64,000 bases of DNA from an uncultured Hyphomicrobiales bacterium. Its GTDB lineage: Bacteria; Pseudomonadota; Alphaproteobacteria; Rhizobiales; TMED25. Where the stretch lies: positions 1,225-65,224 of the forward strand of contig CAJIYR010000004.1 of NCBI GenBank assembly GCA_905181735.1. Reading direction: 5' to 3'. The position numbers and the translations under genes are program-made. Positions 1 through 64,000 of the stretch are shown piece after piece; the stretch's first letter is position 1, and each line of letters begins with the position of its first letter. The notes below the pieces were generated by a model, which was not told the origin of the DNA, searched no databases, and was given only the letters and a program-made list of their open reading frames with translations.

Positions 1-1
1 T

Positions 2-103
2 TGGATTAATACAACTGTAAACAGAGACACAGAAGAGAAAATTGAAAATCAAATTCTCACTTCAGCACGCAAAATGAGACAAAGAAGTGTTGAAGATAAA
101 TAA
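2..103 (+). CDS. 3' end of DUF3576-like conserved alphaproteobacterial protein (partial)
   Basis: Frame from position 2 reads WINTTVNRDTEEKIENQILTSARKMRQRSVEDK* (TAA 101-103). It resembles the ENAILTRARQLR C-terminus of the protein usually found upstream of leuS. Confidence 0.6.
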   Translation, partial: WINTTVNRDTEEKIENQILTSARKMRQRSVEDK

Positions 104-131
104 TAGAAACATCCAAAGACGAGTTGATTAA

Positions 132-2738
132 ATGGAACGGTATAACGCCCAAGAAGAAGAACCTATTTGGCAAAAAAAATGGTTAGATAAAGGTATTTTT
201 AAAGCAGAAGAAAATACCAATAAATCAAAATATTATGTTTTAGAAATGTTTCCTTATCCCTCTGGTAAAATTCATATGGGGCATGTGAGAAACTACACGA
301 TGGGAGACGTAATAGCCCGCTACAAAAGAGCATCCGGTTTTAATGTATTGCACCCGATGGGATGGGATGCCTTCGGGATGCCTGCAGAGAATGCAGCAAT
401 GCAGAGAAATACCCATCCTGCGATATGGACTTATGAAAATATTAAAAATATGCGCAGTCAACTTAAGTTGCTTGGTCTGTCAATAGATTGGGATCGAGAA
501 ATAGCAACCTGTGATCCAAAATATTATGTCCATGAACAAAAACTTTTTCTGGATTTTTTAAAAAAAGATTTAGTGATTAGAAAAAACTCTAAAGTCAATT
601 GGGATCCTGTAGACAAAACTGTGCTAGCAAACGAACAAGTGATAGATGGTTTAGGCTGGCGATCAGGAGCTCCCGTTGAAACCAAAGAATTAACGCAATG
701 GTTTTTTAATATTACTAAATTTGCCGATGATCTGTTGTTAAAATTAGACGACTTAAAAAGATGGCCAGATAAAGTAAAAGTCATGCAAGATCGATGGATT
801 GGAAAATCCACCGGTGTGAAATTACATTTTGAAATAAATCAAAAAACACAAAACATCCCTAACAAAACGATTGAGGTATTTACAACCAGACCCGATACAT
901 TGTTTGGTGCAAGTTTTTGCGCTATAGCCCCTGACCATCCAATTGCTAGTATTTTATCTAAAGAGAACCCGGAGATAAAAAAATTCATAAGCACATGCCA
1001 GAAACAAGGCACAACGCTTGCGAATATTTCTAAAGCTGAAAAGATTGGTTGCAAAACAGGGATAACCGTTAACCATCCATTTATTAAAGACAAAGAATTG
1101 GATGTCTATATAGCAAACTTTGTTCTCATGGAATATGGAACAGGCGCGGTATTTGGTTGTCCGGCTCATGATCAGAGAGACCTTGATTTTGCTAACAAGT
1201 ATCAATTAGAAGTTATACCTGTTGTGTTGCCTTCAAATCAAGATCCAAAGAATTATAAGATTGTTGACGAAGCTTTTACCGGCGAAGGGATAATAATAAA
1301 TTCTGATTTTCTTAATAACCTAAATATTGAAGATGCAAAAAACTTAGCAGCAGACACCCTTGAAAAAATACAAATAAACGGACGCGCTCAGGGTGAGAAA
1401 ACTATCACCTTTAGACTTAGGGATTGGGGAATTTCAAGACAAAGATATTGGGGTTGTCCAATTCCAATTATACATTGTAAAAAATGTGGGGTTGTGGAGG
1501 TGCCAAAAAAAGATCTTCCCGTTACCTTGCCTGATGATGTGAACTTCGATGTCCCAGGAAACCCGCTCGATAGACATGCCACATGGAAACATACCAGTTG
1601 TCCAAAATGCCACAATCCCGCAGAACGAGAAACCGATACATTCGATACATTTGTCGATTCCTCTTGGTATTATGCTAGATTCTGTTCACCGGACTCTGAA
1701 GAAATATTAGATGCAAAAGCTGTAGATTACTGGCTACCCGTTGACCAATATATTGGCGGTGTTGAACATGCAATTTTACATTTATTATATTCACGTTTTT
1801 TTATGAGAAGCATGAAAATAACCGGCCATGTAAAAATAGAAGAACCGTTCGATGGATTATTTACACAAGGAATGGTAACCCACGAAACCTATAAAAATAA
1901 AAAAGGTGAGTGGCTATTCCCGGAAGAAGTGATAATTGAAGGTAGTAGCGCAAAACATATTGATACAGGTGAAGAAGTTGTTATCGGCCCCATTGAATCC
2001 ATGTCAAAATCTAAAAAAAATATAATAGATCCAAATGCGATCGTTTCTATGTATGGAGCCGATACTGCCAGATGGTTTATTTTATCGGATACGCCGCCAG
2101 AAAGAGATATTCAATGGACTGATAACGGTGTAGAAGCTGCCAATAAATTTATTCAAAAAGCTTGGAAAATTATTTATGAAGGGGAAAGAATTTCTTGTCA
2201 AAAAGAAGAAAAAAATCCCGTAGATTTTACTGACGAATCTTTACACATCAGAAAAACCACGCATAAGATAATATCCGACATAACAGAGGCCCTAGATAAT
2301 CTAAGGTTTAACAGAGCAGTTGCATATATTTATGAATTTAGCAATTATCTCACAACAACGCTTGCTGATAATCCAAAGAACATTGATAAAAGCATTGCGT
2401 GGGCTATTAGAGAAAGCCTAGAAGCCTATTGTAAGCTTTTTGGTCCAATGGCTCCTCATCTAGCAGAATCTTGCTGGAATCATCTTGGCTACACTAGCCT
2501 TCTTGCCGAACAACCTTGGCCAACCTGTGATAAAAATCTTATTACCAAAGAAACTGCAATAATTATAATACAAGTCAATGGTAAGAAACGGGGGGAAATA
2601 GAAATATTAATTGATACCAAACAAAAAGATGTTGAACAAAAAGCATTTAATGTAGAGAATGTCATTAAAGCAATCAACGATAGCGCAATTAAAAAAGTTA
2701 TTTATGTACCAGGAAAGATTTTAAATGTCGTGGTTTAA
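132..2738 (+). CDS. leuS: leucine--tRNA ligase
   Basis: MFPYPSG-HMGH (HIGH) motif, FTTRPDT editing domain, SMSKS (KMSKS) motif, QVNGKKR C-terminus. Confidence 0.98.
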
Positions 2739-3231
2739 TAAAAATACAAATATCGCATTAACTCTGGTTCTTCTTTTTTCATCCGGGTGTTCTTTTACGC
2801 CTCTGTATAGTAGCTATGGAAATAACATCAATAAAACAGAGATAAAAGATATATATATACCCCCTGCAGATAGTCGAATGGATCAAATTATCAGAAATGA
2901 ATTAATAGGATTTATTCAAGGAGATGTTAATAACACAAATAGTAAATTGCATTTAAATTTTCAAACAAGCTTTGATAAAAAAGCTTTGTTTTTAAGTTCT
3001 AAAGGTAAAGCAACCCATTCTCAAATTACAATTACAGTAGATTATCAAATATTTGAAGTCGGGGAGTTCAAAGAAGTTCTATATTCTAATAAAATTATAG
3101 TTATTGATAGCTTTGCTAACTGGCAATCAGAATTTAATAACTCCCGGTCAGAAATAAAAACAAACAACATTATTGCAAAAGAGATAGCAAAAAAAATTAG
3201 TAACCAAATAAATCTCCATTTTATTAAATAA
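2725..3231 (+). CDS. lptE: LPS assembly lipoprotein LptE-like
   Basis: Lipobox SSGC followed by SFTPLY; lies between leuS and holA. Confidence 0.75.
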
Positions 3232-3251
3232 AAAATATACAGGATAATTCG

Positions 3252-4274
3252 TTGGTAGCGCTAAAAAATCAACAAATAGAAGTTTTCTTAAACAACCCTG
3301 ATGAGAGCGTAAAGGCTATTCTTCTATATGGTTCGGATAGAGGACTTATTCTCGAAAGATCAAAAGCGATATTATCAAAATACGCAAAAGATCCTAACGA
3401 TCCTTTTGTTGTATCTAAGTTAGACGATAGAACAATACAGGATAGACCAGAGTCATTGGTCGATGAGTTGTTAAGTATTAATTTCAATAATTCTAGAAAG
3501 GTTGTTTACCTTAATATTGATAATCCTCTACCAGCTAAATTAATAAAGGATATTTTTGATATATCTTATGATTCAATTTTAATTATAACTACAAACGAAC
3601 TAAAGCCAGTATCACCACTTCGAAAAGCATTTGAAAAAAATACGGATACAGTAACTATTCCTTGTTATTTAAACGCAGAATTTAAAATATCTCAAATTAT
3701 AGAGAAAAAATTATCACAATATAGTAATAAAATTTCAAGAGACGCAAAAGACCTGCTTGTTAGTTTATTGGGAAACGATCACCAGGGGACTTTGAATGAG
3801 ATTGATAAACTTTGCACATTGGTTGGAGAAAATAATGAGATAACCATATCAGATGTTAAAAAAACTATTTACGATTCATCCCAATCAAATGTTGATGAAT
3901 TAGTTGATATAATTTTTGAAAAAAAAATAAAGCTAATCAATAACTTTTATAACAAATCTCTTGAGAACAATATAACCGCAATACAGATTCTGATGTCAAC
4001 CCAAAGACATGCTATAAAACTATTGCAACTCTTTAATATTGTTAATATTGAAAAAAAATCAGTTTCACAGGCTGTATCTGAATATAAGCCGGTTATTTTC
4101 TTTCAAAGAAGAGACAGTGTTATCAAGCAAATGAATAAATGGAGCCAGAACTCTGTCATGAAAACAATTAAGATACTCTCAGAAACAGAGGAAGACTCAA
4201 GGAATTTTCCCACTTTATCTGATATCATTATTGAAAGAGGTCTTATGAAGATATCAACTCTAAAAAATAAATAA
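3252..4274 (+). CDS. holA: DNA polymerase III subunit delta
   Basis: LLYGSDRGLI, EIDKL and PVIFFQRR motifs; leuS-lptE-holA synteny; TTG start. Confidence 0.9.
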   Translation: MVALKNQQIEVFLNNPDESVKAILLYGSDRGLILERSKAILSKYAKDPNDPFVVSKLDDRTIQDRPESLVDELLSINFNNSRKVVYLNIDNPLPAKLIKDIFDISYDSILIITTNELKPVSPLRKAFEKNTDTVTIPCYLNAEFKISQIIEKKLSQYSNKISRDAKDLLVSLLGNDHQGTLNEIDKLCTLVGENNEITISDVKKTIYDSSQSNVDELVDIIFEKKIKLINNFYNKSLENNITAIQILMSTQRHAIKLLQLFNIVNIEKKSVSQAVSEYKPVIFFQRRDSVIKQMNKWSQNSVMKTIKILSETEEDSRNFPTLSDIIIERGLMKISTLKNK

Positions 4275-5207
4275 TTATTTTGCTAGTAATCTTTTTCTTA
4301 TCAAATCTAACTGATCTAAATCTAAATATTTAATAATAATATTTCCCGAATTATTAGAATTATTATTAATTTTTACCTTAAAACCTAATTGAGTTGTGAT
4401 ATCTTTTTCAAAATCTCTAATTTCTATATCATCTTTGCTGTGCGCACTTACATCAATAACTTTTTGTTTATCTGCTTTATTGCTTACAGATGATTTAACC
4501 AGATTTTCTGTCTGTCGTACGCTTAATCCTTTTTTTACAATAAGATCTGCTAAAACTTCTGCGTTCAGAGTCGATAATAAAGCCCGCGCATGCCCCGCTG
4601 TTAATTCACCGGAAGAGAGATATTCAATAACTTTTTCTGGTAAATTCATTAACCTTAAAGTATTCGCTACGTAGCTTCTACTTTTGCCAATAACTTTTGC
4701 TAAATCATCTTGTGTATAAGAAAAGCTATCAATTAAATTTTTATATCCCGTTGCTTCTTCTATTGGCGAGAGATTAGACCTCTGAACATTTTCAATAATT
4801 GCAATTTCTAGTGCATCAACATCTGATAATGTTTTTATAATAACTGGAATTTCATCCAATTGTGCGATTTGCGCGGCTCTCCACCTTCTTTCACCAGCAA
4901 CAACTTCGTATGAATTTTGAGAACCTTGAATACCCCTTACTATAATTGGCTGTAGAATACCCTTTTCCTTGATAGAGTTTGATAAATCAATTAATTCATG
5001 TTCATGGAATACTCTTCTTGGGTTCTGTGTATTCGCTTGAATATACTCTATTGGAATAACATCTATTTCTGTCTTTGTATTGACCTCGTCAATAGTACTA
5101 ATATTTTTAGGTGCATCACCGATTAATGATGCCAACCCTCTACCGAGTCTACTTGAATGATTTTCACTATCATTTATTCTTTTTTTAATATTATCATCAT
5201 TAATCAT
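4275..5207 (-). CDS. parB: chromosome partitioning protein ParB (CTPase)
   Basis: LGRGL ParA-interacting motif, GERRWRA box, ENVQRSNL, HTH GKSRSYVAN. Confidence 0.97.
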   Translation of the reverse strand: MINDDNIKKRINDSENHSSRLGRGLASLIGDAPKNISTIDEVNTKTEIDVIPIEYIQANTQNPRRVFHEHELIDLSNSIKEKGILQPIIVRGIQGSQNSYEVVAGERRWRAAQIAQLDEIPVIIKTLSDVDALEIAIIENVQRSNLSPIEEATGYKNLIDSFSYTQDDLAKVIGKSRSYVANTLRLMNLPEKVIEYLSSGELTAGHARALLSTLNAEVLADLIVKKGLSVRQTENLVKSSVSNKADKQKVIDVSAHSKDDIEIRDFEKDITTQLGFKVKINNNSNNSGNIIIKYLDLDQLDLIRKRLLAK

Positions 5208-5234
5208 AACTTTTTCTTTCTAACAGTTTGAAGG

Positions 5235-6077
5235 TTAATTGCTATATTTCATATCTTTATCTCTATTCAACATCTCGCTTGCAAGTTTAATATAAGCTTT
5301 AGATCCTGAACATTTATGGTCATATATTAATACGGGCTTACCATATGAAGGTGCCTCTGAGACCCTCACATTTCTTGGAATAACTGTCTGGTATACCTTA
5401 TTTTTCATGTATTCTCTCACATCTTTTTCAACTTGACCCGATAAGTTATTCCTATCATCAACCATTGTAAGAACAATACCGTGTATAATCAAAGTATCAT
5501 TAAGAGTTTTTCTTACATGATCAACAGTTTCAAGAAGTTGCCCCAAGCCCTCTAAAGCATAGAATTCGCATTGAAGAGGAACCATTACAGCGTCAGATGC
5601 AGCTAAAGCGTTAATAGTCAGTAGGTTTAATGAAGGAGGGCAATCTATAAATATATAATGATAATTATCCTCTATTTTTATGGTTTCTAATAACATATTT
5701 TGAATTGCTTCTTTAAGTTTAAATGATCTGTTTTCATCGTTTGCTAAAGTAGCTTCAATACCTAATAAATCTAGAGTAGAGGGAACCAAATATAGATTTT
5801 TAACACCAGTTTCAACAGTTGCCTTGTTTACAGACATCCCATCTACTAGAACATCATAGGATGAAAATTCTCTAAATTCTTTATATATACCTAGTCCAGT
5901 TGAAGCGTTACCTTGTGGATCTAAGTCTATGATTAAGACTTTGTATCCTTTTTCTGCCACGGCGCATCCCAAGTTAATTGCAGTTGTAGTTTTTCCTACA
6001 CCACCTTTTTGATTAGCAAATACCATAACCCTTGGCTTATCTGACTTTTTTATTTTTTTACCAATAAAACCAAACAT
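5235..6077 (-). CDS. parA: chromosome partitioning ATPase ParA/Soj
   Basis: Deviant Walker A NQKGGVGKTT, DLDPQGNAS, DCPPSL, IPRNVRVSEAPS. Confidence 0.97.
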   Translation of the reverse strand: MFGFIGKKIKKSDKPRVMVFANQKGGVGKTTTAINLGCAVAEKGYKVLIIDLDPQGNASTGLGIYKEFREFSSYDVLVDGMSVNKATVETGVKNLYLVPSTLDLLGIEATLANDENRSFKLKEAIQNMLLETIKIEDNYHYIFIDCPPSLNLLTINALAASDAVMVPLQCEFYALEGLGQLLETVDHVRKTLNDTLIIHGIVLTMVDDRNNLSGQVEKDVREYMKNKVYQTVIPRNVRVSEAPSYGKPVLIYDHKCSGSKAYIKLASEMLNRDKDMKYSN

Positions 6078-6715
6078 TACTTTGACCTAATTATTAATAT
6101 TGAAGAATCCGCATCAACCTCGCTCGGCTCTATATCTACATCCATATTTAGATATATAGAAGAATTGGTCAATTCTCTTTTTACATCTTTTCCCTTTTGT
6201 AGTAATAAAACAGTTTTTTTCCACATAAAAGGAGAACAGAATTCTATTAGCTTGCTTAAAGGTGCAAGAGCCCTTGCTGTAATAACGTCTGCTTTTAAAG
6301 AATTATCAATACATAAATTTTCAATCCTATCCTCATGTATTATTGTCTCAATGCTACAATGTGCTGAAGCTGTCTGTAAAAAAGCACATTTTTTATGATT
6401 AGACTCAATCAAATGAAAATTAATGGCTGGGTCATTATAATAAATAGCCAATACAAATCCAGGTATTCCCGCCCCAGAACCTAAGTCAATGTAACTTTTC
6501 ATATCTGCGGGCATAAATTTTAATAGTTGTAGTGAATCAGCAATATGCCTACCCCAGATATCTTCAATTGTAGAGGGTCCTATTAAATTAACTTTTGATT
6601 GCCATTTTTGTAATAAATTAACATATATGTCAAATTTATCTAATGTTTCACGTGAAACATTGAAGCGTGTCTCTACTGCATTCCTGTTCCATGTATTCAT
6701 ATATTTAGTATACAA
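6077..6715 (-). CDS. rsmG: 16S rRNA m7G527 methyltransferase
   Basis: RHIADS, DLGSGAGIPG and TARALA motifs; between mnmG and parA. Start is uncertain (TTG 6715 or ATG 6700). Confidence 0.95.
   Translation of the reverse strand: MYTKYMNTWNRNAVETRFNVSRETLDKFDIYVNLLQKWQSKVNLIGPSTIEDIWGRHIADSLQLLKFMPADMKSYIDLGSGAGIPGFVLAIYYNDPAINFHLIESNHKKCAFLQTASAHCSIETIIHEDRIENLCIDNSLKADVITARALAPLSKLIEFCSPFMWKKTVLLLQKGKDVKRELTNSSIYLNMDVDIEPSEVDADSSILIIRSK
6642..6661. promoter_or_regulatory. parS centromere site (ParB loading)
   Basis: Perfect 20-bp palindrome AATGTTTCACGTGAAACATT containing the consensus TGTTTCACGTGAAACA (6644-6659), about 570 bp upstream of parA. Confidence 0.93.
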
Positions 6716-6716
6716 T

Positions 6717-8594
6717 TCATGCTTGTTTAATCTTACGAGTAGATCTCGATTTTAAATGTGCCAATATTGCAAGAATCGTAGCTGGTGTTATTCCTTCCAA
6801 TCTTGCTGCTTGTCCTATTGAAGCCGGTTTAAATTTCATTAACTTCTCACATGCTTCGTTTGGTAAACCATTAATATCCTTATAATTAATATTATCCGGT
6901 ATTAACAAAGACTCATCTTTTTTAAAAGACATAATATCAGCATCTTGCCTGTCAAGATATCCTGAGTACAAAGCATCTGCCTCTAACTGCTCTGCAATAT
7001 CTTTTTTAATATCATTTAATTCAGGCCATATCTTTGATAATACTGTCATATCTATTTCGGAATAAGACAAGAGGTCAAGAACATTTCTTTTAATCCCGTC
7101 TTGGTTAATTTTCAAGCCGTAGGATGTTGCCTTCGATGGGGTTATAATTAAGCTTTTAGCTAAGTTTCTAGCATTTTCTAAGTTATTCATCTTTTCGTTA
7201 AAGAAGTCTTTTCTATTTTTGTCTACACAACCTAGCTTAATTCCCAGAGGGGTTAATCTTTGATCAGCGTTATCAGAACGGAGTGTTAGCCTGTATTCAG
7301 CTCTTGATGTAAACATTCTATATGGCTCTGTAACGCCTTTTGTTATCAAGTCATCTATCATAACACCTATATATGCATCCGATCTATCCAATATAAACGC
7401 ATTACTAGTAGACGCTTTGTTTGCTGCATTAATCCCGGCTATCAAACCTTGAGCTGCTGCCTCCTCATATCCTGTAGTTCCATTTATTTGACCAGCCAGA
7501 AACAAATTTCTTAATTTTTTGGTTTCCAAAGTAATAGTTAACTCTCTTGGATCCACATAATCATATTCAATTGCATATCCAGGCCTTTGTATAATTGCAC
7601 GTTCTAATCCAGGGATAGTTGCAATAATTTGCTTTTGCACCTCTTCAGATAAAGATGTTGAAATACCATTTGGATAGACTGTATTAGAGTTCAATCCTTC
7701 CGGTTCTAGAAATATCTGATGGCCATCCCTTTCACCAAATCGTACAACCTTATCTTCTATAGAAGGACAGTATCTTGGGCCTTTTGAATCTATTTGCCCA
7801 GAATATATCGGTGCGTCTGTTAAATTATCTAAAATAATTTTATGAGTTTCTGTTGTAGTTCTTGTTATATAACAAGAAACTTGATCAATATTTACTTTAT
7901 TAGATAAAAATGACATAAACGTTTTGTCTTCATCTCCTTTTTGCTCTTCAAGCTCTTTCCAATTTATTGAATCAGAATCTATTCTAGGAGGGGTTCCTGT
8001 TTTTAGCCTACCGAGGTTAAACCCAATTTCTCTAAATCTTTTCGAAAGGTGTAAATCAGGTGAATCACCAACTCGTCCTGCTGGGTACTTTATTTTACCA
8101 ATATGAATTAATCCATTCAGAAAAGTTCCTGTTGTTATTATAGTAGAAACAGAACTAATCTGAGAACCGTTAGAAATAATTATACCTTTGCATGTTTCGT
8201 TTTCAACAATGAGGTCAACACAGGTGTCTGAAATGATATCAAGATTATTATAATTATTTAATTTATCTTGCATTTCTTTTTTATACACATCTCTATCTGC
8301 CTGAATTCTCGGAGCTCTGACCGCTGGGCCTTTCCTTCGATTAAGAAGCCTGTATTGTATAGCAGCTTTATCAGCAATTACCCCTATAACACCATCTAAT
8401 GCATCTATTTCACGCACTAAATGACTTTTACCCAGCCCTCCTATTGCTGGATTGCAAGACATAACACCAATCGTATCAAATTTATGAGTAACCAAAAGAG
8501 TTGAAGCACCAACGCGAGCAGAAGCGGCTGCAGCTTCACAACCCGCATGACCTCCGCCGACAACTATTACGTCATATTTTTTGTTATTATGCAT
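6717..8594 (-). CDS. mnmG: tRNA uridine-5-carboxymethylaminomethyl modification enzyme GidA
   Basis: [46 protein letters not shown]. Confidence 0.98.
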
Positions 8595-8641
8595 TTTTAT
8601 TTTTCAATATCTTATATATGATTGGTATAACTATTTTCATT

Positions 8642-9961
8642 TTATTTGCCAATACAAAAATCAGAAAATATTACTTCTAATAAATCTTCAACATCAACTC
8701 TACCTGTTATTTTTCCCAGCACGTTGCATGCGCTTCTCAATTCTTCAGCAATTATCTCAATATTATCAAGATCTATCTGTAGAGCATTTGTTAATGAATT
8801 ACTTATTTTAATTAAAGAATCCCTATGCCTAGCCCGAGTAATAAAGGAATCTTCCGTTGCACAACCGTTTAAAGCATTTTTACCAATTAAATCAATGAGA
8901 TCTTCGATACCAGTGTTATTATGAACCGATATAAATGGTTGATTTCTTTCTACTACAGTTATATCAGATTTAGTCCAAACTTCTATAATATTATTATCAG
9001 AACTATATGGGTACGCTATGTTTTCTTTTAAACTTGAATCCTTTAACCATAACACCAAATCTGATTCAGCTATTCTAGACTTCGCTCTATCAATTCCCTG
9101 TTGTTCAATATTAGAATCGCTGTCTCTTATACCTGCTGTATCACTTATTATAACAGGACAACCATTTATATCCAAATAAACATCAATAATATCTCTTGTC
9201 GTGCCTGGCTCTGAAGAGACGATTGCAACATCTCTATTAGACAACAAGTTCAATAAGCTAGATTTTCCTGTATTAGGAGCTCCCGCTAGAACCACCCTAT
9301 ACCCATCTCTTAATCTTTCCCCTTTTTTTCCATCAGATAGATGTTTATTTATCTGATCTAACGTAACACTTACAAAGAGCATTTCTTTTTCTAATATATT
9401 TTTAGGCAAATCTTCCTCGATAAAATCTATGTTTGCTTCTATGTAAGATAAACTCTTAATTAGCATTGTTCTCCAGTTGTCATATAATTTAAAGAGTGAT
9501 CCTTCCATCTGCGCAAGAGCTTGCTTCCTTTGTAATTCTGTATCAGCATTAATTAAATCCGCTAACCCTTCAACAGAAGTAAGGTCAAGCTTTCCGTTCA
9601 TAAAAGATCTTTTTGTAAATTCACCAGGTTCAGCGAAACTTAACCCATTTAATCTAGCTAGTATATCGAATATTTTATCAATAACAGCTCTGCCGCCATG
9701 CACAAATAGTTCAACAGTATCCTCTCCCGTAAAACTATTTGGTCCAGGAAACCAGATTGCAATTGCCTTATCAACAATCTCACCATTATCAGGATCAACC
9801 AATTTTGTAATCTTTGCAACTCTAGGATAACTTGTTGTTCCACCTAGTTTATTTATAACTTCTGATGACTTATTACCAGAAATTCTAATAACCGAAACGC
9901 CCGCCTTTCCTTCGGCGCTCGATAGCGCGTATATTGTTGAATTATAATTTTCCTTCTGCAT
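8642..9961 (-). CDS. mnmE: tRNA modification GTPase TrmE
   Basis: SFTGED, GAPNTGKSS, GTTRD, DTAGIR and C-terminal FCIGK. Confidence 0.98.
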   Translation of the reverse strand: MQKENYNSTIYALSSAEGKAGVSVIRISGNKSSEVINKLGGTTSYPRVAKITKLVDPDNGEIVDKAIAIWFPGPNSFTGEDTVELFVHGGRAVIDKIFDILARLNGLSFAEPGEFTKRSFMNGKLDLTSVEGLADLINADTELQRKQALAQMEGSLFKLYDNWRTMLIKSLSYIEANIDFIEEDLPKNILEKEMLFVSVTLDQINKHLSDGKKGERLRDGYRVVLAGAPNTGKSSLLNLLSNRDVAIVSSEPGTTRDIIDVYLDINGCPVIISDTAGIRDSDSNIEQQGIDRAKSRIAESDLVLWLKDSSLKENIAYPYSSDNNIIEVWTKSDITVVERNQPFISVHNNTGIEDLIDLIGKNALNGCATEDSFITRARHRDSLIKISNSLTNALQIDLDNIEIIAEELRSACNVLGKITGRVDVEDLLEVIFSDFCIGK

Positions 9962-9989
9962 AACGAATAACTCTGATAATAAATACTGA

Positions 9990-11990
9990 ATGAATCATTT
10001 TTCTAAAAATAAAAATAATCTCGTCAACACGCTTAGCCCTTACTTAAAACAACACAGTAATAATCCTGTAAACTGGTTTCCATGGGTAGATGAAGCATTT
10101 AATATAGCACAAAAACACGATATTCCAATTTTATTATCAATAGGATACTCATCCTGTCATTGGTGCCATGTTATGGCCCATGAATCCTTTGAAGACCAAG
10201 AAATAGCGAACATAATGAACAACCTTTATGTTAACATCAAGGTTGATAGAGAAGAAAGACCTGATATTGACAGTGTGTACATGTCAGCGCTTCATTCTAT
10301 GGGCGAACAAGGTGGATGGCCTCTAACAATGTTTCTGACACCAGAAGGAGAACCGTTTTGGGGAGGCACTTATTTTCCTCCAATACCTAAATATGGAAGA
10401 CCGTCATTCCCATCTGTTCTAAAAGAAATATCATATATCTATCACAATGAAAAAAATAAAGTGATGACGAATGCTAATGCAATAAAAAAACATATATCTT
10501 CTCTTGAGCTTAAAAAAGAACAAAAAATAGAAAATAAATTTAATAAAACACACTATGATACGGCATTCATAAGCATAACCGAACAATTGGATTATAAATA
10601 CGGTGGTCTTAGTGGATCACAAAAATTTCCTAATGTTGAAATACTTAAATTAATTCAAAGTAATGCTATTTCAACAAATAATAAAAAATTATTAAATTTT
10701 ATTGATCTAACTTTAAAAAATATATGCCAAGGTGGTATATACGATCACTTAGAGGGAGGTTTCTCAAGATATACCGTTGATGAAAAATGGCTAATTCCAC
10801 ATTTTGAAAAAATGTTATATGACAATGCGCAAATTATTGAAATCCTCTCATATGCATGGCAATTTGATAAAAAAAATCTTTATCAAGAAAAAATATACCA
10901 AACAATAAAATGGATGACAAGTGACCTTTATAGAAAGGACGGAGGATTCTACTCAAGTATTGACGCTGACTCGGAGGGCGTTGAAGGTAAATATTATATT
11001 TGGAATTCAAGGGAACTAGAAAATATTCTAGGTGAGGAATATGAATTTTTTAAAAAAATTTATAATATAAGTAAAGAAGGAAACTGGGAAGGGTCAAATA
11101 TATTAAACAGATTAGATGAAACGAGCATAATCTCAAAAAAAGAAGAAATAAAACTTAAAAAAATTGAAGAAAAATTATTACAGGTACGAAAAGAAAGAAT
11201 AAAACCTCAAATTGATAATAAAATACTCGTTGATTGGAATGGTTTAACTATAAACAGTTTAGCAATTGCAAGTATGATATTTAAAGAAAAAAAATGGCTT
11301 TTGATGGCACAGAAAACATACAATCTAATAACAGATAATATGTCACACAATTACCGCCTTAAACATGTCATATCAGAAGATACTGTTTATAATGCATTTG
11401 CTTCGGACTATGGTCATATGTGCAATGCCGCAATAACCTTGTATGAAATAACAAATGAAATAAAGTATCTTAACCATGCCAAGGAATGGATAAAAATACT
11501 CAATGAGGATTTTGTTCATAAAGATGGTGCTTATTACTTATCGTCAAAAAATAATGATTTAATTATAAGGCCTTACACAGAAAACGATGAAGCTATACCA
11601 AATTATAATTCTACAATTGTGCGTTCGATGATAAAATTATCCTATATAATAAAAGACAACAGCTATCTAAAAAAATCTGAAAATATAATTCATTCAAATA
11701 TTAAAAATATAACTAAAAATCCTTATTACCACGCATCGTTCTTGAATAATTTTTATTTAATAGAAAATAACATGACATTAACGTTTCATATTATTAATGA
11801 AAAAAAAGAGTTATTGGATAATTCTTGGACGAACTATTCCTTTAATACCATAAGAACTTCAGAAAAAACCGTACGTATTATAGGTATAGAAAATGATAAA
11901 ACGTATGCTATAGTATGTAATAACAACAATTGCTCATTACCCATAGATAACAACATCAAATTGGATGATGAGATTAAAAAAAAATACTAA
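9990..11990 (+). CDS. thioredoxin domain-containing protein, YyaL/SPATA20 family
   Basis: SPYLKQH..NPVNW, SIGYSSCHWCHVMAHESFED, VDREERPD, PHFEKMLYDNAQ, DADSEGVEG. Confidence 0.9.
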   Translation: MNHFSKNKNNLVNTLSPYLKQHSNNPVNWFPWVDEAFNIAQKHDIPILLSIGYSSCHWCHVMAHESFEDQEIANIMNNLYVNIKVDREERPDIDSVYMSALHSMGEQGGWPLTMFLTPEGEPFWGGTYFPPIPKYGRPSFPSVLKEISYIYHNEKNKVMTNANAIKKHISSLELKKEQKIENKFNKTHYDTAFISITEQLDYKYGGLSGSQKFPNVEILKLIQSNAISTNNKKLLNFIDLTLKNICQGGIYDHLEGGFSRYTVDEKWLIPHFEKMLYDNAQIIEILSYAWQFDKKNLYQEKIYQTIKWMTSDLYRKDGGFYSSIDADSEGVEGKYYIWNSRELENILGEEYEFFKKIYNISKEGNWEGSNILNRLDETSIISKKEEIKLKKIEEKLLQVRKERIKPQIDNKILVDWNGLTINSLAIASMIFKEKKWLLMAQKTYNLITDNMSHNYRLKHVISEDTVYNAFASDYGHMCNAAITLYEITNEIKYLNHAKEWIKILNEDFVHKDGAYYLSSKNNDLIIRPYTENDEAIPNYNSTIVRSMIKLSYIIKDNSYLKKSENIIHSNIKNITKNPYYHASFLNNFYLIENNMTLTFHIINEKKELLDNSWTNYSFNTIRTSEKTVRIIGIENDKTYAIVCNNNNCSLPIDNNIKLDDEIKKKY

Positions 11991-12021
11991 AGAATTAATA
12001 ATACATAAAAATGAGATGAAA

Positions 12022-12993
12022 ATGAAAAAAATAATTATTGAAAATTTTGGTGGTACAGAAAAATTAGAATTAAAAGATATTGAAAAAATTATTCCCAAAA
12101 AAAATGAAGTATCAATTGCTCATAAAGCAATAGGTGTTAATTATATCGATATTTATCAGAGATCTGGAATCTATCCAATCAACTTACCTAGTGGACTGGG
12201 ATTAGAAGCATCGGGTATCGTTGAATCTATAGGGGAGGATGTTAAGAATATAAAAATTGGGGATAGGGTCTGTTATTGCAACGGTCCAGTTGGTGCATAC
12301 GCTACACATAATAATGTTCCAGAACAACTTGTTTTAAAATTACCGGAAGAAATAAGCTTTTCAACTGCAGCAGGCAGTTTATTAAAGGGTTTAACTACCT
12401 ATTTTCTTCTTAACGAAGTATTCAAAGTTAAAAAAGAACATACGATATTATTTCATGCTGTTGCAGGTGGAGTTGGGTCCATCGCTGTTCCTTGGGCAAA
12501 AGCAATTGGCGCAAAAATAATTGGCACCGTTGGTAGCGATGAAAAAAAAATATACGCAGAACAAAGAGGTTGCGATCACGTAATAAATTATAACAAAGTA
12601 TCTTTTAAGGAAAAAGTACTAGAGATAACCAATAATGATGGCGTACCTGTTGCATATGACTCTATTGGCAAAGTAACGGTTAATGACTCACTTGATTGTT
12701 TGTCAAAAAGAGGCCTATTGGTAAGTTTTGGAAATGCATCTGGAGTTGTAGACCCAATTAACATATTGGATTTAATGAAAAAAGGATCTTTGTACGTAAC
12801 ACGACCTACTCTTTTTGATTATGTTAAAACCAGGAAAGAGTTGGAAAATGCTTCTAGTGAATTTTTTAAGATGTTGATAGATAAAAAAATAACGATTGAT
12901 ATAAATCAAGAGTTTAAATTGTCAGAAGTTGGAAAAGCCCAAGAATCTATTACAAATCGTAATACAAAAGGCGTGACAATACTAATTCCTTAA
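12022..12993 (+). CDS. qor: NADPH:quinone oxidoreductase (zeta-crystallin family)
   Basis: AIGVNYIDIY.RSG.YP, AGGVGS, SFGNASG, KGSLYVTRP. Start placed at ATG 12022 (12016 possible) rather than the ORF-track 11965. Confidence 0.9.
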   Translation: MKKIIIENFGGTEKLELKDIEKIIPKKNEVSIAHKAIGVNYIDIYQRSGIYPINLPSGLGLEASGIVESIGEDVKNIKIGDRVCYCNGPVGAYATHNNVPEQLVLKLPEEISFSTAAGSLLKGLTTYFLLNEVFKVKKEHTILFHAVAGGVGSIAVPWAKAIGAKIIGTVGSDEKKIYAEQRGCDHVINYNKVSFKEKVLEITNNDGVPVAYDSIGKVTVNDSLDCLSKRGLLVSFGNASGVVDPINILDLMKKGSLYVTRPTLFDYVKTRKELENASSEFFKMLIDKKITIDINQEFKLSEVGKAQESITNRNTKGVTILIP

Positions 12994-12996
12994 GCA

Positions 12997-14307
12997 TTAA
13001 GTATTCATAGAATCAAAGAATTCATCGTTGGTTTTTGTATTATTCAATTTATCAATTAAAAATTCAATTGCATCTGTAGTGCCCATAGGATTTAAAATTC
13101 TTCTTAAGACAAACATTTTCTTAAGAGTTGCGCTATCCGTTAGCAATTCTTCTTTTCTCGTACCCGATCTCAAGATATCCATAGAAGGAAACACGCGTTT
13201 ATCCGATACCTTGCGATCTAATATTATTTCAGAGTTACCTGTCCCTTTGAATTCTTCAAATATAACTTCATCCATTCTACTGCCTGTGTCAATTAATGCG
13301 GTTGAGATTATAGTCAAGGAACCACCTTCTTCAATATTTCTAGCCGCTCCAAAAAATCTTTTTGGTCTCTGTAGTGCGTTAGCATCTACGCCACCAGTTA
13401 AGACTTTTCCAGATGAAGGAACAACTGTGTTGTAGGCTCTTCCTAATCTCGTTATTGAATCTAGTAATATTACTACATCTCTACCATGCTCCACTAACCT
13501 TTTTGCTTTTTCTATAACCATCTCTGCAACTTGAACGTGTCTCGATGCAGGTTCGTCGAATGTTGATGATATAACCTCACCTTTAACAGAACGTTGCATA
13601 TCAGTAACTTCTTCGGGTCTTTCATCAATTAGCAAAACTATTACATAACACTCTGGGTGGTTGGTTGTTATTGAGTGGGCTATGTTTTGTAACAAAACTG
13701 TTTTACCTGTCCTTGGTGGAGCTACAATGAGGCCCCTTTGACCTTTTCCTAACGGTGCAACTATATCTATTATTCTAGCGCTTTGATCTTTAATTGTAGG
13801 ATCATCAACTTCCATCTTGAGACGTTCATCAGGATATAAGGGTGTTAGGTTTTCAAAATTTATTTTATGACGTGCTTTTTCTGGGTTTTCAAAATTTATA
13901 GTATTTACTTTAAGAAGCGCAAAGTACCTTTCTCCATCTTTTGGTCCTCTTATTTCCCCTTCAATAGTGTCACCCGTCCTTAATGTAAACCTACGAATCT
14001 GACTTGGACTAACATATATATCATCTGGACCAGGTAAATAATTAGCATCTGGAGATCTAACGAAACCAAAGCCATCCTGCAATACCTCAACAACACCACT
14101 ACCGATAATTGTTATGTCTTTTTCTGCTAAACTTTTTAATATAGCAAACATTAACTCTTGTTTTCGTAAAGTACTTGCGTTTTCAATTTTTTGCTCTTCA
14201 GCAAAAGCAAGCAATTCCGCTGGTTTTTTATCTTTCAAAGTTTGAAGCTTAACTTCTTTTTTATTTTCAATATCTGTTGGTGTGTTCATATCTGTTGGTG
14301 TGTTCAT
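12997..14307 (-). CDS. rho: transcription termination factor Rho
   Basis: [46 protein letters not shown]. Confidence 0.99.
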
Positions 14308-14309
14308 AT
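14270..14309. repeat. 18-bp tandem duplication (2.2 copies) at the rho start
   Basis: ATATCTGTTGGTGTGTTC x2 plus ATAT; translates as [12 protein letters not shown]. Confidence 0.95.
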
Positions 14310-14400
14310 TATAATTGGAGAAATTTTTGAAATTAGAAAGGATTATTGTCAGTATTTAGCATATATATTAAAAAATAACAATTTATATATATAAATTCTT

Positions 14401-14844
14401 TTAGAAAGGTTTTACGATAACTAAAAAAATAATAATCACCATTATTAGTGTGGGTATTTCATTTAGATATTTATAATATTTTTCTGAATTTATATTTTTA
14501 TTGTTAGCAAATAATCTTAACTTTTTTAATAAAATACCATGACAAGCAGATAAAATTATTACTATTAAAAACTTTATATGAAACCATATATCTGAAGAAA
14601 AATTAATTGCATTAAAATAAAAAATAAGAATTAAACCAAAAAACCAAGACGCTATCATTGCAGGGGTCATAATATAATAAGCTAAACGATACTCCATTGT
14701 TTTGAAAATTGCAGATGTTTCACTATCTGGTTTCACTTTTGTATGATAAACAAAAATTCTTGGTAAATACAACATAGCACATAACCAAGAAATTACTGAA
14801 ATAATATGAAGTGCTTTTGTATATAAATAAAAATTATCAAACAT
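14401..14844 (-). CDS. hemJ: protoporphyrinogen IX oxidase HemJ
   Basis: KALHIISVISW, YLPRIFVYH, IMTPAM, NEIPT. Confidence 0.93.
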   Translation of the reverse strand: MFDNFYLYTKALHIISVISWLCAMLYLPRIFVYHTKVKPDSETSAIFKTMEYRLAYYIMTPAMIASWFFGLILIFYFNAINFSSDIWFHIKFLIVIILSACHGILLKKLRLFANNKNINSEKYYKYLNEIPTLIMVIIIFLVIVKPF

Positions 14845-15876
14845 TTATTTTCTTTTATATTTTCTTACTATATCAACAAATTCAGATACATGATTTATTG
14901 GAGTATCTTTTAATACCCCATGACCAAGTCCCATTATAAACGAATAATCACTAAATGTATCTAATGTTTTAATAATATCATTTTTCATTGTATCTCCACC
15001 TAATTTTAAAACTTCAGGTGAAACATTTCCTTGAATTACTGTTAGTTTTTGTAATGTATTTTTACAATATAACATATCAAGATCAGGATCTATTGCAACA
15101 GCATCAACTTGAGTTTCTTTAATGTAGTCCTCATAAAAATAACCAGCATTCTTTGGAAAACCAATTATTTTAACATCTGGAAATTTCTTTTTAACATTTT
15201 TTACAATTTGATAAGTAGGTTTGATAACCCAATTATCAAAGTCATTTTTATTCAAAACACCAGACCAAGTATCAAATATTTTAATTATATCAGCACCTGC
15301 TTCAACTTGCATAATCAAATATTCAGAAGAAATTTCAACTAATAAATTTATCATTTCCATGAAATATTCGTAGTTATCATGTGCCCATTTGATACATTTT
15401 TCGTAAGAATTAGTAGTTCCACCGTTTATTATATAAGTAGATACAGTCCAAGGTGCACCACAAAAACCAATTAATGATTTATTTTTATCTAACTTACCCC
15501 TTGTTAAAGAAATCGTTTCTCCAATATTAATTAAAGGTGATTTTTTTACCTCCTTATATAAGATATTTATCTTTTTATTAATCAAACAATTTTCTATTAC
15601 AGGGCCTTTTTTTTCATTAAAATCAAGCTTAAAACCAAGATTTTCAATAATTAATAGAATGTCAGCGAATATTATAGCTGCATCAAAATCAAATCTATCA
15701 ATAGGTTGTAATGTTACTTTTGAAGCAAGTTTTGGAGAATAACATAAATTTAAAAAACTACCAGATTCAGCTCTAATTTGACGATATTCCGGCAAGTACC
15801 GACCGGCTTGTCTCATTAGCCATATAGGTGGAGGGTTAATTATTTTACCGGATATAACTTTATTAAGTATAGTCAT
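14845..15876 (-). CDS. hemE: uroporphyrinogen decarboxylase
   Basis: PIWLMRQAGRYLPEY, DAAIIFADIL, IGFCGAPWT, LGHGV. Confidence 0.97.
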   Translation of the reverse strand: MTILNKVISGKIINPPPIWLMRQAGRYLPEYRQIRAESGSFLNLCYSPKLASKVTLQPIDRFDFDAAIIFADILLIIENLGFKLDFNEKKGPVIENCLINKKINILYKEVKKSPLINIGETISLTRGKLDKNKSLIGFCGAPWTVSTYIINGGTTNSYEKCIKWAHDNYEYFMEMINLLVEISSEYLIMQVEAGADIIKIFDTWSGVLNKNDFDNWVIKPTYQIVKNVKKKFPDVKIIGFPKNAGYFYEDYIKETQVDAVAIDPDLDMLYCKNTLQKLTVIQGNVSPEVLKLGGDTMKNDIIKTLDTFSDYSFIMGLGHGVLKDTPINHVSEFVDIVRKYKRK

Positions 15877-16258
15877 TTCAATAATATAATAATATTATAA
15901 TTGTTGTTGTTGTTACTCTGTGCATTATGGGTATTATTTTTTATTAACAGTTTTATAAGATTATAATATCAGTAAATAATTTTATTCATAATAATTATAC
16001 ATATTTCTAAACATTATTATTAATTATACCTATAATAACATGTTTTTATTAGTTTATTAGTTTATTTATTTGTTATTATTAATGTGGATATCATTGTTAA
16101 CATCTGTGTGTAATTATTATTAATAAAATTAATAATAACCCTGTTAATAAAGATATTAACAGGGTACCTAATGTGTAAAAAAAAACTAACAAGTAGGACA
16201 GGTTTTATTAAAATATGAAATATCTTAGTTTATACACAAAATTGCAAAGTTATTAACA
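15877..16258. other. probable chromosomal replication origin (oriC)
   Basis: 382-bp very AT-rich gap between divergent hemE and PDRP, the usual alphaproteobacterial oriC location. DnaA boxes TTATACACA (16230-16238), TGTGTAAAA (16172-16180) and TGTGGATAT (16083-16091), plus several near matches. Spot checks show C>G to the left and G>C to the right; parS/parAB/gidA are nearby. Confidence 0.85.
16138..16165. repeat. perfect 12-bp inverted repeat in oriC
   Basis: ACCCTGTTAATA-aaga-TATTAACAGGGT. Confidence 0.9.
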
Positions 16259-17101
16259 ATGGAAAAAATAATGAATGCTTGTTTTCATATCCATTTAGTT
16301 AGCGATTCAACAGGAGAAACACTAAACGTTGTTTCAAAAGCCGTTGTTGTTCAATACCGGGATATAGACTCTATAGAACATGTTTATCCATTAGTTAGAA
16401 GCGTTAAGCAACTAGATAGTGTAATAAAATGTATAGAAAAAGAACCTGGAATTGTTCTTTTTACCCTTTCTAATCTTGATCTTAGAAGAAAATTAGAGGT
16501 TGTTTGTAAAAAACTAAATTTACCAGTAGTTGCCCCGTTAGATAAAGTGCATGAAGTATTAAATTCATATATTGATGCAGAATGGTCTCCCATTATTGGA
16601 GCTCAACACGTTCTGGATACAGAGTATTTTAAAAGAATAGAAGCAATGAACTACACCATGGCTAATGACGACGGTCGGTTGACAGGTAATTTAAATGAAG
16701 CTGATATAATCCTAGTTGGCGTAAGCAGAACATCAAAAACACCAACCAGTATATATTTGGCAAATCATGGGATGAAAACCGCTAATGTGCCTTTTGTATT
16801 AGATATTCCTCTACCGGATGATTTAGAACAATTAAAAGAACCGTTAATTATAGGTTTAATAGCTAGTCCAGAAAGAATTGTACAAATTAGAAAAAATAGA
16901 TTGGTATCACTTAATGCTGGTCATGATTCTGATTATGTAGATAAAGATGTTGTTTCAAGAGAGATGATTCTCGCAAAAAGGTTATTTGCAAAAAATAATT
17001 GGCCTATAATTGATGTGACACGAAGATCAATAGAAGAAACAGCAGCATCAATTATGAATTATCATAGATCTAGAAAAAATGAACAAAATGATAAACTATA
17101 A
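16259..17101 (+). CDS. pyruvate phosphate dikinase / PEP synthase regulatory protein (DUF299, PDRP)
   Basis: VSDSTGET, YFKRIEA, GVSRTSKTP, DVTRRSIEETA. Start could be ATG 16271. Confidence 0.93.
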   Translation: MEKIMNACFHIHLVSDSTGETLNVVSKAVVVQYRDIDSIEHVYPLVRSVKQLDSVIKCIEKEPGIVLFTLSNLDLRRKLEVVCKKLNLPVVAPLDKVHEVLNSYIDAEWSPIIGAQHVLDTEYFKRIEAMNYTMANDDGRLTGNLNEADIILVGVSRTSKTPTSIYLANHGMKTANVPFVLDIPLPDDLEQLKEPLIIGLIASPERIVQIRKNRLVSLNAGHDSDYVDKDVVSREMILAKRLFAKNNWPIIDVTRRSIEETAASIMNYHRSRKNEQNDKL

Positions 17102-17693
17102 AATTATTTTAGCATCAAAAAGTTCTATAAGAATAAAGATCTTAAAAAATGCTGGGATCATTTTTAAGCCTGTTGATTCAATGATAGATGAACGTTTAAT
17201 ACAAAAAAAATACCAAGAAAGCGAACAATTTCAAGTTAAAGATCTTGCCCTTGCTTTAGCTGAAGAAAAAGCAAGGGTTGTATCTGGTAATTACCCTGAC
17301 AAGTTAGTCATAGGTTGTGATCAGATGCTAGAATGTGATGATGAAATTTTTTATAAACCACAAGATAGAAAAAGCGTATTGATTGATTTAAAAAAGCTAA
17401 AAGGGAAAAAACATAATCTAATCACCTCAAATGTATGTGTTTTAAATTCAGTAAAAATCTGGCAACACACTGAAATTAGTAAAATGTATATGAGAAATTT
17501 TACGAACGAATTCATTGAATTGTATATTGCATCAATGAAAGATAAAATTAATAAAGTCGTAGCAGGATATGAAATAGAAGGTCTTGGTATTCAATTGTTT
17601 AAAAAAATAGATGGCGATTTTTTTTCAATTCAAGGTATATCATTATTTCAATTACTAAAGTTCTTGCGGCAATCAGGATATGTTAAAAAATGA
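17079..17693 (+). CDS. maf: Maf-family nucleoside triphosphate pyrophosphatase
   Basis: IILASKSSIR, IDER, LAEEKA, IGCDQ, YEIEGLG. Confidence 0.9.
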   Translation: MNKMINYKIILASKSSIRIKILKNAGIIFKPVDSMIDERLIQKKYQESEQFQVKDLALALAEEKARVVSGNYPDKLVIGCDQMLECDDEIFYKPQDRKSVLIDLKKLKGKKHNLITSNVCVLNSVKIWQHTEISKMYMRNFTNEFIELYIASMKDKINKVVAGYEIEGLGIQLFKKIDGDFFSIQGISLFQLLKFLRQSGYVKK

Positions 17694-18280
17694 TTGTATT
17701 AGGTTTAACAGGATCTATTGGTATGGGCAAGACTACGGTAGCAAAGTTATTTGCGGACCTGGATGTTCCTGTTTTTAACTCTGATGAGGCTGTTAACTTA
17801 ATATATATGAAGAATCCTGATGTTTTAAAGTTTATAAAAGACAACTTTATTGAGTATGAAAATGATATAATTTGTAAAAAAAGAATTTCCGAAATCGTAT
17901 TTAACGATAAAAAAAAGTTAGCAATTTTAGAAAAATTTATACACCCTTTGGTTAGAGAAAAGCAGATTAATTTTATTAATGAGTCAAAAAAAAAGAAAAA
18001 ACCATTAATTATTATTGAAATACCTTTATTATACGAAGTTGGAGTTCATAATTTTATAGATTTTAGTATAGTAGTAACAGCGCCTTTTGAAATACAAAAA
18101 TCGAGAGTTCTGCAACGCAAAGATATGAGTGAAAAGAAATTTTTAAATATTTTAGATAGACAAATGCCTGATAGAGAAAAATGTGCGAAAGCAGATTATA
18201 TTATTAATAATTTAGAAATAGAGGCAACAAAGAAACAAGTTGTTAATCTCTGTAATAAAATTCTAAATAGTATAAAGTAA
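17690..18280 (+). CDS. coaE: dephospho-CoA kinase
   Basis: GLTGSIGMGKTT, IHPLV, EIPLLYE, RQMP. Confidence 0.95.
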   Translation: MIVLGLTGSIGMGKTTVAKLFADLDVPVFNSDEAVNLIYMKNPDVLKFIKDNFIEYENDIICKKRISEIVFNDKKKLAILEKFIHPLVREKQINFINESKKKKKPLIIIEIPLLYEVGVHNFIDFSIVVTAPFEIQKSRVLQRKDMSEKKFLNILDRQMPDREKCAKADYIINNLEIEATKKQVVNLCNKILNSIK

Positions 18281-18286
18281 TATTTA

Positions 18287-18970
18287 ATGAGAGAAATAGT
18301 ACTAGATACAGAAACAACTGGGTTAGATCCAAAAAAAGGCGATAAAGTTGTAGAGATAGCCTGTATTGAATTAATTAATCATATACCGACTGGCAAGGGT
18401 TACCAAGCATATATAAATCCAATGCGCGATATGCCTGAAGGTGCATTTAAGGTACACGGATTAACAGAAGAATTTTTATCAGATAAACCGGTGTTTGGAG
18501 AGGTTGTTGAGGAATTTTTATCTTTTATAGAAGATTCAATTTTATTAATTCATAATGCTAAGTTTGATATAAATTTTTTAAATCATGAGCTTACTTTAAT
18601 AGGATTAAAGAAATTAAAATTTGAACGTGTAATAGATACTTTGCAAATAGCAAGAGAGAAGCACCCAGGTTCACCAAATAACCTCGATGCATTATGCAGG
18701 AGATATAGTGTAGATAATAATAAAAGAGATTATCATGATGCACGTTTAGATTGCGAATTATTAGCTGAAGTATATATGGAATTAATAGGAGGTCGTCAGC
18801 ACGGTCTCTTACTTGATAAAGAAACTGAAGAAAAAACCCAAATAACTAATGTTACAAGAAATAAAAGAATAAAAGAATTGCCTACAAGATTAAGCTCAGT
18901 AGATATAGAGAAACATAAATTATATATTAAATCAATGCATGATAAGCCGCTCTGGAATAGTTATGATTAA
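18287..18970 (+). CDS. dnaQ: DNA polymerase III subunit epsilon
   Basis: DTETTG, HNAKFD, LDALC, HDARLD, LAEVY.EL.GG.Q. Confidence 0.97.
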   Translation: MREIVLDTETTGLDPKKGDKVVEIACIELINHIPTGKGYQAYINPMRDMPEGAFKVHGLTEEFLSDKPVFGEVVEEFLSFIEDSILLIHNAKFDINFLNHELTLIGLKKLKFERVIDTLQIAREKHPGSPNNLDALCRRYSVDNNKRDYHDARLDCELLAEVYMELIGGRQHGLLLDKETEEKTQITNVTRNKRIKELPTRLSSVDIEKHKLYIKSMHDKPLWNSYD

Positions 18971-18971
18971 T

Positions 18972-19415
18972 TTAGCTGTTAAGGCGACTAGGAATATTGT
19001 TTCTATATAACTCAAGGAAATCTATTGGTTCGATGTATAGTGGAGGGAAGCCCCCATCTCTAACTAAATCAGCTAAAATTCTTCGCGCGAATGGAAAAAT
19101 CATTCTTGCGCCATCAACTAAAACAATAAAAGATTTTTGGTTCACATCAACATTGATTAACTCTATCACACCGGCGTAAACAAGTTCGGCAATGAAAACT
19201 ATTTCATTATTTTTTTTTGCTTGCGCGTTTATTGTTAATTCAATTTCAAATACATTCTTATCATTATTAATTGAGATAGCATTCACGTTAACACCAACAC
19301 TGATATTTGGATTGCCGATAAGATGGGGAAGTGTATTCGGAGCTTTTGAATTTTCAAAAGATAAATCTTTAATGTACTGGCTTAAACACTTAAAATTACT
19401 TTGAACTTTTTCCAT
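18972..19415 (-). CDS. secB: protein-export chaperone SecB
   Basis: QYIKDLSFE, FPFAR, GGFPPL..PIDF. Confidence 0.95.
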   Translation of the reverse strand: MEKVQSNFKCLSQYIKDLSFENSKAPNTLPHLIGNPNISVGVNVNAISINNDKNVFEIELTINAQAKKNNEIVFIAELVYAGVIELINVDVNQKSFIVLVDGARMIFPFARRILADLVRDGGFPPLYIEPIDFLELYRNNIPSRLNS

Positions 19416-19429
19416 GATATTTCTATATG

Positions 19430-19870
19430 TTATTTTAGTTTTTTAATTTTATCACATTCACTATCTTCGTCAACTACAGTATAGTCTATATCTATAAAAT
19501 CTGAATTATTTGTTCTGTCTCTTTTTTTTATAATTTTTGCTAATAAATACTTCCTAATGATTTTTATTAGCAGTACAAAACCTATGATATCGGTTATAAA
19601 ACCAGGAAAAATTAGTAAAACACCAGACACAGGTAGAAATAAAACCTCTAAAAATTCAGTTAATTTTTCTTGGTTATTTGTATTTTTTTTATTTAAACTA
19701 GCTATGATATCAATAAATTGTTTTTTTATTAAAAAAAATCCAAGGATTCCTGTTGTTATTATAAAAAACAATGTTATTACAAAGCCTATTGAATTGCTAA
19801 TCGTATTAAATAAGCCTACTTCAAAATATATGATTGATAGGATTAATGTAAAAAAAATAAATAATTTCAT
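19430..19870 (-). CDS. fxsA: FxsA family membrane protein
   Basis: Hydrophobic, with GVLLIFPGFITDIIG and acidic DIDY tail; adjacent to secB. Confidence 0.85.
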   Translation of the reverse strand: MKLFIFFTLILSIIYFEVGLFNTISNSIGFVITLFFIITTGILGFFLIKKQFIDIIASLNKKNTNNQEKLTEFLEVLFLPVSGVLLIFPGFITDIIGFVLLIKIIRKYLLAKIIKKRDRTNNSDFIDIDYTVVDEDSECDKIKKLK

Positions 19871-19971
19871 AGTTTAAGCTTATATAATATTTATCAATAA
19901 TTACATATTATAGGCTATTATGAATTTTCAATATATAATTAATGTACTTAATTTTAAAAAAGAGATGAGTA

Positions 19972-20637
19972 ATGATTGAAAATATAATCCTTCTTGTAGT
20001 TGTGGTAATAATTTTTATAGCCTTATTTAATAATTTGGGACGCCGAACAGGTAATGAACAGAAAAGAACTAATATATATAACTTTAGTAATAAAAAACCG
20101 GAAATCATAGATATGAGTGAAGGCGATCTTACTATAACTACTGAAATCTCTGACAATAAAGAAAATGAAATAAATAAGAATTCATTATTAGAAGATCAAA
20201 TTATAGAAATATCAAAATTTGATGATAACTTTACTGTGAATATATTTTGTGATGGAGCAAAAACTGCATATGAAATGGTTTTAGTAGCTTACGCAGAAGA
20301 GAATTACAATACATTAAATAATTTGCTTAACGAAGATATGAGAATTACATTTACCGATGCAATTGAAAAAAGAAAAAGTAAGAATGAATTATTAGAATAT
20401 ACATTAATCAGAGTATTATCTAGTGAGGTTTTATCTATCGAATTAAAATTAAATACTGCACAGATAGCGGTTAAATTAGTTGCTGAAATTGGTTCATTGT
20501 TAACACACGAAGTTGTAAATGAAAATAATTTAGATAAAATTCAAGAATATAAGAAAACTGAAGTTTGGATTTTTGAAAAAAATATGAAATCAAAAAATCC
20601 TAATTGGAAAGTGATAGCTATAAAATCATCTCACTAA
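19972..20637 (+). CDS. Tim44/TimA family protein
   Basis: N-terminal TM helix, then LGRRTG, F..GAK.AYEMV..AY and W.F......PNW. Confidence 0.88.
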   Translation: MIENIILLVVVVIIFIALFNNLGRRTGNEQKRTNIYNFSNKKPEIIDMSEGDLTITTEISDNKENEINKNSLLEDQIIEISKFDDNFTVNIFCDGAKTAYEMVLVAYAEENYNTLNNLLNEDMRITFTDAIEKRKSKNELLEYTLIRVLSSEVLSIELKLNTAQIAVKLVAEIGSLLTHEVVNENNLDKIQEYKKTEVWIFEKNMKSKNPNWKVIAIKSSH

Positions 20638-20663
20638 AATAAACATTATTTTAAATAAAAGAA

Positions 20664-21740
20664 ATGATAAATAATTTTAACAAGCATTTTAAAAAAATCT
20701 CTTTTAGAGAAATTAATGGCTGGGATGATGATAATCATATTGAGGCCTATGAAGCTCTTAAAAAAGGAATAATTTTTCAGTATAATAATTTTCCTAAATC
20801 TAAAAAATTACATATTTTATTAAATAAAATAAGTAATACAGAAAACCCAAAACATTTTTTTGAAAAAAATTATATACCCTTTAAATCTTTTAATTGGGAT
20901 AATAAAGAAAGTTTGTTTACTGGCTATTATGAGCCACATTTAAAATCATCTCGTGTTAGATCTGATGAATATTATATACCATTATATTCTATGCCAAAGA
21001 ATCTAATTAAATGCGAAAATAACGAAAAAAAATACAATAAAATTTCTGGATATACACACTTATTAAAAATTGATAAAAAATTTATAATTCCTCCAACGAG
21101 AGAAATGATTAATAATTATAATCTTGAAGAAACCAAAGTTTTAGCTTGGTTAAAAGACCCCATAGAAGCATATTTTATGCACATACAGGGATCGGGTAAA
21201 TTGATATTTACGGACGGGTCTTCTGAAAGATTTACATATGCAGCTAAAAATGGATTTCCATATACCTCTATAGGCAAAGTTTTGGTATCTCTTGGCTATA
21301 TTGATGAAGAAGAGATTTCAATGAACACTATAAAAAGTTGGTTAAAAAATAATCCAAATAAAATAAATGATATTTTAAATAGAAATAAATCATATATTTT
21401 TTTTAAACAGATCGTAAGTGAAAATAATAATTATCATACCATAGGACAAACTGGGATAGAATTATCTTCTAAAAGATCGCTTGCAATCGATTTGTCTATT
21501 TATGACATTAACACACCAATTTGGCTTGAAACAAAAATACCTTCACAGAAAATAGATTCAGTAGAAAAATTTCAAAGGTTGATGATTGGTCAAGATACGG
21601 GATCGGCAATAAAAGGGTTTATAAGAGGTGATATATTTTTTGGATCTGGTCATAAAGCGGGACAAATAGCTGGTAACATGAAAGAAAAAGGGAATATAAT
21701 AATATTTTTATTAAAAGATGAAATAAGGTCCTATGGTTAA
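20664..21740 (+). CDS. mltA: lytic murein transglycosylase A
   Basis: FTGYYEP, IQGSG, NGFPYTSIG, QDTGSAIKG..RGDIFFGSG. Confidence 0.92.
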   Translation: MINNFNKHFKKISFREINGWDDDNHIEAYEALKKGIIFQYNNFPKSKKLHILLNKISNTENPKHFFEKNYIPFKSFNWDNKESLFTGYYEPHLKSSRVRSDEYYIPLYSMPKNLIKCENNEKKYNKISGYTHLLKIDKKFIIPPTREMINNYNLEETKVLAWLKDPIEAYFMHIQGSGKLIFTDGSSERFTYAAKNGFPYTSIGKVLVSLGYIDEEEISMNTIKSWLKNNPNKINDILNRNKSYIFFKQIVSENNNYHTIGQTGIELSSKRSLAIDLSIYDINTPIWLETKIPSQKIDSVEKFQRLMIGQDTGSAIKGFIRGDIFFGSGHKAGQIAGNMKEKGNIIIFLLKDEIRSYG

Positions 21741-22290
21741 AAAATTAAAAGAAGAAGATTTAAACTTATGGAAAGAAATCACTTCCTCTATTCAGCCTTT
21801 AAAAGCCAATAAAAACATTCATGAAGATAGTGATAAAAAGTCACTTAAGTCTGATGAAAAAAACGTATCTACTGAATATAGTTTGGTTAAAAATTCAAAA
21901 AAAATAATAGAAAATTTAAACAAATCAAAGGTTAAAAAAAATATTGAGTATACGGGTATAGACAGAAGAACAAATCAAAAAATGACAAGAGGAAATGTAC
22001 AAATTGGTGCTACTCTTGATTTACACGGTTGCACTCAAATAGAAGCTTACGATTTATTATATGATTTTTTGGTAAAATCATACCAAGATCATTTAAAGTT
22101 AGTGTTGGTTATAACCGGTAAAGGCAGAATAGTTAATTATAATGAATTTAACGCAGTTGGAGTTCTTAAAGCTAATTTACCGATTTGGTTAAAAGAAGAT
22201 AAGTTTTTTAATATTGTAAACGGCTACAAATTTTCTAATCAGAGGCACGGTGGATCGGGTGCCTACTATGTATTGTTAAAAAGCAAATGA
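21733..22290 (+). CDS. Smr/MutS2 domain endonuclease
   Basis: LDLHG, VITGKG, HGGSGAYYV. Confidence 0.92.
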   Translation: MVKKLKEEDLNLWKEITSSIQPLKANKNIHEDSDKKSLKSDEKNVSTEYSLVKNSKKIIENLNKSKVKKNIEYTGIDRRTNQKMTRGNVQIGATLDLHGCTQIEAYDLLYDFLVKSYQDHLKLVLVITGKGRIVNYNEFNAVGVLKANLPIWLKEDKFFNIVNGYKFSNQRHGGSGAYYVLLKSK

Positions 22291-22297
22291 AAAATTA

Positions 22298-23605
22298 CTA
22301 TAAAATAAATTTTGATAAATCTGTATTTTTAGATAAATTGCCAATATTTTTATCGACGTAATCTGCATCTATTATAACGACCTCACCGTCCATATCTGTA
22401 GCTTTGAAACTTATTTCATCCAACACCCGTTCTATTATTGTATGAAGTCTTCTTGCTCCAATATTTTCAACGGATGAATTAACTTCTGCTGCAATACTCG
22501 CGATTTTATCAATACCGTCATCGGTAAATTCTAGTATTACATTTTCTGTTCCAAGTAAGGCCACATATTGTTTTATTAGGCTCGCTTCCGTGTCTTTTAA
22601 AATTTTTACAAAATCATCTTTACTTAATGCGCTTAGTTCAACTCTTATTGGCAATCTTCCCTGCAATTCTGGTAATAAATCGGATGGTTTGGATAGGTGA
22701 AATGCTCCAGAAGTTATGAATAATATATGATCAGTTTTAATTGATCCATGCTTTGTAGCTACCGTTGTACCCTCAATTAAAGGTAGTAAATCTCGCTGTA
22801 CACCCTCTCGGCTAATATCAGCGCCTTGCCTTCCTTCGCGGGCACATATTTTATCAATTTCATCTATAAAAACAATCCCATGATTTTCAACAATTTTTAT
22901 TGCTTCTTGGGCTATTTTTTCATCGTCTAATAATTTATCCGCTTCTTCTTCTGTCAAGATTTCATAGCTATCTTTAACGGACATTTTTTTGCTTGAAAAT
23001 TTATCTCCCAGTGCTTTACCTAGCATATCATTTAGATTTAACATGCCCATTTGGGCTCCAGGCATTCCTGGAATATCAAAACTAGACATATTATTGCGAT
23101 TATCTTTTATTTTAACATTGATTTCTTTATCGTCTAATTCACCCGATCTTAATTTTTTTCTAAAATTTTCACGTGTTGTTTCCGTAGAAGATTCTCCAAC
23201 AAGGGAATTTAAAACTCTTTCTTCTGCGGCTAAATGCGCTTTTGCTTCAACCTCCTTCTTTCTTTTTTCTCTAATCATAACAATACCAATTTCCATTAGA
23301 TCACGTATGATATGTTCCACATCTCTTCCAACGTAACCAACTTCAGTATATTTAGTCGCTTCAACTTTAACAAATGGTGCTTGAGCTAATTTTGCTAATC
23401 TTCTAGATATTTCAGTTTTTCCAACCCCTGTTGGCCCAATCATAAGTATATTCTTTGGAAGGACCTCATCTTTCATTGCTCCAGTTAGTTGTTGTCTTCT
23501 CCATTGATTCCTTAAAGCAATAGCACAGGATCGTTTAGCTTCATTTTGTCCAATAATATATTTGTCTAATTCTGAAACGATTTCTCTTGGTGAAAAGTCG
23601 GCCAT
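22298..23605 (-). CDS. hslU: ATP-dependent protease ATPase subunit HslU
   Basis: [38 protein letters not shown]. Confidence 0.98.
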
Positions 23606-23639
23606 TTATTCTCCTTCTTAAGAAATTAATGATTTTTTC

Positions 23640-24197
23640 TTAACTTATTTCTATGCTTTCTATGGTAACACTTGAATTTGTGAAAACGCATATTTCAGAC
23701 GCTACTTTCATAGATCTAGTTACTATCTCAATAGCATCATAATCGCTATCAATTAATGCTCTCGCTGCAGCAAGCGCGTAGTTACCTCCAGAACCTATTG
23801 CAATTACTCCATTTTCTGGCTCTAAAACATCTCCATTTCCCGTTAACACGAAACCAACATCTTTATCTGCAACCAACATCATTGCTTCTAGCCTCCTCAT
23901 GTACTTATCCATTCTCCAGTCTTTTGCAAGTTCTACAGCCGCCCTTGTTAGTTGTGTTGGATATTGCTCAAGTTTAACTTCTAATCTATCAAACAACGTT
24001 AAAGCATCTGCTGTTGCCCCAGCAAACCCAGCGATAACATTGCCTTCAGCCCCTAACCTTCTAACTTTTTTTGCATTTGTTTTGATAACAGTATTTCCAA
24101 AGCTGACTTGCCCATCTCCTGCAATGGCCACAATATTATTTTTTCTGACCATTAGGATAGTGGTTCCAAGCCAGGTATTAGAAGAATGATCAATCAT
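23640..24197 (-). CDS. hslV: ATP-dependent protease peptidase subunit HslV
   Basis: Propeptide then [23 protein letters not shown]. Confidence 0.98.
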
Positions 24198-24344
24198 AGT
24201 TTCCTCAATGTTTTATTAATTAAAATATTTTTAATGTAAATACCTAAACAAGTATATTATAATTGAGTATTTATTAGTACTTTTAATATATTATGTTAAT
24301 AAATTCAGTTTACAAGAGTAAGATAATTTTCTGAGAGTAAAAAA

Positions 24345-24947
24345 ATGAGAAAAATTGAACCGAGAATTGCTCATATAGAACGCAATACAAGTGAAACAAA
24401 AATATTTTGTGATATTAACCTAGATGGATCTGGTGTTTCTAATATAAACACAGGTATTGGGTTTTTAGATCATATGCTTGAACAGATCGCTAAACACGGC
24501 TTGTTTGATATAAACATAATTGCAAAAGGTGATTTACATATTGATATGCACCATACAACAGAAGATGTTGGTATAGTTCTAGGTCAAGCTTTTAAAAAAG
24601 CATTAGATAATAAAATGGGAATAGTAAGATTTTCTGATGTCTTAATGCCAATGGATGAAACATTGACCCGTATTGCTCTTGATATATCTGGAAGACCTTT
24701 CTTAAAGTGGAATGTAAAATTTAGATCACCAAAAGTTGGAAACATGGACACGGAATTATTCCAAGAATGGTTTCATGCTTTTGCCCATAATGCTGGCATT
24801 ACATTGCATATAGAAAGTTTACATGGATTGAATGCACACCATGTTATTGAATCATGCTTTAAAGGGTTAGCTAGAGTTTTAAAAATAGCGGTTTCGCTGG
24901 ACCCCCGAGCACCTGATCGATTACCTTCAACAAAGGGTGTGTTGTAA
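24345..24947 (+). CDS. hisB: imidazoleglycerol-phosphate dehydratase
   Basis: [29 protein letters not shown]. Confidence 0.97.
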
Positions 24948-24968
24948 TTAACTAAAAATAGGATTGTT

Positions 24969-25448
24969 ATGGCAATATATACAGTCTATCAAAAAAAAAT
25001 ATTAAATTATAATGGACTAGTGTTAGAAAATGATATTGTTTTTATAAAAGATGGGGTATCAATTATAGCTCTATTTTCACCAATAATATGGTGTTTGTTT
25101 AATAAAAACTTGTTTTTAATCCCACTGTATTTATTGGCGTTATTAATGATACCGCAGCTAGATAACTATTTACCAATTAATATAAGTGCATTAACCATAA
25201 TAATGATTCACTTAATCTGGTCATTTGAATCCAGTGAAATCAAGAGATGGTTGTATGCAATTAGAGGATATAATTTTATTAAAATTATAAGTTCAAGTGA
25301 TATATTTAACGCACAATGGAAGTATATTAATAGTGTTGGTAATCTAGAAAAGAATAATATTACACTAGATAGAATAAAACAATCTGATATAAATAATATA
25401 AAGCAAACAGCTCCCATAATGAATTTATTTCCTTTTAACAAATATTAA
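24969..25448 (+). CDS. DUF2628-like membrane protein
   Basis: MAIYTV, FIKDG, two TM segments and RGY; occupies the usual hisB-hisH position. Confidence 0.65.
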   Translation: MAIYTVYQKKILNYNGLVLENDIVFIKDGVSIIALFSPIIWCLFNKNLFLIPLYLLALLMIPQLDNYLPINISALTIIMIHLIWSFESSEIKRWLYAIRGYNFIKIISSSDIFNAQWKYINSVGNLEKNNITLDRIKQSDINNIKQTAPIMNLFPFNKY

Positions 25449-25464
25449 AAATTAGAAATGATAA

Positions 25465-26118
25465 ATGGAAAAGTTAGGTATAATCGATTTCGGTTCAGGT
25501 AACCTTCATTCAGTATTCAAGGCATTTGAGTTAGTAGCCAGTAAGTCGAATAAGGATCTTAAAGTTGAAATAGTAAAAAATTCAGATGATTTGTTAAATT
25601 GTGATAGAATCGTGCTTCCAGGGGTGGGTTCATTTGCAGATTGCAAAACTGGATTAGAAAAAATAGATTGTTTATCGCAGTCATTAAGTGATTTGGTTAT
25701 TAACAAAGGGAGACCATTTCTAGGGATTTGTGTTGGAATGCAATTAATGGCAGACCAAGGTTTAGAAAATAACCCTACAAAAGGTTTTGGTTGGATTGAA
25801 GGTTCTGTTGAATTAATAAATTTAAAATCAAAAATTTTAAAAATTCCTCACATGGGTTGGAATACATTATTCATAGAAAATAATCATAAAATTATAGAAA
25901 ATATAGATCTTGGAGAAGATGGGTTGCATGCTTATTTTGTTCACTCTTATAATTTTTATATAAAAAAGAAAGAGAATCTAATAACTACTAGTCACCATGA
26001 AATTAATTTAACATCCATGGTAGCAAGAGATAACATTATAGGGGTGCAATTTCACCCTGAAAAAAGCCAGAAATTAGGTTTAAAATTAATTAACAATTTT
26101 ATTGAATGGTCACCTTGA
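25465..26118 (+). CDS. hisH: imidazole glycerol phosphate synthase glutaminase subunit
   Basis: IDFGSGNL, LPGVG, GICVGMQ, PHMGWN, QFHPEKS. Confidence 0.97.
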   Translation: MEKLGIIDFGSGNLHSVFKAFELVASKSNKDLKVEIVKNSDDLLNCDRIVLPGVGSFADCKTGLEKIDCLSQSLSDLVINKGRPFLGICVGMQLMADQGLENNPTKGFGWIEGSVELINLKSKILKIPHMGWNTLFIENNHKIIENIDLGEDGLHAYFVHSYNFYIKKKENLITTSHHEINLTSMVARDNIIGVQFHPEKSQKLGLKLINNFIEWSP

Positions 26119-26119
26119 T

Positions 26120-26860
26120 ATGATACTTTATCCTGCAATTGATATAAAAAATAATGAGTGTGTTAGACTTAAACTAGGGCGTATGGATCAATCTACGATT
26201 TATAATAAAAACCCCGTCGATCAAGCTATTATTTTTGAACGATTGGGTTTTGATTGGTTGCATGTCGTTGATTTAGACGCTGCAGTATCAAATAGTAGGA
26301 TAAATATTGATACAATTCTAGAAATTGTTAATAAAACAAAAATGTCAATTCAGTTAGGTGGCGGTATTAGAGATATCAAAACTATTGAATTTTGGTTAAA
26401 CGCAGGGGTTGATAGTGTTATTTTAGGAACTGCAGCAGTTAATAGACCGGATCTTGTAATAGAGGCTGCAAAGAATTTTACTAACTCTATTTCTATTGCA
26501 CTGGATTCTAGAGATGGAAATATTTCTATAGAGGGTTGGGAAAAATCAACAAATATTAAAGTTGAAGATTTAGCAAAAAAATATTGTGATCTGGGAATAA
26601 GATCTATAATACACACTGATATTAATAGAGACGGTATCCTGAAAGGGCTAAACATAGCTGAATCTAGAAGCCTAGCAAACAGTAGCTCAATACCTGTAGT
26701 TGTAAGCGGGGGATTAAAATCTATTGAGGATATTAAAAACTTGATACTCCCGGAAAATAAAATACTCATGGGAGCTATTATGGGCAGAGCTTTGTATGAT
26801 AAAAAAATTGATCCGTCAGAAGCTCTGAATTTAGTTAACGATAAAAAGAAAGATCAATAG
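26120..26860 (+). CDS. hisA: ProFAR isomerase
   Basis: MILYPAIDI (ATG 26120), LHVVDLD, QLGGGIR, TDI.RDG.L.G. Confidence 0.96.
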
Positions 26861-27633
26861 TGTTAAAATCTAGAATAATTCCTTGTTTGGATGTAGATAA
26901 GGGTAGGGTTGTAAAAGGTGTTAATTTTTTAGATCTGCGAGATGCAGGAGACCCGGTAGAGATTGCTAAGATATATGATTTGCAAGGCGCTGATGAGATT
27001 TGTTTTTTAGATATTACGGCATCTCATGAAGATAGAGGAATTATATTTGATATAATAACAAGAACTGCAGAGCAATGCTTTATGCCACTTACGGTTGGTG
27101 GCGGTGTAAGAACTATTAATGACGTAAGAAATTTATTATTAGCAGGGGCAGATAAAGTATCAATTAACACAGCAGCTATAACTAACCCTTTATTTGTAAA
27201 AGAAGCGGCAGATAAATTTGGTTCACAGTGTATTGTAGTTGCATTGGATGCTAAAAAAATAAATAAAGAGAAGGAAAATTCCTCATGGGAGATTTATACT
27301 CATGGTGGAAGAAATAGAACAGGCCTTGATGTTATTGAGTTTGCAAAGAAAATGGTTGAATATGGTGCAGGAGAAATTTTATTAACATCTATGGACAAAG
27401 ATGGAACAAGGTCAGGTTTTGACATAGAATTAACAAATAAAATGTCAACAAGTGTTTCAGTACCAGTAATTGCAAGTGGAGGAGTTGGAAATCTTGCACA
27501 CTTAGCATCAGGTATCATAAATGGAAAAGCGGACGCGGTTTTAGCCGCATCTATATTTCATTTTGGTGAATACACAATACTTGAAGCAAAAGAATACATG
27601 AAAGATCAAGGCATCGACGTTAGGATTGATTAA
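26860..27633 (+). CDS. hisF: imidazole glycerol phosphate synthase cyclase subunit
   Basis: [29 protein letters not shown]; the GTG start overlaps the hisA TAG. Confidence 0.98.
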
Positions 27634-27703
27634 TATAATTTTTTAATATAATAAATAATAAGTAAATGTTAGAATTTATTTATTTAAGACAGAGAATATA
27701 GAT

Positions 27704-28024
27704 ATGAATATAGATTATATAGCTAAGCTTTCTCAGATTATAAAAGAAAGAAATGGAGTTGATATTGAAACTTCATATACATCTAAATTACTGTCTAACC
27801 CAGAGTTAACTTCAAGGAAAATTGGAGAAGAGGCCATAGAACTGATTATTTCATCGTTAAATAAAGATATACCAAATATAACAATGGAATCTGCAGATCT
27901 TTTATACCATTTAATGGTATTGCTTGAATCCCATGACTTATCCTTAGAAGACGTTTCTAATGAGCTGTTAAAAAGACATGGTGTGTCAGGTATTGAAGAA
28001 AAAAAATCGAGAAAAAATAAATAA
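27704..28024 (+). CDS. hisE: phosphoribosyl-ATP pyrophosphatase
   Basis: SYTSKL, KIGEEA.E, ESADLLYH. Confidence 0.95.
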   Translation: MNIDYIAKLSQIIKERNGVDIETSYTSKLLSNPELTSRKIGEEAIELIISSLNKDIPNITMESADLLYHLMVLLESHDLSLEDVSNELLKRHGVSGIEEKKSRKNK

Positions 28025-28062
28025 AATAAGATTTTTATAATAATTTATATATTGTTAATATT

Positions 28063-29013
28063 ATGAAAAAAAAAGACCGTATATTTTCTCCTTATACAAT
28101 TTTTGCTAAAGAAGATTGGGCAAAATTAAGAGCAGATACAAAGCTACCATTGAACCAGAATGATATTGAGAATTTAAGGGGATTGAATGAGCCAATGTCA
28201 CTTGAAGAGGTTGAAAAAGTTTATTTACCTTTATCTAGGTTATTAAATCTTTATGTAGCAGCTACACAAGGTTTATTTTCAGCTACTAAATCTTTTTTAG
28301 GAAATAGTAGTTATAAAGTTCCATTTATAATAGGCATAGGGGGGTCTGTTGCAGTAGGGAAAAGTACAACAGCAAGAATTTTACAAGCTTTGTTAGCTAG
28401 ATGGTCCAATCATCCAAAAGTTTCCTTGGTAAATACTGATGGGTTTTTAATGCAAAATTCTGAATTAAAAAAATTAAATTTAATGGAAAAAAAAGGTTTT
28501 CCAGAAAGTTATAATTTATCAAATTTATTAAAATTTTTGACTGAGATTAAGGCTGGCAAAGAAAATGTAAAAGCACCTATATATTCTCATTTAATTTATG
28601 ATATTGTTCCAGATAAATACATAAACGTAGATAGGCCTGATATTCTAATAGTCGAAGGTTTAAATGTATTGCAACCCGCACCCCTTCCTAATCAAGGAGA
28701 ATTTATTCCGTACGTATCTGATTTCTTTGATTTTTCAATATATGTTGATGCAGACGAAGAGAATATTTATAGATGGTACGTTGATCGTTTCTTAGAATTA
28801 AAAAATACTGCTTTTATTGATAAGGAATCATATTTTCATAAATATTCATCTTATACTGATGGTGAATCAAAAAAAATTGCTGAAGATATTTGGAAAAATA
28901 TTAACTATAAAAATTTAAGAAAAAATATTTTACCCACACGACAAAGAGCTGATCTCATCATTAAAAAAAGCAATGATCATAGTGTTGAGAAAGTAATTTT
29001 GAGGAAGATATAA
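28063..29013 (+). CDS. coaA: type I pantothenate kinase
   Basis: GSVAVGKSTTAR, KGFPESY, EGLNVLQ, NILPTR.RA. Confidence 0.96.
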   Translation: MKKKDRIFSPYTIFAKEDWAKLRADTKLPLNQNDIENLRGLNEPMSLEEVEKVYLPLSRLLNLYVAATQGLFSATKSFLGNSSYKVPFIIGIGGSVAVGKSTTARILQALLARWSNHPKVSLVNTDGFLMQNSELKKLNLMEKKGFPESYNLSNLLKFLTEIKAGKENVKAPIYSHLIYDIVPDKYINVDRPDILIVEGLNVLQPAPLPNQGEFIPYVSDFFDFSIYVDADEENIYRWYVDRFLELKNTAFIDKESYFHKYSSYTDGESKKIAEDIWKNINYKNLRKNILPTRQRADLIIKKSNDHSVEKVILRKI

Positions 29014-29015
29014 GT

Positions 29016-30002
29016 TTAATTAATATTTTTAATTAAATTAAATAAATTTTTATCTGGCTTTGCACCAATAACTTTAATAATCTCTGATCCACATAAATTT
29101 CCTAAATAAGCACATTCTTTGCCGCTTAAATTCATGTCTATTCCTTTTAGAAATCCTGATGCATATAAATCACCAGCACCAGTAGTATCAATTATTTGTG
29201 TGTGTAAAACTGGTTTTATATGTTCTATGGATATATTTTCAATTAGATAAGAGCCATTTGAACCATCTGTAATAATTATCTTACCTATATAATTAGATAA
29301 TTCTAGAGCTTCATTGAGCATTAGGTTTGTATTGTTAGTCTCTAAAAGAGCAGATACTTCATTTTTATTTCCAAATAAGTAATCGATAGACTTTTCTTTG
29401 ATCAATTTTTTTATTTCTTTGCGGTATAAATCTACACAAATATTGTCTGACAAAGATAGAGCAACATAGCCACCATTTTTTTTACTCTCTTTGACTGACT
29501 TATTGATTATTTTTTTTCCAGATTCTAAATACCATAAATACCCTTCAATAAAGACACCCTTTGTATTTTTAAACATACTCATAGAAATATTTTTATCTGA
29601 TAGTGTGCTTGATGCTCCAAGATATGTATTCATTGTTCTTTCTTTATCAGGTGTTATTAGAACTATAGATCTTCCCGTTACAAGATTATTATCAATGGTT
29701 ATATGTTCTCCTGTAATATTATAATTATTTAAATCTTTTTTAAAGTTTTGGCCAAGATCGTCATTACCGGTTTTTCCTATAAAAGAGACTTCACAACCAA
29801 GTAATGACAAACCAGTCGCTGTATTGCTAGCACTGCCACCACAAGTTTTTTTATTTATATTTATGAGATCTATCAATTCGTCAGATTGATTTTTACTGAC
29901 CATATTCATAGATCCTTTTGATATGTTTTTATTTAACAAAAAATTATCGTCAACTTCTGCAAGAATATCAACAATAGCATTTCCGATACAAACAATATTC
30001 AT
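29016..30002 (-). CDS. PfkB-family kinase (adenosine kinase-like)
   Basis: IGNAIVD, GGSASN, ERTMNTYLGA, DTTGAGDLYASGF. Confidence 0.9.
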   Translation of the reverse strand: MNIVCIGNAIVDILAEVDDNFLLNKNISKGSMNMVSKNQSDELIDLININKKTCGGSASNTATGLSLLGCEVSFIGKTGNDDLGQNFKKDLNNYNITGEHITIDNNLVTGRSIVLITPDKERTMNTYLGASSTLSDKNISMSMFKNTKGVFIEGYLWYLESGKKIINKSVKESKKNGGYVALSLSDNICVDLYRKEIKKLIKEKSIDYLFGNKNEVSALLETNNTNLMLNEALELSNYIGKIIITDGSNGSYLIENISIEHIKPVLHTQIIDTTGAGDLYASGFLKGIDMNLSGKECAYLGNLCGSEIIKVIGAKPDKNLFNLIKNIN

Positions 30003-30011
30003 TTGAGGACC

Positions 30012-30668
30012 TTATTCTAATGTATTTTTATTATCATAACCGCAATAAGTTATTACAGGACATTTCCAACATTCTGGTTTTCTTGCTTTGCATATATATC
30101 TGCCTAAGAATATTAACCAGTTATGAGCATTCATTAAATATTTATCTGGTATTATTTTATAAAAAGCTTCCTCGACTTTAAGGGGTGTTGAACCAACTGC
30201 AAATTTTGTTCTATTTCCTACTCTAAAGATATGTGTATCTACGGCGATAGTTGGTACATTAAAAGCAGTATTTAAAACTACATTTGCTGTTTTTCTTCCT
30301 ACTCCGGGTAACATTATTAGCTCTTCCAGTGTACCTGGAATTCTACCGTTATATTCTTCTATTAAAATTTTACATAAAGCTATAATATTTTTTGCTTTTG
30401 TTTTATATAGCCCAATTGATTTGATATAATTAATTAGGCTCTCTTCTCCTAATTTTATAAATTTTTCTGGCGTATCAAAATTTATAAATAATCCTTTCGT
30501 AGCTTTGTTTACCCCAATATCAGTTGATTGCGCTGACAATAAAACAGCAACTAAAAGGGTAAAGTGATTGTTATAAGACAAATCTGTTGTTGGATTTGGG
30601 TTATTTTTTTTTAATATATAGAAAAAATTATCAATATGACTTTTCATTGAGGTTATAGTTTTTAGCAA
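30012..30668 (-). CDS. nth: endonuclease III
   Basis: LSAQSTD, LPGVGRKTAN, VDTH, C.ARKP.C..C.....C Fe-S motif. Start may be ATG 30647. Confidence 0.97.
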   Translation of the reverse strand: MLKTITSMKSHIDNFFYILKKNNPNPTTDLSYNNHFTLLVAVLLSAQSTDIGVNKATKGLFINFDTPEKFIKLGEESLINYIKSIGLYKTKAKNIIALCKILIEEYNGRIPGTLEELIMLPGVGRKTANVVLNTAFNVPTIAVDTHIFRVGNRTKFAVGSTPLKVEEAFYKIIPDKYLMNAHNWLIFLGRYICKARKPECWKCPVITYCGYDNKNTLE

Positions 30669-31291
30669 AACCTTTTAACAAGTAATTCTGTTTTTTTGGT
30701 TATTTTACAATTGTTATCAAGGTGATACACAATTGGGGTACCTGTTACCACTTCAACATTAATAATTTCTTTTTCATTCAATCCTTCTAAATTCATTATT
30801 ATGGATCTCAGTGAATTTCCATGTGCTGATATAAGTACATTACGTTCTTTTTTTAATTCAGGTAGTATATTTTTTTCAAAATAAGGAACTGTCCTTTCGT
30901 AAGTATCCTTTAAACTTTCTCCATCCTCTGGAGCAACATCATATGAACGTCTCCAGATTTTTACCTGTTCTTCCCCCCATTTTTCTCTGGCCTCATCTTT
31001 GTTGAGACCTGTTAACTTTCCATAGTCACGTTCATTTAATGCAACATTCTTTTCTATTTTTAGATCTTCTTGTTTTAGAACTTTCAAGACAATTTCAAGT
31101 GTTTTTTGAGCTCTAATTAAATTACTTGTATAAGCAGAATGTAATTCTAATTTTAAGTCTTGTAGGGCAAAACCAGCTAATTTTGCTTCAATCATCCCCT
31201 CTTGAGATAGATTTACATCTTTCCAACCTGTGAACTGATTTAACTTATTCCACTCACTTTGACCATGTCTTAATAATATTAATTTACTCAT
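30662..31291 (-). CDS. gpmA: 2,3-bisphosphoglycerate-dependent phosphoglycerate mutase
   Basis: RHGQSEWN, FTGW, LNERDYG, WRRSYD, AHGNSLR. Confidence 0.96.
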   Translation of the reverse strand: MSKLILLRHGQSEWNKLNQFTGWKDVNLSQEGMIEAKLAGFALQDLKLELHSAYTSNLIRAQKTLEIVLKVLKQEDLKIEKNVALNERDYGKLTGLNKDEAREKWGEEQVKIWRRSYDVAPEDGESLKDTYERTVPYFEKNILPELKKERNVLISAHGNSLRSIIMNLEGLNEKEIINVEVVTGTPIVYHLDNNCKITKKTELLVKRFC

Positions 31292-31305
31292 ATTTATCCT
31301 AATTT

Positions 31306-32106
31306 TTATTTTAAATCCAGCACATCAAGCATTGAATATAACCCTGGATTTTTATGTTTTGCCCACAACGCTGCTGTTAAGGCTCCTTGTGCAAATATAC
31401 CTCTATCCGAGGCTGAATGTGATAATTTAATAGTTTCTCCGTCTCCTGAAAAAATAACATCATGCTCGCCAATAATACTGCCACCTCGGAGAGTTGCAAA
31501 TCCGATGGAATTAATCTCCCTTTCACCAGTAATGTTATTTCTGTTATATATAGCATTTTTATCAAAATCAATTTTTCTTCCGATTGCTGCAGACTTTCCT
31601 AGCAAAAGCGCTGTCCCAGACGGCGCATCTATCTTTTTTTTGTGATGCATTTCAATAATCTCTATATCAAAATTTTTATTTAAAGTTTCTGCAGCTCTTC
31701 TGGTAAGTTCTGATAATAAATTAACACCTAAACTCATATTACCAGATTGTATTATTTTTGCATGCATAGCGGCGAGGAGTATTTTCTCTTGCTGGTCAGC
31801 TGTAAAGCCTGTAGTGCCGATTACATGCACTATTCTTGTCTGTGCAGCAACAATACTATTTTCGATAGAAGTTAAGGGATTGGTAAAATCAAGGATGCCA
31901 TCTGCATCTTTTGCTAAGTGTAAAATATCTGATGAAATTTTAATTCCTGTATTTTTAACACCAACAAGATCACCTATATCTTGATTTAAATATTCTGAAT
32001 CGGTTTTTACTGTTGCACCAATAATTTCGAAATTATTGTTTATAAGAGCTTTTTTAATAAGCTCTCTACCCATTCTTCCAGAAGCACCTGATATTATAAT
32101 TTTCAT
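31306..32106 (-). CDS. dapB: 4-hydroxy-tetrahydrodipicolinate reductase
   Basis: GASGRMG, GTTG, EMHH..K.DAPSGTA. Confidence 0.97.
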   Translation of the reverse strand: MKIIISGASGRMGRELIKKALINNNFEIIGATVKTDSEYLNQDIGDLVGVKNTGIKISSDILHLAKDADGILDFTNPLTSIENSIVAAQTRIVHVIGTTGFTADQQEKILLAAMHAKIIQSGNMSLGVNLLSELTRRAAETLNKNFDIEIIEMHHKKKIDAPSGTALLLGKSAAIGRKIDFDKNAIYNRNNITGEREINSIGFATLRGGSIIGEHDVIFSGDGETIKLSHSASDRGIFAQGALTAALWAKHKNPGLYSMLDVLDLK

Positions 32107-32135
32107 TTTAGTTACCGTTTTTATTTAATATATTA

Positions 32136-32173
32136 TAATATGATATATGAATTAAAATTTATATATCATATTA
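32136..32173 (-). terminator. AU-rich hairpin directly after dnaJ stop (terminator or stabiliser candidate)
   Basis: 13-bp inverted repeat TAATATGATATAT / ATATATCATATTA with a 12-nt partly paired centre; no clean U-tract. Confidence 0.35.
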
Positions 32174-33307
32174 TTCTTTATTAACACCGCCCCAAAATTC
32201 TTTTATTTTTTCAAAAAACCCATGACTTTCAGGATTATTTTTTTTACTTGACAGCTTTTCAAATTCTCTTAGTAGTTCTTTTTGTTTTTTTGATAGATTT
32301 AATGGAGTTTCAACTGTTATTTGAAGATACATATCACCAAATCTTTTTTGTCTCAATATCGGCATACCTTTTCCACGAAGTCTAAATTGTTTTGTATTTT
32401 GTGAGCCTTCTGGAATAGTAACCCGGGTTTTTCCTCCATCAACAGTAGGTATTTCTATTTGCCCACCAAGTGCTGCAGTTGGCATAGATACTGGTATATT
32501 GCAAAAAATATCAGCCCCATCTCTTTGAAAAAAACTATGTGTTTTTAACGATACAAATATATATAAATCTCCTGAAGAGCCTCCTCTTATACCAGCTTCT
32601 CCTTGTCCAGATAAACGTATTCTATTACCATCCTCAATCCCTGCAGGTATTTCTACAGATAATTTTTTTGGTTTTTGTGTTCTCCCTTGTCCATTGCAAT
32701 CTTCACAAGGACTTACAATGATGCGGCCTTGTCCTTGGCAAGAGCTACAGGTACGTTCAACCGTAAAAAAACCTTGACTCGCTCTTACTTTACCAGATCC
32801 ATGACATTGGGGACAATCAATTGGGCTGGTACCTTTCTTGCTACCGCTACCGCTACATTTAATACAAGAATCACTAACTGTTACATTAATTGTATCGGAT
32901 TTTCCTTTAAAAGCCTCTTCAAGTGTGATTTCCATATTATAGCGTAAGTCTGACCCTCTACCATTATTTCCTTGCCGTCCTGAACCAGAATCACCAAAAA
33001 AATCATTAAATATATCAGAAAATGAAGAGCTAAAATTACCATCAAATCCACCTCCACCTCCACCTCTAGAGGCATTATTATTTTCAAATGCTGAATGACC
33101 ATATCTATCGTAAGCAGCCCGACTCTCTGGATTCTTAAGACGTTCGTAAGCTTCAGAAATTTCTTTAAATTTATTCTCAGCTTCTGTATTACCAGGATTA
33201 TGATCGGGGTGATATTTTTTTGCTAATTTTCTAAAAGCTGATTTCAAAGTTTTATCATCAGAACTTTTATTTATTTCTAATGTTTCATAGTAGTCACGTT
33301 TTGCCAT
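32171..33307 (-). CDS. dnaJ: chaperone DnaJ
   Basis: J-domain HPD, G/F-rich linker, four CxxCxGxG repeats. Confidence 0.98.
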
Positions 33308-33384
33308 GATTTAAACTATACCTAATAATTTTTTAATATTAATAAATAACCATTTTAATTATAAAAGATTAAATAAAAATAAAA

Positions 33385-35295
33385 TTATTCATCATCTTTA
33401 TTGTCTTTGATTTCTTCAAAATCAGCATCCATCACATCACTATCATCAAAAGATTCATTATTTTCATCTAAATTATTTTCTGAATTATTTTGTTGTTCTT
33501 TATACATAGCTTCTCCAAGCTTCATTGAAGCTTGGGTTAAAGTTTCTGTATTCTGCGATATTTCGATAACATTCTCTGATTCTATAGATTTTCTAAGTTC
33601 ATCAATAGCATCTATAATTACACTCTTATCTGATTCTGATACTTTATCACTATATTCTTCTAATGTTTTTTCAGTGCTATGAATAAGGGCTTCAGCCTGA
33701 TTTTTAGCTTCAATAAGTTCACGTTGTAACTTATCTTCCTCCGCATGAACTTCTGCATCTGCAACCATATTTTCAATATCTTCATCTGACAAACCACCAG
33801 ATGCTTGTATTTTTATTGAATGTTCTTTATTTGTTGCCTTATCCTCTGCTTTAACATTCACTATGCCATTGGCGTCGATATCAAAAGTAACTTCTATTTG
33901 AGGTATTCCTCGTGGAGCTGGTGCAATTCCAATTAAATCAAAGTTACCTAATAATTTATTATGGGCAGCCATTTCTCTTTCACCTTGAAACACTCTAATA
34001 GTAACAGCTGATTGACTGTCTTCAGCTGTAGAAAATGTTTGACTCTTTTTTGTTGGTATTGTTGTGTTTCTATCAATTAAGCGAGTAAAGACTCCACCTA
34101 AAGTTTCAATCCCAAGAGAAAGTGGGGTAACATCTAGCAAAAGAACATCTTTTACGTCACCTTGTAAAACGCCAGCTTGGATTGCAGCCCCAATAGCTAC
34201 AACTTCATCAGGATTTACACCACGATGTGGTTCTTTACCAAAAAACGAACTAACCATTTCTTGCACTTTTGGCATCCTTGACATTCCACCAACTAGAACT
34301 ACCTCACCAATTTCACCAGGTTTTAAGCCGGCATCTTTAATTGCTTTTTGACAAGGAATCATTGTTCTTTCAATTAAATCAGCAACTAAATTTTCAAATT
34401 TTGCCCTAGTAAGTTTCATGTTTAGATGTTTAGGTCCAGATTGATCTGCTGTAATAAAAGGCAGATTTATTTCAGTCTGTGTTGTTGAAGATAATTCAAT
34501 CTTTGCTTTTTCAGAAGCTTCTTTTAATCTTTGAAGAGCAAGCTTGTCTTTCAATAAATCAATACCTTGTTCTTTTTTAAATTCTTCTGCAAGATAAGAT
34601 ACTAATCTCAGATCAAAATCTTCTCCGCCTAAGAATGTATCGCCATTTGTTGACTTCACTTCAAAAACACCATCGCCTATCTCTAACACTGAAATATCAA
34701 ATGTTCCGCCACCTAAATCATAAACCGCAATAATTTCTCCATCTTTTTTATCAAGGCCATATGCAAGTGCAGCAGCAGTAGGTTCGTTAATTATACGCAA
34801 GACTTCTAAGCCAGCTATTTTTCCAGCATCCTTTGTTGCTTGTCTTTGTGCATCATTAAAATATGCAGGTACAGTTATCACTGCTTGCGTAACATCTTCA
34901 CCAAGATATGATTCAGCTGTTTCTTTCATTTTTTGAAGGATGAAAGCCGATATTTGAGAAGGAGAATATTTTTGTGATCTAGCTTCTACCCACGCATCAC
35001 CATTATCTGCTTTTGCTATTGAATAGGAAACTAAGTCTTTGTCTTTTTTTACAAGCGGATCATTAAATTTTCTTCCCATAAGTCTTTTAACCGCGGAAAG
35101 TGTATTTTCAGGATTTGTAACGGCTTGTCTTTTTGCCGGTAGTCCAATCAGCCTATTGGAATCTTCTGTAAAAGCAACCATTGATGGTGTAGTACGAACA
35201 CCTTCGGAATTTTCAATTACTTTTGGTTCTTTTCCCTCCATAACAGCAACACATGAATTAGTTGTGCCAAGATCTATACCTATTACTTTAGCCAT
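33385..35295 (-). CDS. dnaK: chaperone DnaK
   Basis: [26 protein letters not shown]-terminal DADFEE. Confidence 0.99.
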
Positions 35296-35380
35296 TACAA
35301 AACCCTTTCCTTAAGCTTAATAAATGTTAATTTGTTTATTTAATGTAAAAATTTAAAATTAAAAATAATCCCTATGATTT

Positions 35381-35408
35381 ATATAATAGGTATTTTTTAA
35401 CCTGCAAG
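35381..35408 (-). promoter_or_regulatory. candidate sigma32 (RpoH) promoter for dnaK
   Basis: Minus strand CTTGCA-ggttaaaaaata-CCTATTATAT resembles the alphaproteobacterial CTTG...CCTATAT consensus, but spacing is imperfect. Confidence 0.35.
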
Positions 35409-35424
35409 TGCTTTTATAAATTTT

Positions 35425-36555
35425 TTATACTCTCATAGGCATTAAGACGTATAAGGTTGCTTCGTCTGCAGGATCTCTGATTAGGCTTGGGGCTCCAGAT
35501 TCTGAAAAAAAGAACTTAGTTGTATCGCTTATAAGCTGAGATGTTATGTCTAATAAATATTTAGAATTAAACCCTATTTCAATTGGATCATTATTATATA
35601 CGACAGGTATTTCTTCTATGGCAGTTCCTGAATCTGGACTTGTAACAGATAAAGTTAATAAATTTTCTTCTATAGATAATTTAATAGCTCTTCCTCTGTC
35701 GCTAGAGATTGTTGATACTCTGTCAACAGCATCAGCAAAAACTTTAGTCTCAACTGTCATTATTTTATCATTTTGAAATGGGATTACTCTTTTGTAATCA
35801 GGAAACTTACCATCAATTAGCTTTGATGTAAGTTGGATATTATTAAAAACAAATCTAATTTTAGTTGGAGATAATAGTATTTCAACATCTCCCTCTTCCT
35901 CATCTGTTAGTTTTTTTATTTCTGCAATTGATTTTCTTGGAATAATAACATCAGGCATGCCTTTTGCACCTTCTGGTAATGGTAACTCAGCTTGAGCTAG
36001 CCTGTGCCCGTCTGTAGATACAGCCCTCATCGTTGATATACTGTCTTCTTCATTATTAGCTTTGGCTTCATGAAAGTAGATGCCATTTAAATAATAACGT
36101 GTTTCCTCAGAAGATATTGCAAATCTTGTTCTATCAATTAATCTTTTTAATTCATTACCAACCATAATAAATTTATGAGAATGGTCATCGCTTGTTAATT
36201 CTGGAAAATCTTTTCTAGGAAGGGTTTGTAATTTAAAATTTGATTTACCAGACTTTAAAGTTAAAAATTCTTCCTCATCATTTTTATTTAATGACAATTG
36301 TGCTCCATCAGGGAGTTTTCTAATAATATCAAAAAGTAAATGTGCGGGTGCTGTGAGGTTGCCTCCATCAGTAATCTCGGCTTCAATCTCTTCTATAACC
36401 TCTATATCAAGATCAGTTGATATAAGTTTTAACCCAATTCCTTCTGCAATTATTAAAATATTTGATAATATAGGAATGGTATTACGTTTTTCGACAACAT
36501 TTTGGACGTGGTTTAAAGCTTTTAAGAATTTATTTCTATCAATAGTAACTTCCAT
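35425..36555 (-). CDS. dnaN: DNA polymerase III beta sliding clamp
   Basis: RNTIPILSN, EETRYYLNG, STDGHRL, FPDY, IGFN, VLMPMRV. Confidence 0.98.
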   Translation of the reverse strand: MEVTIDRNKFLKALNHVQNVVEKRNTIPILSNILIIAEGIGLKLISTDLDIEVIEEIEAEITDGGNLTAPAHLLFDIIRKLPDGAQLSLNKNDEEEFLTLKSGKSNFKLQTLPRKDFPELTSDDHSHKFIMVGNELKRLIDRTRFAISSEETRYYLNGIYFHEAKANNEEDSISTMRAVSTDGHRLAQAELPLPEGAKGMPDVIIPRKSIAEIKKLTDEEEGDVEILLSPTKIRFVFNNIQLTSKLIDGKFPDYKRVIPFQNDKIMTVETKVFADAVDRVSTISSDRGRAIKLSIEENLLTLSVTSPDSGTAIEEIPVVYNNDPIEIGFNSKYLLDITSQLISDTTKFFFSESGAPSLIRDPADEATLYVLMPMRV

Positions 36556-36676
36556 TTTTTTTCCACATTATTTATATATTTATGCAAAATGCATAGAAAT
36601 ATAAAAATAATACAATATTATCCTAATGTCTAATAGTTTAATTTAATAAGAATAGAATTCAAAGTATCAGTAGGCA

Positions 36677-38119
36677 CTACTCTCTTAACGAATTTCCTAA
36701 TGATTCAATGGAAGTGCGAATAGATGGGTCTTCTTTGATAAGACGTTCAATTTTTCTAACAGCATGTAAAACGGTTGTATGATCTCTTCCACCAAATTTC
36801 CTTCCAATTTCAGGCAAAGATCTAGAAGTAAGTATTTTTGCTAGGTACATTCCTATTTGTCTAGGGTAAACTATAGTTTTATGTCTTCTTGGTGATAATA
36901 AGTCTTGTTTAGTGACATTAAAGTGCCCACTAATAGCTCTTAGAACATCTTCTATCATAACTTGTCTATTTTGCTCTTCGCTTATTAGATCTTGAATTGT
37001 TGCCGCTGCTTCTTCAACTGTTATTGGTCTTTTATTTAGGCTGTGTGCAGCTATTATTCTATTCATAGCACCCTCGAGCTCTCTGCCAGAACTTTGAATT
37101 CTTCTAGCAAGAAAATCTAAAACTGCTTGTGATATTTCGATCCTAGGATTACCCCTTAGAGTCTGAGACAGTCTTTTTTCTAATATACCTCTTCTTATAT
37201 CAAAATCAGTTGGTCCTATTTGAGCAACTAAACCACCCGATAACCTTGATTTCATTCTATCGTCCAGCATTTCTAGTTTTGATGGAGGAAGGTCGCCCGC
37301 TATAACTATTTGGTGTTTAGAGGTATCTAAAGCATTAAAAATATGACAAAATTCTTGTTGAACTGCTTTTCCTTGAAGAAATTGCATATCATCAATTAAA
37401 AGAATATCAATATCTGAAAATATTTTTTTAAAGGATATTGTATCCCTTGCTTTAACCGCTTCGACAAAAGAGCTCATAAACCTGACTGCAGATAAGAAGA
37501 GGACTTTTCTTTCAGGTCTTTTAGACCGTGATTCCCAAGCTATTGAATTCATAAGATGAGTTTTGCCAGTACCAACAGGTCCGTGTATATAGAGAGGATT
37601 AAATTCTATAGGCTCGCTTTTTGAAGGGCAAGCTACCCTTGATGCAGCAGCATGAGCGAGAGCATTAGATCTACCAATTACATAATTAGAAAAAGTAAAC
37701 CTTCTATCTAATGGAGTTCCATGGCCCATAAGATCTAAGTCATCTTGTATATTAATATTTGAACTAGGATTTTTTTCACTACTACTATTTCTGACACCAC
37801 TATTAATATTTTGAATACCGTTTAAAGATTTTTCTTTGTTGGATTCCCCATGTGCTCTTACACGAAGCTCTATTCTTTTTATTTCAGAATTTTCAGCACT
37901 CCAAAGGTCTAAAAGTTTTTCTGAATACCTAGATTTTATCCAGCTCTTTAGAAATAAAGTGGGGACGGAAAGAGTAAGTGTACCTGCGTCATATGTACTT
38001 GGAACAACTCTAGTGAACCAACTATTATACAAGTCAGAACCAAGCTGAGAACGTAATTTTATAGTTATTTTATCCCACTGACTTTCTAGGCTATGCTTTT
38101 TCTTTACTGTTGTATCCAC
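36677..38119 (-). CDS. dnaA: chromosomal replication initiator DnaA
   Basis: NPLYIHG..GTGKTHL, LLIDD, RELEGA, SLPEIG..FGGRDHTTVLHA. GTG start with a GAGGG SD inside the upstream rhodanese gene. Confidence 0.98.
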   Translation of the reverse strand: MDTTVKKKHSLESQWDKITIKLRSQLGSDLYNSWFTRVVPSTYDAGTLTLSVPTLFLKSWIKSRYSEKLLDLWSAENSEIKRIELRVRAHGESNKEKSLNGIQNINSGVRNSSSEKNPSSNINIQDDLDLMGHGTPLDRRFTFSNYVIGRSNALAHAAASRVACPSKSEPIEFNPLYIHGPVGTGKTHLMNSIAWESRSKRPERKVLFLSAVRFMSSFVEAVKARDTISFKKIFSDIDILLIDDMQFLQGKAVQQEFCHIFNALDTSKHQIVIAGDLPPSKLEMLDDRMKSRLSGGLVAQIGPTDFDIRRGILEKRLSQTLRGNPRIEISQAVLDFLARRIQSSGRELEGAMNRIIAAHSLNKRPITVEEAAATIQDLISEEQNRQVMIEDVLRAISGHFNVTKQDLLSPRRHKTIVYPRQIGMYLAKILTSRSLPEIGRKFGGRDHTTVLHAVRKIERLIKEDPSIRTSIESLGNSLRE

Positions 38120-38559
38120 GGTAATCCCTCACACTTCCAGCCATTTGTTATTCCTCTTTTATGAGAAAGATCAGGGTCGCCTTCAAAACCATATAATACA
38201 TTGTATGAATTATCCCAGCCTATACTTGTCATTAATTTTGCCGCATTGCTTGATCTTGCACCGGAGCGACACATAAAAAATAGCGTATTATCTGAATTAA
38301 AATCCAATTCTTTAAGAATATTTTCAATTTCAAACTCAAAATTATGGTTTACATCCATTGAAGGATAATGTTGCCACTCGACATTATGTACATATTTATT
38401 TGCAGTAGATAAATCAGGCATTCCAACGAAATTTAATTCAGCTTTTGTTCTTACATCTATTAATTGTGAAGAGGGTTCAGACAAAAGATAATTCCAAACA
38501 TCACTAGGGTGAACATCACCAGCATAATCATTATTTTCATTTATTACTTTTACATTCAT
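38104..38559 (-). CDS. single-domain rhodanese-like sulfurtransferase
   Basis: LIDVRT.AE...VG.PD, active-site loop CRSGARS, GFEG, GW...GLPW. Confidence 0.92.
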   Translation of the reverse strand: MNVKVINENNDYAGDVHPSDVWNYLLSEPSSQLIDVRTKAELNFVGMPDLSTANKYVHNVEWQHYPSMDVNHNFEFEIENILKELDFNSDNTLFFMCRSGARSSNAAKLMTSIGWDNSYNVLYGFEGDPDLSHKRGITNGWKCEGLPWIQQ

Positions 38560-38670
38560 TTTTTGTCTAACTCGTATTTAAAATTAATAATAAAAACTAT
38601 TTTTTAGCTAGTATGAAAATATGTTTACATTAAGACTATAGCGGTAAATAAAAGAAAATTCAAAGTAGAT

Positions 38671-38702
38671 TTATTGATGATCAGTATGCTGATCATCAAT
38701 AA
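38671..38702. repeat. perfect 14-bp inverted repeat upstream of rhodanese-dnaA
   Basis: TTATTGATGATCAG-tatg-CTGATCATCAATAA. Confidence 0.92.
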
Positions 38703-39109
38703 TAACATCATTATAGCTCTAATAGAAACTTTGGATTATGTTGCAAGCAATTGAAGAACAATAAAAAAATCTGATTTAATAATTAACTATTTATTAATAA
38801 TTAAAATTTTAAAAAAAATATTTTTTGGTAATTTTTATTATATTATTTATAGGTGAATATATATGTATATGACATTTTCTAGCTAAGTTATTGTTATAAA
38901 ACGAATAATTTTTTTGTTTTTTTTGTATAAGTAGATTTATATTTGTTGACATAAATTATTTTTTTTCAAAAAATGATTCGGTAAAAAATTTAGTTAATTG
39001 CTTATTGTTATTTTAAGAAAAAACATAATTTTTTATTTATAAATTAGATTAGACACTATTATTTTTTTTGAAAAAGTAATTTATTGTGTATTGGGGTATT
39101 ATTAATCCT

Positions 39110-39136
39110 ATACCAAATAGCAATATTATTTGGTAT
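39110..39136 (-). terminator. hairpin downstream of rpsT (candidate terminator)
   Basis: ATACCAAATA-7 nt-TATTTGGTAT, 9 nt after the rpsT stop; no U-tract. Confidence 0.4.
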
Positions 39137-39145
39137 GAGATTTTT

Positions 39146-39412
39146 TTAGGAAGCCAGATTAATTATGCGTTTAGTTAAACGGGATATTTTCCTTGCGGCT
39201 TGTTTTCTATTGAAAGCACCTTTTTGAGCTCCCCGCATTAATTCCGGTTGAGCGGCTTTTAATGCTGCTTGAGCCAAAGATTTGTCACCTAATTCGATTG
39301 CCTCTTCTGCTTTTCTTACAGAAGTTCTAACTTTGCTTCTTCTCATTTTATTAACAAGTGTTCTAGTCGCTATTTTTCGAACCATTTTTTTAGCTGATTT
39401 AGTGTTTGCCAT
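39146..39412 (-). CDS. rpsT: 30S ribosomal protein S20
   Basis: [23 protein letters not shown]. Confidence 0.97.
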
Positions 39413-39458
39413 GCAATACTCTTATTTTAAATAATTAAATATATATATGAATAACACA

Positions 39459-39487
39459 CATATAATGGTCGAATGGACATACGTCAA
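39459..39487 (-). promoter_or_regulatory. candidate sigma70 promoter of rpsT
   Basis: Minus strand TTGACG-N17-TATATG; it lacks the T at -7, which is common in alphaproteobacterial promoters. Confidence 0.55.
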
Positions 39488-39498
39488 CAATATGTTTA

Positions 39499-40290
39499 TT
39501 ATTTATCTAAAAAATTTGGATTCCTTTTTTCTTTAAAAGCTTTTATTCCTTCAATGGAATCTTTTGTATCAAATAATGAATAGAATAGTTCTCTTTCATT
39601 TTTAAGATCCGCCGGCTCAAGCTTAAATTTTTCGTACTCACAATCCTTAATAGATTTTTTTATAGAAAGAATAGATTTTAAAGACATTTTTGATATTTTT
39701 GAAGAAATTTTCAACGCCTCCTCTATAAGATTTTCTTTTTTGTGAAGACTGTTAACTAAACCAATACGATAAGCTTCATTAGCATTTATTATTTTACCTG
39801 TTAAACACAACTCCATAGCATGTGATTTCCCAATAATTTTAGGTAATCGTTTTGTTGCCCCACCACCTGGCATTAATCCTAATAGAATTTCTGGTTGCGA
39901 AAACTTGGCGCTATCCGATGCAATTCGGATATCGCATAATAATGCTAATTCGCATCCACCACCAAGAGCATAGCCAGAAATAGCAGCAATAATTGGTTTT
40001 TTTATATCGTTCATATACAAAGGCCATTTTGCAATAAAGAATTCAATATTTTCTTCTTTATACCTTTTTAAATTGTCATCAAATTCGTTGATATCTGCTC
40101 CGGCAGCAAAAATAGTATCCGAACCTGTTATAATTATACATTTGATATTATTATCTTCATCGGCAATTCTCAATGCATTGTATAGTTCTTCTGTCATTTC
40201 TTCATTAATTGCATTCATATGACCGGGTCTATTTAATTTAATTAGATAAGTTTTAGAATGAATTTCAGTTAATATAGTTTTATATTTCAT
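39499..40290 (-). CDS. enoyl-CoA hydratase/isomerase
   Basis: LNRP..MNA, FAAGADI, GYALGGGCEL, QPE..LG.MPG.G. Confidence 0.92.
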   Translation of the reverse strand: MKYKTILTEIHSKTYLIKLNRPGHMNAINEEMTEELYNALRIADEDNNIKCIIITGSDTIFAAGADINEFDDNLKRYKEENIEFFIAKWPLYMNDIKKPIIAAISGYALGGGCELALLCDIRIASDSAKFSQPEILLGLMPGGGATKRLPKIIGKSHAMELCLTGKIINANEAYRIGLVNSLHKKENLIEEALKISSKISKMSLKSILSIKKSIKDCEYEKFKLEPADLKNERELFYSLFDTKDSIEGIKAFKEKRNPNFLDK

Positions 40291-41149
40291 GGTTTTGTAA
40301 TTCTTGACAACTGTTACAGAAGAAAGTTGACCTTCCTGATTGTTTTATTTTTTTAATTGTTCCAGAGCAATTTTTTCGGTTACATCTTTTACCTTCACAA
40401 TTATAAGCATTAAATTCATTTTGAAAATATCCCAAATCACCATTTGGAAGCCTGTGATCACTAATAGTTGATCCGCCAGCTTCTATTGCTTTATTTAAGA
40501 TAAATTTTACTGATTTTACAAGTTTTTTCATGTTATTTTCTGAATCTTTGTAGTCAGCTATTTCGTAGCACGAGGTAAGAGGACTTATTCTGGAGTGATA
40601 CAACGCCTCTGAAGCATAAATATTACCTATTCCACCTACTATATTTTGATCTAATAAAGCTGTTTTGATATTACATTTTTTATTTGTTATTTTATTTAAT
40701 AAATACTTAGTATTAAATTCATCACTTAAGGCATCTGGGCCAATATTTTTTAATAAACGGTGCTGATTTATTTCGCTGATTTTAGTAATGTCCATTAGAC
40801 CAAATCTTCTTGGGTCTATGTATTTAATTATTAAATTATTAGACGTATAAAAGACAACATGTGTATGTTTAATGTTTTTATCGTCATCTAGTGTATTTTT
40901 TTGGATTAAAAAATTTCCTGACATCCCTAGATGCACAATCAAAACATAATTATTATTAAGATAGATAAGAATATATTTTGCTTTACGGCCAAAAGAAGTA
41001 ATGCTACTTCCTTTTAATTTATCGATAAAATCTAATGGAAATGGAAATCTTAAATTTAGACGGTTCTGCTTAACATCTATAATAGAATGTTTTTCTATAG
41101 CCTTGCAAAGGCTTCTTTTAATAATTTCTACTTCAGGTAATTCAGGCAT
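40280..41149 (-). CDS. mutM: formamidopyrimidine-DNA glycosylase
   Basis: N-terminal MPELPEVE, HLGMSG, DPRRFG, GIGNIYA, C-terminal zinc finger. Confidence 0.97.
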   Translation of the reverse strand: MPELPEVEIIKRSLCKAIEKHSIIDVKQNRLNLRFPFPLDFIDKLKGSSITSFGRKAKYILIYLNNNYVLIVHLGMSGNFLIQKNTLDDDKNIKHTHVVFYTSNNLIIKYIDPRRFGLMDITKISEINQHRLLKNIGPDALSDEFNTKYLLNKITNKKCNIKTALLDQNIVGGIGNIYASEALYHSRISPLTSCYEIADYKDSENNMKKLVKSVKFILNKAIEAGGSTISDHRLPNGDLGYFQNEFNAYNCEGKRCNRKNCSGTIKKIKQSGRSTFFCNSCQELQNHEI

Positions 41150-41213
41150 GTGTTATAATAGATAATTATATTTTAAATTGAAATTAAAATAAGAGAAAAT
41201 TAGTAAAATAAAA

Positions 41214-41981
41214 ATGAATAAAAATAAAAATAAAGATTTAACGCACTTTGGTAATGCTATTGTATCAAAACAAGAGAAATCAATTAAAGTTAACAATGTT
41301 TTTAGTTCGGTATCTAATAATTATGATTTGATGAATGATATTATGTCAATTGGAGCCCATCGACTATGGAAAGATGCAATGGTAAATTGGATTCCACAAA
41401 TTGATTCGCATAATAGCTTTTGTCATATTGATATTGCCGGAGGTACCGGAGACATCGCATATCGTTTGCTGAATAGATTTTCTGATAATTTTTCCAGTCA
41501 TATTGTTGATCTTAATCCAGAAATGATTAACTTTGCAGTAGCGAGGTCTGAAAGGCAAAAGTTTTTAGACAGGATTAGTTTTTCTGTAGGTAATGCTGAA
41601 AAGCTGCCAATTAAATCGAATAGCATTGATTTGGTAACAATTGCTTTTGGAATTAGAAATGTTGTTACAATAGAGAACGCATTAAGTGAAGTATTTAGGG
41701 TTTTAAAGTATGGTGGAAGATTTATTTGCTTAGAATTTTCCGATGTATCTGTACCTTTGCTAGATAAGATATATGATTACTATTCTTTTAATGTTATACC
41801 AGAGCTTGGTCGAATAATTGCAGGTGATTTAGAGTCTTATCAATATCTAGTTGAAAGCATAAGACGTTTTCCAAATCAAAAAACTTTTTGCGAAATGATT
41901 GAAGGGGCTGGTTTTGATAATGTTAAATGGAGAAATCTATCTGGCGGAATCGCAACACTTCACTCTGCATGGCGACTTTAA
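41214..41981 (+). CDS. ubiE: ubiquinone/menaquinone C-methyltransferase
   Basis: YDLMND.MS.G.HRLWK, DIAGGTGD, AFGIRNV, YLVESIRRFP. Confidence 0.96.
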   Translation: MNKNKNKDLTHFGNAIVSKQEKSIKVNNVFSSVSNNYDLMNDIMSIGAHRLWKDAMVNWIPQIDSHNSFCHIDIAGGTGDIAYRLLNRFSDNFSSHIVDLNPEMINFAVARSERQKFLDRISFSVGNAEKLPIKSNSIDLVTIAFGIRNVVTIENALSEVFRVLKYGGRFICLEFSDVSVPLLDKIYDYYSFNVIPELGRIIAGDLESYQYLVESIRRFPNQKTFCEMIEGAGFDNVKWRNLSGGIATLHSAWRL

Positions 41982-41996
41982 TTAAGGTTTTAAGTT

Positions 41997-43517
41997 ATGA
42001 ATTTTTTTACTCAACTTGCTAACTCTACTAAGGTAATAATAACTTTTATAGGAAGCGATATTCCCGAAGTATTTATACCAAAAGGTCGGGGGGCATTTTT
42101 ATTTTCATTATTCTTTAATAAGAAGAAAAATAAAGATGCCTCAAGCAAATCTTTTTCATCAACTCTTACTAAATTAGGTCCTAGTTATATTAAACTAGGT
42201 CAGTTTTTAGCAACAAGACCTGATATAATAGGATTAAATTCTGCAGAGGAATTATCAATTTTACAAGATGAGGTACCGGCATTCCCAAGAGAAGAGGCTG
42301 AAAAGATAATATCCGATGAATTTGGATTACCAGTAAAAGATTTATTTATAGAATTCGATAACGTGGTAGCAGCTGCTTCAATAGCTCAAGTACACAAGGC
42401 TAAGATACGGCGCGATGAAATAGAGATAGACGTGGCTGTTAAAGTTCTTAGACCTGGTATCGAGGATAAATTTAACAGGGATTTTCAAGTTTTTTATTTT
42501 ATTTCAGGGCTATTAGAAAAATTTAACCCTTCCCTAAAAAGATTAAAGTTTGCAGAATCTATAGAAACACTTGAAAGGTCTGTAGATTTGGAAATGGATT
42601 TAAGGTTAGAGGCTGCAGCAATATCAGAAATGACTGATAATTTAATTGATTCAGATGAATTTATTTTACCAAGTATTTTTTGGGATAAGACTTCTAAAAA
42701 GGTACTAACAACAGAATGGATTGATGGTGTTTCTGTTGGAAACAAGCAAGCATTAATAGACAAAGGATATGACTTAAGTAGTATTGCAAGAATTATTATT
42801 CAATCTTTTTTAACGCAAGCCTTAAGGCATGGCTTTTTTCATGCAGACATGCACCCAGGTAATTTGTTTATAAATAATGACGGTAAATTAGTTATGGTTG
42901 ATTTTGGTATCATGGGAAGGCTGGGTCATAAAGAGCAAAATTTTTTAGCTGAAATATTATGGGGATTAATAAATAGAGATTACAAAAGAACAGCAGAGGT
43001 TCATTTCGAGGCAGGTTATGTTTCAGATAAAAGTAGAATTGATGAATTTAGTCAAGCTCTTAGATCTATTGGTGAGCCGTTGACAGGTCGTAATGCCAGC
43101 GAAATATCTATGGCAAGAGTATTGGCTCAATTATTTGACGTAACTGAACAATTTGATATGAAGACAAGACCTGAACTCTTACTGCTACAAAAAACTATGG
43201 TTGTTACAGAAGGTGTAGCAAGAAGTTTGGATCCAAATTTAAATATGTGGGATATATCAAAGCCAATAGTATCTGATTGGATGTCAAATACATTGTCACC
43301 AGCAGAAAAATTTAAAGACACTATGAATAGTGTTTCTGGATTAGGTAATATGATATCTCAGATACCTAACATTATTGATAAAGCTGAAAAAACAACAACT
43401 GATATTATTTCTATTTTAGATAAAACTGCTGAAAATAAAAATAAAAGAGATTTTAAAAGATATAAATATATAATATTGATAATAGCCGCATTAATAGTTT
43501 TAACAATTTTAACGTGA
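41997..43517 (+). CDS. ubiB: ubiquinone biosynthesis protein kinase-like UbiB
   Basis: LGPSYIKLGQ.LATRPD, AASIAQVH, VAVKV.RP, FFHADMHPGN, DFG. Confidence 0.95.
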   Translation: MNFFTQLANSTKVIITFIGSDIPEVFIPKGRGAFLFSLFFNKKKNKDASSKSFSSTLTKLGPSYIKLGQFLATRPDIIGLNSAEELSILQDEVPAFPREEAEKIISDEFGLPVKDLFIEFDNVVAAASIAQVHKAKIRRDEIEIDVAVKVLRPGIEDKFNRDFQVFYFISGLLEKFNPSLKRLKFAESIETLERSVDLEMDLRLEAAAISEMTDNLIDSDEFILPSIFWDKTSKKVLTTEWIDGVSVGNKQALIDKGYDLSSIARIIIQSFLTQALRHGFFHADMHPGNLFINNDGKLVMVDFGIMGRLGHKEQNFLAEILWGLINRDYKRTAEVHFEAGYVSDKSRIDEFSQALRSIGEPLTGRNASEISMARVLAQLFDVTEQFDMKTRPELLLLQKTMVVTEGVARSLDPNLNMWDISKPIVSDWMSNTLSPAEKFKDTMNSVSGLGNMISQIPNIIDKAEKTTTDIISILDKTAENKNKRDFKRYKYIILIIAALIVLTILT

Positions 43518-43535
43518 ACTCTGAGATGAAAATGC

Positions 43536-44738
43536 ATGAGTGAATTAAAAAATAAAAACGTGCTTTTAATAATTGGTGGAGGAATTGCTGCATTTAAGGC
43601 GATAGATATTGTACGTTTATTGAAAGAAGAAAGAGCTAATGTAAATGTTATATTAACACACGCTGGTGAGAATTTTGTAACAAGCATATCGTTATCACAA
43701 TTATCTGGAAACAGAGTAAGGACAGATTTATTTGATATGACTGGTGAATTGGAGATGAGCCACATAGAATTATCACGTAAATCTGATATTATTATTGTTG
43801 CACCAGCAACGGCAGATTTAATTGCAAAAATGGCAAATGGTCAAGCAAATGATTTGGCATCAACGACATTATTAGCAGCCAATAAACCAATTATAATTTT
43901 ACCATCAATGAATGTTAAGATGTGGGAACATCCTGCAACAAAGATAAATATCAATAAATTAAGAGATTATGAAGTTGAAGTACTTGGTCCAGATGAGGGT
44001 GAAATGGCATGTGGAGAGTATGGTTTTGGTAGAATGTTAGAACCAATAGATTTATTAAATTATTTGAAAGTTTTTTATTCTTCAGAAAAAGCGTTATCTA
44101 AATTTAGTGCAATTGTGACAGCTGGACCAACGCACGAGCCCATAGATCCAGTTAGATATATTGCAAACAGGTCTTCAGGGAAACAAGGTTATGCAATTGC
44201 TGAGGCTTTAGCAAAAGCTGGTGTTAAGACTACATTGATATCAGGCCCAACCATATTAAAGAAACCAAAAGATGTTAACGTATTATACGTTGAAACGGCT
44301 CATGAAATGCTTAATATGGTAAAAAAATATATGCCAACAGATATAGCAATTTTTGCTGCTGCTGTTGCAGACTGGAAGGTTACTAATTATTCTCCAGATA
44401 AAATGAAGAAGAATGGTACTGGAAAAAATTTGTTGGAATTAGAGGAAAATCCAAATATTTTAGAGACTATCACTAAAAATATAGAGCAAAGACCAAAAAT
44501 TGTTATTGGTTTTGCTGCAGAGACTAAAGATCTTATAAAAGAAGCAAAAATTAAGTTTAACTCAAAAGGAGCAGATTGGATTTTAGCAAATGATGTTTCT
44601 GCAAAAAATAATGTATTTGGCAGTGATAGAAATAGCATATGCTTTATTTCCAAAGATGATCTAGAGGAATGGAATGAAATGTCTAAGGTGGAAGTAGCAC
44701 AAAAATTAGTTAAAAGAATTATAAAAGAAATTTCATAA
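43536..44738 (+). CDS. coaBC: bifunctional phosphopantothenoylcysteine decarboxylase/ligase
   Basis: GGIAAFK, APATA, PSMN..MW, TAGPT.E.IDPVRYI.NRSSGKQG, GFAAET. Confidence 0.97.
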   Translation: MSELKNKNVLLIIGGGIAAFKAIDIVRLLKEERANVNVILTHAGENFVTSISLSQLSGNRVRTDLFDMTGELEMSHIELSRKSDIIIVAPATADLIAKMANGQANDLASTTLLAANKPIIILPSMNVKMWEHPATKININKLRDYEVEVLGPDEGEMACGEYGFGRMLEPIDLLNYLKVFYSSEKALSKFSAIVTAGPTHEPIDPVRYIANRSSGKQGYAIAEALAKAGVKTTLISGPTILKKPKDVNVLYVETAHEMLNMVKKYMPTDIAIFAAAVADWKVTNYSPDKMKKNGTGKNLLELEENPNILETITKNIEQRPKIVIGFAAETKDLIKEAKIKFNSKGADWILANDVSAKNNVFGSDRNSICFISKDDLEEWNEMSKVEVAQKLVKRIIKEIS

Positions 44739-45208
44739 TGGTCTCAAGAGATAATATAGATATTAAAATTAAATTAATAGAGACTGACTCAGATTTTATT
44801 TTACCAGAGTATCAAACAGAAGGAGCTGCTGGCATTGACTTGCGGGCTAATATAAATACAACGATAAATAGTCTGAATATATTGCCAGGAAAATGGGAAA
44901 AAGTAAAAACAGGTATTGCCGTTGCCATACCAAAAGGTTTTGAAGGTCAAATAAGACCAAGGTCTGGTATTGCTTATAAAAATGGGGTCACAGTTTTAAA
45001 TTCTCCGGGCACAATCGATAGTGATTATAGGGGCGAAATAATGGTAATATTAATTAATCATAGTGCAAATAATTATGAATTAAAGCATGGTGAAAGGATT
45101 GCGCAATTAGTGATTTCTCCAGTTATAAGAGCTAGTTTTACTTTGTTAGAATCGTTAGATTCAACTCTAAGGAATGAAAAAGGCTTTGGATCCACTGGCA
45201 ATAAATAA
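44738..45208 (+). CDS. dut: dUTP diphosphatase
   Basis: AAGIDL, PRSG, GTIDSDYRGE, RIAQ, GFGSTG. Confidence 0.97.
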   Translation: MVSRDNIDIKIKLIETDSDFILPEYQTEGAAGIDLRANINTTINSLNILPGKWEKVKTGIAVAIPKGFEGQIRPRSGIAYKNGVTVLNSPGTIDSDYRGEIMVILINHSANNYELKHGERIAQLVISPVIRASFTLLESLDSTLRNEKGFGSTGNK

Positions 45209-45233
45209 CATCAAAATTATATAGGTTATTATT

Positions 45234-45980
45234 ATGATTTTTTCTGCATCAGAATTAGAAAGATACTCTAGGCAGATCTTGATTAATAATATTGGAGGAA
45301 CAGGGCAAAGAAAATTAAAGTTATCAAGGATACTGGTAATAGGAGCGGGCGGCCTTGGGTCTCCTGTTTTGACATATCTTGCATCAGTTGGAATAGGAAC
45401 AATCGGTATAATAGATTACGATAAAGTGGAACTATCGAATTTACAAAGGCAGTTTATTCATAGCGTTAAAACGATTGGTAGTAATAAGGCATTAAGCGCT
45501 AGAAAGTATATTAATTATTTAAATCCAGAGATAAATACAGATATTTATGATTATAAAATTAAACTAGATAATTGTGATAAAATAATTCTTAATTATGACA
45601 TAGTAATAGATGCAAGTGATAATTTTAAAACACGTTTTATAGTTTCTGATTCATGCGACCGTCTTAATAAGCCATATATAATGGGTGCTGTACGTTCATA
45701 TGAAGGGCAAGTAAGTACGTTTACCCCTTATGAAGAAAATGAAGAATCTATTCTAAATCCTAGATTGAGAGATTTATATTCTGAAGAAAATATAAAATCT
45801 GATGAAATTGGATGCAAAGAAGAGGGTGTTTTAGGTGTTACAACTGGACTAATCGGTACGTTAATGGCAACAGAAGCAATTAAATTAATTGTTGGTATAG
45901 GCAACACATTAATCGGAAAATTATTGTTAGTTGATTTACTAAATATGAGATTTGAAGAGATAAGATATAAAAGGAAATAA
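45234..45980 (+). CDS. moeB: MoeB/ThiF family adenylyltransferase
   Basis: RYSRQ, GAGGLG, SNLQRQ, DNFKTR, C.E.GVLG. Confidence 0.85.
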   Translation: MIFSASELERYSRQILINNIGGTGQRKLKLSRILVIGAGGLGSPVLTYLASVGIGTIGIIDYDKVELSNLQRQFIHSVKTIGSNKALSARKYINYLNPEINTDIYDYKIKLDNCDKIILNYDIVIDASDNFKTRFIVSDSCDRLNKPYIMGAVRSYEGQVSTFTPYEENEESILNPRLRDLYSEENIKSDEIGCKEEGVLGVTTGLIGTLMATEAIKLIVGIGNTLIGKLLLVDLLNMRFEEIRYKRK

Positions 45981-45990
45981 AGATTTTATT

Positions 45991-46590
45991 ATGAGAGTAT
46001 TATTACATTACAAAGCATATCTAATTTCATTATTAATTTTTATATTTTTATTATCTGTAGTGGTTATTATTTTTCCAGACGCATTAAAAAAATTAAATGA
46101 AAATAGATCCATACAATCAACTAATGTAAAAATATATTCAGATAATACTGGTATAGTATTTAAGAGTCTTAAAAAAAATAAAGCAAATCTTAGGCAAGGA
46201 CCGTCATTAGACCATCAGATATTATGGACTTATAATAAATATAAATTACCAGTTGAAATTATTGGGCAGACAAAGATTGGTTGGAGTAAGATTAGAGATT
46301 TTACGGGCGAAGAAGGTTGGATATCCAATACACTGTTATCTAATAATCGTACTGCCATGATTGCACCTTGGGATGTTAAAAGCCAACCGCAGGATTATAG
46401 AAATTTATTTAAAGAACCTCTAACTACATCAAAAGTAATTAAATTTTTAGAACCGGGTGTTATAGTTAATATTAGTCAATGTACAGGATCTTGGTGCAAT
46501 ATTTATATAGGTAAAAGTGAAGGTTGGATAAAACAAAACCAGCTATACGGGGTTTATCTTGATGAAGTTATTAATATTGAGCGAGATTAA
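45991..46590 (+). CDS. membrane-anchored tandem bacterial SH3 domain protein
   Basis: N-terminal TM, NLRQGP, LPVEII, IRD..GEEGW, C.GSWC, GWI.Q..L.G. Confidence 0.85.
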   Translation: MRVLLHYKAYLISLLIFIFLLSVVVIIFPDALKKLNENRSIQSTNVKIYSDNTGIVFKSLKKNKANLRQGPSLDHQILWTYNKYKLPVEIIGQTKIGWSKIRDFTGEEGWISNTLLSNNRTAMIAPWDVKSQPQDYRNLFKEPLTTSKVIKFLEPGVIVNISQCTGSWCNIYIGKSEGWIKQNQLYGVYLDEVINIERD

Positions 46591-47021
46591 TTATCATCTA
46601 CAAGATCAATAGTAATATTGATTGATTTGATTTTTTTACCTTCTGGAATTTTAGGAATATTTATTAATTTTAATTCTTTATTATCAATGTCTGAAATAGT
46701 ATCTTTATAAATAAAATGATGATGATCAGTAGTATTGGTATCAAAATATGTTTTTGAATTACTGATACGAACTTCCTTGAGTAGGCCATATTCATTAAAG
46801 TGGTTTATTGTATTATATATCGTTCCTAATGAAATATGAAGATTTGAACTGATAGCTTCTTCATGTATCTTTTCTGCAGTAAAGTGTCTTTTCCCTTTAC
46901 CGAACATTAGACCAGCCAAAGAAACTCTTTGTTTTGTTGGAATTATATCTGCACGACGTAACATTCCCATTATACATATTTTATCAAAATTATAATTTTG
47001 TATTTTCGTATTTTTTTTCAT
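46587..47021 (-). CDS. irr: iron response regulator Irr (Fur family)
   Basis: PTKQR..L..L.F.KG.RHFTAE, SLGTIYNT, YFDTN..DHHHF; divergent from fabA. Confidence 0.85.
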   Translation of the reverse strand: MKKNTKIQNYNFDKICIMGMLRRADIIPTKQRVSLAGLMFGKGKRHFTAEKIHEEAISSNLHISLGTIYNTINHFNEYGLLKEVRISNSKTYFDTNTTDHHHFIYKDTISDIDNKELKLINIPKIPEGKKIKSINITIDLVDDN

Positions 47022-47123
47022 TATCTATTTATTGTATAAAAGTTATAAATAATATATATCCAAACATTATAATTTATATTAGAGTAATATAGATAAAATA
47101 GCTATAAAATGTATGAATAAAAG

Positions 47124-47642
47124 ATGAAAATAAAAAAAACAACATTCGAATATGAAGATTTACTATCTTGTGCTAGGGGTGAATTATTTGGATCCGGTAA
47201 TGCACAGCTACCTATGCCACCTATGTTAATGTTTGATAAGATAACCAATGTTGACGAGATAAAAGGATCATATTCAAAAGGACAGATTGTAGCCGAATTT
47301 ACTATAGATCCAGAGTCTTGGTTTTTTTTATGTCATTTTCAAGGAGATCCTGTTATGCCCGGTTGTTTAGGGTTGGACGCATTGTGGCAATTGGTTGGAT
47401 TTTATCTTGGCTGGATGGGAAGGCCTGGAAAAGGAAGGGCATTAGGTGTTGGTGAAGTAAAATTTACAGGTATGGTATTGCCAACAGTAAAAAAATTAAC
47501 TTATGTCATTAATATAAAAAAAATTATTGCACGTAAACTAACACTTGGAATTGCTGACGGTGAGTTATTTGCTGATGGCGAAAAGATATATACAGCTGAA
47601 AATCTTAAAGTAGGACTATTTGAAGAGAGTAATAATAGTTAA
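47124..47642 (+). CDS. fabA: 3-hydroxydecanoyl-ACP dehydratase/isomerase
   Basis: [33 protein letters not shown]. Confidence 0.97.
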
Positions 47643-47674
47643 CAAATAATCTCTAGCAAGATTGGAATTTTTAA

Positions 47675-48889
47675 ATGAGACGTGTAGTTATAACTGGAAT
47701 GGGAATAGTTTCAAGTATTGGAAACAATAAGGAAGAAGTCTTGTCCTCTTTGTATAATTGTAAATCAGGGATTGTTTCAGCCGATGGTTATAAGGAGCTT
47801 GGATTTCGTTCACAAGTACATGGATTGCCGAAATTAAATCCTGCTGATGTTATTGACAGAAGAAAACAAAGATTTTTAGCGGATGGATCGGGGTGGGCTT
47901 ATATAGCAACTGAGCAGGCGATTGCAGATTCTGGTTTGTTGCCTGAAGATATTAGTAATATTAATACTGGTTTAATAGTCGGTACGGGAGGACCTTCCAC
48001 AAGAGCTATAGTACAAGCAGCTGATGCTACAAGAGAAAAAGGGGCAAAGTATGTTGGTCCGTTTGCTGTACCTAAAGCCATGTGTTCAATGGCCTCTGCA
48101 ACTCTATCGACATATTTTGGCATAAAAGGTGTGAATTATTCTATATCTTCTGCTTGCGCTACATCTAATAATTGTATTGGAAATGCTTATGAACTCATTC
48201 AATGGGGGAAGCAGGATGTAATGATAGCAGGTGGTGGAGAGGAGTTAGATTGGAGTTTATCAGTTTTATTTGATGCAATGGGGGCTATGTCATCTAATTA
48301 TAATGATACTCCTGATGTAGCTAGTCGAGCGTATGATGTAAACAGAGATGGTTTTGTAATAGCTGGTGGAGCAGGTATATTAGTATTGGAAGAGTACGAA
48401 CATGCAATGAATAGAGGTGCCAATATATATGCAGAAATTGTAGGATATGGGTCAACATCAGACGGAAATGATATGGTATTGCTATCTGGAGAAGGTGCTC
48501 AAAGAGCAATGAAACAGGCGTTAAATAATGTACATGAGCCCATTGACTATATTAATCCGCACGCAACATCAACTCCACAGGGTGACGTGATAGAAATAGA
48601 AGCAATAAAGCAAGTTTTTAAAGATAAATTACCAATAGTATCAGCAACAAAATCCTTAACAGGGCATTCATTGGGTGCAGCTGGTGCTCAAGAAGCAATT
48701 TATTCATTGCTGATGATGAATAATAATTTTATATGTGAATCAGCTCATATTAGCGAATTAGATCCGGTATTTGACGGTGTCCCCATTGCTCTTAAGAGAC
48801 ATGATGATGTTGATTTAAGGCATGTTATGTCAAATACTTTTGGGTTTGGTGGGACAAATGCTGCCTTAGTATTCAAAAAATTGGATTGA
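47675..48889 (+). CDS. fabB: beta-ketoacyl-ACP synthase I
   Basis: [31 protein letters not shown]. Confidence 0.96.
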
Positions 48890-48891
48890 TA

Positions 48892-49746
48892 ATGAATCAA
48901 GAAATAGAAAATACAATCGATTTATCTCTAATGAGAGGTAAAAGAGGATTAATAATGGGTGTAGCAAATGACCATTCCATTGCATGGGGGGTTGCAAGAT
49001 CACTTCATGCGGCAGGTGCAGAGCTGGCCTTTACATATCAGTCAGAAACTTTGAAGAAGAGGATAGAACCTCTTGCAAGCTCTGTTGGCGCTTCTCTTCT
49101 AATACCTTGTGATGTAGAGAATGTTGGCGATGTAGAGAATGTATTTGATATAATTTCTCAAGAGTGGGGTAGTATAGACTTTGTTGTTCATGCTATTGCA
49201 TATTCAGATAAAAGCCAATTAAAAGGATATTATGCAGATACCACTAGAGATAATTTTATTAAAACAATGGTTATTTCATGTTTTTCATTTACGGAAGTCG
49301 CAAAGCAGTCAAAAAGACTAATGGTTGACGGCGGCTCATTGTTAACGCTCACGTTTTCTGGGTCTAATAAAGTTATGCCAAACTATAATGTTATGGGAAT
49401 TTCTAAGGCCGCATTAGAGTCGTCAGTTAGATATCTTGCATCAGATTTTGGGCCATTAAATATTCGTGTGAATGCTATATCTGCTGGTCCTATGAGAACT
49501 TTAGCAGGTGGTGGAATAACAGACGCAAGGGCAATATTTAATTTTCAAAAAAGACATTCGCCATTAAGAAGAACTGTAACGCTTAATGAATTAGGCGGTT
49601 CGTCCATATATTTATTATCAGATCTTTCATCGGGCGTTACCGGTGAAATACATTACGTTGATGCTGGATACAATATTATTGCAACTCCTAAACCAGAAAT
49701 GCTTCAGGACGAATCTATCTTCACTGATACCTCAAAAGAAAAATAA
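48892..49746 (+). CDS. fabI: enoyl-ACP reductase
   Basis: GVANDHSIAWG, PNYNVMG..KAALE, NAISAGP.RTLA. Start ATG 48892 (or TTG 48886). Confidence 0.96.
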   Translation: MNQEIENTIDLSLMRGKRGLIMGVANDHSIAWGVARSLHAAGAELAFTYQSETLKKRIEPLASSVGASLLIPCDVENVGDVENVFDIISQEWGSIDFVVHAIAYSDKSQLKGYYADTTRDNFIKTMVISCFSFTEVAKQSKRLMVDGGSLLTLTFSGSNKVMPNYNVMGISKAALESSVRYLASDFGPLNIRVNAISAGPMRTLAGGGITDARAIFNFQKRHSPLRRTVTLNELGGSSIYLLSDLSSGVTGEIHYVDAGYNIIATPKPEMLQDESIFTDTSKEK

Positions 49747-49770
49747 GAATAAGTTAAATCTATAAGAAAA

Positions 49771-51954
49771 TTATTTATTTCTTTCTCGGGAAGATGGTCG
49801 AGCAGGTCTTTTTCTTTTTGGAGGCTCTTCGTCAGCATTATTATTTGTGCCTTCTACCTGTTTTCCAGTTTCTTGATCAATGTGTTTCATTGTAAGTCTT
49901 ACTTTGCCTCTGTCATCGAAGCCCATAAGTTTTACAAATACTTTATCACCTTCGTTAACCACTTCTGAAACAGTTTCAGGGCGACCATCGTTTAATTGTG
50001 AAATGTGAACTAATCCATCTTTTGGTCCAAAGAAGTTAACAAAAGCACCAAAATCTACTACTTTTACAACATTACCTTCATATATCTCTCCAACTTCTGG
50101 TTCCGCAACAATCATATGTATTTTTTCCAGAGCAAGCTCAATTGATGCTTTGTTCGCTGAAGCTACGGTAACAACTCCGTTATCTTCAACACTAATTTGA
50201 GCACCACTTTCTTCAACCATTTGTTTGATAATTTTTCCACCAGCTCCAATGATATCGCGGATTTTATCTACTGGAATATTTACAGTAACTATTCTTGGTG
50301 CAAATTCCCCTACATCATTTCTAGATTCTGTTATTACTTTAGCCATTTCTCCTAAGATGTGTGTTCTACCTTTTTTTGCTTGAGCTAAGGCTATTTTCAT
50401 AATATCTTCTGTTATTCCAGATATCTTAATATCCATTTGTAGAGTTGTTACGCCTTCAGAAGTACCTGCAACTTTAAAGTCCATATCACCAAGATGATCC
50501 TCGTCTCCAAGAATATCAGATAGAACTGCAAAGTCTTTTCCTTCAAGTATTAAACCCATTGCAATTCCAGCAACTGGACTTTTTATCGGCACACCAGCAT
50601 CCATTAATGCGAGTGATGTTCCACAAACTGTTGCCATTGATGATGAACCGTTTGACTCAGTGATTTCTGAAACAACTCTTATAGTGTATGGAAAATCTTC
50701 TTTGTTAGGTAGCACGGGATGAATTGCTCTCCAGGCTAATTTCCCATGACCAACTTCTCTTCTACTTGTGAATCCTGTTCTTCCAACTTCACCAACAGAA
50801 TATGGAGGGAAATTATAATGTAACATGAAAGATTGTTTGTAAGTTCCATTTAATGAATCAACATATTGTTCATCTTGTCCTGTTCCAAGAGTTGCAACGG
50901 CAATTGCTTGGGTTTCTCCACGTGTAAATAATGCAGAGCCATGAGTTCTAGGAAGAACTGCAATTTCAGATACTATAGGTCTAATATCTTCAAGACCTCT
51001 TCCATCAATTCTTTTTGATGTTTTTAGTATAGATTGTCGTACTATACTTTTTTCTACAGTTTTAAAACAACTTAAAATATCATTCTGATCATAATTAATT
51101 TCTTCATTGGGATTAAGTTCAGCAATTACTTTGTCTTTAATGCCAGATAGGGTTGATTGTCTTTCTTTCTTGTCGGCAATTTTATATGCCTTTGTAACGT
51201 CTGTTTTAATTATTTTTTCTATTTTTGCATCTAATTCTGAGTGATCAGAGATTTCTATTTCTCTCATGTCTTTAGCAGATTTTTGAGCTAGTTTTATTAT
51301 CATGTCAATTACAGGCTGCATATTACTGTGTGCGAACATCACACCACCAAGCATAATATCTTCTGATAATTCTTTTGCTTCTGACTCAATCATGAGTACA
51401 GCATTTTTTGTTCCAGCAACAACTAAGTCGAGAGATGAATCCAAGAGTTCTTCAGTTTTAGGGTTAAGGACGTATTCATTGTTTATATATCCTATTCTTG
51501 CTGCACCAACCGGTCCTTTAAATGGGATTCCAGATATTGTTAAAGCCGCCGAACATGCAATAATAGAAATTATATCAGGATCATTTTCTGTATCATGTGA
51601 CAGTACTGTTGCTATAACTTGTGTTTCATTTTTAAATTCTTTAACAAAAAGAGGTCTGATTGGCCTGTCAATTAATCTTGACACTAACGTTTCTTTTTCC
51701 GTTGGACGACCTTCACGTTTGAAATATCCGCCTGGTATTCTACCTGCAGCGTAAGCTTTTTCTTGATAGTTTACTGTTAAAGGGAAGAAATCTAAGCCAG
51801 GTTTTGGTTTTTGTTCTGCGCAAACAGTTGCCAAAACAGTTGTTTCTCCATAAGTTACGATCACAGACCCATCAGCCTGTCTAGCTACTTTGCCAGTCTC
51901 AATTTTTAAAGTGCGATTTCCCCAAATAATTTCTTCACTATGTGTCTTAAACAT
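49771..51954 (-). CDS. pnp: polyribonucleotide nucleotidyltransferase
   Basis: [40 protein letters not shown] and S1 domains. Confidence 0.98.
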
Positions 51955-52010
51955 TATATCTCTTTCGTTATGTAAAAACTATATTTCTACATCTATGGTT
52001 TATTTTAATA

Positions 52011-52280
52011 TTAACGGCGTATTCCTAATTCTTTGATTATAGTTTGATAACGTTCTTCATTGTTTAATTTTATATAATCAAGATGTTTTCTTCTTTGGCT
52101 AACCATTTTTAATAACCCTCTCCTAGAATGGTTGTCTTTTTTGTGGGTTTTGAAATGTTCTGTAAGATTTTTTATTCTTTCTGTTAGTACTGCTATCTGT
52201 ACATGGGATGATCCAGTATCATTTGGATTAATAGCATATTCTTTTATTAGTTCTTGTTTTCTTTCACTTGTAATCGACAT
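52011..52280 (-). CDS. rpsO: 30S ribosomal protein S15
   Basis: [21 protein letters not shown]. Confidence 0.98.
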
Positions 52281-52282
52281 CT

Positions 52283-53212
52283 TTATTCTCCTATTTTTTG
52301 ATCTTCTATATTTAGAACACGAATTGGTCTTAAAACATTTTCATTAATTTTACATAATGCAATTAATTTTTTTTCAAATATTGCATATGCATCCCTATTA
52401 TTTCCTATATATTCAGGGCTAAGAGGGATAGATAATCCTGTCTTAAGTTTATTTGCTTCTTGTTTACTTACGTTAACTGCCAGGATGTCGTCCAGCACAG
52501 TCTCAATAGGTTGTATAAACAAATATAAATTATCTATACCATGGTTTATTTCAATAAGTCTATCAATAGATACAATAATTTTATTAAAAAAAGGACCGTA
52601 AGCAGTTCTTTCAAGTTTAGTTATGTGACCGTATGTCCCTAAACATCTTCCAAAATCACGAGCCAATGACCTTACATATGTACCCTTACCACAGGTAACT
52701 TCAAAAGACATTTCTTTTTCTGATATTTTTTCTAATATTTTTATAGTTTCAATTTTTACCTTATTTTTTGATAACAGAGGAATTTCACCGTCTCTCGAAA
52801 TTTTATAAGCTCTTTTTCCATTAATTTTTTTTGCTGAATAGTTTGGAGGGAGTTGATCAATCTCTCCAATAAATTTAGGTAAAATATTTTTTATATCAAT
52901 GAGATTTGGATAAAGGTTTTTTTTATTTATAATGTTACCCGTTGAATCATCTGTATCAGTTTCTTCTCCCCACTTTACAGTAAAGGTATAGGTTTTTTTT
53001 GAATCCATAAGGTATGAAACAGTTTTTGTTGCTTCGCCAATAGCAATTGGCAAAATACCAGTTGCCATCGGATCCAATGTACCTCCGTGCCCAACTTTTT
53101 TTACATTAAATTTTCTTTTAATAATCCTAACAATGTCAGTAGAGGTTAGGCCAAGAGGCTTGTCCACTACAACCCAGCCGTGTAATTGGTTTTTTTTGTA
53201 TACTTTATCCAT
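52283..53212 (-). CDS. truB: tRNA pseudouridine(55) synthase
   Basis: [34 protein letters not shown]-like tail. Confidence 0.97.
52476..52501 (-). promoter_or_regulatory. candidate S15 autoregulatory RNA element embedded in truB
   Basis: ACUGUGCUGGA-CGACA-UCCUGGCAGU hairpin; six consecutive GC-ending codons; CGACAUC is complementary to GAUGUCG at the rpsO start. Confidence 0.6.
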
Positions 53213-53225
53213 ACTATGGCTGTGC

Positions 53226-53612
53226 TTACAAATCTTTTTGTGATGAAGATTTTAATAAATCATTGATATGGCTGGAGTAGGCAAAAGAAGTATCTTCTTT
53301 AAAATATATGCCAGGTATATGCTTTAAGGATACCATTGTTGCAACACGACCCCTTATAAATTTAACATTCTTGTTTAGTGCAGTTATGGTTTTTTCTATT
53401 TTTAAGCCGCCAAGTGGCATAATGTAAGCAATAGCTTTTTTTAAATCAGGAGTTACTTCAACTTCAGTGATTGTGATTGTTGCATCCATTAAATCCTGAT
53501 CGTATATTTCATTTTTTATCATCATTTCAGATAAAGCGTGTCTAATCAGTTCCCCAACTCTTAATTGGCGTTGTGATGATTTATTTTTAGGTTGTTTTTT
53601 TGAATCTAACAT
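53226..53612 (-). CDS. rbfA: ribosome-binding factor A
   Basis: RQLRVGELIRH, TITEV..TPDL..A, P.I.F..D.S. Confidence 0.96.
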   Translation of the reverse strand: MLDSKKQPKNKSSQRQLRVGELIRHALSEMMIKNEIYDQDLMDATITITEVEVTPDLKKAIAYIMPLGGLKIEKTITALNKNVKFIRGRVATMVSLKHIPGIYFKEDTSFAYSSHINDLLKSSSQKDL

Positions 53613-53638
53613 ATTTTTGCTAAGAGCTAAATTATCAA

Positions 53639-56110
53639 TTACAGTGTTCGTTCAATGGTTTCAAGTTCATAACACTCTATGATATCGCCTTGTTTTATAT
53701 CCTGATGATTTTTAAACGCGATGCCACATTCTTGGCCAACTCGAACTTCTTTAACTTCCTCTGTAAATCTTTTTAGAGTTGATAATTTTCCTTCATGAAT
53801 AACTACACTATCTCTAATAAGTCGAAGATTTTCTTTATTTTTAACTATACCATCTGTCACCGTGCATCCTGCAATTTTACCAACTTTAGAAATATAAAAT
53901 ACCTCTAATACCTTTGCATTACCCACAATAGTTTCTTTGATTGTTGGGTCAAGCATTCCAGATAGAGCTGATTTGATATCATCAATAAGATTATATATTA
54001 TAGAGTACTGTCTTATTTCAATGCTATCTTTGTCGGCAAGAGCTTTTGCTTGCACATTTGGTCTTACATTAAATGCTATAATCAGTGCATTTGATGCTAG
54101 CGCAAGTGAAATATCTGATTCAGTTACCCCACCAACCCCTCCGTGTATTAATCTTACAGCAACTTCTTCTGTGGAAAGATTGTTTATAGCGGTTGAGATA
54201 TCTTCAACAGATCCTTGTGCATCACCCTTAAGCAGTACAGGCAATTCTTTAAGCTCTTTTTCTTTAAGTTGACCCATCATATATTCAAGTGTTGTTCGTT
54301 TTCCTACTCCGCTAGCATAGTTATCCTTTAATTTTCTTTTTCTATATTCTGTGATCTCTCTTGCTCTTGATTCACTTGCTATCACAGCGAATTGATCTCC
54401 TGCCTCTGGTATTCCGTTTATTCCCAATACTTCTACAGGCATAGATGGAATGGCTTCTTTTATGCTTTCTCCTTGATCGTTTGTTAAGGCTCTTACTTTG
54501 CCCCATTGCGAACCTAAAACAACAATATCGCCAATATTTAGTTTTCCTCTTTGCACCAGAACAGTCGCAACTGGACCTCTTCCACGATCTAAGGTTGATT
54601 CAATAACTATACCATCAGCTGCTCTATTTGGATTTGCAGTTAATTCTAACAATTCAGATTGCAATGATATTGCATCTAGCAGCTTATCTAAATTTTGTTT
54701 TTTTAAAGCTGAAACCTCCACTTCTAAGATATCTCCACTCATTGATTCAACAATAATACCGTGCTGTAACAGTTCATTTCTTACTCTATTTGGATCAGCA
54801 CCTTCTACGTCAATTTTATTTATTGCTACAATAATTGGAACACCAGCTTCTTTAGAATGGTTAATTGCTTCAATTGTTTGAGGCATAACACCGTCATCGG
54901 CTGCTACAACTAAGACTACAATATCAGTTGCTTTTGCTCCTCTAGCCCTCATAGATGTAAATGCAGCATGCCCAGGTGTATCAAGAAATGTAATTATGTT
55001 GTTTGAATTTGTGGTTAATTGATAGGCGCCTATATGTTGGGTTATGCCTCCGGCTTCTCCAGTAACAACATTTGTTTTTCGTAGGGCATCTAACAAAGAT
55101 GTTTTACCATGATCTACGTGTCCCATTATTGTCACAACAGGTGCTCGGGATTCTAGATTTTCTGATAAATCATCGTTACCATGTAATCCCTCTTCTACAT
55201 CTGCATCAGAAACCCTTTTAACTATGTGTCCCATCTCTTCCGCTATTAATTGAGCAGTATCTGCATCTATTGTATCGGTGATTTTAGACATCTGGCCTTG
55301 TTTCATTAGAAGCTTTATTACATCAACCGATCTTTCGGCCATTCTATTTGCAAGTTCTTGTATTGTTATTGCTTCTGGAAGAATAACTTCTCTACTAATT
55401 TTTTGTTGAATATCAAAACCAAGAGATTGCCTTTTTTCACGTTCACGGCGTCTCCTTATGGACGCTAATGAGCGATGTCGAGGAGTATCATCTAGAGCTT
55501 TGGTAACAGTTAGTTTTGTTTTCCTTCGTTCGTCTTGGCCAAGTGTTTTAGTTTGTTTTAAATTTGTCTTTTTTCTCCCTTCCTGATCATCATCTATTGA
55601 TTCTTCACTTACAGGAGATCTTTTGTTCTTTCGTGAATTTTCTGCCTCAGTATCAGCGGCTTCCTTTTTAGGTATATTAACGTTATCTTTGTCATCATCG
55701 CCTTGATTTTTTTTGCTGTTTACTTCTAAATCTTCACGTAAAAATTGTTCAGGGCTCTCATTGAGCTTTTTTTCTTTATTTTTAGATATTTCTGTTTCTT
55801 TATTTTTAGATTCAATTAAAGCCTGCGTACGCGCGTCCTGTTCGCTTGTTGTAAGAGTACTGTTATTTAGCCCAGCATCTAAAGGTTCTTTACTTATAGC
55901 TTTTTCTTTATTAAAAACATTATCTGCATCACTAATGGCATCTGTAGGCCTAATAATTCTTTTTCTCTTTGTCTCTACAATTACAGAATTTGACCTGCCT
56001 TGAGAAAAGCTTGATTTAACCTGATTTGGGCTTATTGCCCCTTTTAGACTAAGAGTTTTCTTACCTGTTAGTGAAAGTTTTTTTTCTGTTGTGTCTTTTA
56101 TATCTGTCAT
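53639..56110 (-). CDS. infB: translation initiation factor IF-2
   Basis: [32 protein letters not shown]. Confidence 0.98.
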
Positions 56111-56116
56111 ATTTTT

Positions 56117-56677
56117 TTATCTTATATAGTTGTTATATTGGGCGATAGAGTTAATTATTATATTTGCCATATTACCTGTTTTAACACATAAATGCACAGT
56201 ATTTTCTTTTCCAATAATTTTACTTATTTCATCAGTATCGAATATATTGAACATAAAAATATCTTTACCACACGCTGACTCTAATTTTTTTTTCCCATCA
56301 ATTCCAGCATCGCTAGCTGTAAAAAGTATCCTTGTTAGCTTATTTTTTATGCAATCTAAAACTTTTGTATACCCCAATACTACATCGCCCGCTTTTATTG
56401 CAATGTTAATATTATTTGAAATTTCTTTCTTGTATAAATTTTCTATTTTTGAAGCCAAATCACTTATCTCAATAGTCTTTATATTTAATTCATTGTTAAA
56501 AATATTTTCTTTAATAGCTAACTGTATAATATTTTTATTTGATTTAATCCACAGTTCGTTTCCAGGTAACTTTTTTTTTAAATCGGGTATGATTCTATCA
56601 TTTGACGTAACAACTAAACGCAACATCGCATCTGTTGGTAACGTTTCCTTTGTTGCTATGCAGGTTCGATGTTCCAT
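56117..56677 (-). CDS. YlxR/DUF448 plus L7Ae-like RNA-binding protein
   Basis: RTCIAT...LR.V...PDL..KLPG, then KAG.VV.G and A.DA..DG..KL; lies between nusA and infB. Confidence 0.8.
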   Translation of the reverse strand: MEHRTCIATKETLPTDAMLRLVVTSNDRIIPDLKKKLPGNELWIKSNKNIIQLAIKENIFNNELNIKTIEISDLASKIENLYKKEISNNINIAIKAGDVVLGYTKVLDCIKNKLTRILFTASDAGIDGKKKLESACGKDIFMFNIFDTDEISKIIGKENTVHLCVKTGNMANIIINSIAQYNNYIR

Positions 56678-56682
56678 ATTTT

Positions 56683-58341
56683 TTATTTCAGTATCCTTGC
56701 ATTTTTTAGTTTGGTAGCTTTTACAATTGCTTTTTCTTTTTCGTCGTCAATTATTATATTAACTTTTTCATTTTTATTTAGGTCTTCTTCGGTTATCCAG
56801 CCTGCTTTAACTCTTGCATCCATGATCATTTTTTCTGCTTGCTGCGCATTGATGCTAAAACTGCTAAATATTCCAGGATACTTCTTGTTGCCGTCTTCAT
56901 TTTTTTCAACCCAACCAGTTAGGTCATCAGTTATAGAACCGGCAAAATCATCTAATGATTTTATACCATTTTCTCCTAGCTTAACTAACATGTCTGTTGT
57001 TAGTCCATCTATGGAAAGCAGGTCATCCGAAACACCTATTTTAATTCTTTTTTTATCTTGTGTGATAGTTCTTTCATCAAGATAGGTCCTGGCTCTTTGC
57101 TGTATTTCGATTGCAGTATCTTCGTCAAATCCGTCTATATCAATTATCTCTTTAATTTCAACGTAAGTTAAATCTTCAATTGATGTAAACCCTTCTGAAA
57201 CTAATAGTTGTGCTATTACTTCATCTACATCAAGTGCCTCAATAAATATATTACTCCGTTCGACAAACTCGCTTTGCCTTCTTTCTGATTCAGTAGCTTC
57301 AGTCAGTATATCAATATCCCAGCCAGTTAATTGGCAAGCTAATCTAACATTCTGACCCTTTCTACCAATTGCTAAAGAGAGATGTTCGTCGGGAACCACA
57401 ACTTCAATTCTTTCTATTTCTTCGTCTAGAACTACTTTTGATACTTCTGCTGGGGCTAATGAATTTATAATGAATGTTGCTATATCCGGGTTCCATTTAA
57501 TGATGTCAATTTTTTCACCCTGTAATTCATTGACAACAGCTTGCACGCGACTTCCTCTCATTCCAACACAAGCGCCAACCGGGTCTATACTTGTATCGTT
57601 TGATCTAACGGCTATTTTAGCCCTACTTCCAGAATCTCTCGATACTCCAACTATTTCAACAATTCCATCATAAATTTCAGGAACTTCTTGGGTAAATAAT
57701 TTTGTCATAAACTGATTGTGTGTTCTAGAAAGAAATATTTGAGGCCCTCTTTGTTCCCTTTTAACTTCATGGATATAAGCTAAAACTCTATCCCCATTTC
57801 TAAAGACCTCACGAGGTAGTAGTTCATCTCTACGCACTATGGCTTCTGTTTTTCCAAGATCAACAATAATATTTCCGTACTCAACTCTTTTTACAATACC
57901 GGATATTATCTCTCCAACTCTATTTTTAAATTCTTCAAATTGACGATCTCTTTCAGCATCGCGTACTTTTTGAAATATCACTTGTTTTGCATTTTGTGCG
58001 GCTATCCTTCCAAATTCAATTGGTGGAAGCTCTTCTGAAATATAATCTCCTATTTCTGCGTCCAAATTTTTTAATTTAGCATACTCAAGGCTAATTTCTG
58101 TAGAATCATTTTCAACTGTTTCAACTACTTCAAGGAGCCTGGCAAGATTTGTTTGACCTGTTTTTGGATCAATTTCAGCACGAATCTCATTTTCAGCACC
58201 GTAACGTGATTTAGCAGCCTTTTGTATTGCGTCTTCCATCGCCTCTATAACAATTGATTTATCTATAGACTTATCACGTGCAACAGCATCTGCTATTTGC
58301 AACAATTCTAAACGGTTTGCGCTTACGCCACTTTGTGCCAT
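56683..58341 (-). CDS. nusA: transcription elongation factor NusA
   Basis: FGRIAAQ.AKQ, EVPEI, DPVGACVG.RGSR, AIGRKGQN, acidic repeats. Confidence 0.98.
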   Translation of the reverse strand: MAQSGVSANRLELLQIADAVARDKSIDKSIVIEAMEDAIQKAAKSRYGAENEIRAEIDPKTGQTNLARLLEVVETVENDSTEISLEYAKLKNLDAEIGDYISEELPPIEFGRIAAQNAKQVIFQKVRDAERDRQFEEFKNRVGEIISGIVKRVEYGNIIVDLGKTEAIVRRDELLPREVFRNGDRVLAYIHEVKREQRGPQIFLSRTHNQFMTKLFTQEVPEIYDGIVEIVGVSRDSGSRAKIAVRSNDTSIDPVGACVGMRGSRVQAVVNELQGEKIDIIKWNPDIATFIINSLAPAEVSKVVLDEEIERIEVVVPDEHLSLAIGRKGQNVRLACQLTGWDIDILTEATESERRQSEFVERSNIFIEALDVDEVIAQLLVSEGFTSIEDLTYVEIKEIIDIDGFDEDTAIEIQQRARTYLDERTITQDKKRIKIGVSDDLLSIDGLTTDMLVKLGENGIKSLDDFAGSITDDLTGWVEKNEDGNKKYPGIFSSFSINAQQAEKMIMDARVKAGWITEEDLNKNEKVNIIIDDEKEKAIVKATKLKNARILK

Positions 58342-58371
58342 TTTATCTCCAATTCTATGTCTTACAATTAT

Positions 58372-58908
58372 TTAATTATTATTTGCTAAAGAAATTAAAT
58401 CATCAGTCATAATTAATTTAGCTAAACTTATTTTTTCAAAAGGTATCCCAATAATTTGACGTTCATCATAGCCGTCAATTTCCATTTTTAACAAGACTTC
58501 ATTATCCTGAGTTCCTTCGATTAGCCCACGAAAATTTTTTCTGTCCGCAAGTATCTCTCTTAACTCTATTTTTGCTTCTAAGCCAATATTTCTTTCAAAA
58601 TCTATAATTCTTACAAGAGGTCTATCTATTCCAGGTGAGGATACCTCTAGTCTATATTTATCTGAGATAAGGTCTTCAATATCCATAACAGGAGAAAGTA
58701 CTCTACTAATTTTAGAGCAATCTGATATTACTAAAGTACCGTCTTCTTTTTCGGCCATAATCTGTAATATATTGTGATCTCCACCTATCATTTTAATTCT
58801 GACAAGTTGGTAACCCATGTTTTCTATTAAAGGTTCAACTATAGAAGCAATTTTCTCCTCTTCCATTGTTTCATTATTAATTCTTATTTTTTTATTTTTC
58901 TCTTTAAT
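58372..58908 (-). CDS. rimP: ribosome maturation factor RimP
   Basis: LQIMAE, DC..ISR, YRLEVSSPGIDRPL. Start is uncertain: proposed ATT 58908 (AGGAG + 7 nt), alternative ATG 58866. The ORF-track start at 58974 runs through a terminator hairpin. Confidence 0.93.
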   Translation of the reverse strand: MKEKNKKIRINNETMEEEKIASIVEPLIENMGYQLVRIKMIGGDHNILQIMAEKEDGTLVISDCSKISRVLSPVMDIEDLISDKYRLEVSSPGIDRPLVRIIDFERNIGLEAKIELREILADRKNFRGLIEGTQDNEVLLKMEIDGYDERQIIGIPFEKISLAKLIMTDDLISLANNN

Positions 58909-58936
58909 TTTTTTTCTCCTTTTTTGCTTTATATAC

Positions 58937-58960
58937 AAAAAAAGGGCTTTTAAGGAGCCC
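58937..58960 (-). terminator. intrinsic terminator/attenuator in rimP-nusA leader
   Basis: Minus strand GGGCT-ccttaaa-AGCCC-TTTTTTT. Confidence 0.7.
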
Positions 58961-58995
58961 GAAAATTTATACAAAACTATAATTAGGAATAACTT

Positions 58996-59024
58996 ATTAT
59001 AAATTTCTATTATAAGAAATACAA
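58996..59024 (-). promoter_or_regulatory. sigma70 promoter of rimP-nusA-infB operon
   Basis: Minus strand TTGTAT (59024-59019)-N17-TATAAT (59001-58996). Confidence 0.6.
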
Positions 59025-59030
59025 GTCATT

Positions 59031-59714
59031 TTAAATAATATTTTTTTTAAACATTAAATACACAGGCTTGTTATTCGATTTAATAGATTTATTTTCATAT
59101 TTTGTAAGAGGACCCTTTATTAATCGGGTTCTCCAGTCATTGGCGTCATGGACTAACCATTCAAATAATTTGCTTTTCTGCATATACAGTAATATCCAAT
59201 GTTGGTAATCTTTTGAATCTGTTGCAATTATTATTTTACCATCTTTCTTTAAAATTCTTGAATACTCTTTAATGGAACTTTCATTAATAATTCTTCTTTT
59301 GTTATGTCTAGATTTAGGCCAAGGGTCAGGGAAAAGTATATAAATTCTTGAAATTGTTTCAGATTTTATTGATTCAATTAGAGTTATTGCATCATGGTTG
59401 TATATTTTAATATTTTTAATATTTTCTTTAACGATTATTTTTAAAAGATTTGTAATTCCATTGAGGAATGGCTCTGCACCAATAATGCCAATATTTGGGT
59501 TAGAATAAGCCTGAAATGCTGTATGCTCACCATAACCGAACCCAATCTCAAGAAACACATCTTGTTCTTGTGAAAAGTTAGATAAATGTCCATTGTTATC
59601 AATATCTATAATAAATTTAGGAAGAACATCATCTAGTAAAGACTTTTTTTCATCGCTTAGTTTGTATAGTTTTTTCCTGCCATGCAATCTATTTGTATTT
59701 TTATTTTCTTCCAT
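59031..59714 (-). CDS. trmB: tRNA (guanine-N7)-methyltransferase
   Basis: LEIGFG.GEH, G.EP, FPDPWPK.RH.KRR, ATD, TKYE.K. Confidence 0.96.
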   Translation of the reverse strand: MEENKNTNRLHGRKKLYKLSDEKKSLLDDVLPKFIIDIDNNGHLSNFSQEQDVFLEIGFGYGEHTAFQAYSNPNIGIIGAEPFLNGITNLLKIIVKENIKNIKIYNHDAITLIESIKSETISRIYILFPDPWPKSRHNKRRIINESSIKEYSRILKKDGKIIIATDSKDYQHWILLYMQKSKLFEWLVHDANDWRTRLIKGPLTKYENKSIKSNNKPVYLMFKKNII

Positions 59715-59737
59715 TTGATTAGCAATTTATATAAATT

Positions 59738-60901
59738 TTAAGTCAGTTCACTTAATATATCTTGTATTAAATCTGTCTTTTCCCAAGAGAAGCTGCCGTC
59801 CTCTTCAGGTGTTCTTCCAAAATGCCCATAAGCACTTGTTTTACTATATATAGGTTTATTCAATTGAAGATGATTTCTAATTCCTTTCGGGCTAAGGTCA
59901 ATTATTTTATTAATTACATTTATTAATTTGTCTTCACTGATTTTTGCATCATCTCCTAATTTAACGTATAATGACAAAGGTTTAGAAATACCAATTGCAT
60001 ATGAAATCTGGATTAAACATCTTTTAGATAAACCTGCATGAACGATATTTTTTGCAACATATCTTGCTGCATAGGACGCTGATCTATCCACCTTAGTTGG
60101 GTCTTTTCCTGAAAAAGCCCCGCCTCCATGGGGAGCCGCCCCACCATAAGTATCTACAATTATTTTTCTTCCTGTTAGTCCTGTATCGCCATGTGGCCCA
60201 CCTATTACAAACTTTCCTGTTGGGTTTACTAAAAAATCATCTTCAGAACACATCCAATTTTTAGGGATTACTCTCTCGATATAAGGCCTAATGATTTCGC
60301 GGACTTGTTTTGTATCAATACTTTCTTTATGTTGGCTAGACACTAAAATTTTTCCTACTTTGACGGGCATCCCATTTTCATATAATAGGGTTATTTGGCT
60401 CTTTGCGTCTGGCCCAAGTTCTGTTATCTCTCCATTGTGCCTGGCTTCGGCGATCTGCATAAGTATTTTATTTGCATAATATAAAGGGGCAGGCATTAAT
60501 GTGTCTGTCTCTGCACACGCAAACCCAAACATAATTCCTTGGTCTCCGGCTCCTTCTTCTTTGTAAGCAGTTTCATTTACGCCTTGTGCTATATCAGCTG
60601 ATTGTGAATGTATTTTTGATATTATTTCAACTGTTTTCCAGTCAAAATGCTCTTGTTCGTAACCAATTTTTTTAATACAGTTGCGCACAATGCTTTCGAT
60701 CTCATTCGAAGATATATTTATATTGCTAGTTTCTCCTGATAGAACAACTAGATCAGTTGTAACTAGCGTCTCGATTGCAACTCTGGATTGAGGATTATCT
60801 TTTATATAAGCGTCAAGTAAAGCATCCGATATTTGATCACACACTTTATCTGGGTGTCCTTCAGAAACAGATTCACTTGTAAATAAATATTGGTTTTTCA
60901 T
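59738..60901 (-). CDS. metK: S-adenosylmethionine synthetase
   Basis: FTSESVSEGHPDK, GAGDQG, GLTGRKIIVDTYGG, GGGAFSGKD. Confidence 0.98.
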   Translation of the reverse strand: MKNQYLFTSESVSEGHPDKVCDQISDALLDAYIKDNPQSRVAIETLVTTDLVVLSGETSNINISSNEIESIVRNCIKKIGYEQEHFDWKTVEIISKIHSQSADIAQGVNETAYKEEGAGDQGIMFGFACAETDTLMPAPLYYANKILMQIAEARHNGEITELGPDAKSQITLLYENGMPVKVGKILVSSQHKESIDTKQVREIIRPYIERVIPKNWMCSEDDFLVNPTGKFVIGGPHGDTGLTGRKIIVDTYGGAAPHGGGAFSGKDPTKVDRSASYAARYVAKNIVHAGLSKRCLIQISYAIGISKPLSLYVKLGDDAKISEDKLINVINKIIDLSPKGIRNHLQLNKPIYSKTSAYGHFGRTPEEDGSFSWEKTDLIQDILSELT

Positions 60902-60905
60902 TAAT

Positions 60906-62492
60906 CTAAAATTTTCTATTTTTTTTTCTAATTATAATAATTCTTCTGATATGCATATAATATATAAATATTGATATTACCATCATAATTAAAGTAATGC
61001 TAATCTTGCCATGCTGCGAATAAAATGTTGGGTCTATTTTTTTTGGTAATTTCGACTTTATAATACCAGCTTCTTCTAAAGATAATTTTTTTAAAACCCT
61101 TCCTTTTGGGTCGATTATTGCACTAATTCCGGTATTTGCAACTCTAATTACAGGTAATCCCTCTTCTACCGCTCTAACTTTTGCCATCTCTAGGTGTTGA
61201 TAAGGTCCAGAGCTTCTACCGAACCAGGCATCATTTGTTATATTTAATATCCAATTAGGCCTTGCTTCTTTGGAGTAAGATCTTCCAGAGAATATTATTT
61301 CATAACATATCAAGACGCTAAAACTTTTAGACGTGTTTATTGTTTTTTTTGTACCATGAGAAAATGATCCAGTAAGACCACTTATACTAAATCTAGTAAA
61401 TTTATCTACAAAATTTGAAAAGGGAATATATTCACCAAAAGGAACAAGTATACGCTTGTCGTATTTATCTAAAATTTGTTTATTTTCATTAATTATAAAG
61501 AAGCTATTATAGTATTTATAGAATTTATTTATATTATCCCTTTCTCTTCTAATGGCTCCGGTTAAAAGAAAGGTATTATTATTTAACAAAGATATAATTT
61601 TATCCATTACTTTCCCATCTTCATCAATTAGAACGGGTAGTGCTGTTTCTGGCCATATTATATATTTTTCAGTAAATTCATTATCTTTCTCGTTTAATGT
61701 ATCGGATAGATTAAATATCTTTTCAATTATCAGCTCTTTATATGAGGGAAGCCACTTTATTTTTTGGTCAATGTTGGGCTGGACTAATAGTAGATCTATA
61801 TTTTCATAGGATGTTTTGTTAAGTTTTATAGATTGGTAGCCAAAAAAATAAATTATTATTAACAAAGCTACTGGAAGGCAATATGAATATAACTTTTTCT
61901 TATTTTTCTTAAAAAGAATAACAGGAAAAGAGGCTATGTAAACAATCAATAAAGTTAAACTTAATTCTCCAAATATTGAGGTAATTTGCAGTATAGGATT
62001 GATATTAATTAAGGTATGGCCAATTTGATTCCATGGAAAATTGAATAAATCACCTTTAATGTATTCGATAAATGTCCATGAAACAGATATAGACCATAAT
62101 CTATAAGTATTATTTGGGTAAAACAATGATGCAATTAGAGGAATAAATCCATAGAATAGACCAATTATTAAAGGCACGATAATTATAGCAATTGGTAGAT
62201 AAATATAATAGGAACTTATATCATTTACAAACGCAATGTTAATCCAATACAGGCCAAAGAGAGAGTAGCCAAATCCAAATGACCAACCAATTTTAAAAAG
62301 TTGAAATAAATTTTTCTTATTAAATGGTTTTTGAGAATCAATTATTAAAATAAATAATGGAAATGTTACAAATAATACGAATAAAAAATTTACTGGCGCT
62401 AATGCTAATGACGTTATCGAGCCACAAAAACATGATAATAAGTATTTATTTTTCAATGATAAATTTGATATTTTAGATGCAAGATTAAACAT
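60906..62492 (-). CDS. lnt: apolipoprotein N-acyltransferase
   Basis: Multiple TMs, FPW, VQPNI, WPE, K..LVPFGE, ICYE, NDAWFG. Confidence 0.95.
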   Translation of the reverse strand: MFNLASKISNLSLKNKYLLSCFCGSITSLALAPVNFLFVLFVTFPLFILIIDSQKPFNKKNLFQLFKIGWSFGFGYSLFGLYWINIAFVNDISSYYIYLPIAIIIVPLIIGLFYGFIPLIASLFYPNNTYRLWSISVSWTFIEYIKGDLFNFPWNQIGHTLININPILQITSIFGELSLTLLIVYIASFPVILFKKNKKKLYSYCLPVALLIIIYFFGYQSIKLNKTSYENIDLLLVQPNIDQKIKWLPSYKELIIEKIFNLSDTLNEKDNEFTEKYIIWPETALPVLIDEDGKVMDKIISLLNNNTFLLTGAIRRERDNINKFYKYYNSFFIINENKQILDKYDKRILVPFGEYIPFSNFVDKFTRFSISGLTGSFSHGTKKTINTSKSFSVLICYEIIFSGRSYSKEARPNWILNITNDAWFGRSSGPYQHLEMAKVRAVEEGLPVIRVANTGISAIIDPKGRVLKKLSLEEAGIIKSKLPKKIDPTFYSQHGKISITLIMMVISIFIYYMHIRRIIIIRKKNRKF

Positions 62493-62521
62493 TGTAGATT
62501 ATTTTAACTTTCCATAATGAT

Positions 62522-62986
62522 TTAATCATAAATGATATATGGATTTTCATAGCCTAATATTTTTAATATATTTATTTCTATATTTTCCATTGTGTCAGCA
62601 TCTTCATCAGTTGCATGATTGTACTCTAATAAATGAAGCAGGCCATGTAAAATCATATGTGTGACATGGGCTTCTAGTGTTTTATTTTGTTGCTTACATT
62701 CGGTATCAATATATTCGTACGACAATACTATATCTCCTAACAGAGGTAATCCAGCTGGAAAAGATAATACATTAGTAGGTTTTTTTATACCTCTATATTT
62801 TGTATTTAATTCCTCTATAGTCTTATTGTTTGTATAATAGATACTAATTTCTTGGTATTTCTTGATGTCAACTGATTCCGTGATATCTGTAATAATTTTT
62901 TTTGTGAAATCTTTAATATTTTTAATTTTTCTCCATTTATTTTCATCAATTTTTATATCTACTGTAAGTTCCGCATTATTATTCAT
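62522..62986 (-). CDS. ybeY: rRNA maturation endoribonuclease YbeY
   Basis: LN.KYRG..KPTNVLSF, LGDI, H...HG.LHLL.Y.H. Start set at ATG 62986, an 8-bp overlap with phoH. Confidence 0.95.
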   Translation of the reverse strand: MNNNAELTVDIKIDENKWRKIKNIKDFTKKIITDITESVDIKKYQEISIYYTNNKTIEELNTKYRGIKKPTNVLSFPAGLPLLGDIVLSYEYIDTECKQQNKTLEAHVTHMILHGLLHLLEYNHATDEDADTMENIEINILKILGYENPYIIYD

Positions 62987-63959
62987 TTTCGTAAGCCTTA
63001 ATAATTTTGGATACAAGAGGATGTCGGACAACATCGTTCGATGTAAAACTAATTTGACTTATCTCCGATATATCTGATGTTAGATTTAAGGCATGATTTA
63101 ATCCTGATTCAAACTTATTAGGCAAGTCTATTTGGCTTGGGTCTCCTGTAATAGCCATTTTACTATTCTCACCTAATCTTGTTAAAAACATCTTCATTTG
63201 CATTCTATTACAATTTTGCGCTTCATCGAGTATTATAAAAGCGTTCTCTAATGTTCTTCCTCTCATAAATGCGAGGGGGGCTATTTCTATAGTTCCGTTA
63301 GCTAATCCTCTTTCAACTTTGGTATCAGGAAGGCAATCATATAAAGCGTCATAAAGGGGCTTTAGATAGGGATCCACTTTTTCTTTCATATCCCCAGGCA
63401 AAAAACCAAGTTTTTCTCCAGCTTCAACTGCAGGTCTCGACAGAATAATTTTTGAGACAGTTCCGGTTTCAAGGAATGATGCAGCGGCAGCAACTGCGAG
63501 ATAAGTTTTTCCAGTTCCAGCAGGACCGATGCCAAAAGTTAATGATTTTTTATAGAGTGATTCAATGTAAATATTTTGATTGATAGATCGAGGTAGAATA
63601 GTTTTTTTCTGTGTTTTGATAATAGATTTGTATGATATTTCTTTATTATTTTTTCCCATTTTCTCTCTCGCAAGTCTTATGGAGGCATTTACCTCGTTTA
63701 GACTGATGTTCATTCCAATCTTTTGACGATTATATAATTCATATAGCGTATATTTGGCAATTATAACTGACTTGGAATTGCCAAATATTTGTATTTTATT
63801 TCCTTTAGGTATTGCCTCGACGGATAATTTTTTTTCGATTATATTTAGAATTTCATCATTTTTTCCAAATATATCAACAAGGTGTTTAATGTTATTAAAA
63901 GTCAAACCAATGCAATTATTTGATATTTCAGTTACATTTATATCGTCTAATAATTTCAT
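62979..63959 (-). CDS. phoH: PhoH-like ATPase (YbeZ)
   Basis: GPAGTGKT, RPAVEAGE.LGFLPG, MRGRTL, DEAQN, DVVRHPLV. Confidence 0.95.
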   Translation of the reverse strand: MKLLDDINVTEISNNCIGLTFNNIKHLVDIFGKNDEILNIIEKKLSVEAIPKGNKIQIFGNSKSVIIAKYTLYELYNRQKIGMNISLNEVNASIRLAREKMGKNNKEISYKSIIKTQKKTILPRSINQNIYIESLYKKSLTFGIGPAGTGKTYLAVAAAASFLETGTVSKIILSRPAVEAGEKLGFLPGDMKEKVDPYLKPLYDALYDCLPDTKVERGLANGTIEIAPLAFMRGRTLENAFIILDEAQNCNRMQMKMFLTRLGENSKMAITGDPSQIDLPNKFESGLNHALNLTSDISEISQISFTSNDVVRHPLVSKIIKAYENE

Positions 63960-64000
63960 AATTTAGTTTACCTTTTAATTCCTTTATTTATACTACCTCT

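Follow-up and report, generated by a model that had tools for sequence, protein, structure and literature searches.

The autoregulation of ribosomal protein S15 is a textbook case of independently evolving RNA regulators. The rpsO operator of Escherichia coli is a pseudoknot, catalogued in Rfam as S15 (accession RF00114), and the alphaproteobacterial version has so far been treated as a simple two-hairpin 5' leader which is distinct from that pseudoknot. This leader was described by Slinger et al. (2014, BMC Genomics 15:657; PMC4137082), who provide its alignment as Additional file 1. In the accessible text of that paper and the visible part of its alignment, the “most highly conserved” helix, H1, reads ..GCUGG.ACGACAUC...CCGGC.. 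in Ruegeria, Brucella, Ochrobactrum, Agrobacterium, Rhodobacter and Caulobacter, and a covarying GCUGA...UCGGC stands in the Bartonella row. The same portions of the paper report that S15 of Rhizobium radiobacter binds the leader RNA in vitro with a Kd of about 12-21 nM, that mutations in the H1 stem abolish both binding and regulation while a compensatory mutant restores them partly, and that S15 represses a GFP fusion about 4-fold in an E. coli surrogate. Both H1 (-65..-42) and a second helix, H2 (-28..-23 with -12..-8), are needed in R. radiobacter, where S15 binds the two helices and represses the translation of rpsO; the 3' half of H2 holds the ribosome-binding site, and H2 is called poorly conserved.

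Several further statements in the accessible text of PMC4137082 bear on how the leader is organized. Removal of the start codon (RNAs -108..+5 and -108..-6) leaves S15 binding equal to or stronger than that of the full-length RNA, and the conserved loop of H1 is read by the authors as a protein contact. In about half of the examples H1 and H2 are separated by a long linker, of up to 400 nt. The word truB has 0 occurrences in the main text, where the RNA is treated as a 5' leader; in the visible part of the alignment, however, the “linker” of the Caulobacter row reads in frame as 28 residues of TruB, which means that the long-linker form of that publication is the one embedded in truB that is the subject of the present work. 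A second paper (PMC4684408), in the text available, points to a GU/GC motif, located where the alphaproteobacterial leader is most conserved, as the likely determinant of S15 recognition.

The window, by which is meant the whole 64,000-nucleotide stretch that was analyzed, carries infB, rbfA, truB, rpsO and pnp in that order on its reverse strand, and derives from a genome of 1.39 Mb with 33% GC and a GC content at third codon positions (GC3) of 0.23. Among named records, the closest is that of a marine “Rhodobiaceae bacterium” assembled from a metagenome, whose TruB is 89% identical. A first-pass annotation of this locus, which was made from the sequence alone, had proposed that an S15 operator is hidden within truB and that its loop pairs with the start of rpsO. 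The elements on which the proposal was built are present exactly as it had described them: the truB stop codon TAA (52285..52283) is followed by AG and then by the rpsO ATG (52280), so that the spacer is only 2 nt; truB codons 239-244, GTG CTG GAC GAC ATC CTG (52498..52481), each end in G or C; and CGACATC (52490..52484) is an exact complement of G-ATG-TCG (52281..52275). The features of the locus are collected in Table 1.

Table 1. Coordinates in the window of the features discussed in the text
Feature	Position	Strand	Remarks
truB CDS	52283..53212	-	309 aa; from the ORF list; codons 239-245 (VLDDILA) encode the hairpin
H1 stem-loop, conserved register	52478..52497	-	same sequence as H1 in the published S15 leader alignment; stem covaries over 108 loci
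GU/GC motif in H1	52480..52495	-	C52495-G52480 stacked on U52494.G52481
Loop 7-mer CGACAUC	52484..52490	-	5' strand of the proposed pseudoknot helix; exact complement of 52281..52275
Linker	52282..52477	-	196 nt, 3' end of truB (C-terminal part of TruB); looped out by the proposed long-range pairing
rpsO Shine-Dalgarno GGAG	52288..52291	-	inside the last truB codons; GGAG/AGGA aligned in relatives
G-AUG-UCG (rpsO -1..+6)	52275..52281	-	3' strand of the proposed pseudoknot helix
rpsO CDS (ribosomal protein S15)	52011..52280	-	89 aa; from the ORF list; regulated gene and presumed ligand

The observation is weak if it is taken alone, because the codon-run, folding and 7-mer statistics of this single genome are unexceptional. 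The run of six codons ending in G or C had been called striking, but 61 runs of at least six such codons occur in the 1206 ORFs against 49 expected at a GC3 of 0.23, and the run in truB, as one of these, is not statistically special. The hairpin folds at -8.5 kcal/mol, which corresponds to z = -0.66 relative to shuffled sequences, and the z value for the fold of the 266-nt region is -1.31. A perfect 7-nt complement of the ORF's own -1..+6 region is found within 400 nt upstream of 64 of 1290 ORFs (5.0%), with at least four G/C in only 3 of them. TCG accounts for 6.2% of the Ser codons of this genome, and G stands at position -1 in 117 of 1290 ORFs.

The comparison of related loci provides a much more informative picture. 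A relative of TruB is present in all 41 related genomes, and rpsO is the next gene after truB, at a distance of 2-228 nt, in each of the 30 loci of the order-level set, in which the GC content ranges from 32 to 72% and TruB is 43-52% identical to that of the window, except for the window's own locus and one congener (89%). The stretch CTG GAC GAC ATC C[TC]G GC is unchanged in 29 of these 30 truB genes, synonymous sites included, and it is so even in genomes of 32-37% GC; at the RNA level the invariant core is GCUGG-ACGACAUC-CNGGC. In the one exception, L029, truB reads CTT AGG CAG ATT CCT (LRQIP), the spacer is 228 nt long, and a non-coding copy of the motif precedes rpsO by 83 nt. The congener, at 91% DNA identity, was rejected as a source of evidence: its hairpin lies within a 46-nt identical stretch, which carries no weight because equally long ones occur elsewhere in truB.

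Across the class, the 16-mer CTGRACGACATCYNGG was found in 237 of 401 genomes, a tally that takes in one unpublished genome, and the reversed control pattern gave at least 4 rows among the matches listed. Thirty loci were drawn from these class matches; in 26 of them the motif falls within truB and 196-296 nt before rpsO, in another it precedes rpsO by 133 nt and the locus contains no truB, and the last three are unrelated hits from GC-rich genomes. Non-coding copies of H1 upstream of rpsO, where truB is without the motif or the spacer is long, are known from six loci (L029, at -83, and L155, L158, L163, L167 and L187), in which the TruB peptide at the corresponding place is LRQIP, LADVP, LAELE, LVNLP or LRELP. 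TruB itself seems, from these alignments, to require only L-x-x-[IL]-P. In the H1-bearing genes the first base of the loop varies freely, with residue 241 being D, A, V, G, T, S or R, and the seven loop bases that follow it show no variation.

A sample rich in variation was needed for covariation analysis, and it was supplied by 90 of the 164 class genomes without the exact 16-mer; relatives of S15 were found in 30/30, 30/30 and 29/30 of them (89 of 90). From 149 loci, 2 that are unpublished, 3 without rpsO, 15 without an aligned 21-mer and 10 with an uncertain start were dropped, which left 119, and H1 is present in 109. The position of H1 was extracted by way of the TruB protein alignment, and the extraction is for this reason blind to the loop sequence. 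The loop-start counts and all later ones exclude the two unpublished genomes, G280 and G080. Alignment A1 comprises 108 of the 109 H1 loci; the remaining one, L138, an 80-nt stretch with the consensus loop and start, was left out.

The hairpin of the window (52497..52478) is, as its sequence identity establishes, H1 of the alphaproteobacterial S15 autoregulatory leader written into the reading frame of truB; the element is real, and its family is known and experimentally validated. The sequence 52498..52477 reads GUGCUGG-ACGACAUC-CUGGCAG, and the published rows and consensus read guGCUGG.ACGACAUC...CCGGCac, both with a stem of about 7 bp closing the same loop; in the window this loop precedes the rpsO ATG by 210 nt, on the same strand. 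In the conserved register, 52497-52492 pairs with 52483-52478 to form 6 pairs, two of them G.U, around the 8-nt loop ACGACAUC (52491-52484). The GU/GC motif is kept in the window, and its columns are C:G in 108/108 loci and U.G in 102/108. Both sides have changed in 5 of the 7 pairs of the H1 stem over the 108 loci, and the U.G and G.U wobbles of the stem are compatible only with the strand that is sense for rpsO.

The hairpin that had been annotated is present, but the register that had been assigned to it differs from the conserved one. The register GGA-CGACA-UCC is the single-sequence energy minimum, at -8.5 kcal/mol, and buries two of the seven loop bases, whereas the comparative data and the published model favour GUGCUGG/CUGGCAG with the 8-nt loop. 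The conserved register is weak in this genome, with an energy of -5.7 kcal/mol and tandem G.U pairs. The other parts of the annotated proposal that concern this hairpin fared better: the embedding of an RNA element in the coding sequence of truB is borne out by the synonymous invariance, the non-coding copies and the stem covariation, and its assignment as an S15 operator gains support from its sequence identity with the S15-binding, repressing H1 of R. radiobacter. The relation to the described alphaproteobacterial leader, which the first-pass annotation had left unverified, is one of identity, since helix and loop of the motif are those of H1 in Additional file 1. A covariance-model search, which had been suggested as a further check, returned no Rfam family at the locus: cmscan of positions 50000..56500 up to E = 10 gave six matches at chance level, none to an S15 family, and none of 16 related loci has an Rfam match at the gathering score. 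The alphaproteobacterial S15 leader family seems to be absent from Rfam 15.

The loop CGACAUC is accompanied by the start G-AUG-UCG in 85/85 loci from 53 families, and the loop-to-start distance in truB-embedded loci is 188-356 nt. When the table of loops against starts is collapsed by family, it reads 53/0 versus 3/17 (Fisher p = 6e-14, with kin that are not independent). The duplex between loop and start has an energy of -8.5 to -10.6 kcal/mol.

Variant loops are carried by 24 of the 109 H1 loci. The loop UGGCAUC is found with the start G-AUG-UCA in family f70, in two genera, and the loop GGACAUU with A-AUG-UCC in family f101, and both are compensated states; the loop CGGCAUC of 4 loci leaves the start as G-AUG-UCG, by way of a G.U pair. 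For the loop CGGUAUC (12 loci, 10 families) the base at -1 is G in 0/12 and codon 2 is TCG, TCA, TCT, TCC or ACC, and a partner GAUACCG, GAUACUG or GGUACUG is found 18-30 nt upstream, directly 5' of the Shine-Dalgarno sequence. In the pairs CGGCAUC:GAUGCCG, CGGCAUA:UAUGCCG and CGAUAUC:GAUAUCG the partner is likewise located immediately ahead of the Shine-Dalgarno sequence. Of the 24 variant loci, 21 have a 7/7 partner without gaps in the region -60..+9, with all pairs Watson-Crick in 11, compared to a mean of 0.73 (maximum 5) for 1000 loop shuffles and to 0 both for the linker and for the reversed loop. When the same loops are matched against the interior of rpsO (+60..+129), 4 of 24 find a partner, because the conserved Asp-Thr-Gly codons there read GAUACUG.

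Nine named public loci were added to these 24 to give 33 variant loci; 8 of the 9 have the loop CGGCAUC with a partner GAUG-N-CCG that overlaps the Shine-Dalgarno sequence. If a 1-nt bulge is allowed, a partner is present in 33/33 variant loci, compared to shuffled loops with 4.1 on average and 11 at most, and the partners coincide with the start codon, overlap the Shine-Dalgarno sequence or immediately precede it. In alignment A1, 96.3% of the pseudoknot cells are paired and both sides have changed in two of the seven pairs; between 0 and 3 of 500 shuffles reach the observed pairing measures, in a comparison that ignores kinship. Most of the pseudoknot cells are invariant, and the compensated states are restricted to a limited set of lineages. 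The long-range pairing of CGACAUC with G-AUG-UCG at the rpsO start, as it had been annotated, is well supported by this sequence covariation, with 85/85 matched starts and 33/33 variant-loop partners.

The pairing appears to be undescribed in the literature. In the text of PMC4137082, PMC4684408, PMC10931766, PMC7247131 and PMC4117421, as distinct from the figures and from the right-hand part of the alignment, no statement was found that the loop of the alphaproteobacterial S15 leader pairs with the start or that its H1 lies in truB, and none of the passages in the accessible text that mention “pseudoknot”, “kissing” or “tertiary” concerns the loop of this leader.

The explanation that competes most seriously with this pairing is that H1 binds S15 through a loop which contacts only the protein, so that the complementarity to the start is non-functional and the start context is kept for the efficiency of initiation. 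This corresponds to the published interpretation of the loop in the accessible part of PMC4137082, it is consistent with the undiminished S15 binding of the truncations reported there, and it gains from the fact that both 7-mers are invariant in most lineages, because of which most of the pseudoknot cells carry no covariation signal. It is nevertheless unlikely, since compensated variants occur in several families and the partner shifts to the Shine-Dalgarno region exactly where the loop changes; loss of the G at -1 and of the rare TCG codon is confined to loci whose loop has ceased to match them (0/12 versus 85/85), and the shuffled-loop and reversed-loop controls fail to reproduce the matches.

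Data on transcripts and on H2 bear on a second alternative. In all four of the metatranscriptome runs (from four studies), one contig that matches the window exactly covers H1, the junction of truB with rpsO and rpsO in full, although such contigs prove neither transcription nor a single molecule. The RNAalifold consensus on 12 initiation regions of the family contains 0 pairs that could correspond to H2, and the single-sequence fold near rpsO has nothing more than a local AU-rich hairpin ahead of the Shine-Dalgarno sequence. That H2 was not found, together with the thermodynamic weakness of H1 in this genome and the coverage of H1 through rpsO by RNA-library contigs, would suit a processing or stability element, such as an RNase cleavage site that separates truB from the rpsO-pnp mRNA or a 5' protective hairpin, in a reduced genome in which the hairpin is no longer an S15 sensor. 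Such a role is distinctly improbable, given that the sequence is identical to a hairpin shown, in the accessible text of PMC4137082, to bind S15 and mediate repression, that the GU/GC motif is kept, and that a processing or stability element leaves the loop-start complementarity without any role.

A scan for promoters in 52200..53300 found 6 sites compared to 5.6 expected, and nothing is drawn from the site at 52752..52725. Finally, the idea that the motif is conserved for the function of the TruB protein, with codons that were inherited, or as a DNA site such as a promoter or a protein-binding palindrome, with no RNA structure at all, is close to refuted: the LDDIP peptide is conserved in TruB of many lineages and the codons of the motif are the preferred ones in GC-rich genomes, but the synonymous sites are invariant in genomes with a GC3 near 0.23, the motif survives as non-coding sequence beside rpsO while TruB drifts to LxxLP, the covarying stem has G.U pairs, which can form on the sense RNA alone, and the promoter scan is at its chance level.

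The best explanation as a whole, and one that is likely to be correct, is that the locus contains a truB-embedded H1 of the S15 leader whose loop is paired with the rpsO start as a pseudoknot, and that the RNA dictates the LDDI(L/P) peptide of TruB as a side effect of the element. The covariation suggests that the seven loop bases CGACAUC would pair with G-AUG-UCG to form a pseudoknot of the H type. One unpaired base (A52491) precedes the 7-bp second helix, 0 nt separate this helix from the 3' arm of H1, and the 196-nt tail of truB serves as the third loop. The layout of H-type pseudoknots with coaxial stacking is established RNA structural knowledge, and by analogy with it the two helices would be coaxially stacked.

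In the mechanism proposed here, the pairing would bring the hairpin that binds S15 to the initiation site irrespective of how long the linker is and would bury the start codon, and bound S15 would stabilize or lock the fold, so that the 30S subunit would be blocked or trapped. RNAs without the start bind S15 as well as the full-length leader or better, and binding in vitro therefore does not require the pseudoknot; given these published truncation data, it would belong to the expression platform instead. The element probably acts on transcripts which start inside truB and on which H1 is untranslated. On read-through transcripts, ribosomes that finish truB 2 nt before the AUG would plausibly melt the element, as the first-pass annotation had suggested. 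Long RNA-library contigs stop at 52603, 52635, 52664 and 52668 in truB, with little or no cover of upstream truB, but contigs cannot show ends, and these stops, a lead at most, are not counted as evidence for a 5' end.

A more general proposal can be made for the class as a whole, and it is put forward as probable, with somewhat greater reserve than the explanation of the present locus. According to this proposal, the alphaproteobacterial S15 operator would be a three-element pseudoknot and not a two-hairpin leader: the loop of H1 would always pair with the initiation region, at a position that depends on the lineage, this tether would allow the S15-binding hairpin a position between about 40 and more than 300 nt upstream, in most cases within the reading frame of truB, and the RNA, not the enzyme, would fix the LDDIP of TruB across much of the class. 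The key hairpin is usually protein-coding, an RNA signal overprinted on truB which constrains a peptide of TruB. The covariation between the loop and the initiation region would supply a concrete mechanism by which binding leads to repression and by which linkers of 40-350 nt are tolerated. RNA-discovery pipelines that stop searching where the upstream gene ends will overlook or misdescribe elements of this kind.

The element in the window shares with the leader of Slinger et al. (2014) the H1 stem, the 8-nt loop ACGACAUC, the GU/GC motif and the position upstream of rpsO. It differs from that leader as published in that H1 is truB coding sequence here and in most of the lineages sampled, and in that the visible structure lines of the published alignment mark the loop of H1 as a plain unpaired hairpin loop, whereas a pairing of this loop with the start is proposed here. 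As in the rpsO operator of E. coli, a GU/GC motif is present, which in that operator lies within a coaxial stack recognised by S15, and the S15 proteins of E. coli and R. radiobacter cross-recognise each other's mRNAs (PMC4684408, in the text available). The proposed pairing of a hairpin loop with downstream mRNA at the initiation region would be a further likeness to the E. coli operator, in the sense of similar working and not of homology. There is no sequence or covariance-model match to that operator here, and the AUG itself would lie inside the second helix, with a connecting loop of about 200 nt of coding sequence. If the proposal is true, the three-element architecture either converges on the E. 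coli rpsO pseudoknot or shares ancestry with it. The L20 operator of the E. coli infC-rpmI-rplT operon is a long-range pseudoknot which joins distant sequences and reaches into the upstream gene. The element described here would resemble it, by analogy, as a ribosomal-protein operator built on long-range pairing, although the protein and the sequences are different and the two are not homologous.

Across the relatives' truB-rpsO loci, H1, the stem-loop that the window carries inside truB and that corresponds to the hairpin of the alphaproteobacterial S15 leader, is found in some cases outside the truB reading frame, and several of these non-coding copies (among loci L155, L158, L163, L167, L187 and L029) have flanks in common, such as CGACCCUGCUGGACGACAUCCCGGCUGUGGCCGC, which is shared by L155 and L163. 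Within one order, H1 has moved between a place inside the truB frame and one in the intergenic leader, a shift that may have occurred in either direction.

The distance between H1 and the rpsO start reaches 356 nt in locus L114 (genome G170), where an AT-rich insert of approximately 140 nt, within which AGATAT/TTATC-like units are repeated, lies between truB and rpsO just upstream of the Shine-Dalgarno sequence; the match between the H1 loop and the start is retained despite the insert. In two loci of family f84, L068 and L130, the G-AUG-UCG of the rpsO start is retained, and H1 was not found at the TruB position, where the peptide is LDSVP. The truB-rpsO spacing in L068 is about 500 nt, and CGACATC is absent from the 700 nt upstream of rpsO in this locus.

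The conserved S15 codons GAU ACU GG (Asp-Thr-Gly; approximately 52222..52214 in rpsO) contain the string GAUACUG, which can pair, if one G.U pair is allowed, with the variant H1 loop CGGUAUC found in other lineages. This segment produced the matches in 4 of the 24 variant-loop loci when the control search was made inside rpsO, and the complementarity may be coincidental or may give the CGGUAUC lineages a second option for pairing.

The consensus scan returned one terminator-like site, against 0.4 expected; it falls where truB encodes its conserved catalytic part, and chance is the probable explanation.

Terminator-like site returned by the consensus scan
Feature	Coordinates	Strand	Description
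Terminator-like site	53067..53048	-	Inside truB; stem of 6 bp with a T-rich tail after it

In RNA libraries from four studies, long contigs identical to the window end within truB at 52603, 52635, 52664 and 52668, about 105-170 nt upstream of H1, and these ends offer a lead, rather than evidence, for an internal truB transcription start. In three records of short metatranscriptome contigs that come from relatives, the match is limited to the H1 motif (52479..52506) and one conserved segment of rpsO (52129..52157 or 52228..52256), and the two matches are separated by 164 or 235 other letters, so that H1 and rpsO also share one RNA-library contig, at other spacings, in other marine alphaproteobacteria.
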